DNA of 53,933 bases from Octopus sinensis (taxonomy: Eukaryota): positions 1-53,933 of the forward strand of contig NW_021835412.1 in the NCBI RefSeq assembly GCF_006345805.1, written 5' to 3'. Position numbers and translations under genes: made by a program. Each line of letters starts with the position of its first letter. Position 1 is the stretch's first letter. Shown here piece after piece: positions 1 through 53,933 of this stretch. The notes under the pieces were generated by a model. It ran no database searches, was not told the DNA's origin, and saw nothing but the letters and a program-made list of their open reading frames with translations.

Positions 1-111
1 TTCCTGTCATGGGAAGAGGTATAAAACGTGTGCAAACCAATGATGGAGTGTTAATTTATTTGAGTGTACCCTCTTTACACTCTCAAAGGCTTTATGTCTT
101 TTGGGAAATTT

Positions 112-300
112 GGTTGAGGAATCGTCAGCCCGTAGGGAAATGTGCTTAGCGGTATTTCATCTACACGTTCTGAAAATTCAGCTGATGTTGATTTTGCGTT
201 TCATTCTTTCGGAGTCGATAAAATAAATACCACTTGAAGACTGGAATGTAATCGATTTATACACCCACCCCGAATTGCTGGCCTCGTGCCACATTTGAAA
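112..300 (+). mobile_element. Old, diverged tRNA-derived SINE family A copy (tail type A3)
   Basis: Degenerate match to the family A core seen elsewhere in the window (gcttagcggtatttc...ttcattctttcggagtcgataaaataaatacc), ending gaattgctggcctcgtgccacatttgaaa. Confidence 0.55.
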
Positions 301-682
301 TCGATTTTTGTATTAATATGGCATTAACACTCGGTAGCTTATGTACCTGCATGCATACACACAGATTATTTTTAATTGAAAAAAAAATCGTGAATTTCTA
401 AAAAAAAAATGTCGTTATGAGATTCTAAAGATACTCTCAAGTGAAAATAGACATGTATTCTTTTGTTCATAATCTCGGGTGATTACAAACTTGTAGAGCA
501 AGAACACATACGAAAACGGAAAGCGTCGCCGGAGAGGTCACAGATGTGTGACGAAAGATTTCCGGACAATCGACATGAGTTAGAATAAGAACAATAATAA
601 TAAACGAGTGAAGAACAAATATATTGTACGTATTTTTATTTCGAAAAAAAAACCAAAAAAATGACCGCCCCAAAATACCACA

Positions 683-683
<1 letters not shown>

Positions 684-715
<32 letters not shown>

Positions 716-1227
716 TACACATGCACACGTAGGTATACATACATACATACATACATACATACATACATGCATGCATACATACATACATAAATACATACAT
801 ACATACATACATACATACATACATACATACATACATGCATGCATACATACATACATACATGCATGCATGCATGCATGCATGCATGCATACATACATACAT
901 ACATACATACATACATACATACATGCATGCATGCATGCATACATACATACATACATACATACATACATGCATGCATGCATACATACATACATACATACAG
1001 ACATACTACATATGCATGCATGACATGCATACATACATACATACATACATACATACATAATACAATGCATGCATGCATACATACATACATACATACATAC
1101 ATACATACATGCATGCATGCATGCATGCATACATACATACATACATACATACATACATGCATGCATGCATGCATTCATGCATGCATGCATACATATACAT
1201 ACATGCATGCATGCATGCATGCATACA

Positions 1228-1260
<33 letters not shown>
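684..1260. repeat. Compound microsatellite (TA)n-(CA)n-(CATA)n/(CATG)n
   Basis: Directly visible; it generates the spurious MYVC/HTYI ORFs. Confidence 0.95.
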
Positions 1261-1400
1261 GTGAAGGTGCGTAGCTTAGTGGTTAGGGTGTTGCATTCAC
1301 AATCGCTAGGTCCTGGGTTCAATTCAAAGGCTGGGCTGCTTGTTGCGTTCTTTAGCAAAACACTTCTTTCCACGTTGCTCTTTCAGCGTCTGACGTACGG
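1261..1400 (+). mobile_element. tRNA-derived SINE family C, 5' half, diverged
   Basis: A-box-like tagcttagtgg, B-box-like gggttcaattc, then ttctttagcaaaacacttc as in the copy at 30308. Confidence 0.6.
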
Positions 1401-1472
1401 CACACTTATAAATCTGATCAGAACATATCGATTTAACGGAGTGGGTGAGCTAATGTACAACCCATAGATTTA

Positions 1473-1997
1473 CTGTAAATCCTCGAGTATAACCCGTACT
1501 TTTTTCACAAAATTTAAAGGTCAGAATCCCTAGTGCGTACTATATACGAGGTTAAAATGAAAATTATTTTCTAAGCAATGTCCGAGTCTCTATTTGCTGT
1601 CCAGCAATGTTTATTCAGATACATTTTGTGATGTAGGGCGCGAAAATACCTTAAGCTAAGCCTGAAAGCAATGAAGTCATAAAAGAATCATCCATAACTT
1701 GCATTAGGCAACATTTATTAAAATAAAAGTATTCAGAACACAGAATAACATGTAACAAAAACAATTTGCAAACATATGTACATTCCCATATAACAGTTAA
1801 GAACATCGCCATTATTGTATTACGCATGCGCGGAAGTGTTTGTTCGACTAAGTGCTGCTGGTTTAATTACGCACGACTCAAGTTAGAGAAGGGATGCGCA
1901 TTATACACAAGGTTTAGGTTTTTCAGAGGCACAACCCCCCCCCTAAAAATCCCCTGCGTATTATACTCAAGGGCGGACTTTACTCGAGGATGTACGG
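1473..1997. mobile_element. Non-autonomous Tc1/mariner-superfamily (Tc2/pogo-like) MITE
   Basis: Imperfect TIRs ctgtaaatcctcgagta / tactcgaggatgtacgg, flanked by TA at 1471-1472 and 1998-1999; no ORF. Confidence 0.7.
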
Positions 1998-2199
1998 TAA
2001 TCACTACAACCAAACAATCTGCGCAACCGTTGAGGAAAAACTGAATTTTCCGACGGGAGATTACATCCTCACATGCTTTGAACATTGAAAGCATGTGAAA
2101 TATGGAGGATTAATAGAGGAAAGCAATGCTTGTCATCGCCACCAATGCAAGACACAAGTTAAGAAAGGAGTAGGTGTTTTTGAAAAAAAATTACATACA

Positions 2200-2604
2200 A
2201 GCGCAGGAGTGGCTGTGTGGTAAGTAGCTTGCTAACCAACCACATGGTTCCGGGTTCAGTCCCACTGCGTGGCATCTTGGGCAAGTGTTTTCTGCTATAG
2301 CCCCGGGCCAACCAATGCCTTGTGAATGGATTTGGTATACGGAAACTGAAAGAAGCCCGTCGTATATATGTATATATATATATGTATGTGTGTGTTTGTG
2401 TGTCTGTGTTTGTCCCACTAGCATTGCTTGACAACCGATGCTGGTGTGTTTATGTCCCCGTCACTTAGCGGTTCGGCAAAAAAGGCCGATAATATAAGTA
2501 CTGGGCTTACAAAGAATAAGTCCTGGGGTCGATTTGATCGACTAAAAGGCGGTGCTCCAGCATGGCCACAGTCACATTACTGAAACAAGTAAAAGAGTAA
2601 AGAG
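2200..2604 (+). mobile_element. tRNA-derived SINE family B, full length
   Basis: Head gcgcaggagtggctgtgtggtaag...ggttccgggttcagtccc, internal (TA)/(TG) tract, tail ggcggtgctccagcatggcc...tgaaacaagtaaaagag; about 10 further copies in the window. Confidence 0.9.
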
Positions 2605-2801
2605 TATACAGAAATTAAGCGATGCCAGTATAGGGAATGTGGGAAGCTTGGTCTATCGTTTCCGCAGAAGTGTTCGTTTATCAAGGGCTAGGCTCATCAA
2701 TAACATGCGAAACCACAAGTGTAAAGTATAAATTTGTTCTTGATGGTCAGTGGTCTTCCTCGGTAACGAATGGACAGATATCATGTGTGTGTGTGTGTGT
2801 G

Positions 2802-2836
<35 letters not shown>

Positions 2837-3203
2837 AAGCAGATCTCCGTCGGTCTCAAGTTGTTTAATCAACTGAATTATTTGCTCCATGAATTAACGT
2901 GTACGTTGCTGATGATCCCAGGGACATATTTAACCCTTAACGTAATTCTAAGGCAAAATCAGCTGATTCCTATGAATACGTGAATTCTGCAGTCTTCCTG
3001 ATACTGGAAAACCTCTAATTGGGGCCCATCAAAGAACCCCATAAATCAGTCCGACAAGTAAGGACATAAGCCGTTCTCCGAATGTTATTCCCCGAGCTAC
3101 GGGTGTAATTTTAGAGAAATTCCACCCTTTCTATCCATTTCACCACAGTCAGCTACCTTTTCACAAATGTATCTGAGGAACTTTACCTTCATTTTTCTTT
3201 TCA

Positions 3204-3265
3204 TACATACATACATACATACATACATACATACATACATACATACATACATACATACATACATG
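3204..3265. repeat. (CATA)n microsatellite abutting a LINE 5' end
   Basis: Directly visible. Confidence 0.95.
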
Positions 3266-3920
3266 TATACAGACTTTGTGGAATTCACACTGAAGATATC
3301 ATCCACGTCATAAGCTGTTGTCCGAAAATGTCATCACGGTATTATCTACCGATGAGACCTGACGTTGTAGCTAGTGAAATTTGTCGGAAGGATAATTCTG
3401 AGAACAAAGAAATAAGAACTCACAATATGGTAGAAGCCATAGCCACTTATAATAAAATAAAGAATACTGGTGGAATGTACCAACGAAGACCTCAATAAAA
3501 TGTAGACACAACAGATCTGATATGATGATTTGGGTTAGAGAAGAGAAACTGTGCACAGTTGTGGAAATTAACTGCCCAGCGGATGTTAACATAAAGCTGA
3601 TGATCAGTGAAAAAGTGAACACCTAGGCTGAACTATTGAGAAATCTGCAGTTATTCTGTCCAGATTACAAGTTCAGGTTTATACCTGTAACTATTGAGGC
3701 CCTGAGATATGTAACACACTGCCTAACTACCAATCTTGAGAAATTAGGCTTCTCAAAACCAGAAAGGAGAAAGCTAATTCGAAGACTACAGATCCAATCC
3801 ATCACTGGAACTGTAAAAATCTGTAAAACTTTCCAGAATATTATCATGTAAGTGTATATAAGCATGTCTAGATATGTAACTATATGCATGAGAATACATA
3901 CATAAAACATACAAATCTGC
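3266..3920 (+). mobile_element. 5'-truncated R4/Dong-clade LINE fragment (CCHC knuckle + restriction-like endonuclease), decayed
   Basis: Manual translation from 3271: [34 protein letters not shown], frameshift near 3455, then EYWWNVPTKTSIKCRHNRSDMMIW...VVEINCPADVN...EK, stop at 3624, then FIPVTIEAL...; matches the R4-type C-terminus. Confidence 0.8.
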
Positions 3921-4099
3921 ACACATACATGTGTGTGTGTGTGTGTGTGTGTAACATAAAGGGATAAGAATTGGGAATCTGGGCAGGTACCTTATTAGCA
4001 CTCTGATATAATCCAGATCTGGCTAATGACATGGAATGATAGAGGACATAAAGAATTATTTAAGATTACTCCTGGTGTCAAATAACAATTATCCAACAG

Positions 4100-4290
4100 T
4101 CGAGCATCTAAGTGGTCACTCCACTAGCTAGAAATGGCAGCGAAGTCTTTCGTCAAATTACACCACCAGGGTTTTGAAAAGAGACAAATTGCATAATCTA
4201 AAAGTGTTATTTGATGATAAGAACTGGATGGCCACGATTGGAAAGCCTTTGGTCAAATGTCTGCTCAATTAGAACACACCAGGCTAATTA
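4100..4290 (+). mobile_element. Old SINE-like repeat remnant (3' part)
   Basis: ctagaaatggcagcgaagtct...tggaaagcctttggtcaaatgtctgctc; related diverged pieces near 31420-31450 and 45140-45230. Confidence 0.4.
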
Positions 4291-4340
4291 GCAGCTGCGG
4301 TTCTCTGGAGCTCGCTTGCTTCTCTGGGGTTGGTCAAAGT

Positions 4341-4407
4341 AATGTAGATACCTCTGATGAGAATCCATGAGGTTCGAAAATCGATTAATCGATTAAGGTG
4401 GTTCATT
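4341..4407 (+). ncRNA. Type I hammerhead ribozyme motif with complete core
   Basis: Helix I ACCT(4350-53)/AGGT(4396-99), with an extension AATG/CATT; core CTGATGA 4354-4360; helix II GAATC/GGTTC; GAAA 4376-4379; helix III AATCGA-TTAA-TCGATT; UUA cleavage triplet 4393-4395. Confidence 0.75.
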
Positions 4408-4451
4408 ATCTTTTCAATTTAGCCTGTTTACATATCTACAAAATAAGTTTT

Positions 4452-4461
4452 ATATATACAC

Positions 4462-4556
<95 letters not shown>

Positions 4557-4633
4557 CATATATACATACATATATATATATACATATATATATATACATA
4601 TATATATATATATCTTATGTATGTATGTGTGTT

Positions 4634-4675
<42 letters not shown>

Positions 4676-4750
4676 AGAGGAGGAGGAAGAGGAAGAAGAA
4701 GAAGAAGAAGGAAGAAGAAGAAGGAGAAGAAGACGAAGAAGAAGAAGAAT
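4452..4750. repeat. (TA)n, (GTA)n, (GAA)n microsatellites
   Basis: Directly visible. Confidence 0.95.
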
Positions 4751-4989
4751 TTTCCAGAGGATGTTTACAATGATAGCGCTTATGTTGACAGTGGTGACGA
4801 TGATGATATTTGTTTTGTTTTTAGTTCATTTTGTTTCATAATTGTTTCATAATTGTTTTTTAAAAATGTATAATTTTATTTAAAAAAAAAAGAAGAGAGA
4901 AAAGAAAAGAAAATTAGCCACAACACCAACAGCAGCAGCAGCAGCAGTAGTAGCAGCAGCAAGCAGCAGCAGTGGCAACAGCAACAAAA

Positions 4990-5530
4990 TTTTCGGCATC
5001 TGTCAGACCGATGCCACGATTTGATTTTGATCGGATTATAAAGAGCTAAAGCAGCCGTTCAAATGCTGCGTTGGTGGCCCTATTCAACGGTTGTTGATGT
5101 CAATTGTCACCGGAGAGGTTGAGGTAGAGGAGAGAGAGAGAGAGAGAGAGAGAAACAGAGAGAGAGAGAGGGAGGAAGAGAGGGTGTATGTGTGTATATG
5201 TCTGTGTGTGAAGGAGAGTTTGTGGTAGAGAGAGAGAACACTCAGGAGGTGGCTCTCTGCTTCCACTTACGTCAGAGACAAGTGCTGACTGTTTGAATCG
5301 GATTAGTGAAGCAGCTTAATAAATTTCCACTTAACACATAACAACAGCCATTGGCCTCAAGTGGCGGCGACACCGCGTGACGGTGAGTGTTAGAGGTGAA
5401 AAGAGAATAAGGGACGGTGATTGGGGGAATAGGAGCGAGGGAGGACAAAACGCTTCCGTTGTTTGGCTTTTCCTGTGTGTAGGGAATAGTCAAGGAGTTA
5501 ACTCCCATGTCAGCGAGCAGTTTAGCTCCG
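4990..5530. promoter_or_regulatory. Possible cis-regulatory module (unique island with clustered NK-2-type sites)
   Basis: Non-repetitive, CpG-retaining stretch with CACTTA x2, CAAGTG and TCAAGTG within 5262-5365, plus GGATTA x2 and several TGTCA; motif-only evidence. Confidence 0.2.
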
Positions 5531-5555
5531 AGGCGGAGGAACCGTATGTTAATAC

Positions 5556-5556
<1 letters not shown>

Positions 5557-5634
<78 letters not shown>

Positions 5635-5770
5635 ACACACACACCATACACACACACATACACACACACACACAACACACACATACACACACACACATAC
5701 ACACACACACATACACACACACATACACACATATACACGCATACACACACATACACAACACACACACACG

Positions 5771-5804
<34 letters not shown>
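5557..5804. repeat. (CA)n microsatellite
   Basis: Directly visible. Confidence 0.95.
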
Positions 5805-5805
<1 letters not shown>

Positions 5806-6304
5806 TAGTCGTGCAGGAACTAACTCGGTGGTGACATCTTATTGACGTAAAAATTAAAAATATAAAATATAAAAAAGGAAAAAGAAGGCAAACCCGAAAA
5901 ACTCGACAAAATGGAGGTTAAACTCTGCCGCCTGTCAATGAAACAATAATAAGATCAATGAAATAAACAAATGAATGTGATAAATAGATAAATAGATAAA
6001 TAAATATTCAGAAAAATGAGAATTTAAATGGTTATATCCGTGTTAAGAAAAAAAAAATTGCTAAAGACAAAAAATATTTCTATAATCGGCTAAGAAACGG
6101 TTGAGAGACGGTAGGTAGGTGTAAAGTGTTTCGTTTTTATTCTTATTTTATCTTTTCTACAATGTTAAACTGGAAATTATACACATACAAGCTAGATTTA
6201 AGCAGCAACAAATAGCTTTTAAATGATTTCAGACAAACAAGCAAAACAAACACACAAACAAATAAATATATAAACAAATAAATAGATAGAGAAATCAATT
6301 ATTT

Positions 6305-6500
6305 TATTCTTTTAACTTCTTTCAAATTATTGGACTGCGGCCATGCTGCAGTAACCGACTTAAAAACGGATTAGTCGAATAAACTGACCTTAGTGCGGTA
6401 CTTATGTTTTAGTTTTGGTAGTTATTTGATCGGTGAATTTTGCCGAACCGCTAAGTTAGAGGGTGGGGTGCAAACAAGCCAAACCCCAGTTGTCAAACAC
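6305..6500 (-). mobile_element. Diverged SINE family B, 3' part
   Basis: gactgcggccatgctg...tttgccgaaccgctaag matches the reverse complement of the family B tail. Confidence 0.6.
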
Positions 6501-6714
6501 TAAACTACACGCCTAGAAACACCCATATCTATATCTATCTATCTATCTATCTATCTCTCACTCTCTATATATATATATGTGTGTGTGTATGTGTGTGTGT
6601 GTGTGTGTGTCTGTGTGTGTGTGTGTGGGTGGGTGTGGGTATTATGTATCTACGTATACACACACCCACACACACATACAAACATACACACATACACACA
6701 ATATGCATTCCAGA

Positions 6715-6865
6715 TATTGATTTCGAATTATGACACAAGGCCAGCAATTTCAGACAAGGAGATGAGTCGATTACATCGACCCCAGTTATAAACTGGTACT
6801 TATTTTATCTATCCTGAAAGGACGAATGGCAGAGTCGACGGCGATGGAATTTAGAATATGTAACT
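6715..6865 (-). mobile_element. Diverged SINE family A fragment (tail A3)
   Basis: gtcgattacatcgaccccag...actggtacttattttatc...aaggacgaatggcagagtcgac. Confidence 0.65.
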
Positions 6866-6986
6866 GCCGTAGCTAGTTTAGAGGCACGTATTACTTTCAA
6901 AGATATTAATTAATAGCTTTGGAATTAATTAATCAATTTCAAAATTCTAATCTTCTTCAAAATAGGATCTTTTGACTCCAGCCACT

Positions 6987-7400
6987 TCATCATCATCATT
7001 GTTCGACCGTGGTCGAGACAATGGAATTTACCATGCTACGCCAGACTTCACGGTCCATCATGGCATTACGGAGGTCCTGTTGCTGAATGCCAGTATCCCT
7101 GGAGATTACATCAGGGTAGGAGAGTTTGCGCCCTCTGGTATTGCGAGTAGATGGCTTCCAGAGGAGAAGAGTAGAAATTACCTCTTTTTCAGCTCTACAA
7201 CAATGTCCAGCAAACTGGACTCTCTTACCTTTCACAAGAGATGACACAGGTGGTAGTTTCCCATATATTTGCATTTTGGTTGGATGGCCCTTCCACGAGA
7301 GATTTTGAGCTCTCATAAGGAGGCGAGTGTAGGTTCCATCCAACCGCCTCTCAAGCTTCTTTGATAACATCCAGGTTTCTGAGCCATATTGAAGCCCCTT
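6987..7400 (-). mobile_element. RTE-clade LINE 3' fragment
   Basis: LQYGSETWMLSKKLERRLDGTYTRLLMR...WKGHPTK...VQFAGHCCR...LSYPDVISRDTG...DREVWR, followed by a (TGA)n tail. Confidence 0.85.
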
Positions 7401-7677
7401 TGGAAGACCCCCCAAAGTTAAGGTATCCAAGAACCTTGTCACCACCCCCATCTTCTTCAAAGCTACTGTCCCCGAAATTCTTCAGCTTGAGGAACAACCA
7501 AAAGTTGTTCATATCGACACCTTATATGTGGGATACTGTGCACGTATTCAGGTAACATTAATTTCATGGGGGGGGGGGAAGATGATGTACAGCATAAACT
7601 TCTGATCACTATGAACAAAATCATTTCTGAAGATTGTTCAGCAAGAAGTGGCTCTCCGATTACGAGAGACTACCATT

Positions 7678-8222
7678 ATGTATGTGTGTATGTATGCATG
7701 CATGTATGTATGTATGTATGTATGTATGTATGTATGTATGTATGTATGTATGTAGTATGTATGTATGTATGTATATATGTATGGATGGATGGTTGTATAT
7801 ATGTATAGTTGTATGTACATATGTATGTATGGTTGTATGTATGTATTATGTATGTATGTGTGTATGTATGGTTGTATGTATGTATGTATATATGGTTGTA
7901 TGTATGTCTGTATGTATGTATGGTTGTATGTTTGCATGGTTGTATGTATGTATATTTGTATATATGCTTGTATGTATGTATGGTTGTATGTATGTATGTA
8001 TGTATGGTTGTATGTATGGTTGTATGTATGGTTATATGTATGTATCTATGTATGTATGATTGTATGTATGTATGGTTGTATGTATATATGTATGTATGGT
8101 TGTATGTATGTCTGTATGTATGTATGGTTGTATGTATGTATGGTTGTATGTATGTATATTTGTATATATGTTTGTATGTATGTATGTATGGTTGTATGTA
8201 TGTATGGTTGTATGTATATATG
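7678..8222. repeat. (TATG)n-derived minisatellite with GGTT variants and an internal higher-order duplication
   Basis: Recurring tatgtatggttg units; a block of about 100 bp is repeated near 7893-7990 and 8095-8190. Confidence 0.85.
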
Positions 8223-8230
8223 CACATCTT

Positions 8231-8680
8231 ATCTTTCACTTGCTTCAGTCATTAGACAGCGGCCATTATGGGGCGCCGCCTTGGAGAATTCATTTTAGTC
8301 GAACGAATCGACCCAAGGAATTTTTTAAAACCTGGTACTTATTCTATCGGACATGTTTGACAGACTGCTAAGGAGACGGAAACACACCAGCACCGGTTGT
8401 CAAGCAGTAGTGGGAGACAAATACACACACGCACACACACACACATACACGACGGGCTTCTTTCAGTTTCCATCTACCAAATCCACTCACAAGGTTTTGG
8501 TCGACCTGAGGGTAGACAGGTTTCTTTCCAGTTTCGGTTTTCCAAATTCACTCACGAGACATTGGTCAACTCTTGCTATAACAGAAAGCACTTAATCAAG
8601 TTGACACGCAGTGGATTGAACCTGAAACCACGTGGTTGCGGAGTGAACTTCTTCACCACATAGGCAAGGCTGTGCCTATA
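8231..8680 (-). mobile_element. Diverged/chimeric SINE family B
   Basis: Family B tail and body; the segment tctttcagtttcc..caaatccactcac occurs twice with different divergence (about 8460 and 8525). Confidence 0.7.
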
Positions 8681-8785
8681 AATAATAAATTAATGAATAA
8701 ATAAATTAAACATGCCAATCAAATGGTAGTCCAAAGAGCTTGTAATAAAATTCACCCTCTTGGATAGTCTATATACTTTATATAT

Positions 8786-9100
8786 AGGCGCAAGTATGGC
8801 TGTAAGGTAAAGAAGCTCGCCTTGCAACCACCTGGTTTTGGGTTCAGTCCCACTGCGCGGCGACTTGGTCAAGTGTCTTCTGATATAACCCCAAACCCAT
8901 CAATGCTTTGTGCCTGAATTTGGTAGACGAAAACGGTGCGACTACTCATCGTGTATACATATATGTAAGTGTATGTCTTTGTGTTTATCACTTCCACCGC
9001 TTGACAACCAGTGCTGGTTTGTTTACATCTCCTAACTTACCAGTTCGGCAAAAGAGACTGTCAGAATAAGTGCCAACAAAAATGAGTAATGTGGTTGATT
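8786..9100 (+). mobile_element. Diverged SINE family B
   Basis: ggcgcaagtatggctgtaaggtaaagaagctc...gggttcagtcccactgcg...gttcggcaaaagagac. Confidence 0.75.
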
Positions 9101-9420
9101 TACATTTGTACAAGTTGGCTCTAAGTCTCACCAAGAGACCTCAAGAGACAACAAGTTGGAAGTACATGTTGGTGTTATGCCTAGGGTGCCATATATTTGG
9201 TTTTGTACATAATGTTGTTCTACAGAATGTTTAAGAAACCATAAGAAAATTATGTTTGTTTTAAAACTTGAGATAACATAGAAAGTATTTTGCGTAGGAT
9301 ATGGGCAGTTCCCATGAATACTATTTTTTGAATATCTGCCATTTTGGGGTTTCCTGGTATCTGAGCTAGGTAGCAATCAGCCCCTTTTGCTATCATTTCC
9401 AGGGCACCTATGACAACAGG

Positions 9421-9423
<3 letters not shown>
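9100..9423 (-). mobile_element. R4/Dong LINE extreme 3' fragment (subfamily b)
   Basis: Minus strand reads IPVVIGALEMIAKGADCYLAQIPGNPKMADIQKIVFMGTAHILRKILSM plus 3' UTR; 5' end joined to (TAA)n; near-identical to 19793-20160. Confidence 0.85.
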
Positions 9424-9606
<183 letters not shown>

Positions 9607-10160
9607 GTCTCGCATTCGCGGTGTCATTCCATCGATGTATAAAAATAGTGTTGATAACAAGTTATATATATATATTACAACGCATAGATTATTAACGATA
9701 TAGCATTTTCGAGATTCATAGATCGTTATCAACATCATTTCTCTTTATCTATTTCTTTTTCTATCACATTTGTTATTTCTTTTTTATTTATATTTTTTAT
9801 GTGTGCCTACAAGAGTATGTTTATGTATGTGAGGTGGTGATGTATGAGTATGATGGTGGTGGTGGTAGTATGGTGGGGGAGTTTGTTTCTGTTTGTCATG
9901 AAATCCACCTCAAACGCCTTCTTCATCCACCGCCCTTTCAGAAATTTGAACTTACATTTTCTATTTATTGGCATTTCGTCCGATACGTTTGTAAAATGAA
10001 TTAGTTTTGCTTTGATTTAGACAAGCTTCGTTCGTTTCCATAAACTTACGCTTTCGTCAGCCATTTTCTATGAGAAAAAAACCCCAATAAAATCTGCAAC
10101 AATAGCAGCAACAACAACTACAATAACGACGACGACAACAACAACAACAACAATAATAAT

Positions 10161-10315
10161 GGCTTCAAAATTTAGTACAGGGCTAGCAAATGCGAGAGAG
10201 GGGGGTAAATCGATTACATCGACCCCACTGTCCAGCTGGTACTTATTTTATCAATTCCGAAAGGATGAAAGGCAAAGTCAACCTTGGCGAAATTTGAACA
10301 CAGAACATCAAGCCG
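10161..10315 (-). mobile_element. SINE family A, 5'-truncated
   Basis: tcgattacatcgacccc...aaggatgaaaggcaaagtcaaccttggcgaaatttgaac. Confidence 0.8.
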
Positions 10316-10320
10316 TTGCT

Positions 10321-10321
<1 letters not shown>

Positions 10322-10365
<44 letters not shown>

Positions 10366-10429
10366 TAATAATGATGATAATAATAATAATAATAATAATA
10401 ATAAGATAATGATAATAATAATAATAATG

Positions 10430-10508
<79 letters not shown>

Positions 10509-10659
10509 ATGATATGAATAATGATAATAATATAATAATAATAATAATAATGATAATAATAATAATAATAATGATAATAATATAATAATATAATAATAAT
10601 AATAATAATAATAATGTAATAATAATAATAATAATAAAATAATGATAATGATAATAATA

Positions 10660-10694
<35 letters not shown>

Positions 10695-10735
10695 TAATGA
10701 TAATAATAATAAATAATAATGATAATGTAATAATA

Positions 10736-10766
<31 letters not shown>

Positions 10767-10873
10767 TATAATAATAATAATAATAATAATAATATAATAA
10801 TAATAAATAATAATATATAATAATGATAATGATAATAATATAATGATAATGATTAATAATAATAATAATAATG

Positions 10874-10909
<36 letters not shown>

Positions 10910-10945
10910 TAATAATGATAATAATAATAAATAATAATAATAATA

Positions 10946-10979
<34 letters not shown>

Positions 10980-11018
10980 TATAATAATAATAATAATAAT
11001 ATGATAATGATAATAATA

Positions 11019-11100
<82 letters not shown>

Positions 11101-11113
11101 TAATAATAATAAT
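10322..11113. repeat. Long degenerate (AAT)n microsatellite
   Basis: Directly visible, about 790 bp. Confidence 0.95.
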
Positions 11114-11820
11114 ATGTTACCAAAAACATATAATGAAAAGAAACATAGCAAGTAACTGCAGAATATGTGGAGATGGACAAGAAACAATAAATCATATTAT
11201 CTCTAGCTGCCCAGTCCTGGCTAAGAAGGAATATATTCACAGACACGACAGTGTTGGGACCTACATACACTGGAAGCTATGCCAACACTATGGAATAACA
11301 ACAGAAAAATGATGGTAGAGGTACACGCCTGAAAAGGTCACAGAAAACGAGAAAGCAACCATTCTTTGGGATATGCCAATTCACACATAGATAAATTAAG
11401 GCCAACAGGCCAGATATAGTTGTCAGAGATCATGAAGAAAAAAATGCTTTTTAAGTGATGTATCAATACCAGCAGATGACAACGTTTCTCTAAAAGAATT
11501 GGAGAAACTTTCAAAATACAAAGACCTGGAAATAGAGGTAACTCGAATGCGGAATCTTAAAAAAAGGGACAATTCCTATCATAGTAGGCGCATTAGGTAT
11601 GATATAAAATTTTCGGACAAATACATAACAAAAACACCAGGACTTACAAATATATATATAACATACAGAAAATTGCACTACTGGGCACTGCACACATCCT
11701 ACGCAAAACACTTTCAATACAGTAACCATAAGAGCATCACAACAAACCACAGCACATACCCAAGGCACAGAGCTGTGCTCAGTAGTGAAGTGAAAGCACG
11801 CTATAAAAATAAAACTACTG
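11114..11820 (+). mobile_element. 5'-truncated R4/Dong LINE (subfamily a) embedded in (TAA)n
   Basis: CRICGDGQETINHIISSCPVLAKKEYIHRHDSVG (CCHC + RHD), ILWDMPIHT...KANRPDIVV, DVSIPADDNVSLKELEKLSKYKDLEIEV; frameshifts and stops; (AAT)n on both sides. Confidence 0.9.
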
Positions 11821-11852
11821 AATAATGATAATAATAATAATAATAATAATAA

Positions 11853-11938
<86 letters not shown>

Positions 11939-12125
11939 ACAATACGAAGGGCACGATGTGATTGCAATAGATATTTTATTGGTTGAACGATGTTTCGACT
12001 TCTTTGTCGAGTTCAAAATGAAAAGTTATACTTAGAAATTCAAAATTATAGAAATTCAAATCCAAAATGCGAACGAGAGCAACCAGCGTTCCCGCGTTGA
12101 TGGAATGACATCATCAGTCTTCAAT
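11939..12125 (-). mobile_element. Short repeat 'family G' copy 1, probable PLE pseudo-LTR remnant with decayed hammerhead
   Basis: About 190 bp homologous to 44750-44945; minus strand ends in a hammerhead-like motif followed by AATAAA. Confidence 0.55.
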
Positions 12126-12344
12126 TTTCAAGTTTACAACTGGCAGGAAGATAATGAAAGATAAAAAGAAAAGAAAAGAAAAGAAAAACAGAAAAGGAAA
12201 AAGAAGAAGAATATTTAATCAAACAGTTTTGTGTAAATATAATGAAATTCTCCTGTCCTTTTATTCATTCCTTCAGGGCGTGATGTTAATAGCTTGCAGC
12301 CATATTTCTCCTCATGCATTTTGAGTGCTGAAAGTGTAGCAGTT

Positions 12345-12520
12345 TCAGAATATTTTCTGAGAATATACACATTCAAGTCTTTTTCAAAACTGTCGACTTT
12401 ACCTTTCATCCTTTCGGAGTCCATAAAATAAATACCAGTTGAATACTAGGGTTGATATAATCGACTCATTCCCTCCCGCCAAATTGCTGCCCTTGTAGCA
12501 AGATTTGAAACCATTATCAT
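12345..12520 (+). mobile_element. Diverged SINE family A fragment (tail A3)
   Basis: gtcgactttacctttcatcctttcggagtc...aaattgctgcccttgtagcaagatttgaaacc. Confidence 0.65.
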
Positions 12521-12531
12521 TATTATTATTA

Positions 12532-12760
12532 GGAGGTGAGCTGGCAGAATCGTCAGCACGTTGGACGAAATGCTTAGCAGTATTTCACCCGTTGTTACGT
12601 TCTGAGTTCAAATTCCGCCGGGGTCGACTTTGACTTTCATCCTTTCTAGGGTCGATAAAATAAGTACCAGGGAAACACTGGGGTTGATGTAATCGACTTG
12701 CGTCCTCCCCCGAAATTTCAGGTCTTGTGCCTATAGTAGAAAGGATTATTATTATTATTT
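12532..12760 (+). mobile_element. SINE family A, full length (tail A2)
   Basis: ggaggtgagctggcagaatcgtcagcacg...ttctgagttcaaattccgcc...cccccgaaatttcaggtcttgtgcctatagtagaaagg(att)n. Confidence 0.85.
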
Positions 12761-13210
12761 TTTTTTTAATGGCAAAGAATATTTTGGCTTGAGGTGATAA
12801 GCAGTGAATTATCTTCAGCTAGCTATCATGGCTAATCAGATTTTCTTCCGTTTCAGCTGACTGGTTGTAATCCTTGGTGTCGTTGATTATTGATGACCAC
12901 CCTCCACCGACTTCAAAACACTTTTCAGCCTTATGTCCAATATTCTAGCTAAACTTTACATTTACCTCGCTTCGCTTCCGACAATAATTGCTGTGGTTTG
13001 GACACTTTTTCCACAGTGATCGTGCTTCACTGAGCACCGTCAATTGACAAGAGAATATATAGGTACACACACACACGCACGCACACACACACACACACAA
13101 CACACACACACACATACACAAACACACACATTCTCTCTCTCTCACACACACACACATATGTGTATGTATGTATGTATGTATGTATGTATGTATGTATGTA
13201 TGTATGTATG

Positions 13211-13244
<34 letters not shown>

Positions 13245-13342
13245 TGTATGTAGGTTCCTTTGCTTAAATTTAAATATTTTTCAGTTTAAATTCGTATGTC
13301 TTTTATGGGAGAAATATCTAATGTTTCGGGCGAAGCTCTTCT

Positions 13343-13640
13343 GTGAAGGCTCGTGGCCCAGAATTTAAAGAGTCGGGCTTACGATCAATACATTGTAGGT
13401 TCGATTCCAGGACCGGGTGGCGCTCTGTGCCTTTAGACAAAGCCCTTCATTTCACGTTGGTCCAGTCCAGTCAGCTGAAAATTAGTCACAAACTGATATT
13501 GCTGCTGTCGCCCACTCTCCAGAATGTTCCGTAGAATCAAAGTCGATAAATTAAGTACCAGTGAAACACTGAGTTCGATGTAATCGACTAGTTCCCTGGC
13601 CGCAAATTTCAGGCCTTGTGCCTTTTAGTAGAAAGGTTTA
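13343..13640 (+). mobile_element. Diverged SINE family C head fused to the 3' half of SINE A (tail A2)
   Basis: B-box ggttcgattcc near 13378; the family A core resumes at gtcgataaattaagtaccag near 13541. Confidence 0.6.
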
Positions 13641-13734
13641 TTATAATAATTATTAAGGCTTCTCCCCGCCATCGCAAAACAAAAAGAGAAAAGAAATTCC
13701 TGCCTTTATGCCAAAATCTGAAACCGTTATTATT

Positions 13735-14350
13735 AAGGCGACAAGCTAACAGAATAGTTAGGAAATAATATTAGTATTGTGTTAAGGCGGCGAGCCGGCA
13801 GAAACGTTAGCATGCCTAGCGGTATTTCGTCTGCCGCTACGTTCTGAGTTCAAATTCCGCCGAGGTCGACTTTGCCTTTCATCCTTTCGGGGTCGATAAA
13901 TTAAGTACCAGTTACGCACTGGGGTCGATATAATCGACTTAATCCGTTTGTCTGTCCTTGTTTGTCCTCTCTGTGTTTAGCCTCTTGTGGGTAGTAAAGA
14001 AATAGGTATTTCGTCTGTCTTTACGTTCCGAGTTCAAATTCCGCCGAGGTCGACTTTGCCTTTCATCCTTTCGGGGTCGATAAATTAAGTACCAGTTACG
14101 CACTGGGGTCGATATAATCGACTTAATCTCTTTGTCTGTCCTTGTTTGTCCCCTCTATGTTTAGCCCCCTGTGGGCAATAAAGAAATAAGAATAGTTAGC
14201 TCGCTGGACAAAATGCGTAGCGGCAATTCGACAGTTTTTACGTTCAGAGTTGAAATGTCACACAGATCCATTTTTCTCTTTTTAACCTTCGGGTCGATAA
14301 AATGAAAAGTATCAATCAAATACTGGGATCGATGCAATTGACTAACCCAC
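13735..14350 (+). mobile_element. Old SINE A interrupted by a young dimeric SINE A (13786-14188)
   Basis: Host head at 13735-13761 and host body from 14189; 11-bp TSD AGAATAGTTAG at 13751-13761 and 14189-14199; inner 184-bp tandem repeat. Confidence 0.85.
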
Positions 14351-14533
14351 CAGCTCTTCTTTTAATTTCAACCTATTGGAAATTGAATTTGTATCACCAT
14401 TAAGGCTGCATGGTGGCAACATGGTTAAAGCGTCGGACAAAACTGGATTGGACAAAAATGTGCCGAAATTTGAAATAGTTGTTGTTTTGGTATACGTTGT
14501 GGTATATAAGTTGTTTGTTTTTTTTCATTAATA

Positions 14534-15006
14534 GGCCCATGAGTGGCTGTGTGGTAAGTAGCTTGCTTAACGTCCACATGATTCCGGGTTCAGTCCCACT
14601 GCGTGGCACCTTGGGCAAGTGTCTTCTACTATAGCCTCGGGCAGAGCAAAGCCTTGTGAGTGGATTTGGTAGACGGAAACTGAAAGAAGCCCGTCGTATA
14701 TATGTATATATATATATGTGTGTGTGTCTGTGTGTGTGTTTATACACTCACACACATATATATATATCACATATATATATATGTGTGTGTGTGTTTATGT
14801 GTGTTTGTCCCCGCCAACATCGCTTGACAACCGATGCTGGTGTGTTTACGTCCCCGTAACTTAGCGGTTCGGCAAAAGAGACCGATAGAATAAGTACTAG
14901 GCTTACAAAGAATAAGTCCTGGAGTCGATATGCTCGACGAAAGGCGGTGCTCCAGCATGGCCACAGCCAAATGACTGAAACAAGCAAAAGAGTAAAGAGA
15001 GTAAAA
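14534..15006 (+). mobile_element. SINE family B, full length
   Basis: High similarity to 2200-2604. Confidence 0.9.
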
Positions 15007-15612
15007 AGGAAAAAAAAAAGCAGAGAGGATGAAGAGATATCAACATACCCTTACCTAGGACCGAAAGCAATTCTGTTGATGAAACCTGACACCAATGAAA
15101 AACTCAGGTGTGTCTCGTATAAATAACAAGCAAAAACACCCGGTCAATCTCCCATGCACTATATTAACCTAAAACTCATATACACCCCAGTCACCGCCTT
15201 CCACCCTACCCAATCAATACAGGTATCATTTTGTGTTACTACAAAATACTATCAACCCCATCGCCACTGACATTACCGTCAGCACCCGGTTTCCAATTCA
15301 ACTTAGGTACATCTTTTAGCAAATCTCCTTTACCCTAAGATTTTACTTTGAGGTTTTTCATGGCTTTCATTTTAAGATGTAATGTGATCTAATGAAAGTC
15401 GAATATTATCAAGAAGTAATATCTTATATACATACATACATACATACGTACATACATACATACATACATACATACATACATACCTATAAACACACACAAA
15501 CACACACTAACACACACAGACACACATGCACACATACACACATGCACACATACACACTCACACGCACACATACGGACGGATAGAGGTGGGTGTCAATATT
15601 TTTCGTGTGTAT

Positions 15613-15647
<35 letters not shown>

Positions 15648-15767
15648 GCCGAAAGCGTTGTGTGCTCTTTTTCACACCCTTAATGAATTATGGGATTCAT
15701 AATAACTATGTGCTTCTAAGGCTGTGAACACACATACACACACGCACATACACAACCAGATAGACAA

Positions 15768-15831
<64 letters not shown>

Positions 15832-16494
15832 AATAATAGACACATGTAAATATGTATATATGTGCGTGTATGTACGTGTGTTGCTTCACTCCCCTGACAT
15901 ACACACACATACTTACACATACACACACACAGAGTTTTGATGTATGTATGTATGTTCATTAACATCTCACATACAAAGAAACCTAAGCATCCCTAGTCTC
16001 CTACGTGGTCTACTGTGCTGCAGCTGTTCGGGCAAAAGATAACATCTACAAAAGATAACACCTGGAGGATCTCACTCATACCTTCAAACCATGCGGCATT
16101 CGCCCAGCAGTGCAATTCTTGTAATACCACTATCCAGTTTGCACTGGTTGTCTTTCGTGTCACTTGACCCTCAAGCTTTCCCGCCTTCCAAACTAGCTGA
16201 TCCTTTAGGTCTCCTACCAAAATAATCTCCACTGAGTTCTCTTTTCCTCTCCTAAACAGGGATTTCCCTGTAAGCAAATAATTGGAAGACCTCCAATTTC
16301 GCCGATAGCTTTGCATCCAATTCCACGTTACTTATCCTTGGCCAGTCCCCGCCAAATCAACTCCGTTCTACTCCACCAGGATCCTCACTTGGCATATAGA
16401 TATGCCGATTGCGGAAACACCTCCAGCTGCTTCTAATAAATAAGGCCTCCAGCTCAATACCCAAGCGTTGCACAACAGAGCTTGTCCTTATACA

Positions 16495-16917
16495 GAATTG
16501 GCTGTGTGGTAAGAAGTCTGTTTCCATACTACGTGCTTCCGAGTTCAGCCCCATTGCGTAAAACCTTGGCCAAGTGTCTTTTAATATATCTTCGAACCGA
16601 CCAAAGCCTTGTGAGTGGATTTGGTAGACAAAGACTGAAAGAAGCCTGTCGTGTATGTGTGTGTATGTGTGTATGTCTGTATGCATGTATGCATGTGTGT
16701 GTGTTTGTGTCTGTGTTTGTAACCCCACCACCGCTTGACAACCAGTGTTGGTGGGTTTACGTCGCCGTAAGGTGGTGGTTCGACAAAAAGAGACCGACAG
16801 AGTAAGTACCAGGCTAAAACATAACTGCTAGAGTCGAGTCATTTAACTAAAACTTCTTCAAGTAGGTGCCCCAGCATTGCCACACTCTACTGGCTGAAAC
16901 AAGTGAAAGATAAAAGA
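16495..16917 (+). mobile_element. Diverged SINE family B
   Basis: ggctgtgtggtaagaag...gagttcagcccc...aaagccttgtgagtggatttggtaga...ctgaaacaagtgaaag. Confidence 0.8.
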
Positions 16918-17169
16918 TATATGCATGTGTATGCAATTAGTCAGGTGAAGACAGTGTTATTCAGTTACCTTACAAACACTTCAAGTATTTTGATTTATTG
17001 AAAATTTCTCATCAGATATTCAAACCAAAATCATGCTTATACAGATTTCAAAGATATTTTTTCTTTTTCTTCTACTGTTCAAACATCATATTCTTTCCTT
17101 TCGTAAGAATCTAATATCACATGCACCCACGAGTAAACTAAGTCTACATAATCATGTGGAATCATTAGT

Positions 17170-17320
17170 ACATGTCTACCAAGGCTTGTTCATAAATGGA
17201 ACTTTCATTTATGAAGTACGGAATCCTACTTCTGCTAAGCTAAACCTCAACATAACGCATAAACGGTTCGTAAGTAGGGCTGAAGGGAAGTTCAAACAAC
17301 GATTCTACAATCAGACATTT
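17170..17320 (+). mobile_element. Possible decayed Penelope-like GIY-YIG fragment
   Basis: FIYEVRN...FVSRAEGKFKQRFYNQ resembles the PLE IY...YIG.TE..FK.R.YNH pattern. Confidence 0.35.
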
Positions 17321-17384
17321 ATAAAATTTTTTCACAATATTGTCGAATAAAGTATATGATCTGAAGAATTACTTTTATAACAAG

Positions 17385-17852
17385 CAGGCATTTGCCTTAT
17401 TCTGAACGCCTTATTTCCATGGGCATGGATACATTGAGACTCCGACGTCTGGAAGCTGACTTGGCAGACACCCATAAAATTATCAACCATCTTACAAACA
17501 ATAACTCTGAGCACCTTTTCAAACTACACCTGTCTGACACCCGTGGACATGTTTATAAAGTCAGAAAACAGCACAGCTCCCATGACTTTCGGAAACACTT
17601 TTTCACGTTAAGAGTTGCTGAAGTATAGAACAAACTGCCGGCATCAGTTGTTAGTTGTCGAAGCACTGCATCCTTCAAAATTTCCATGCTTCCTGAGATT
17701 CGCCAACACTACACCTGATTTTCTGCCCTCCATACACACGCAAGCATGTATCTGGCTCATACACTGTTCACTTCCCAGACATTTGTACATTACTGCATAT
17801 GCTTTATACGCTTTATACGTTGTGGTGCACCTGAGCACTGTATACAATAATG

Positions 17853-17855
<3 letters not shown>
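17385..17855 (+). mobile_element. CR1-clade LINE 3' fragment
   Basis: YSERLISMGMDTLRLRRLEADL...TRGHVYKVRK...RKHFFTLRVAEV, then NKLPASVVSCRSTASFK; 3' UTR ending in (ATT)n. Confidence 0.85.
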
Positions 17856-17893
<38 letters not shown>

Positions 17894-18422
17894 GAGGAGA
17901 GCAGTGCATGCCATCAATGACACTGGGGTAAAATATACGAAGCCCAATATACCCATCATGACTACCCGTCTGATAAAGGTACACCAGGCACATGCATCAC
18001 AACCATTGTGCGCGACATGGTGATCTCATATCAAGATAAACAGCACATGACCTTCAGGTGGGGCCCAGTTAGATTTTCTTCAGGTTGAGTAGCCCATCCC
18101 GCTCAAGGTCCCTGAATAAGGATTGTTTAAGGATGTTGAAAGAACCACCCATGTTTCCAGAGGTGAATTATTCAAAACCCAAAGAATCCCTCTCAACACA
18201 TGGCTATGATGCCCCCCACTACTTCTGCTCGTGACAGAGATGCACATATCGTCAGCCACTAAGGGACATGCCAACTGGTTGGTCAAACAACTGACAAGCA
18301 AATCTGTGGTACTGAGCAGAATATTTGCTGTAGCCCATTTTATACCAAGACAAAACAATGTACATGATAACACTTCCAATCAGTTAAGATCAAGGCCATG
18401 AGAGCCACTGCCTGGTACTGCA
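17894..18422 (-). mobile_element. Family D non-coding (TAA)n-embedded retroposon, near full length
   Basis: Highly similar to 45767-46230, 49899-50452 and 50609-50873; (TTA)n on both sides; no ORF with recognisable domains. Confidence 0.85.
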
Positions 18423-18447
18423 ATTATTATTATTATTATTATTATTA

Positions 18448-18486
<39 letters not shown>

Positions 18487-19269
18487 TAACCACCAATATT
18501 CACACAAGGAAACAAAACCGACAACATGCTTTCAATATTTAGCATCGCCATGCACGCTTCACTAACGCTGTTTGGTACTTCTCGTAAAAAGCCACGAACA
18601 TATTTTTAACCGGTTATTCTCTGAACTGTTTGTAGCTAAACGAAAGCCATTACCTTATTGCAGTTTGCTTCTCTTTTGTCGTGCTAAGATTCACGCATTC
18701 AGATCTTTCTTGTCCTCATTAATTTCAATGGTATACCCTGGAAAGAAACATAATTTATTAGTTTTGAAATAAGAAAACTGATAAGAGATATCAAATTTTT
18801 TATATATTAAAGCTGATGATGACACAAACATAATGACAGATGCTGTTTGTGTCTTTTTTTATTCATGAAATGACCAGGGAATGAACTGTCGTCGTCGTCG
18901 TCGTCGTCGTCATATTGTTACATGGCAGCATTCTTAAGAATAGCTGAAGTAGTAGTAGCAGTAGCAGCAGTAGCAGTAGTAGGTAGACGAGATGGCACAG
19001 AGTGACATTTCTAAAGGTTGTTGCTGTAGTGGTTAGTGACAATAAGTAATGTGTCGTTCCTTTTGATTTAATGGTGGTGATGGTGGTGGTGGTGGTGGTG
19101 TAGTAGTAGTAGTAGTAGTAGTAGTAAGTAGTAGTAGTAGTTGTTGGTTTCGGTGGTGGTTTTTATAGCATATTCTTCTTTTTTTTTGTACAATTTCGGA
19201 AATACTATCTATGTTGTTGATGTACCTGTAACTATTGGTTATTGGTGGTGGTGGTGGTGGTAGTGATCT

Positions 19270-19386
19270 CAAGGAAAATGATGATAATGATGACGATTAG
19301 AAGGAGGACAAGAGATGATGAATCGGAAGAGGAGAGTGATAATCACGACCATCACGATCATCATCATTACAATCACCATCATCATT

Positions 19387-19432
<46 letters not shown>

Positions 19433-19479
19433 CCACCATCATCGTCGTCGTCGTCGTCGTCGTCATCATCATCATCATC

Positions 19480-19525
<46 letters not shown>

Positions 19526-19726
19526 CTATCGTTGTCATCGTTGACGTCGGCATCATTATCGGTCCAACACGATCGTAAATAAATGTACTTGTTTTTATCA
19601 TTCTTGCATACATTCCTACACTGTTTAATTTACTCTCTATATAAATCATACAGAAAAGATATAATGATAATATTAATAATAATAATAATAATGATGATGA
19701 TGATGATGATGATAATGATGATGATG

Positions 19727-19792
<66 letters not shown>
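19270..19792. repeat. Mosaic (CAT)/(CGT)/(GAT)/(AAT) trinucleotide tracts
   Basis: Directly visible. Confidence 0.9.
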
Positions 19793-19795
<3 letters not shown>

Positions 19796-20160
19796 GGGGC
19801 TGATAGCTACCTAACTCAGATACCAGGAAACCCAAAAATGGCAGAAGTTCAAAAGATAGTGCTCATGGGAATGCTCATATCCTACGCAAAATACTCTCTA
19901 TGTAACCTCAAGGTTTAAAACAACCATAATTTCGGTTTAAAGAGGAAGGAAAAAAAAAAACAAAAAAAAAAAAGAAAAAGGAAAAAAAAAACCCTTTTTT
20001 TTTTTTTTTTTTTAAACATTCATTAGTACAACATCCCCACCCCCCAAATATATGGCACACTAGCATAACAACAACATGAACTTCCAACCCTGTTGTCTCT
20101 TGAGGTCTCTGGTGAGACTTGGAGCCACTTGTAACAATATAAAGCAAAAGTCAAACATAG
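19793..20160 (+). mobile_element. R4/Dong LINE extreme 3' fragment (subfamily b) in (TAA)n
   Basis: KGADSYLTQIPGNPKMAEVQKIVLMG..HILRKILSM; 3' UTR interrupted by a poly(A)/poly(T) block; (AAT)n on both sides. Confidence 0.85.
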
Positions 20161-20275
20161 AATAATAATAATAATAATATAATAATAATAATAATATAAT
20201 AATAATAATAAATAATAATAATAATGATGATGTATAATAATAATAAAACTACAATAATAATAATAATAATATAAT

Positions 20276-20343
20276 CACATACCCAAGGCACACAGAGCTG
20301 CGCTCGGTAGTGAAGTGAAAGCACGCTATAAAAAATAAAACTA

Positions 20344-20347
<4 letters not shown>
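20276..20347 (+). mobile_element. 72-bp 3' tip of R4/Dong subfamily a in (TAA)n
   Basis: cacatacccaaggcacacagagctgcgctcggtagtgaagtgaaagcacgctataaaaaataaaactactga, nearly identical to 11753-11820. Confidence 0.85.
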
Positions 20348-20384
<37 letters not shown>

Positions 20385-20571
20385 TTATGATGATGATAGT
20401 TCAGTTTTGTTTCTTATTTCATGAAACAAATTTTATTACATCGATTAAATTTATTAAATATAAATATAAATTTATAAATACATACATACGTGTGTGTGAG
20501 TGTGTGTGTTTGTGTGTGTGTGAGCGCGCGCGTGTATTTCATTAATTGATACATTCTTTCATATGATTGAT

Positions 20572-20605
<34 letters not shown>

Positions 20606-20617
20606 TATTATATATAT

Positions 20618-20905
20618 CACGTGATCACGTGACCGACCAGGCTATCAGATGTTGCTACACATCGCTGGTCACAATGTGCTTCGCATTGTTTTAGCCTTCG
20701 AATGACGCCACCCCGCTGGCTAAGCGAGCAGGCCAATAGAAGAAAGAGTGAGAGAAAGTTGTGGTGAAAGAGTACAGCAGGATCGTCACCACCAACCCCC
20801 TGCCGGAGCCTCGTGGAGCTTTTTAGGTGTTTTCGCTCAATAAACACTCACAACGCCCGGTCTGCGAATCGAAACCGCGATCCTACGTCGGCGAGTTCGC
20901 TAGAG
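20618..20905 (-). mobile_element. tRNA-derived SINE family E, 5'-truncated
   Basis: Minus strand has B-box-like ggtttcgattc, then gaccgggcgttgtgagtgtttattgagcgaaaacacc (head shared with family C), ending cacgtgatcacgtga(ta)n. Confidence 0.65.
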
Positions 20906-21580
20906 GTTTCTAGAGCAAAAAAACCCCCAAAAAAAACGACAACGATGAAATAGTAATAAAAGTAAAATAAAAAAATAAAGGTTAAAAGAAATAAATAAAA
21001 ACACACACACACACACACATAAAAAAATATGGCGTTAGAGAAAAATTTATGGATGAGGAAAAGAAATTAGCAAAGTGGTAGGTCAGACCAGGAAGGTGAA
21101 AAAAAGCAACAAACAAAACAACGATAGAAATGGGGAGATGTATCTCTTATAAATATAAAGGATATAAAAATGAGAAATATGTAAAAAGGAAACAATAAAT
21201 ATTATAATACGAAGACGACGACAACAACAACAACAACATCACAAAGGGGGCAAGTACGAGTATATCATCGTAAATGCATTAACAATAATTATTGGATCGT
21301 GATAAATAAGAACGGTCGTCCCACCAATTTCGAATAGTCTTTTGAAATTCGATTAACGAAAGAGAACGAAACTGCAAGATAATAAAAATCGAGCGTGAAA
21401 TGATTTGTGTTGTGTGTGTGTGTATGTATGTTATATATATATGTATGTATATATTGTATATATATATATTTATAATATATATATTATATATATATATAAC
21501 TATATATATAATATATATATATAGATATATATATATATATATATATCTATATATATATATATATAATATATATATATATT

Positions 21581-21815
21581 TCGAAACGTTAGTAGATGAA
21601 ATCTTAGCGACTGAAGAAGGGGATTTGTTGTGCTTATTGTCCTGTCTCTCCTTTTTTTTGCTTGTCTTGTTCCTGGTTTGTGTCTATGTGTTTTCGTCTC
21701 TCTATGTGTTCGACGTCCTTTTTGGTGTCCTGTACACATATATGCGTGTATATGTACATGTAGAGGTAGGTACGTACATATATGTTTATATATATGCATA
21801 TATTCTATTTTATTA

Positions 21816-21828
<13 letters not shown>
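21581..21828. mobile_element. Unclassified (TA)n-flanked repeat 'family H' copy 1 (PLE-like end)
   Basis: Shares gaaac...ctga(a/t)gaaggggattt and gtgtcctgtac...ggtacgtacatatatgttt...tatgcatata with 31555-31915. Confidence 0.5.
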
Positions 21829-21867
<39 letters not shown>

Positions 21868-21890
21868 CACATACATACAAACATACATAT

Positions 21891-22098
21891 CTGGTAGAAT
21901 CGTTAGCACGCCGGGCGAAATGCTTAGCAGTATTTCGTCTGCGATTACGTTCTGAGTTCAAATTCCGCCGAGGCCGACTTTGCCTTTCGTCATTTCGGGG
22001 TCGATGAAATAAGTACCAGTTACGCACTGGGGTCAATATAATCGACTTAATCCGTTTGTCCCTTCTGTGTTTAGCCCCTTGTGGGTAGTAAAGAAATT
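21891..22098 (+). mobile_element. SINE family A (tail A1)
   Basis: gaatcgttagcacgccgggcgaaatgcttagc...gtttagccccttgtgggtagtaaagaaat. Confidence 0.9.
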
Positions 22099-22624
22099 AT
22101 ATATTATATAAAATCCGTTCTATCTGTCTGTGTGTAATGTCTTCTAGGATCTCGGACATCCTCCATCCGATTGCGGTTTTAGGGCGTGTATAGGTCTTGA
22201 AAACATTACAAAGATCGATTCCAGGTGAGAATGCGATCGATAAAGCCGTGGGAACGTGCATTTGTACGCGCAAATACATCAGCTGTTGCGATCGATACTA
22301 CGCGTACGCGAGAAAAATGCACGTGCAGTTTGCGCAAAAAAAGCCGACTGGCTTGAAATAATGCCACAAAATGCAGAATATTTAAGAGACCCAAAACTTA
22401 AAATGCAAAAGAGATATTTTCTTCAAACTTGGCATGAAGGAAGGAAAGACTATTTGGTTTCTCAAGAAGTTCCTTTCTTTGCCTTAATTTCGTTTAACAA
22501 AACTAAAAATTTTATTGAAATAAAGGTATGCTTAATTATTTTTTAATGAAAAGAAAACACTGATTGCTTTTTATTCAGCAGATATGATTCAGTACCGTCC
22601 ATTGGACGGGGGGCGTTTTGCTCG
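22099..22624 (+). mobile_element. Non-autonomous Helitron-like element
   Basis: 5' tatattatataaaatccgttctatctgtctgtgtgt; 3' hairpin CCGTCC-ATT-GGACGG (22595-22609) 11 nt before a CTCG|T terminus (CTRR-like). Confidence 0.6.
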
Positions 22625-22849
22625 TATAAATATGTATGTACATATATATATATGAAGAAACCAAATAGTCTTTCCTTCCGTTATGCCAAGTTTGAAGAAA
22701 ATATCTCTTTCGCATATATATATATATATATATATATATACGAACAAAAGTTTTCTTTCATCTTCTTTCATTTTCTTTCATTTTCTTTCATTTTCTTTCA
22801 TTTTCTTTCATTTTCTTTCTTCTACATCTTCTACATCTTCTATATCTCA

Positions 22850-23125
22850 ACAGATATATTTACCAAAATTACATTAAAATATCTTGAAATACTAAAGAGT
22901 AAATTTATTCAATAAAATCGCCATTGGCTTCAACCACAGCCTCCAGACGACTTCGGAATTTCCTGCAGCTCTCCTTGTTTAAATTGGTGAATAATCCTTG
23001 CCTTCAGTTCATCTTTTTTGTTACAAAGAGGTTTGTTGGTCTCTCGCCTCTCCACGCACTGAAAAATAGACGTCAAAAGACACTATTACCACCATAAATT
23101 CTCCGAGAAAAACACAACACATTAA
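22850..23125 (-). mobile_element. Tc1/mariner transposase C-terminal remnant
   Basis: Minus strand ERETNKPLCNKKDELKARI...FRSRLEAVVEANGDFIE*, typical of the C-terminal end of DDE Tc1-like transposases. Confidence 0.7.
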
Positions 23126-23131
23126 TAGGCT

Positions 23132-23531
23132 TACTCTTTTACTCTTTTACTTGTTTCAGTCATTTGACTGCGGCCATGCTGGAGCACCGCCTTTAATCGA
23201 GCAACTCGACCCCGGGACTTATTCTTTTGTAAGCCCAGTACTTATTCTATCGGTGTCTTTTGCCGAACCGCTTAGTAACGGGGACATAAATACACCAGCA
23301 TCGGTTATCAAGCAATGGTAGAGGGACAAACACAGACACACAAACACACCCACGCATATATATACATATATACGACGGGCTTCTTTCAGTTTCCGTCTAC
23401 CAAATCCACTCACAAGGCATTGGTCGGCCCGAGGCTATAGTAGAAGACACTTGCCCAAGGTGCCACGCAGTGGGACTGAACCCGGAACCATGTGGTTGGT
23501 AAACAAGCTACTTACCACACAGCCACTCCTG
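23132..23531 (-). mobile_element. SINE family B, young full-length copy
   Basis: Close match to the consensus of the other copies. Confidence 0.9.
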
Positions 23532-23631
23532 AAAAAAGAAAATGAAAAACAATTTAAGAAGATGAAAGAAACTTTGGTTTTATATATATATATCTATATA
23601 TATATACATATAATATATATATATATATAAA

Positions 23632-23700
<69 letters not shown>

Positions 23701-23723
23701 GATATATATATAGATATATTGTG

Positions 23724-23754
<31 letters not shown>

Positions 23755-23769
23755 GGCAGGTGTGGGCTG

Positions 23770-24162
23770 GCGTGTTGCTGTGTGGTAAGAAGCTGGAGTA
23801 GCTGGGTAATAAGAAGTTTGCTTCCAACCACATGGTTCCGTGTTCAGTCCCACGGCGTGGCACCTTGAGCAAATGACTTCTACTATAGCCTCAAGCCGAT
23901 CAGAACCTTGAGTGGATTTGATAGACGGAAACTGAGAGAAGCCCGTCGTACATATATATATGTGTGTGTGTGTGTGTGTCTTTGTGTCTATATTTATCCC
24001 CCTTCCCATCGCTCAACAATCGATGTTGGTGTGTTTATGTCCCCGACAGAATAAGTACTAGGCTTACAATAAATAAGTCCTGGAGTCGAATTCTTCGACT
24101 AAAAACCCTTTAAGATGGTGCTCCAGCATGGCCGCAGTCAAATCACTGGGACAAGTAAAAGT
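23770..24162 (+). mobile_element. Diverged SINE family B
   Basis: gctgtgtggtaagaag...catggttccgtgttcagtccc...ggtgctccagcatggccgcagtc. Confidence 0.8.
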
Positions 24163-24223
24163 GTGAAACAACAAAAGAAAAAATACATATGTACACGCAT
24201 TCAAAAAGATCTCCATAGAGACA

Positions 24224-24608
24224 GGCGCAGGAGTGGCTGTGTGGTAAGTAGTTTGCTAACCAACCACATGGTTCCGGGTTCAGTCCCACTGCGTGGCATC
24301 TTGGGCAAGTGTCTTCTGCTATAGCCCCGGGCCGACCAATGCCTTGTGAGTGGATTTGGTAGACGGAAACTGAAAGAAGCCTGTCGTATATATGTATGTC
24401 TGTGTTTATCCACCTAGCATTGCTTGACAACCGATGCTGTTGTGTTTACGACCCCGTCACTTAGCGGTTCGGCAAAAGAGACCGATAGAATAAGTACTGG
24501 GCTTACAAAGAATAAGTCCCGCTGGTCGATTTGCTCGACTAAAGGCGGTGCTCCAGCATGGCCGCAGTCAAATGACTGAAACAAGTAAAAGAGTAAAAAG
24601 AGTAAAGA
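24224..24608 (+). mobile_element. SINE family B, young full-length copy
   Basis: ggcgcaggagtggctgtgtggtaag...gactgaaacaagtaaaagagtaaaaagag. Confidence 0.9.
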
Positions 24609-24654
24609 GACATCCGTACACACAGGGTTGCGCGCGCGTGGGTTTTTGAAAGTG

Positions 24655-24881
24655 TGTGTATGTATGTGTGTGTTTGTGTGTGTGTGTGTGTGTGTGAGCG
24701 TGTGTGTATGTATGTGTGTGTGTGTGTGTGTGAGCGTGTGTGTGTGTGTGTGTGTGTGAGCGTGTGTGTATGTATGTGTGTGTGTGTGTGTGAGCGTGTG
24801 TGTATGTATGTGTGTCTGTGTGTGTGTGTGTGAGCCTTTGTGTATGTATGTGTGTGTGTGTGTCAGCGTGTGTGTATGTAT

Positions 24882-24917
<36 letters not shown>
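24655..24917. repeat. (TG)n-derived minisatellite (tgtgtgagcgtgtgtgtatgtatg units)
   Basis: Directly visible. Confidence 0.9.
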
Positions 24918-24920
<3 letters not shown>

Positions 24921-25333
24921 TGTCGCTTGATGTCCCGGAATAACTGAAGCACAGTATAACGTATTGGCCACGCTGTTATGAACATGAGATCTCAATGTTA
25001 TTGATGGCGGAGATAAATTCCTTCACGGATCTTTCGCTTCTCTCTTCATCTGATAACGACTTTGTACGAAAGCAGGTATATATATTCTACGACAGTTGAA
25101 GACACCTATTATCACCGGCCTTATAACAATGGTTAGCTCTTAGCTCTGGTTTATGCAGCTGGTTGTTGTTTTTTATTGTTTAACACCAGGTAAGCTCTGA
25201 CCCGGGCGGATCTATGATTAAAAACATTTGATCTGTGAACATCTCGTCTTCTTTTCTTATCTGCAAGCAACGGCGGACCTCATTACCCAGAGTCGTTTAA
25301 TAAAACATTGGGAGAAATTCGGTTGCTGGCTCG

Positions 25334-25455
<122 letters not shown>

Positions 25456-25501
25456 TTTATATATATGCATATATATGTGTATATATGTGTGTATATATAT
25501 A

Positions 25502-25822
25502 CAAAGCCTTGTGAGTGGATTTGGTAGAAGGAAACTGAAAGAAGCCCATCGTATATATGTATATACATGTATGTGTATGTGAGTGTATGTGTTTGTGTGT
25601 CTGTGTTTGTCCCCCTCCCCCAACATCGCTTGGCAAACGATGCTCGTGTACTTACGTCCCCGTTACTTAGCGGTTCGGCAAAAGAGATAGAATAAGTATT
25701 AGGCTTACAAAGAATAAGTCCTGGGGTAGATTTGTTCGACTAAAGGCAGTGCTCCAGCATGGCTGCAGTCAAATGACTGAAACAATTAAAATAGTAAAAG
25801 TGTAAAAGAGTAAAGAGAGTAA
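25502..25822 (+). mobile_element. SINE family B, 5'-truncated
   Basis: Begins caaagccttgtgagtggatttgg after (TA)n. Confidence 0.85.
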
Positions 25823-25874
25823 GGAGCTTATGGAATGTCGAGTAACCTGTTTTGAATTCTATGGAAAAAATAAG

Positions 25875-25975
25875 GAATCCTGCAAAGGACTGGCGTCCCG
25901 TCCAAGTGGGGTATGTATATGCAATGGAAACCGGGAAACCGGCCCTTATGGGTCGTCATGATCGAGTAGTAACTC
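25875..25975 (+). mobile_element. SINE family C, 3' part
   Basis: aatcctgcaaaggactggcgtcccgtccaagtgggg...ggaaaccgggaaaccggccc, as in 30455-30530. Confidence 0.7.
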
Positions 25976-26014
25976 TACCATTTTTCTTTTTTTTTTTTAA
26001 GACTGGAATAATTG

Positions 26015-26788
26015 TTTCTTTATTACCCACAAGAGGCTAAACATAGAGGGGACAAACAAGGACAAACAAGGGGATTAAGTCGATTACATCGACCCCAGTG
26101 CGAAACTGGTACTTAATTTATCGACCCCGAAAGGATGAAAGGCAAAGTCGACCTCGGCGGAATTTGAACTCAGAACATAACGGCAGACGAAATACCTATT
26201 TCTTTACTACCCACAAGGGGCTAAACATAGAGGGTACAAACAAGGACAGACAAGGGGATTAAGTCGATTACATCGACTCCAGTGCGAAACTGGTACTTAA
26301 TTTATCGACCCCGAAAGGATGAAAGGCAAAGTCAACCTCGGCGGAATTTGAACTCAGAACGTAGCGGCAGACGAAATACCTATTTCTTTATTACCCACAA
26401 GGGGCTAAACATAGAGGGGACAAACAAGGACAAACAAGGGGATTAAGTCGATTACATCGACCCCAGTGCGAAACTGGTACTCAATTTATCGACCCCGAAA
26501 AGATGAAAGGCAAAGTTGACCTCGGCGGAATTTGAACTCAGAACGTAACGGCAGACGAAATACCTATTTCTTTACTACCCACAAGGGGCTAAACATAGAG
26601 GGGAAAAACAAGGACAGACAAGGGGATTAAGCCGATTACATCCACCTCAACGGGTAACTGGTACTTAATTTATCGACCCCGAAAGGATGAAAGGCAAAGT
26701 CGACCTCGGCGGAATTTGAACTCAGAACGTAACGACACGAAATACCGCTAAGCATTTCGCCCGGCGCGCTAACGTGTCTGCCAGCTCG
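26015..26788 (-). mobile_element. Tetrameric SINE family A concatemer (4 x 184 bp)
   Basis: Units start at 26015, 26199, 26383 and 26567; only the 5'-most unit carries the tRNA head (to 26788). Confidence 0.9.
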
Positions 26789-28194
26789 AATGTCAATTGA
26801 AGCGCGTTGCTCAAGAAGGCAACGTGCCGCTGTGTCTCAGACCCGACTGTGACTCTTAGCACGTTGAGCGCGTAGATTCCCTTGGTGCTTGTTGTTGATA
26901 ATGCTGTTGCTATTGTTGTTCCCATCTTACTCTGTCATCACGTTTTCTCTCTGTTTCCGTTTTCCCGTTTCAATTGCCATGACGACGTTTATGTATTTCT
27001 CTTGGACAACATTTTACACGTCATGTCATTCTCCACCACCACCACCACCACTACCATCACTTCCACCACTACCACCACGTCAACCGTACTAATAAGGATA
27101 AAGAAATTACAAGAGACTTTTATTTTCTTTTTTACCTTAATAAATTAGGTGAGGAGGAAATCTATAAAATTCGCGATCGACAATTCGTATGAGGAAGCTA
27201 TACTTACACAGAAATGATGTTTAGATCGAGGGCAGTGTGAGCGATATACAAATCGAATCTGAATTAGTACCAACGTGATGATGGCGATGGATAGACAGGA
27301 GAAAGCAAAAGAAAACGAATGAAATAAATAAGTGTATAACTACCTAAATAAATACGTAAATAACGAAGATCTTGTAGTTTAATCAGGTAAAATTTATTGA
27401 TAATCTAATAGAATAAATAAAGCGATTCAAGAAGTGTTGTTTGCATAAAAATCTGTTTAAAATGTGCCGATGGTTCTTAATTGGTTTGTAACAGCTTTCA
27501 GTAATTTCATTAAAACAGTGTTGAGATTCTTGAGTGTGTTTCTACATCGGTTTATATAGTCTAGTAAGATCAGCTGGATTACAGAACCCCGAGGTAGGAT
27601 GTTGCTTCGGAAAGTCTTCTGTTTTACGTTCATTTGTCTATTTATTTATATAGTTCTTCGTTTATACACAGTGCACACGACGCCAAGAAGGTGGTGGGTG
27701 GCCGGGAATGAAACGAAGAGAAGGAGAAAAGAAGAAGAATATAAGACTAAAAGAAAGCAACGGTTGTAGCGAAACCTTTCAAGAAATTCCTGTCCTACCA
27801 CTGGCAACGTTGCGAAAGTAACTGCGTTACAAACAGTAGAATAACTAATTGCATTCACAGGTTTTCCAAGTCGTTTAAGAAAAGAGAACCAATGTTTGTA
27901 TGTAAAAGATACCATACACGAACGACAAGGACACTAACATAGTCGATGAAAATATACAAACACAATAAACGGTTCTTGCTGTCTTTCACTTTCTTTCTTC
28001 CTTCTCTCGCTTTTACATTGACCCGTTGGCGAAAACACTCAAGGTTCTTTTGTGTTTCAATGGAACAATGTCTATGTTTAAATCTCACACATCTGCCCCT
28101 GAGGTGTTGTGGAGAAGTCTCAATGCCGACAAGGAAAAATATGGCGGACGGCTTTGGTAGCGGTCTGAGGATAAATGCATATACATACATAAAT

Positions 28195-28290
28195 CCATCC
28201 ATCCATCCATCCAACCATCCATCCATCCACCATCCATCCATCCATCCATCCATCCATCCATCCATCCATCCATCCATCCATCCATCCATA
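28195..28290. repeat. (CCAT)n microsatellite
   Basis: Directly visible. Confidence 0.95.
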
Positions 28291-28514
28291 CATACACACA
28301 TATATATATATATACACATGCATTATATGTATGGTTGCACACACACACACACACACACCACACACACACACATATAGATATATAGATATAGATATATATA
28401 TACATATAAATATATACATATATATATATATACATGCATGATATGTATGGTTGGATATATAAATATGCATAAATACATATATACATAAGCGTATATATAT
28501 GAGTGTGTATATAT

Positions 28515-28556
<42 letters not shown>

Positions 28557-28708
28557 GGAGAGAGAGAGGGGGAGAAGAGAGATAGCTAGATGTGTACACG
28601 TATACATATATATTATATATAACAAAATATATGAATGTATATGTATATATATTTTTATTATCGTTATTATTATCATTATATATGTATATACATAGATTCA
28701 TATATACA

Positions 28709-28739
<31 letters not shown>

Positions 28740-29400
28740 GTGTGTGTGTTCATGCAGACACCCACGCACGCACATATGTACAGTTTCAATAAATACGGTT
28801 AAAACGAAAAGAAATTAAAATCACAGAATTATGCAAAACAGAACAAACAAAAAACAAAAGCAAACGATCCCCTTTAGCGATTCAAATAAATCTCATAGCT
28901 ATTTACATTTACTTATAAATTTTTATACGTTATATATTATATATTATTAATAGTGGAAAGTCAGTGAATTTATAGTGACTTAACTGTTTTAGATCGTATG
29001 AGTTATCAATATTATGTCATGCATATCTCGTTACAACACTGAAAAATACGCTTTAAAGATATGTGAAGGTTTACAGAATTCAAGAAATTCCATTGTCGCT
29101 GCAAAGAGTGCAGAGCGTAATAGACTGCACCCTTGCCTTTCAACAGAGACCGATGAAAAAGGGAGGCAAGGTATGTGTTTCTTGGGTTTTCCCTCCACTC
29201 CAAACGACCAACCTCTTTTTATCTTTCTGTCTTTCTAACATCCGGACTGAGGGTAAATGTTCAAAACATCACGTTCTTCACTCCTCATGACAGCTAAGCA
29301 TATTACATTATCCAGTAAACTTTCACATTAACAAGCTGTTGCTGGCGCAGACCATTACTCGCGTCATTGGATTCCCAATGTTGTTACTATATGTGAAATA

Positions 29401-29628
29401 GGCGGCGAGCTGGCAGAAACGTTAGCGCGCCGGACGAAATGCTTAGCGGTATTTCGTCTGTCGTTACGTTCTGAGTTCAAATTCCGCCGGGGTCGACTTT
29501 GCCTTTCATCCTCTCGGGGTCGATAAATAAAGTACCAGTTTCGCACTGGGTCGATATAATCGACTTAATCCCTTTGTCTGTCCTTGTTTGTCCCCTCTAT
29601 GTTTAGCCCCTTTTGGCAATAAAGAAAT
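29401..29628 (+). mobile_element. SINE family A, full length (tail A1)
   Basis: ggcggcgagctggcagaaacgttagc...gtttagccccttttggcaataaagaaat. Confidence 0.9.
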
Positions 29629-29779
29629 ATATCTGTGAAATATTCTCATTATAGTAAATAACTCAGAAATACTAAATTTCTAAATCTCTCGTAAAGACAT
29701 ATACGGTGACGGGGCGATAGAATGGTTGTATACTGTCAATCTAACACGAACGTGACATTAGGGGGGGGGGTCACCACCG

Positions 29780-30052
29780 CTGTTTAGCCCCAGGAAGCAT
29801 AGACGCCTCCTGATGGCTTTGACACATTTTTCCTGTGTCCTTATATACATTTACGAAGGGGAGACAGATACCCCCAGCCGCCCGGGCTGCATCTAGAGAC
29901 ACGTGTTTCAGACAATCATCCTGAAACACGTGTCCGTAGATGCAGCCCGGGCGGCTGGGGGTATTTGTCTCCCCTTCGTAAATGTATATAAGGACACAGG
30001 AAAAATGTGTCAAAGCCATCAGGAGGCGTCGATGCTTCCTAGGGCTAAACAG
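29780..30052. repeat. 273-bp near-perfect foldback (about 132-bp arms, 9-nt loop)
   Basis: Left arm 29780-29911, right arm 29921-30052, about 5 mismatches by eye. Confidence 0.9.
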
Positions 30053-30171
30053 TAAATAACTGTTCTATTGAAATTAAATAGTAACTGAAATATTGGTGCC
30101 TTTGGCTTTTGTTACAGTCCACTGTTTCCTCTCCCTTGCCATTCACGTTTTCCTTTTTGTGTCTTTCTTTT

Positions 30172-30285
30172 TGTGAAGTCAAAGTCAACTCCGGCGGAAT
30201 TTGAACTCAGAACGTAAAGCCGAATGAAATGTCACTAAGTATTTGGCCTGGCGTGCTAATGATTCTGTCAGCTCGTTGCTTTTTC
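30172..30285 (-). mobile_element. SINE family A, 5' half, diverged
   Basis: caaagtcaactccggcggaatttgaactcagaacg...gcgtgctaatgattctgtcagctcg. Confidence 0.75.
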
Positions 30286-30307
30286 TTGACTACTAATATG
30301 ACCGGGT

Positions 30308-30552
30308 GGAGGCGCGTGGCTCAGTGGTTAGGGTGTTCAACTCATGATCGTAAGGTTGTGGTTTCGATTCCTGGACCGGGTGATGCGTTGTGTTCTTGAG
30401 CAAAACACTTCATTTTCACATTGCTCCAGTTCACTCAACTGGCAAAAGTGAGTAATCCTGCGACGGACCGGCGTCCCGTCCAGGTGGGGAATTTCTACAC
30501 CACTGAAACCGGGAAACCGGCCCTGATGAGCCTGGCATGGCTCGAAAAGGAA
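30308..30552 (+). mobile_element. SINE family C, full length
   Basis: A-box tggctcagtgg, B-box-like ggtttcgattcc, body cttgagcaaaacacttcattttcacattgctccag, then cctgcgacggaccggcgtcccgtccagg. Confidence 0.85.
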
Positions 30553-30879
30553 CATGTACTTCTTTTTTTAATACTACCAGCTGATTTACGCACAGAATAA
30601 AAGCTGAAAATACACGGGGATTAGTTCTACCAAAAACTGTTTATATGGGAAAGATAACTGTTCCTCTACAACATAAGTTAGGATTAGAAATTTAAATTTG
30701 AAACTGAAGAATGCGAGGAAGGAGATGCAAAGAACTCCAATATTTACTTATGAATGTGTGTGCGTGTCTGTGTGTATGCAAATGCGTGCGTATGTGCGTG
30801 TGTATACGTGTGTGTGTGTGTGTGTGTGCATTATGAGATTCTACCAGTTTCCTGTTGGTGATACTCTTGTATAACACTT

Positions 30880-31130
30880 TTAGAAACCCTCAGCATGATA
30901 TAACCTGCAACATATTAATTTGCTTTATTAGAAAATGAAATATTTCGTTAAAATTAAAGATGAGACATTATTAAATCTCAGAGCGAGTTTTTCGAAATCA
31001 GTGGCAGACGTCACTAGAAAAACTCTTATATATTTGCAAAGCAGGCCTTGTCTTTCATCGTGACCTGGTGGTTACCGCCCGTTGATAAGAGACAATAATC
31101 TCGAAACCGGTCCGGTGCGTATCACTCAGG
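30880..31130 (+). mobile_element. Decayed Penelope-like 3' end with hammerhead motif
   Basis: Frameshifted pieces ALLENEIF and TLLNLR.EFFEI..RRH resemble the PLE C-terminus (C.LCL.EK..I / LLN.RSE...CRH); hammerhead directly downstream. Confidence 0.5.
31073..31121 (+). ncRNA. Minimal type I hammerhead motif, U3-A8 core variant
   Basis: CCG|TTGATAA|GAGA-CAATAA-TCTC|GAAA|CCGG-TC|CGG: 4-bp helix II, palindromic ACCGGT helix III, GUC triplet 31110-31112, 3-bp proximal helix I. Confidence 0.6.
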
Positions 31131-31143
31131 CTTACGAAGAAGG

Positions 31144-31206
31144 GATGGCCTCCCTTTGCAAATACCTGAAGGGCACAGAAAGTGTGTCTAAAGCCAGCTG
31201 GAGACG
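31144..31206 (-). repeat. Partial copy of the 39279-39558 foldback family
   Basis: gatggcctccctttgcaaatacctgaagggcacagaaagtgtgtctaaagccagctggag is the reverse complement of the left arm plus loop at about 39360-39425. Confidence 0.7.
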
Positions 31207-31554
31207 TTGATCTCCTGGGCCATATTGAGATGGCTTTTATACTTTACATTAAAGATGAGACAATTTGGAGGAAATTCATGGAATGTTTTTCTTTTGCCTT
31301 GCATCTATCACCCCTATCGTCCTCTTTGTCCCGAAATATTCTTATAAAATTTTCTACCGATCGTCCCCACGTGATAGTGGGACAAGTCACTTTCAGAAGC
31401 GCTTCTCTCAGTTGTCACTGATAGAAATCGCAGCCAAATCATCTTCATATCATATTTTAAAACGGACGAAATAGCTGGTTTTAAATATGTTTACAGATAT
31501 TTATTAGTATGTCACATGTTTTTTATGACATACTAATGAATATCTGTAAATATA

Positions 31555-31912
31555 AAACCATCCAGATTTCTGAGTACCTCATTTCTTCTAATATATAATA
31601 CCTGTACATCATCGCCTTCGAAACACGCTAGTCTACTAGTGACAGCTGATGAAGGGGATTTTTCCTTGTGTAGCATGTCCTGTACCTCGTTTTTCTGTTG
31701 TAAATAATGTTTTCCCCGTTTTCGTTCTCGTCCTGTTCCACGTCTCTGTCTTTCTGTTGTAACAAAATGGCTTTTCCGTTTTCGTTTCTGTTGAGTTTTA
31801 CGTCTTTTTGTGGTGTCCTGTACGTATATATATTTATATATGCATGTATATATACATGTAGATGTCGGTACGTACATATATGTTTGTATGTATGCATATA
31901 TTTTATTTATTA

Positions 31913-31915
<3 letters not shown>
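31555..31915. mobile_element. Unclassified repeat 'family H' copy 2
   Basis: Homologous blocks with 21581-21828; ends at (TA)n; preceded by a 25-bp inverted repeat. Confidence 0.5.
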
Positions 31916-31959
<44 letters not shown>

Positions 31960-31961
<2 letters not shown>

Positions 31962-32574
31962 CAATAATTAAGGGTAAAATCAATTAGCTATTAATTAATT
32001 TCACCAAGTAGTGTTCAGTATGTAAAAGGACCATTCAAGGCGTATTCAAAATATTACGTTATATAATTAGGGCTTAGTAAAATAAATTACTTTGCCACAT
32101 ACTGAAATTATTAGAAATAGCAGCCAAAAAGTTTTTTAGCTATTTCCACTACTTTAAGAAAAAGTCTCCCAGATAGTGTTTACCCAAAAATAACTCACGA
32201 AGATATGGAGGGAAAACAGTAAAATATCACAAGTACAAAGATCATTTGAGAACGTCACGTTTCTAGATTAGCCGAAATAAAACTCAACATTTCTTTCGTC
32301 AGCTCAACATTTCTTAATTTTGGATTTGAAAGCACTAAAAAAATGAACATGCCCGTCCGATAATGAATCACCTCAGACAAACACCCTCAAACTGCCAGTA
32401 CTAGCAAATTCAAAAAGTACAAGTGAAGATTCATGTTCTTCCCGCTTCCACCCACGTGAGTTATCTAGTAAACATACTATAACGGTGAGAACCGCAGTAA
32501 AAGAGCAGGGAGAAAGGAATTATATTATCAATAATTAAGGGTAAAATCAATTAGTTATTAATTAATTTCACCAA
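31960..32574 (-). mobile_element. 615-bp (TA)n-flanked element with 48-bp direct terminal repeats and a degenerate hammerhead (PLE pseudo-LTR/retrozyme-like)
   Basis: atcaataattaagggtaaaatcaattag(c/t)tattaattaatttcaccaa at 31960-32007 and 32527-32574; minus-strand hammerhead-like motif at 32246-32307. Confidence 0.6.
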
Positions 32575-32617
32575 TATATATATATATGTATATATATATA
32601 TACATATATATATATGT

Positions 32618-32683
<66 letters not shown>

Positions 32684-32713
32684 CATTATATACATTTACA
32701 TAAATATATATAT

Positions 32714-34958
32714 AACGGGAATGTTTACGAAAATAAACAAAAGACGAAAGCAGGTGGAGTACAAACAAACAAATGTATTAGTATGGCGCTCAGGAATAGA
32801 AATAGAACAAGTGTTTTACGTTTCGAGACTACGCTCTTCGACAGAAAGATACACAGAAAAGAAACAAGGAGAGAAACAAGGAGAGAAAAAAATGCGTGTA
32901 GGAGCTAACGGTCTATCATGGCGTTCTGACTTCAGGCAGAGGTCAGAGGTCAGACGTTAGACGCTAGAGGGATAGTAGGGGAGATAACAGGGTCAAGTGA
33001 CTTCCAAAACGAAGGTGGCCCCAACACGAACGAATGTGCGTGTGTGTATAAGAGAGTATGTGCGTGTGAAAGAGAGCTGGTGGTCTGGACGTGTGTATGT
33101 ATGTATGTGTGGGTGTGGAGATATGGAGATGGGTGTGTGGGTGGTGTGTTGTGATATGGTATGTGTATGTAGGTGTAGGTGTAAAGATTTGGGGATAGGT
33201 GTGTGGGCGGTGTGCTGTGGGTGGTGTGTTGTGATGTGATGTGTAATGTCGTATGGTGTAGTGTACTGTGGTGTGATGTTGTGGGGTGGTGAGGTGGTGT
33301 GATGTTGTGGGGTGGTGTGATGTTGTGGGGTGGTGGGGAAGTGGGGAAAGCCCATGTGGGGTGTGGGTTCGGCTGGGGGCTGGGGTAGAGTGGAGGTTGT
33401 GGGGAGAGTGAAACGGGAGACAAGAGAGAGGGATGAGGGGGGGGGGAGGGGAGGAGGGAGAGAGAAGGGGAGAGAAGGGGAGAGAGGGAGCAGAGAGAAA
33501 GAGAGAAGGGGAAGAGGGAAGAAGAAATAAGAGGGAAGAAGGGGGAAGAAGGGGGAAGAAGGGAAAGAAGGGAAGAAGAGGGAAAGAAAGTAGGGGTGAA
33601 AAGATGAAGGACTGAGGAGAAGTAGGAGTCGAGAGGAGGTTAGATGAAAAGGGGGGAGAGTTGAGCCCAAATGGCGTAAAAGAGCGAAGAGAGAAGATTA
33701 ATTCCTGTTCACGGCGCAAGCGGGAATCCGGATGACCTCTGTGCAAGGACAATCCGAATATAGACAGGTGTTGCAAGGAGTGACGGTGGCGTGATGTGAG
33801 ACTGGTCTGTCATTGGCGAAGCGGATGTCTCGGAGGTGTCCGCAACGTCGGTCGCCAAGCGGCGTCCCGTTTGTCCGATGTACAGAGAATGGCAGAGAGA
33901 GCAGGAGATGCAATAGATGATATTGCTGGAGGTGCAGGTGAAGGAGTCGATGATGCGATAGGGTCGATGATGGGTGCCGGTGAGGAGGGTGGTGTTGGAG
34001 AGGTAAGGGCAAGTGCGGCAACGTGGGCGGGAGCAGAGGAACGAGCCAGGCTGGGAGGTAGGGTCAGCGAAGAAGCTGTGTACCAAGAGGTCTCATAGGT
34101 TATGGGCTCGTTTGAAGGAAGGGAGGGGTCGGTTAGGGAAGAGGTGTGAAGTGGACGGGTCGGACTGGAGATGCCGGAAAGCTCGAAGAATGGTGCGTTG
34201 GAGAGGTAGGGTGGTGGGGTGGTAAGTGAGGGGAAAAGGGAGGTGGGAGACTGCAGGGCGGGTTCGGGGGGAGAGAGCAGATGCATGGTCTACGGAACGT
34301 GCTCTGGCAAGGGCGGTGTGGATAGTGGTGAGGGGGTATCCACGTAGAATGAAGTGGCGAGCCATGAGTTGAGACTGAGTCTCAAAGTCATGGTCGTCAC
34401 TACAGAGCCTACGTAGACGGAGGAATTGGGAATAGGGGATGGAAAGCTTAGTGTGTTTGGGGTCGGAGGAAGAGAAGTTTAGGTATGTGTGTGAGTCTGT
34501 GTGTTTGTAGCGAATGGAGATGGTAAGAGTGGAGTGATGAATGCAGACTGAAATGTCGAGGAAGGAGACAGAGGTGTTGGAGATAGTGCAGGTGAAGTGG
34601 AGGGCAGGATGAAAGGATTGAACGAAAGAGAGGAAGGAGTCTAGATGTTCACGGGAGAGTGAGGTGGCACCGATAATGTCGTCAATGAACGACAGTATAG
34701 TTCGGGAGTGGGACCAGTGAAACTAGAGAATATTTGGGCCTCAACATAGCCAACAAACAGGTTCGCATAGTTGGGGCCCATTCACGTTCCCATGGCCACT
34801 CCCGAGAACTATTGGTAGAACTCGCCCGCGAACGAGAAGCAGTTAAGAGAAAGGACAAGTTCGGCCAGACGAATGAGTGTGGAGGTGTCGGATTCGAGGT
34901 TGGGGCGGAGGTCGAGAAAGTGTTGAAGTGCCCGCAGACCTTCGTGGTGAGGGATGAC

Positions 34959-34960
<2 letters not shown>
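32714..34960 (-). mobile_element. 5'-truncated Penelope-like element (RT + Cys-rich linker + GIY-YIG endonuclease + 3' pseudo-LTR), pseudogenised
   Basis: IPHHEGLRALQHFLD...ELVLSLNCFSF, GVAMGT*MGPNYANLFVG, FIDD, SFLDI, IPYSQFLRLRRLCS, LTYHP, CSRPRCRTCPY, TCTSSNIIYCISCSLCHSLYIGQTGRRL, HLRDIR, REQELIFSLRSFTPFGLN; stops and frameshifts; (TA)n on both sides. Confidence 0.92.
32814..32847 (-). ncRNA. PLE-associated minimal hammerhead motif, core variant CUGUCGA
   Basis: Minus strand TTT|CTGTCGA|A|GAG-CGTAGT-CTC|GAAA|CG-TA|AAA; palindromic ACGT helix III, GUA triplet; A6 replaced by U. Confidence 0.55.
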
Positions 34961-34992
<32 letters not shown>

Positions 34993-35048
34993 CAATTGAG
35001 GATAAAATCTTTAAAAGAAATTGGTATCTACGAATAGTAGTACCCTCA

Positions 35049-35103
<55 letters not shown>

Positions 35104-35114
35104 ATATATATATT

Positions 35115-35262
35115 AATTCTGCCGAGGTGACTTTGCCTTTCATCCTTTCGGGGTCGATAAATTAAGTACCAGTTACGCACTGGGGTCGATGTAATCGACT
35201 TAATCCCTTTGTCTGTCCTTGTTTGTCCCCTCTTGTGTTTAGCCCCTTGTGGGTAGTAAAGA

Positions 35263-35264
<2 letters not shown>
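35115..35264 (+). mobile_element. SINE family A, 5'-truncated (tail A1)
   Basis: aattctgccgaggtgactttgcc...gggtagtaaagaa. Confidence 0.85.
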
Positions 35265-35294
<30 letters not shown>

Positions 35295-35324
35295 TATAAT
35301 ATATATATATATCTATTATATATC

Positions 35325-35393
35325 ATTATTATCATCGTTTAACGTCCGCTTTCCATGCTAGCATGAGTTGGACGATTTTGACTGAGGGCTGGC

Positions 35394-35451
<58 letters not shown>

Positions 35452-35750
35452 ATGTATGTGTATATACGTGTATAAAAACATTATACTTCCCGGCTGGACC
35501 CCTAACGTGACCATTTGAGATCTATGGCTATTGGTCAACTCAGAGGTCTCCTGTCGGTTGGCTCGACTTCAAGAATCCTTATTGAAATTCGTTTCGGCGG
35601 CATCCTAATTACATGTCCGTAATACTGCAGCTGTGACTGCATAATGCGGAGAAGTAGCCGCTCGATCTGGAGAGACTTCTTGATTTCCGAGCTACGCATA
35701 TTTCAAGTTACGTTACATCAGAAATCCTTCGAAGGAACTTCCATTCGACC
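35325..35750 (-). mobile_element. RTE LINE 3' fragment split by (TA)n
   Basis: AVEWKFLRRISDVT / RSSEIKKSLQIERLLLRIMQSQLQYYGHVIRMPPKR...RRP; 3' tail catgctagcatggaaagcggacgttaaacgatgat at 35325-35395. Confidence 0.75.
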
Positions 35751-35752
35751 GC

Positions 35753-35979
35753 TTTTATTTACTCTTTACTCTTTTACTTGTTTCAGTCATTTGACTGCGG
35801 CCATGCTGAGCACCGCCTTTAGTCGAGCAAATCGACCCAGGGACTTATTCTTTGTAAGCCCAGTACTTATTCTATCGGTCTCTTTTGCCGAACCGCTAAG
35901 TGACGGGGACATAAACACACCAGCATCGGTTGTCAAGCAATGCTAGGGGAACAAACACAGACACACAAACACATACACA

Positions 35980-36021
<42 letters not shown>

Positions 36022-36055
36022 ACACACACAAACACCACACACACACCACACACAC

Positions 36056-36091
<36 letters not shown>

Positions 36092-36264
36092 CATATACAT
36101 ACATATATACGACAGGCTTCTTTCAGTTTCCGTCTACCAAATCCACTCACAAGGCATTGGTCGGCCCGGGGCTATAGCAGAAGACACTTGCCCAAGATGC
36201 CACGCAGTGGGACTGAACCCGGAACAATGTGGTTGGTCAGCAAGCTACTTACCACACAGCCACT
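35753..36264 (-). mobile_element. SINE family B, full length with expanded internal microsatellite
   Basis: Close match to the family B consensus. Confidence 0.9.
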
Positions 36265-36689
36265 TTTTTTTTGTCACTACCCAACATTCATGACCACATT
36301 TGAAAATCGAGAAAACCGAACTGAAGATTGAGAGCTTGGCATTCTCCTTAACAACTTTTCGTCTGAGGATCGAATGATGGAGCTGGTGCATCGCTGTTGT
36401 CAGCTCCTGCAATTGGGTGGTTCAGTACTCGAAAAACAGATGCTCATCGCCAAAACCGACTGAGGATCTATTACCATTAAATTGGTTGGGAATAATAATT
36501 ACCATTATTAATTAATGCGCCATAAAAGAAACCATTTAAAATGCAATAAACCATTATTAATCAATGCGTCAGTGGAATTGTTCATATTTTATTAAAATTT
36601 GCGAATTGAGCTTCATTTCGTAATAGTCATACCAGAGTTATATAATAGTAACAACAACAACAATCTTTTCTACTATAGGCAGAAAGTCT

Positions 36690-36815
36690 GAAATATTGGA
36701 GGGAGGAGATAAGTCGATTACATTAACTCAGTGCTCAACTGGTACTTACTTTATCGACCCTGAGAGAATGAAGCTAAAGATGGACCAGCGTGCTAGTGAT
36801 TCTCTTCTGTTAGCT
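36690..36815 (-). mobile_element. Diverged SINE family A fragment
   Basis: ataagtcgattacatt...actggtacttactttatcgaccctgagagaatgaag. Confidence 0.65.
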
Positions 36816-36819
36816 TGCC

Positions 36820-36882
<63 letters not shown>

Positions 36883-37981
36883 TCGAATGACTGGATGCTA
36901 AAGCTCGTGGAAAATCACGAGAGACGAAAGAAGCTTCATTCTATCATCAAGGAAAGCAAAATATTTGCTATTGATCTCGTGCAGGATACCCAAACTGAAC
37001 AACCCGAGGGAAGTACGGCAACTATTGCTGCAAAGAAGGTGAAAATGATGGCAATGAAAAAAGCGCACGAGCAATTGGCTGATAGGTGGGAGGAGAAACC
37101 TCTGCACGGCAAATATGTGACCCGCAGCAAACAAGCTGATGTTGACCAGAAGCAAACCCATCAGGGCTAAAAGCAGAGAGCGAAGGTTTCATCCTGGCTG
37201 CTCAAGACCAAAGCCTATCAACCCGGAACTACCAGGCCAATGTGATGAAAAATGGAGCAGACCCAAAATGCCGATTCTGCAACGACATGATTGAAACAGT
37301 GGACCACCTAATCTCTGGATGTAAAGTCTTAGCACCAGTGGAGTATAAATTAAGACATGACAGAGTTGGCCAATATCTCCACTGGCTAATAAGTCGGCAT
37401 TACAATATCAAAACTGCCGACAAGTGGTATAATCACCACCCTGAGGCTGTAACTGAAGGAGAAAATGTAACCATTCTGTGGACTTTCCAGTACATACAGA
37501 CCGAACCATCAAGGCCAATAAACCAGATATTGTTGTGAAAGACCAAACAATAAAGTTTGCTTATTGATCGACATGAGCATCCCCTGTGATCATAATATCT
37601 CAGCGAAAGAGTTTGACAAGCTCAGAAAATATAAAGACCTACTCATTGAAATTGAGAAAATGTGGCATCTCAAGGCGGTTACAATACCAGTGATCGTAGG
37701 AGCACTAGGAATGATCAAGAAGGGAACCAAAAATTATATGAGAATGATCCCTGGCTTACCATCCCTGCAAGAAGTGCAAAAGATTGTCTTAACTGGTACA
37801 CACACGTATTGAGAAGAGCATTGTCGATGTGAGAACTGTCTGCCTCATGCATTTTAATTTAACTTAAAAAAAAAAAAAAAAAAAAATTAACGAACTACTG
37901 AGTTTGTTTAATGGCCTACCAATATACACTATGAGTTTCTTTGCAAGAAATGGAAGAAATTTTGAAAGAAGAAAAAAAAAG
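36883..37981 (+). mobile_element. 5'-truncated R4/Dong LINE (subfamily c), first unit of a tandem array
   Basis: WEEKPLHGKY, LKAESEGFILAAQDQ, CRFCNDMIETVDHLISGCKVLAPVEYKLRHDRVG, KANKPDIVV, IDMSIPCD...FDKLRKYKDL...IPVIVGALG; (AAT)n on both sides. Confidence 0.92.
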
Positions 37982-38035
37982 TAATAATAATAATAATAAT
38001 AATAATAATATAATAATAATAATAATATAATAATA

Positions 38036-38525
38036 AACCGGATATTATTATAAAAGATCAGACAAAAAGGATGTGTTTATTAATTGACATGAGTATTCCC
38101 TGTGATCACAATATAGTGGCGAAAGAATTTGACAAGATTAGTAAATATAAAGACGAGCTAATAGAAATTGAAAAAACGTGGCATCTCAAGGCGACTACAG
38201 TACCAGTGATTGTTAGGATCTCTGGGAATGATAAAAAAAAAGGTGCTGAAACCTATTTGAAAACGATTCCAGGCTTACCATCCCTACAGGAAGTGCAAAA
38301 ACTCGTATTAACTGGAACGGCTCATGTACTGAGAAGAGCACTATCGCTGTGAAAATAACATCCATCCATGAATTTATTTATTTATTTATCAATTTTTAAA
38401 TACATATTTATCTGTGAATTTGCGTGTGTAATCTGGGAATGCATACAATGAACTTCTCTGCCCTAGGTGTATGGAAAACACTCGGCGAAAAACGGAAGAA
38501 AATTTTAAGAAAGAAGGAAAAAACA
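38036..38525 (+). mobile_element. R4/Dong 3' fragment (subfamily d), second unit of the array
   Basis: PDIIIKD...CLLIDMSIPCDHNIVAKEFDKISKYKDE...LQEVQKLVLTGTAHVLRRALSL*; distinct 3' UTR. Confidence 0.9.
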
Positions 38526-38533
38526 TAATAATA

Positions 38534-38600
<67 letters not shown>

Positions 38601-38843
38601 CCCTGCAAGAAGTGCAAAATATTGTCTTAACTGGTACATCACACGTATGAGAAGAGCATTGTCGATGTGAGAATATTACTACCCATGTATTTCAATTTAA
38701 CTTAAAAAAAAATGAACGAACTAGTGAGTTAGTTTAATGGCTACCAATGTATACTATGAGTTCTTTGCCCTAGGAGTCGGGAAGACATCGGCAAGAAATG
38801 GAAGCAAATTTGAAAGAAGAAGAAAAAAAAAGAAACAACAACA
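38601..38843 (+). mobile_element. R4/Dong 3' tip (subfamily c), third unit of the array
   Basis: Starts ccctgcaagaagtgcaaaa (LQEVQ); 3' UTR homologous to 37830-37981. Confidence 0.88.
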
Positions 38844-38881
38844 ATATAATAATAGTAGTAGTAATAATAATAATAATAATA

Positions 38882-38922
<41 letters not shown>

Positions 38923-39278
38923 CAACAACAACAACAACAATAATGGTAATGAAGAGGAGGGAGAGGTGGTTAGCAAGTCTTGTGTTATAAGAGGCCAACA
39001 AAATTGCTGCCCAATGTTCAATGGTTTGTATTTATTCTGCCACTGTTACTGGGAAACGCATGAAATAGCCCATGATTTCGTTTGCGAAGCTATTAACTAT
39101 GTTTGCCCCATGCGATAGCTTCAGTTTACGAGCCTAAGCAGGAGCTAAGGTCTGTATAATTGACGAGTATTTTATTAAATTCCGAAGTCAATTCCCAACT
39201 GTTAAATGAGCTACATTTTTATATTAATGTCATCAAATATAGCGTTATTATGCTTTATATAAGTTGCCAAGTAATTTT

Positions 39279-39558
39279 ATCGTGACGTATATTTGCCAGT
39301 TAAATATGTCTAACCCCCAAGGGTGGATTCTACTGTAGTTTGTAGCCCCAGGAGGACACCTCCTCCAGCTGGCTATAGACACACTTTCTGTGCCCTATCA
39401 GTATTTGCAAAGGGAAGCCATCGTTCCTGCAAATACTGATAAGGCACAGAAAGTGTGTCTATAGCCAGCTGGAGGAGGTGTCCTATTGGGGCTACAAACT
39501 ACAGTAGCATCTACCCTTAGGGGTTAACCATATTTATATGGCAAATATACGTCACGAT
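39279..39558. repeat. 280-bp foldback / MITE-like inverted repeat
   Basis: Arms about 39279-39409 and 39428-39558, from atcgtgacgtatatttgcca to tggcaaatatacgtcacgat; few mismatches. Confidence 0.9.
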
Positions 39559-39639
39559 GTGTTGCAGCTACTGTTTATAACTCGCTCTAAGATTTATTAT
39601 TGCGAGTAATTTTAATTATTCAGTATTACACTGGAGGTG

Positions 39640-39865
39640 AGAATTATATCGACTCCAATGCGTAACTGGTACTTATTTAATCGACCCCGAAAGGGCATGT
39701 TGGTGTAAGTGTATATATATAAACGACGGACTTCCACTCACAAGGCATTAGTTGGCTTGAGGCTGTAGTAGAAAACACATAACCAACTTGCCGCATTGTG
39801 GGGCTGAACTTGAAACCACTTGGCTGCAAAGCGAGAATCTTCACAACACAACCAGTTATGCTTAT
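39640..39865 (-). mobile_element. Chimeric remnant: SINE A core joined to SINE B 5' half
   Basis: tcgactccaatgcgtaactggtacttattt (A), then ccactcacaaggcattagttggc...ccgcattgtggggctgaac (B). Confidence 0.55.
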
Positions 39866-39924
39866 ATTTTCATCATGGTGGAGGGGATGATCAAATAAAT
39901 CAGGTTTGACCACAGAGGAATGTA

Positions 39925-40003
39925 ATGCCTGCAATGGGTTTCGAACCAACAATCCACGGCTGGCTGCAAATACAAACGCATTTTCCCACTCGGCCATGTC
40001 ATC
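39925..40003 (-). pseudogene. tRNA-like head (pseudo-tRNA or orphan SINE head)
   Basis: Minus strand A-box TGGCCGAGTGG and B-box GGTTCGAAACC at tRNA-like spacing; no acceptor stem found. Confidence 0.45.
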
Positions 40004-40155
40004 TCTATTTTGGCAGAGTAACAGTTGATTCCTGTTTCGTTTTTGTTTTTCTTTTGTTTTGTTTAACAAAAGACTTCGTTGTTATTGTCACTATTAACAG
40101 CAATGAAATTCCATATTTGGTAAGAGTAAAATAACCACGACTACAGCCCTTCTTT

Positions 40156-40158
40156 GAC

Positions 40159-40198
<40 letters not shown>

Positions 40199-40502
40199 AC
40201 ACACACCTACACCCACACAAACGCACACACAGAGACATGCACACACATACACCCAGACACACACACGCACACACACACGCACACACACGCACACAACAAA
40301 CACACATACATACACATACACACATACGCACGCACGCACACAGACACACACACACATACACACGTACACACAAGCACAAACATACAGACAATCACACACA
40401 CCTACACCCACACAGACATGCACACACATACACACAGACACACAGACACACACACGCACGCACACACGTACACACACACAAACACAGACACACACAAACA
40501 TA
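40156..40502. repeat. Degenerate (CA)n tract
   Basis: Directly visible. Confidence 0.9.
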
Positions 40503-41097
40503 CAAAAATATAATTATGAAAGCGTGGGGGAAAGAAAAGCTGCCAATTGTAAGAAAGAAACAGTGTCCCGGCAATTTTCCAAATATTGGAATTTTCTGCA
40601 AAAATGGTTTTTAATTTAATTTGGACAAAATTTATTAAAATTCTTTTTTTTCTTCCTTCCTTCCTTTCTTTCATCCTTTCTTCCCTTCTTCGTGTGGTGG
40701 TGGTGGTGGCGGCGGTGTAGAGAGGAGGGTGTTCTTTTATATCTTCTAGTAATTCATCTTGTAGGACTATAGAAACATTTTTTTCCCTTTAATTCCTCGT
40801 GTTTACTTCCATACAGTGCTTTTCCAAACATTGCTGTTGTTGATATTGTTGTTGTTGTATCTGTTACTCTTCAGACCTTATGGGTATTTTTTATTCACAC
40901 CAGTTTCTAGTTTCATTCTTTCATTTTTTCTTCTTTTGTTTCCTTCTTCCATTTGTAATCTTCAACCTTCTTCCTATTCTTCTTTCTCATCTCGGTTTTT
41001 TTTTATTTAAATCATTTTTTCTAACTTTATGGATATGTCTTGGTTTTATTGTTTGATTTTTTTTTTTTACCTTTTCCACTTGTTTACCTTCCGTTTG

Positions 41098-41384
41098 TTT
41101 CTTTTCTTCTTCTTCTTCTTCTTCTTCTTCTTCTTCTTCTTCTTCTTCTTCTTCTCTTTCTTCTTCTCTTTCTTCTCTTTCTTCTTCTTCTTCTTCTTCT
41201 TCTCTTTCTTCTTCTCTTTCTCCTTATTCTTTTCTCTTTCTTCTTCTTCTTCTTCTCTTTCTTCTTCTACTTCTTCTTCTTCTTCTCTTTCTCCTTCTGC
41301 TTCTTCTTCTTCTTCTTCTTCTTCTTCTTCTCTTTTTCCTTATTCTGCTTCTCTTTCTCCTTCTTCTTCTTCTTCTCTTTTCTT

Positions 41385-41415
<31 letters not shown>

Positions 41416-41760
41416 TCTTTCTTCTTACTCCTCCTCCTCCTCCTCCTCCTCCTCCTCCTCTTCTTCTTCTTCTTCTTCTTCTCTTTCTCCTTCTTCTTCT
41501 TCTTCTTCTTCTTCTTCTTCTTCTTCTTCTATTTCTCCTTATTCTTCTTCATCATCATCATCATCATCATCAGAAAAAGAAGAATAAAAAGAGGATATCG
41601 GCTGCTAAATATTTCTCATCGCCGTCGTCGTCGTCGTCGTCCTCCTCCTCCTCCTCTCCTCCTCCACCTCCTCCTCCTCATCATCATCAGCATCATCGTC
41701 GTCATCACTGTCGTTCATCGTCGTCTTCATCATCATTCTACCTCATTTCAACGTCCATGG
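41098..41760. repeat. Long polypyrimidine (CTT)n/(CCT)n tract grading into (CAT)n/(CGT)n
   Basis: Directly visible. Confidence 0.9.
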
Positions 41761-42154
41761 TATTATCTTGAGCTCTCCTCCCTCTTCTCAATATCAATTA
41801 CTTCCTCCCCTCGATCATTGATTTTACTTGTTTATATTGTTGCTGTTATTATTACTGACGAAGGCAGCGACGGCAATTGTGGTGGTGGTGGTGGTGGGGG
41901 GGTAATTGTCGTCGTAGTCGTGTTCTTGTTCTTGATCTTCATGTTCTTGTTTGCTTTTTTTTTTTTTTTTTTGCATTTTAATACATTTCTTTTTTTTTCT
42001 GTTGTTATTGTTGATGCAAATTGTTGCTGCAAATGTTACTGGGGTTTTTTTGTTGCTGTTGTTATTGCTGTTACAATCGCTATTGTAGCTGCATATTCCC
42101 CTGCTGTATATGCTGTCGTTTGCATAACTATCATCATCATCATTATTATAATTA

Positions 42155-44673
42155 CACTGAGCAACAAAAAAAATTTTCGTCTGGTGCTTGGAATATTTCA
42201 ACGAGTTCTTAAGTGATTTTAACTGCTAAATTTTAAAAAAAACACGGATCTGTGGTCCATCAAAAATCCCTGCTTTAAGCTTTCCAATCGTGAAGCCTGG
42301 AAATACACTGCAGATATACTTGAAGCGCTCCCCATTTTTGTCAAGAGCTTTTTCTCTATCAGGTCTAGTTTTCTGACTAAACCTGATAGAGTAAGTATTT
42401 TACTCATACAAAAGGCATATAGTATGAATCAATAAAGAGAGCGTAACACAAAACAAAACGGAGTACAAATAAAAATTCAAAACTGAATATGCACATTGGT
42501 TAAGATTTTTGGCAGAAAATTCAAGGAATAAATTTGTGCTTCTTTGTGCACCGAGAATGTTGGGCAACAGGAGTATCTCCTGTCAAACATCAACAATAGT
42601 CTGCCATCATCACAGCATCCTGATGTCCTTTGTATCGTCTTTCCATCTCCTTGATATCCTGATGGAATCGTACGCCTTGTTTATCGCTAGCATCTCCGGG
42701 ATTTTCAGGAAAACGATCAAGATGATTAAAAAGATAATGCATTTTGATGCTCATATTCGCGCCAATGTCACGAAAAGTTGATATCAAGTTGGTAATAAGG
42801 TCTTTATAGAGGGCGGCGAGCTGGCAGAACCGTTAGCACGCCGGGCGAAATGCTTAGTGCTATTTCATCCGTCTTTACGTTCTGAGTTCAAATTCCGCCG
42901 AGATCGACTTTGCCTTTCATCCTTTCGGGATCGATAAATTAAGTACCAGTTGCGCACTGGGGTCGATCTAATCGACTGGCACCCTCCTCCAAAAATTTCG
43001 GGCTTGTGCCTAGAGTAGAAAAAAAATGGTCTTTATAGTTTTCACTTTTGTGTTTCCCCAAAAATTTTGCACTACTTCTGAAAAGGTTAGCCAAGCTGAT
43101 GCTTCATTTTCGCTCATTACTTTCACGAAATTTGTGTCCTTCAAGAGCTTACTTATCTGTGGTCCATCAAAAATCCCTGCTTTAAGCGTTTCAATCGTGA
43201 AGCCAGGAAATACACTGCAGATATACTTGAAGCACTCCTCATTTTCTCAAGAGCTTTGACGAATTGCTTGATCAATCCGAGCTTGATGTGCAAAAGAGGG
43301 AAAATGATCTTATCTCGCTCAACTAAACGTTCTTCCAATATATTGGCAGCTCTACATGGGTCCATATTTGTTCGAGGCGGCCAGTCTTTCTTAACATAGT
43401 GGTTTCCTTGGTCTCTACTGTCCCACATACATAGAAAACATGGGTATTTGTTATAACCGGATTGCTATCCCATGAGAAAATTCACCATCTTTAAGTCAAC
43501 GCAGATGATCCATTTATGGTCAATATACAGTATATTCTATATAACCAACCTAATTTCTTCATATTTTGTCTTCAGAGTTGTTGAATGGCCGAGTGGGACA
43601 GAGCCATACACATTTCCGTTGTGCAACAATACACATTTTAAGCTACGCTTAGAGCTGTCTATGGAACGACGCTATTCCTCTGATTTGTATTCCTCAATGC
43701 CAAGCTTATTAAGAAGTCCACTGCAATAGACCAGTTCTTCCTGTTTTGTGAAAAAAAAGAAAAGAAAGGAACTCTTCTTGCCAACTCCGATAAAATGTTG
43801 TATGGAGACCGTTCTCTAGAAGATTTTCTCATTCACTCGAGAAGCCAACAGTTCTGCAGAATTTTTGGGAGGTTCAAGTCACGAACTAGATCACTAGTTC
43901 GAATAGCTGAGGTAAAGTCTCAACTGAAATGTCTTGATCTCTAGTGTCATCTTCAGGTGATGAATCTTCTTTGGTTGAGGGTAAAGTTATCCGAGGCAAG
44001 ACATTGAAGACAGGAACAGGAAGCTCTTCACTGTGTGGAACCGGTCTAATAGCAGGGGCAAGATAATAGCAGAGGCAAAATAGACAAATCTTTGTCAATT
44101 TTTCCGGTTAATACCCTGGAAATTTAGGTTAAAAAATAGAAGTCATCCACGTGATTATAGGGCTCCTGTCATACCATTGGTATAGCAAACCTTATACTTT
44201 TCTTTGTCCTTTTAGTCCATTACCGCAAATGTTCAGTACATTATTTGCAGACACTATTCGGTGCCAATATTGGTGTCCCAGCTTGATTCCAAAATATGCC
44301 ATATACGCTCTTTCAACAAAATCAGTAATGCTTTTTCGATTTTACTGGCAATGTGTATTCTCCAGAAACATAAGAAAACACGTTTGGAGAATTAACGCAA
44401 CACTTTCTTGAGGAGGACATCTTGCTCATTTTATATTGCTTAGTTCACCACAACATCTAAAAAGTATGGAAAAAGGAAAAAAAATCAGATTTATAATAAG
44501 GTAACGAACATTGAGTACTGGACGTACACACATACATAGTGGTTATAGGGATTTCGATAACTTAAAAACTAGATCTGATAAGTCAAAAAGAATGTTATAT
44601 TTGGATTCGGTAGACCGATTTTGTATAGGAATGATGTCTATTTACTAAAGACCAAAAGACTTGTAGACCAGTG
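42155..44673 (-). mobile_element. Full-length decayed DNA transposon, Chapaev3-like (CMC group)
   Basis: Ends CACTG.../...CAGTG with TTA duplicated at 42152-54 and 44674-76; fragments AYMAYFGIKLG, FAIPMV*QEPYNHVDDFYF, AIRPVPHSEELPVP, LHIKLGLIKQFVKAL, GIFDGPQI, MSIKMHYLFNHLDRFPEN...FHQDIKEMERRY...MMADYC; family name from recalled motifs. Confidence 0.75.
42812..43026 (+). mobile_element. SINE family A (tail A2) inserted into the Chapaev-like transposase
   Basis: 11-bp TSD GGTCTTTATAG at 42799-42809 and 43028-43038. Confidence 0.9.
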
Positions 44674-44749
44674 TTATTTTCATTATTATTATTATTATTA
44701 TTATATTGTATTTTAAAAGGATTGACGTAGGTCTTCACCAAGGTAAACA

Positions 44750-44945
44750 GACAAGCCAAAGAGCGCAATGCGATTGCAATAGATATTTTATTGGTTGAAC
44801 GATATTTCGACAGCAAGCCTGTCTTTGTTGAATTTAAAATAAGAAGTGATAAAAATTCAAAATTATAGAAATTTAAATTTAAAGTATGAATGAGAGCAAC
44901 CAGCGTCTATACGTTGATGGAATGACATCATCAGACTTTAAAGAA
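44750..44945 (-). mobile_element. Family G copy 2 with decayed hammerhead
   Basis: Homologous to 11939-12125; minus strand GACAG-GCTTG-CTGTC|GAAA|TATC|GTTCAA followed by AATAAA. Confidence 0.55.
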
Positions 44946-45663
44946 AAAATAGAGGAAAGAAAAAAAACTACTGGCGGTGGTGGTGGTGGTGGTGGTCGTC
45001 GTCGTCGTCGTGGTCGTCGTGGTGGCGGCGGCGGTGGTGGTGGTGGTGGTGACAGTGGTGGTGGTGGTGGTGGTGGTGGTAACAGTGGTGGTGACAGTGG
45101 TGGTGGTGACAGTGGTGGTTGCAAGGGAAGAACAAGATGCAGGATAGCATGTGGCGGAATGCATTTGATCGTAGGTTTCTCTAAAAGTCAGTCCTAACCA
45201 AGGATTGACCCAGGGCTAAACAACGCTAACGATAACAACCACACCAACGGTGATAACAACAACAACAACAACAACAATAACGACGATGCCGACGACGATA
45301 GAAGCGGCAACAAAGACAATCTCACAATATCCAACCCTTTTATAAGTTATTCATTTGTGGCGGCCATGTGTGGGAAATGAAAAGAGAAGCGTAATTAAAA
45401 GGGCCAATTCTTTATACTTAATTATAGAGATCGTTTACTATTTACAAGTGCTCTCTCCTTCTTATGCTGATCTCACCCCTATTCACGTGACGTTTAGGGA
45501 TACCATTGAACCCCTTATTAATCCACTCAGGTGAATAATCTGAAGGTGGAATCGTTTAAAGTTCACCTTTATTATTACTACACACAATTCTCTATTTACA
45601 TTGCTGAATCTTTTTTGTTGTTGTTGTTGTTGTTGGTGTGCATTTCCTTTGAATTTTTTTGTT

Positions 45664-45733
<70 letters not shown>

Positions 45734-45766
45734 GTCATTATTATTACTATTATTATTATTATTATA

Positions 45767-46227
45767 GAGTGAGAGAGCAGTGCATGCCATCAAAGTGACA
45801 CTGGGGTAAAATATACGAAGCCCAGTATACCCATCATGGTTACCCGTCTGATAAGTGTACACCAGGCACATGCATCACAACCATATGGGCGCAACATGGT
45901 GATTTCATATCATGATAAACAGCACATGACCTTGCAGGTAGGGTCCAGTTAAGATTTTTTTCTGGTCGAGTAGCCCATCCCGCTCAAAAGGTCCCTGAAT
46001 AAGGGTTGTTTAAGGATATTGAACGAAACACTCATGTTTCCAGATGTGAATTATTCAAACCCAAAAGAATCCCTCTCAACACATGGCTATGATGCTCCCC
46101 CACTACTTCTGCTCGTGATCAGAGATGCACATTTCGTCAGCCACTAAGGGACATTCTCAACTGGTTAAGGTTAAACAACTGACAAGCAAATCTGTGGTAT
46201 TGAGCAGAATATTTGCTGTAGCCCATC

Positions 46228-46230
<3 letters not shown>
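45767..46230 (-). mobile_element. Family D copy, 5'-truncated
   Basis: Same fixed end gagtgagagagcagtgcatgcc at 45767; truncated at gcccatcttt into (TTA)n. Confidence 0.88.
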
Positions 46231-46275
<45 letters not shown>

Positions 46276-46277
<2 letters not shown>

Positions 46278-48420
46278 ATAACTTTAGTGGTTCTGCGAGT
46301 GCTGCCTTCACGGGTAATCCAGGGATGAGATTGAGAACATCCTCACTAACTACAGACTGCTGATTCAAAAGTTCATCAAAGTGTTCTTGCCAACTTCGCA
46401 GAATTCCTTGTGAATCACGAAGAAGTTCTTTACCATCCCTGCTTCGAAGTGGTGTCATCAGAGAAGACGTCGGTCCATAAACTTCTCGCAAGAGACCATA
46501 CAACAGCTTTGTGTTATTGGAATCCGACGCCACCTGTATCTCATCAGCCCTCTTACTCCACCACGTATCCCTCATCTGAGAGAGCCTTCGCCTCACACGT
46601 GATTTTACATCCTTGAGTTCCCTATGAAACACTTCCCTTTCCTGTGGCTTTGATGACAAATAGCGTGACAAAGTACGTCTTTTATCAGCTAATAAATCAT
46701 CTATATATTCATCACTTTCTTTAAAGCAATCTTGATGCTTTCTTGGTATCAATCCCAGAACTTTCTTGCCTATATCATAAACTGACTTTTTAAGGGTCGG
46801 TCAATCCTCTCCAATATCTGCAGCATTCATTCTTCTCGTAAAGTTCTCTTCACGCTATTACACCTAAGACGATCAACATTCAGTCTTTTAGGCAGGGTAA
46901 TCCCTGCATCCTGGATTTTATGTTTTGTGACTAATTTCACTTTTGCACGTACTAGGCGGTGGTCAGTCCAACACTCAGCTCCACGAAGAACACGAACACA
47001 CTGCACATCCTGTCTGTCACGCACCTTAACAAGGATGTAATCCAGAATATGCCATTCTTTAGATGCAGGGTGCATCCATGTGGTCTTAAACTTATTCTTT
47101 TGTTGAAACATAGTTTTGCTAACACACAGACGCAGCTCCTCACACATCTGCAGCAAAAGCATGCCATTACTATTACACTTTCCCATCCCATGCTTTCCAA
47201 TTACAGTCCATGTGTTAAAATCCCTACCCACTCTAGCATTAAAGTCACCCAGTACGATGACTTTGTCAGCCCGTCTGCCCGAGGGATAGTTCTTATAATG
47301 CTCTTCAAAGCATGGTAGAAAGAAATTTTTTCGTCATCAGTATAGCACATAGTTGGAGTATACACACTCACCAAGGTCACATAATTTCCTTTAACCAAAA
47401 GAATTCTCATGGACATAAGACGCTCGTTAATTCCGCCTGGGAATTCTTCCAACTTGTCCACAAGAGTTGTCTTAACAGCAAATGCTACTCCAGCCTCTCC
47501 TCTAAACTCTTCATTCCTCCCTTTCCAAAAGAACGTATATTTTTCACAAGATTCTGTAAGATGACCATCTCCAGGTAATCTCGTCTCAGATAAAGCAACA
47601 ATGTCAAGATCATAGCGTTGAAGCTCCTTCACAACAAGCGCAGTCCTGCACTCAGGACATTCATAGGACTTGCGGTCAAGTAGTGTCCTTACATTACAAC
47701 AGCCAATATTCAATATTTTATTTTGTTCTATCACAGTAGCATGATGACGGCCGGGTTCAGACTGTGATGCTCTGGAGCCCCTGCCGGGCCAGACTCTTTC
47801 ATCTGATGTGGTTCCAGAGTCCTTACTGCGATTTATTTTTATACTGTTTTGGTACATCATTGATTATTTGCATTTTTTAAGGCTACAGCCAGCCATTCAG
47901 TTGAGACTCACAGCACTATCAATAATCATGAATTAGTTAATCAATTTAATAAATCAATCAATCAATCAATATTGTTATTATGCAATGCCTGTGCAAGAAG
48001 ATTTTTTTTAAAGTGAGGAAAGGCTGTGCACTGAGTCAGTCCCACTCACTAAGCAACAGCAGCTATAATCCGAAAAGAAGAACAAGTTAACATCATCGGT
48101 AACCACTGAGCCGCAGGTTTTTATGTCGGAGTTATCCCAGTTACCTGAGTTACCTTCTCCTACAAGGATGCCTAACAAAGGCTCGGAGTCCTTCACTCCC
48201 AATGGTTTAACCACGCGATCGGGTATTCAGTCTGTTGACTCTCAAGAGTTCCTCCGCCCTTTGACGGGTTTTGTTTTTCATCCCGCAGGGTGTCCAATAA
48301 ACACCCTCCTCACCAAACAAGCTTGGTGGGTTTGCCGGTATAGTCGCCGACGGCCCGACCATGCAACAGGCTGTACCGGGTTACATGTTACCAGTAGCAC
48401 TTGAAAGTGACCTGACCATA
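46276..48420 (-). mobile_element. RTE (BovB-like) LINE 5' half: 5' UTR + AP endonuclease, RT half missing
   Basis: LNIGCCNVRTLLD...RTALVVKELQRYDLDIVALSETRL...GVAFAVK...VSVYTPT...LGDFNARVG...TWMHP...HILDYILV...ECWTDHRLV; frameshifts; ends abruptly at (TAA)n. Confidence 0.9.
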
Positions 48421-48443
48421 ACATACATACATACATACCCTAC

Positions 48444-48499
<56 letters not shown>

Positions 48500-48503
<4 letters not shown>

Positions 48504-48708
48504 GAGACTAGGGTGTTATGAAACACCTACATTGCAGAAATAAGAGCTAAAGCGCTCTAATCCTGTAGTTAACGCACATGCGCTTTTTGGACGATTATGG
48601 TCCCTGTTAGTGCATATATTTTCATTCATGTGCGTTAACTACAACATTAGAGCAGTTTAGCTCTTATTTCTAGCAGTGTATGTGTTTCCTAACACCCTAG
48701 TCGCATTT
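48500..48708. mobile_element. About 210-bp MITE with about 80-bp imperfect TIRs inserted at (TA)n
   Basis: aaatgagactagggtgtta...gtagttaacgcacatg / catgtgcgttaactac...taacaccctagtcgcattt. Confidence 0.8.
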
Positions 48709-49092
48709 ATATGTGTGTGTGTGTTGTGTATGTGTGTGTGTGCGTGTGTGTGTGTGTGTGTGTGAATAGAATGTATAAAGAAAGACTGCTAAAGCCTGAA
48801 CAGAATTGTTTTGTGGTTCGAGAGAGAGAGAGAGAGAGAAAAAATGTTAGAGAAAGGGAAAGAGGGGGGGGGGAAATAAGAGAAGAACAGACGGAGTGTT
48901 GGGAGGGGGGAGAATACATGACAAATCGAATTTATCAAATGCCAGCAATTCAACCGTGTCTTTCGTGTGAGTGTGTGTTTGTGTGGTGTGTGTGTGTGTG
49001 TGCATGTGTGTGTGTGTGTATGTGTGTGTGTGTTGAGTGAGTGTGTGCGTGTCTGTGTGTGTGCGTGCGTTTGTGTGTGTGTGTATGCGTGT

Positions 49093-49123
<31 letters not shown>

Positions 49124-49589
49124 GTGTGTTCCTTTGTCTGTATGTGTGAGACAGTCGATCTTCGGTTGTTGACAGGATAATGTGAACGGCAACAAACATA
49201 ACGTAAACGTCGTAAACGAAATTATATCTAAATTTGTGAATGCTTAGCACAAAAAAAAGGGATTTCTTTTCTATTCTCCATTATTTTGTTGTTCCTGTTG
49301 TTGCTGTTGTTTTAGTTGTGGTGGTGGCGGTGGTGGCAGTAGTTTTTTTTTTTTTTTTTTTTTTCGTTGATAAAATACCTGTAGACTGATGAGGTGTTTG
49401 TTATTTGGAGAAGGGAGGTATGTATAAAAAGATAAATTAGAATATATTACATTCCTCAGTGTAATCTCAAAAACAGAAATAAAGAAAAGCATATTTTCCG
49501 ATTAAAAGGATGACTGCCTTCACTTCCTCCACCACCTTCCTCCTACTCGTTCTCCCCCCTCCTCTGCGTCATCATCATTCTATTATGTT

Positions 49590-49624
49590 TTCATAGTAAT
49601 TATTATTATTATTATTATATTATC

Positions 49625-49658
<34 letters not shown>

Positions 49659-49754
49659 CCATCATCATTATTATTATTATTTTATTATATTATTATTATT
49701 ATTATTATTATTATTTTATCATTATCATATCATTATCACCATCATCATCTCATC

Positions 49755-49797
<43 letters not shown>

Positions 49798-49854
49798 TGT
49801 TATTATTATTATTATTTTATCATTATCATCACATCAATCATATCATCATTATCA

Positions 49855-49894
<40 letters not shown>

Positions 49895-49898
49895 CATC
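49590..49898. repeat. Degenerate (TTA)n/(TCA)n tract
   Basis: Directly visible. Confidence 0.9.
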
Positions 49899-50452
49899 GA
49901 GTGAGAGAGAGAGCAGTGCATGCCATCAAAGTGACACTGGGGTAAAATATACGAAGCCCAGTATACCCATCATGACTACCCGTCTGATAAAGGTACACCA
50001 GGTCACATGCATCACAACCATATCTGCGCGACATGGTGATCTCATATCAAGATAAACAGCACATGACCTTGCATGTGTGGGCCAGTTAGAATTTTCTTCT
50101 GATCGAGTAGCCCATCCCGCTCAAAAGGTCCCTGAATAAGGGTTGTTTAAGGATGTTGAACGAAACACTTTTTTCTAGAGGTGAATTATTCAAACCCCAA
50201 AGAATCCCTCTCAACACATGGCTATGATGCTCCCCCACTACTTCTGCTCGTGATCAGAGATGCATATATCGTCAGCCACTAAGGGACATGCTCAACTCAT
50301 TATGGTCAAACAACTGACAAGCAAGTCTGTGATATTGAGCAGAATATTTGCTGTAGCCCATCTTTTTACTAGACAAAACAATGTACATGATAACGCTTCC
50401 AATCAGTAAGATCAGAAGCCATGAGAGCCACTGTCTGGTACTGATCAGGGCA
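49899..50452 (-). mobile_element. Family D copy, longest (about 554 bp)
   Basis: gagtgagag...gtactgatcagggca, with (TTA)n on both sides. Confidence 0.88.
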
Positions 50453-50608
50453 TTATTATTATTATTATATTATTATTATTATTATTTTAATATTATTATT
50501 AATATGATTATATTATTACTACTACTTACTACCACTACTACTACTACTACTACTATACTATACTACTACTACTATACTACTACTAATACTACTACTACTA
50601 TTATTATT

Positions 50609-50873
50609 GAGTGAGAGAGCAGCAGTTCATGCCATCAAAGTGACACTGGGGTAAAACATACGAAGCCCAATATACCATCATGACTACCGTCTGATAAAGG
50701 TACACCAGGCACATGCATCAACAACCATATGTGCGCGACATGGTGATCTCATATCAAGATAAACAGCACATGACCTTGCAGGTGGGGCCCAGTTAGAATT
50801 TTCTTCAGGTTGAGTAGCCCATCCTGCTCAAACGGTCCCTGAATAAGGGTTGTTTAAGGATGTTGAAAGAACC
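50609..50873 (-). mobile_element. Family D copy, heavily 5'-truncated
   Basis: Same fixed end; truncated at gaaagaacc into (TTA)n. Confidence 0.88.
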
Positions 50874-50898
50874 ATTATTATATTATTATTATTATTAT

Positions 50899-51078
50899 CA
50901 TTTTATTGTCTTTGCATAGCTTCTAACGCTGGAGATGTACTATGGTGCCACCTGTTCACTACCAGTGAACTAAACTAACACCTCTTATTTTTCCAGCACC
51001 ATCTGGAGTATTCGAGCGGTTCCTACTAGTGCTGTTTTCTGCAAGTGCTCCACCCTTAATGCAGCCCTTATTTGTTCT
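50899..51078 (-). mobile_element. R4/Dong 3' tip (subfamily e)
   Basis: Minus strand EQIRAALRVEHLQKTALVGTARILQMVLEK* plus 3' UTR followed by (TAA)n. Confidence 0.75.
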
Positions 51079-51084
51079 ATGTAC

Positions 51085-51322
51085 TTCTCACGATTTTTAC
51101 TCACAAAGTAGATGTAGGGTTTTTTAAATCAAAGCTGGACCTCTTCCTGTCGAGAGTCCCAGATGAACCTACCTCACGGCAAGAGGTGCAAATGAGGGTA
51201 GCTTTATCAAACTCCATGCTTCACCAAGTGCCACATATTAGAGGAGGCTCTTAGTAATAAGAGTGTAGCAAAACGGCGGTGCATCAGCATGGCCACAGCT
51301 CTGAGCTGAAACTAGAGAAATA
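51085..51322 (+). mobile_element. CR1-like LINE 3' tip
   Basis: VDVGFFKSKLDLFLSRVPDEPTSRQEVQMRVALSNSMLHQ; 3' UTR ggcggtgcatcagcatggccacagctctgagctgaaac. Confidence 0.75.
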
Positions 51323-51460
51323 ATATATATATTATATATATATATATATACATAGTATATATATATATATATAATATATATATATACAATATATATATAT
51401 ATATATATACATATATATAATATATATATATAGATATATATATATATATAATTATATATC

Positions 51461-51491
<31 letters not shown>

Positions 51492-51583
51492 CATAACACC
51501 ACACACACACATATATATATATATATATACATATATATATAATATATATATATTATATATATAGACATATATATATATATATA

Positions 51584-51781
51584 TTTTCGAAAAATTTGAT
51601 CCTATATTAGTATATATATATAAATACATCTAATATAGGATCAAATTTTTCGAAAAAATTCTATCAATGGCCAGCATATAAAAAAGACCTTTAAATGTTA
51701 AATTTAGAAACAGCTTATAAACAAGGGCAAAAGAGAAAAAGGGAAAAATTAGAATTTTTCTCTTTTGCCCTTGTTTATAAG
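51584..51781. repeat. Two adjacent perfect 27-bp inverted repeats
   Basis: 51584-51610/51630-51656 and 51714-51740/51755-51781. Confidence 0.9.
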
Positions 51782-51786
51782 TTATT

Positions 51787-51824
<38 letters not shown>

Positions 51825-52024
51825 AAGAGGTGAGGACCGAAATCCTTCAAAGGAATGTCAAACATCCAAGTACGCCGGTACACTCCAAGTAAAGAATATA
51901 TATAAAATGTATATATTCAGTATTTGCAAAAACCATTAAATGAAGCGTAAGGAAAGGAAAAATCGTTTACGGTTACAGCAGTATTATAAGTGGATCACAG
52001 AAACAACAGCTCAACCGTTCAGAT

Positions 52025-52420
52025 GAAAATGTGATATATCTCGACTTCGTCAGAGCCTTCGACCGAATCGATCACGTAACGATCACACCATCTTCGTCCA
52101 GAGTAAGAACCCAATACTGTAACAACTTAAGGATCAAAGGCCTGCAACTTTTCAACACATTGCCAAAATGCCCACGAAGATTTAGGTGGTGTAAGTGTAG
52201 AAACATTCAAAGAACATTTAGACATTTCTATTTGATATAACAGATGAATCCATATCACGGCACGAAACCCTAAAGAAGGGTAGTTCTGTCCAACTCAGTA
52301 CTTCACCAAAACCGATTCCTTTGACAAGACTGGGAGGTGGGCCCAAAGTGAATTAGTATTAGCGCTAATGGCAATACACCAGAATGGCTACACTCACTGC
52401 ATGAAGCCGAAAAGAGAATA
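52025..52420 (+). mobile_element. CR1-like LINE remnant with large internal deletion
   Basis: VIYLDFVRAFDRIDH (RT) joined within about 30 nt to RIKGLQLFNTLPK (C-terminal region). Confidence 0.65.
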
Positions 52421-52643
52421 AAAACATGGCGCTTCCTAATAATTGCTGCTTAGTTGAATCGAACCTGGCACCACATGGGCATGCTCTACTTATAATCGGG
52501 TCCAAACTTTAAAATTGCGTGATCATTTTCCACTTTCTCTCCCACTCTCTTTCTCTCTCTCTCTCTCAGATTAAACACCATTAATAAAATGAAAGAGAGA
52601 TATTTTAAGCAAACTTGAAAACAGAAAATAGAATAAAAATATT

Positions 52644-52732
52644 AAGTGTCTTCTGCTATAGCCTCGGGCGACCAATGCCTTGTGAGTGGATTTGGTAGAT
52701 GGAAACTGAAAAATCCTGTCGTATATAGTGTG

Positions 52733-52789
<57 letters not shown>

Positions 52790-53031
52790 GTGTGTGTGTG
52801 TGTGTGTGTGTGTGGTAGGTTGTGTGTCTGTGTTTGTCCCTCTAGCATTGTGACAACGAAGCTGGTTGTGTTTACGTCCCCGTCACTTAGCGGCTCGGCA
52901 AAAAGACACCGATAGAATAAGTACTGGGCTTACAAAGCAAGTCCCGGGGTCGATTTGCTGGACTAAAGGCGGTGCTCTAGCATGGCCGCAGTCAAATCAC
53001 TGAAACAAGTAAAAGAGTAAAAGAGAAAGAG
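52644..53031 (+). mobile_element. SINE family B, 5'-truncated
   Basis: aagtgtcttctgctatagcctcggg...ctgaaacaagtaaaagagtaaaagag. Confidence 0.88.
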
Positions 53032-53056
53032 TATATATATATATATATATATATAT

Positions 53057-53270
53057 TGGTTGGTTGGTTGGTTGGCATCCTTTTTGTCTCGGAGACAATG
53101 GAGTTGCGCATAAAATAGTCTAGTCCGACTTTTACATTTCATGTCCTAATACTAATACATTTCCTGCTGTGGCTGTGTAGTCCTATCCTGGACAAACACT
53201 CCCTCTGGCAGGTGCCGCAAATGTAGCGAAGACTGTTCCTGGTTGGTTAGAATGTCAGTTTCTTGTTGAC
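53057..53270 (-). mobile_element. RTE LINE 3' tip
   Basis: Minus strand YICGTCQRECLSRIGLHSHSRKC (RTE C-terminal zinc-finger-like motif), short 3' UTR, (CCAA)n tail. Confidence 0.8.
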
Positions 53271-53419
53271 GTCTTTTCTTGTCTTGTCATTTCTCCTCTC
53301 TCTCTGTCTCTCTCTCTGTCACTCCTTTGTGTTCCCTCTTTTACGGAATATGACAAGGCTGGCCCTTTGAATTATAGGAACAACTTTCAACTTCGGCACC
53401 TCTCCCGGCACCTGGAGCA

Positions 53420-53510
53420 ACGTGAAAAGGCACATCATGCCACCGAGAATCGAACTTACAACCTTACATGAATCGAATAATACCCTAACCGCTAAGCCAC
53501 GCACCTTCAC
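53420..53510 (-). mobile_element. SINE family C-type tRNA head, diverged
   Basis: Minus strand gtgaaggtgcgtggcttagcggttagggta...aagttcgattctc, as at 1261. Confidence 0.6.
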
Positions 53511-53575
53511 CCTCGACCCCACCCCCCACACACACCAAGTGACAAGGTCGTAAAGCGTGGTAGACATCCATGTAG

Positions 53576-53726
53576 GCATTAGCGTAGCTAGTGTGCCGCC
53601 CGGGATGGCCCTTCCGTTTGCCGCCTCCGGACCCCACAAGAAGCACATATTACCTCTACAGCAGACCCAAAAGTGCCGCCCGGGGTGGACCACCCCTACC
53701 GCCCACCTCCCTAGCTACGCTTGTGC
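53576..53726. mobile_element. 151-bp GC-rich MITE-like element
   Basis: TIRs gcattagcgtagctag / ctagctacgcttgtgc; ATGTAG duplicated at 53570-75 and 53727-32; internal gtgccgcccggg x2. Confidence 0.6.
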
Positions 53727-53933
53727 ATGTAGTAGTTGTTGCCTCTCGTGCCTTTGTTTTTCGTCCTTTCGGAGACTACAATTAAAGGCCAGCACTAGAG
53801 TCGTTTCTTCTTCCCACCCTCTCACATATTTCTCTGAAAGAAAAGGGTGCTGACCAGACCTCGAAAATGACGGCTCTCCGTTAGGTTAAAAAATATCGAA
53901 AACACGCTTTGTCACTCTTCCTTACATTAATTC

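What the first reader, a model, noticed from the sequence alone, without database searches (positions are those of the whole stretch)
17894..18422. Family D: ORF-less ~555-bp retroposon that inserts into (TAA)n like R4/Dong, a candidate non-autonomous partner
Seen: four copies (17894, 45767, 49899, 50609) share one fixed end (gagtgagagagcagtgcatgcc) and have variable opposite ends. Two end within about 7 nt of each other and two are truncated, the signature of a minus-strand element with 5' truncation. All are embedded in (TTA)n, with the element 3' end followed by (AAT)n, the same polarity as the Dong fragments. There is no tRNA A/B-box head and no recognisable ORF. The 3' end folds CAGTG-TCA-CTT-TGA...CACTG. 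Established: R2/R4-clade LINEs can mobilise short non-autonomous derivatives (SIDEs). Inference: a microsatellite-targeted, non-Pol III SINE/SIDE riding Dong machinery, possibly undescribed as such.
Basis: partly seen in the sequence, partly recalled or inferred. Interest (0 to 1): 0.78.

Follow-up and report, generated by a model that had tools for sequence, protein, structure and literature searches.

The report
Short ORF-less retroposon in octopus (TAA)n arrays
Family D is a real, roughly 554-bp non-coding "hitch-hiker" retroposon of octopus genomes that is copied into (TAA)n microsatellites in the same orientation as Dong LINEs, but its link to Dong is circumstantial and it is an ordinary kind of repeat.

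Summary
The window has four Family D copies, 90-91% identical, with a constant end and a variable opposite end. All sit in (ATT)n on the + strand.

I fetched 110 kb of Octopus bimaculoides and O. sinensis DNA and found five more loci. These fix a discrete 5' end (GCCCTGATGCAGTACC, 3 of 9 copies) and a 554-nt consensus. All nine 3' ends (...GGCATGCACTGCTCTCTCACTC) are followed by (AAT)n, and the 5' truncations are scattered.

D has no ORF, no tRNA or other Rfam match, no terminal inverted repeats, and three internal T4 runs. It is therefore a non-coding, non-Pol III, non-autonomous non-LTR retroposon made by target-primed reverse transcription. It is not the truncated 3' UTR of a longer LINE as far as nine copies show.

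D shares strand polarity and head-to-tail nesting in (TAA)n with three Dong/R4 families in the window. Four of nine copies lie tail-to-tail with (ATT)n tails of antisense SINE or CR1-like LINE copies.

D shares no sequence with any Dong 3' UTR seen. The proposed 3' hairpin has no statistical or covariation support, and no 5' ribozyme was found. "SIDE derived from Dong" is therefore unsupported, and "mobilised by Dong" is an inference (about 0.55). Genome-wide copy number and Dfam/Repbase status could not be checked.

The parts
17894..18422 (-). D copy c1, nearly full length (529 nt; lacks the first 8 nt of the consensus 5' end)
17855..17893 (-). (AAT)13 directly 3' of c1. The same run is the (ATT)13 3' tail of the antisense CR1-like LINE end at 17365-17854 (+).
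18423..18486 (-). (AAT)21 directly 5' of c1 (remaining target array)
45767..46228 (-). D copy c2, 5'-truncated (462 nt). It has a 3' (AAT)n/(GAT)n run at 45665-45766 and a 5' (TAA)16 at 46229-46276.
49899..50451 (-). D copy c3, full length (553 nt), with 5' end GCCCTGATCAGTACC. Its 3' side is the degenerate (AAT)~100 array at 49599-49898.
50452..50608 (-). (AAT)23 plus (GTA)28 lying between c4 (upstream on the minus strand) and c3. This gives a head-to-tail D-D arrangement.
50609..50873 (-). D copy c4, 5'-truncated (265 nt), with (AAT)n 5' flank at 50874-50907
36883..38845 (+). Context: three 5'-truncated Dong-a (R4-clade, CCHC + RLE C-terminus) copies head to tail (36883-37981, 38037-38524, 38601-38845). 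Each is followed by (TAA)n, and the 3' end is ...GAAAGAAGAAAAAAAAAG.
11115..11820 (+). Context: Dong-b 3' fragment between (TAA)~266 and (AAT)11, with 3' end ...AAAATAAAACTACTG. A second 71-bp copy lies at 20276-20346.
17365..17854 (+). Context: 3' end of a CR1-like LINE (C-terminal ...LRLRRLEADL... motif). Its sense strand ends in (ATT)13, and c1 sits in that tail in antisense.

Best explanation
Family D is a non-coding, non-autonomous non-LTR retroposon of octopus genomes. The consensus is 554 nt with 46% GC. An RNA running from GCCCUGAUGCAGUACC... to ...GGCAUGCACUG(CU)nCACUC plus an (AAU)n tail is copied into DNA by target-primed reverse transcription, and this often stops early, leaving 5'-truncated copies (shown by anatomy).

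Integration takes place in (TAA)n/(TTA)n arrays in one fixed polarity. Many of these arrays are the (ATT)n 3' tails of oppositely oriented tRNA-like SINEs and CR1-like LINEs, or the (TAA)n tails of earlier D copies, so the elements pile up in nests (shown).

The enzyme is supplied in trans. The most likely source is a Dong/R4-clade LINE (RT, CCHC finger, restriction-like endonuclease), the only autonomous elements seen here with the same tail and polarity. The (UAA)n tail would anneal to the nicked (TTA)n strand, rather than recognition going through a shared 3' UTR (inferred).

D is probably not transcribed by Pol III. Read-through or Pol II transcription is assumed.
For: Retroposon anatomy:
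- Four window copies plus five loci in O. bimaculoides and O. sinensis.
- All 9 of 9 copies with a 3' end finish at the same sequence followed by (AAT)n.
- Three copies (c3, Ob_A, and c1 minus 8 nt) share one 5' terminus. Six are cut at scattered points (consensus about 93, 290, 343, 395, about 510).
- Flanks are unrelated between copies.
- There is no ORF, no Rfam or tRNA match and no terminal inverted repeats. T4 runs lie at consensus positions 76, 332 and 510.

Target and polarity:
- The 5' flank is (TAA)n in 6 of 9 copies.
- c4-c3 form a head-to-tail pair, like the three Dong-a copies.
- The tails of Ob_B, Ob_E and Ob_S/Os_S run into the (ATT)n tail of an antisense SINE. The tail of c1 runs into that of an antisense LINE 3' end.
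- Every Dong 3' end seen (Dong-a x3, Dong-b x2) is followed by (TAA)n on its sense strand, and Dong-c has (TAA)56 at its 5' flank. SINE and CR1-like ends carry (ATT)n.

Background:
- Dong elements are known (TAA)n-specific LINEs, including in a snail (PMC3812793).
- Dong-R4 is among the most active LINE groups in O. vulgaris (PMC13282606).

Age: orthologous copies A, C and S are present in both O. bimaculoides and O. sinensis.
Against: - There is no sequence similarity between D and the 3' UTRs of Dong-a, Dong-b or Dong-c, or any other Dong fragment available. Trans-mobilisation by those families would therefore need tail-based rather than UTR-based recognition, which is not established for R2/R4-type enzymes.
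- Three copies have no (TAA)n at the 5' junction, so target specificity is not proven copy by copy.
- No clean empty site was obtained.
- Octopus RTE LINEs also end in a microsatellite of unstated motif (PMC9115989) and were not available for comparison.
- Only nine copies in about 153 kb were examined, and part of that sample was reached through D itself.
Confidence: 0.55

Rival explanations
1. D is mobilised by a different LINE clade whose RNA also ends in (UAA)n, for example an octopus RTE or another APE-type LINE that shares D's 3' end. The (AAT)n is then mainly the element's own tail, and the (TAA)n neighbourhoods arise because such tails seed microsatellites.
For: Ob_B, Ob_E and Ob_S have (AAT)n only on the 3' side. 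D shares nothing with the Dong 3' UTRs seen. The octopus RTE-2_OV ORF runs straight into a microsatellite 3' UTR (PMC9115989). RTE-borne microsatellite families are known in Lepidoptera (PMC2887409).
Against: In 153 kb, the only autonomous 3' ends abutting (TAA)n in this polarity are Dong. Six of nine copies have (TAA)n on both sides, and D-D and Dong-Dong head-to-tail stacks look alike. No LINE with D's 3' end was seen.
Confidence: 0.25
2. D is a strict SIDE: an internally deleted Dong that keeps the parent's 5' end (with a processing ribozyme) and 3' UTR.
For: It has the same target and polarity as Dong and a precise 5' end in three copies. SIDEs of R2 have exactly this logic (PMC3414825).
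Against: The 3' end is unlike Dong-a, Dong-b and Dong-c. Rfam finds no HDV-like or other ribozyme. A relaxed double-pseudoknot descriptor fits only an edited consensus, not real copies, and fits 14% of shuffles. No Dong 5' end was available to compare.
Confidence: 0.1
3. D is just the long 3' UTR of an autonomous LINE, and the copies are ordinary 5'-truncated LINE insertions.
For: It has a fixed 3' end with variable 5' ends. With only the four window copies, two ends within 8 nt could be chance (my rough estimate, p about 0.08).
Against: A third, independent copy in O. bimaculoides starts at the same nucleotide as c3, with unrelated upstream DNA in all three. None of nine copies extends beyond it.
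Confidence: 0.06
4. D is a DNA element (a MITE of a TTA/TAA-targeting superfamily, or a Helitron/Helentron derivative), or a segmental duplication.
For: It has TA-rich target sites, fixed orientation relative to the repeat, and a small stem near one end.
Against: There are no terminal inverted repeats. Truncation is always at the same end and flush with the repeat. A simple-repeat tail lies at one end only in three copies. Flanks are unrelated. The stem is not significant.
Confidence: 0.03

Closest known systems
R2 SIDEs (short internally deleted elements) of Drosophila (PMC3414825)
   Same: They are short, ORF-less and non-autonomous. They use the target site and orientation of a site-specific RLE-type LINE, have a precise 5' end and show 5'-truncated copies.
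   Different: SIDEs keep the parent's 5' ribozyme and 3' UTR. D shares no sequence with the Dong 3' UTRs seen, and no ribozyme is detectable. The target is a microsatellite, not rDNA.
Dong / R4-clade LINEs (B. mori Dong, DongAg, DongBg; PMC3812793) and octopus Dong-R4 (PMC13282606)
   Same: (TAA)n lies at both junctions in one strand polarity, and copies stack head to tail within arrays and are 5'-truncated.
   Different: Dong encodes RT, a CCHC finger and RLE. D encodes nothing and has an unrelated 3' end.
LINE-dependent SINEs with simple-repeat tails (for example the UnaSINE1/UnaL2 type, from my own knowledge, and RTE-associated microsatellite families, PMC2887409)
   Same: They are non-autonomous, with a simple-repeat tail that matches the tail of the presumed partner.
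   Different: D has no Pol III-derived head and has internal T4 runs. No stretch shared with a LINE 3' end has been found so far.
Alu/L1 (relaxed, tail-based trans-mobilisation; my own knowledge)
   Same: The only feature shared with the presumed driver is the tail. New copies preferentially land in the tails of older copies.
   Different: The tail is (TAA)n, not poly(A). The driver would be an RLE-type site-specific LINE, for which tail-only recognition is unproven.

Membership tests
Non-LTR retroposon made by target-primed reverse transcription | Constant 3' end with variable 5' truncation | tested here: met
   All 9 of 9 copies end at ...GCACTG(CT)nCACTC. The 5' ends lie at consensus positions 1, 1, 9, about 93, about 290, 343, 395 and about 510.
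Non-LTR retroposon made by target-primed reverse transcription | Simple-repeat or A-rich 3' tail | tested here: met
   (AAT)n follows every 3' end, at 3 to about 100 units.
Non-LTR retroposon made by target-primed reverse transcription | Independent insertions (unrelated flanks) and target-site duplications | tested here: inconclusive
   Flanks are unrelated. Target-site duplications cannot be read inside microsatellites, and no clean empty site was obtained.
Canonical SINE | Pol III-derived head (tRNA, 7SL, 5S or snRNA) with A/B boxes | tested here: not met
   ARAGORN found 0 genes, and Rfam found 0 matches at E up to 10 on both strands.
Canonical SINE | Transcribable by Pol III (no internal T4+ terminators) | tested here: not met
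   TTTT occurs at consensus positions 76, 332 and 510, and in c1, c2 and c3.
Canonical SINE | 3' region shared with the partner LINE | tested here: not met
   There is no similarity to Dong-a, Dong-b or Dong-c, or to the CR1-like 3' end, at blastn word size 7 and E up to 1. Other octopus LINEs were not available.
SIDE (internally deleted derivative of an R2-superclade LINE) | 3' UTR identical or homologous to the parent LINE | tested here: not met
   (three Dong families in the window, plus L001 and the L005 fragments)
SIDE (internally deleted derivative of an R2-superclade LINE) | 5' end shared with the parent, with a self-cleaving ribozyme | tested here: inconclusive
   No Rfam ribozyme was found. 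The descriptor search was not above chance. No full-length Dong 5' end was available for comparison.
SIDE (internally deleted derivative of an R2-superclade LINE) | Same target site and orientation as the parent | tested here: met
   (TAA)n lies on the sense strand for all D and all Dong copies.
Dong/R4-clade LINE | Encodes RT, CCHC zinc finger and C-terminal restriction-like endonuclease | tested here: not met
   D has no ORF. The window's Dong fragments do show CRFC...H...C and KPD...D...K motifs, and their homologues carry YMDD RT.
MITE / TIR DNA transposon | Terminal inverted repeats | tested here: not met
   No inverted repeat pairs the two termini.

The most novel reading that the evidence does not exclude
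D is the first non-autonomous parasite of a Dong/R4-clade LINE, and it is recognised only through its (UAA)n tail. Octopus genomes would then hold two retroposon guilds with complementary tails. Dong and D end in (TAA)n. The tRNA-like SINE and CR1-like LINEs end in (TTA)n. Each guild's tails would serve as landing pads for the other, in antisense, and for itself, in sense, producing self-propagating microsatellite/TE nests.
Probability: 0.3. Interest if true: 0.6.

Novelty: new member of a known kind. Interest (0 to 1): 0.38.

Why it matters
If D is driven by Dong, site-specific RLE-type LINEs other than R2 would also support short non-coding parasites, and a microsatellite tail alone might be enough for trans-mobilisation. 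This bears on how R2-like enzymes choose their templates.

For octopus genomics it gives a name, a 554-nt consensus and an orientation to a repeat that occurs about once per 15-40 kb in the small sample seen. It helps explain the dense (TAA)n/TE nests, and the repeat has already contaminated at least one gene model. Otherwise it is one more LINE-dependent repeat family.

Tried and rejected
Searches for more copies or prior descriptions:
- I searched the 5.8-billion-protein collection with a six-frame pseudo-protein of the D consensus, as a handle to other copies. The only hit was an O. bimaculoides gene model whose first 37 aa come from D antisense. That hit opened the route to O. bimaculoides and O. 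sinensis genomic loci.
- Exact-pattern scans of JGI metagenomes, prokaryotic genomes and IMG/VR gave one chance 20-mer and otherwise nothing.
- The Dong C-terminus search found only one octopus-grade contig, from a sewage metagenome. No full-length octopus Dong was found, so no Dong 5' end or further 3' UTRs could be compared.
- The empty-site test for copy Ob_B against O. sinensis failed. The interval is rearranged, with a different SINE subfamily and about 600 bp of extra DNA.
- Full-text and supplement searches for D sequence strings gave no hits.

Structural tests:
- HDV-like ribozyme at the 5' end: Rfam found nothing. My relaxed descriptor matched only an edited consensus, not the real copies, and matched 14% of shuffles. 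Rejected as evidence.
Rejected.
- Terminal inverted repeats: none.
- A PDB sequence search with the Dong C-terminus was uninformative.

Idea left as unexplained: that the CR1-like LINE 5' fragment next to c2 marks the partner through template switching. A (TAA)16 separates the two, and the LINE's sense-strand tail type is (ATT)n.

Full report
**What the window is.** The window is eukaryotic, about 38% GC and packed with microsatellites and tRNA-like SINE units. The D consensus matches genomic copies in Octopus bimaculoides (GCA_001194135.2, chromosome CM046623.1) and O. sinensis (GCA_006345805.1) at 86-95% identity. A Dong ORF in the window is 96-98% identical to a contig of octopus-like DNA in an Italian sewage metagenome. 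The window is therefore from an octopus; I did not determine the species.

**Checking the observation.** Self-comparison finds exactly four D copies: c1 17894-18422, c2 45767-46228, c3 49899-50451 and c4 50609-50873.
- They are 90-91% identical pairwise and 3-7% from the consensus.
- They share the + strand left end, GAGTGAGAG...AGCAGTGCATGCC (0 matches expected by chance).
- They differ at the right end. c1 stops 8 nt short of c3, while c2 and c4 are cut at consensus positions of about 93 and about 290.
- All are bounded on both sides by (ATT)n-type repeats.
- No reading frame is open in any copy or in the consensus.
- ARAGORN and Rfam, even at E up to 10, find nothing in D.

The description is correct at the stated coordinates and is far beyond chance.

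**Getting more copies.** No tool holds an octopus genome directly.
- I searched the protein collection with a six-frame pseudo-translation of D.
- The single hit was UniProt A0A0L8FVA6 of O. bimaculoides. Its first 37 residues are translated from the antisense strand of a D copy.
- Cluster relatives of that protein could be looked up on their contigs. This gave 70 kb of O. bimaculoides (L003, L005) and 29 kb of the orthologous O. sinensis contig (L004).

These loci carry five further D loci:
- Ob_A is full length.
- Ob_B is cut at consensus position 343.
- Ob_E is cut at consensus position 395.
- Ob_S holds only the last 45 nt.
- Ob_C is an internal fragment.

A, C and S are present at orthologous positions in O. 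sinensis, so the family was already active before those two species split.

**Anatomy from nine copies.**
- Every copy that has a 3' end finishes at ...CCCCAGTGTCACTTTGATGGCATGCACTG(CT)nCACTC, followed at once by (AAT)n (3 to about 100 units).
- c3 and Ob_A begin at the same nucleotide, GCCCTGAT(G)CAGTACCAGACAGTGGC, and c1 begins 8 nt inside it. The DNA upstream of these three is unrelated.
- The other six copies are cut at scattered internal points.
- This is the signature of reverse transcription primed at the 3' end, acting on a discrete template of about 554 nt. It is not the signature of a long LINE whose 3' UTR we happen to see.
- With the four window copies alone, the coincidence of two 5' ends was only suggestive (my rough estimate, p about 0.08). 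The third, independent copy makes it solid, although nine copies is still a small sample.
- D has no terminal inverted repeats, and the flanks of different copies are unrelated. A DNA transposon or a duplication is therefore unlikely.
- The sense strand carries TTTT at consensus positions 76, 332 and 510, conserved in the copies, and there is no Pol III head. D is not a canonical SINE.

**Is (TAA)n a target or a tail?** It appears to be both.
- Six of nine copies have (TAA)n on the 5' side as well.
- c4 and c3 are stacked head to tail within one array, exactly like the three Dong-a copies at 36883-38845.
- In Ob_B, Ob_E and Ob_S the 5' flank is not (TAA)n. There the (AAT)n behind D runs straight into the reverse complement of the 3' end of a tRNA-like SINE.
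- That SINE's own sense strand ends ...CAGGCCTTGTGCCTATAGTAGAAAGG(ATT)n. It carries the same tail where no D is present, for example at window 12707-12759.
- c1 likewise sits in the (ATT)13 tail of an antisense CR1-like LINE 3' end at 17365-17854.

A simple polarity rule holds for every element in the 153 kb. D (9 of 9) and every Dong 3' end seen (5 of 5, with Dong-c also preceded by (TAA)56) have (TAA)n on their sense strand. The SINE and the CR1-like LINE have (TTA)n on theirs.

Which element arrived first in the tail-to-tail pairs cannot be decided. In Ob_E a degenerate (AAT) remnant beyond the SINE head suggests the SINE entered an existing array. The one candidate empty site, Ob_B against O. 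sinensis, is rearranged.

**Who drives it?**
- The window holds three Dong families: Dong-a at 36883-38845, Dong-b at 11115-11820 and 20276-20346, and Dong-c at 9277-9420 on the minus strand.
- Their translated ends show the CRFC...H...C finger and the KPD...D...K restriction-like nuclease motif. Their homologues carry a YMDD reverse transcriptase upstream. This is the R2-superclade architecture.
- Published work states that Dong elements target TAA microsatellites, including in a snail (PMC3812793). Dong-R4 is among the most active LINE groups in O. vulgaris (PMC13282606).
- Dong is the only autonomous element type seen here with D's tail and polarity, which is the positive case for Dong.
- Against it, D shows no similarity to any Dong 3' UTR or other Dong sequence available (blastn word size 7, E up to 1).
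- The defining features of R2 SIDEs are a shared 3' UTR and a shared 5' ribozyme (PMC3414825). The first is not met. The second is undetectable: Rfam gives nothing, and my relaxed double-pseudoknot descriptor fits 14% of shuffles and no real copy.
Its 3' arm changes without compensation in four copies.
- If Dong is the driver, recognition must rest on the (UAA)n tail pairing with the nicked (TTA)n strand. That is an inference.
- A rival driver is a LINE not seen here that ends in (TAA)n. Octopus RTE elements have a microsatellite 3' UTR of unstated motif (PMC9115989).

**Verdict.**
- The reading as a short, ORF-less, non-Pol III, (TAA)n-associated retroposon is supported and sharpened: a 554-nt consensus, a true 5' end, presence in at least two other octopus assemblies, and an age older than their split.
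- "SIDE of Dong" is not supported.
- "Mobilised by Dong" is plausible (about 0.55) but untested.
- Abundance in the sample is about one copy per 15-40 kb. The estimate is biased and based on very few copies. Extrapolated to an assumed genome of roughly 2.5 Gb, it would suggest tens of thousands of copies.
- I could not check Dfam or Repbase. Text searches for the sequence found nothing.
- I rate it as a new member of a known kind (LINE-dependent non-autonomous retroposons) and of moderate interest.
- The more interesting but unproven reading is that two complementary-tailed retroposon guilds build landing pads for each other.

Noticed in passing
window 46277-47860 (-): The 5' part of a CR1-like LINE (start codon, APE domain with a Pfam Exo_endo_phos hit, and the linker before RT) stops abruptly at (TAA)16, which is followed by the 5'-truncated D copy c2 in the same orientation. 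A 3'-truncated LINE is unusual, and the cause (deletion at integration, or something else) is unknown.
   Followed up: partly
window 36883-38845 (+): Three 5'-truncated Dong-a copies lie head to tail, each separated by (TAA)19-33 and preceded by an antisense SINE head. This is a nest built by repeated insertion into the previous copy's tail.
   Followed up: partly
window 12707-12759, 10160-10321 (-); L003 18828-18904; L005 5188-5390: The abundant tRNA-like octopus SINE subfamily ending ...CTTGTGCCTATAGTAGAAAGG carries an (ATT)n tail on its sense strand. It also stacks head to tail (SINE-(ATT)n-SINE). Its tail is the complement of the Dong/D tail.
   Followed up: partly
window 13821-14188 and 26015-26746: There are tandem arrays (2 and 4 units, 184-bp period, 93-94% matches) of a SINE-derived unit, which is a satellite-like amplification of the SINE.
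   Followed up: no
window 10322-11114: A very long, degenerate (TAA)~266 array lies between a 5'-truncated SINE (minus strand) and Dong-b.
   Followed up: no
L003 9747-9948 (O. bimaculoides CM046623.1): UniProt A0A0L8FVA6 begins with 37 residues translated from the antisense strand of D copy Ob_B. The newer RefSeq model XP_014786617.2 starts 50 bp downstream and does not use it. This is probably a repeat-derived annotation artefact or an alternative first exon.
   Followed up: partly
L001 (ENA ERZ22666216, 1983 bp): A contig of an Italian sewage metagenome encodes a Dong ORF 96-98% identical to the window's Dong-a. This is octopus (food) DNA in a metagenome assembly.
   Followed up: no
L003 9612-9717 vs L004 6390-6600: At the same (ATC)n site, O. 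bimaculoides and O. sinensis carry SINEs with different 3' halves (two subfamilies). This means either independent insertions at one microsatellite or a conversion or rearrangement.
   Followed up: no
window 42593-43464 (-): Frame-broken ORFs with the ...KYPCFLCMWDSR... motif typical of a transposase-derived protein family. Not identified.
   Followed up: no
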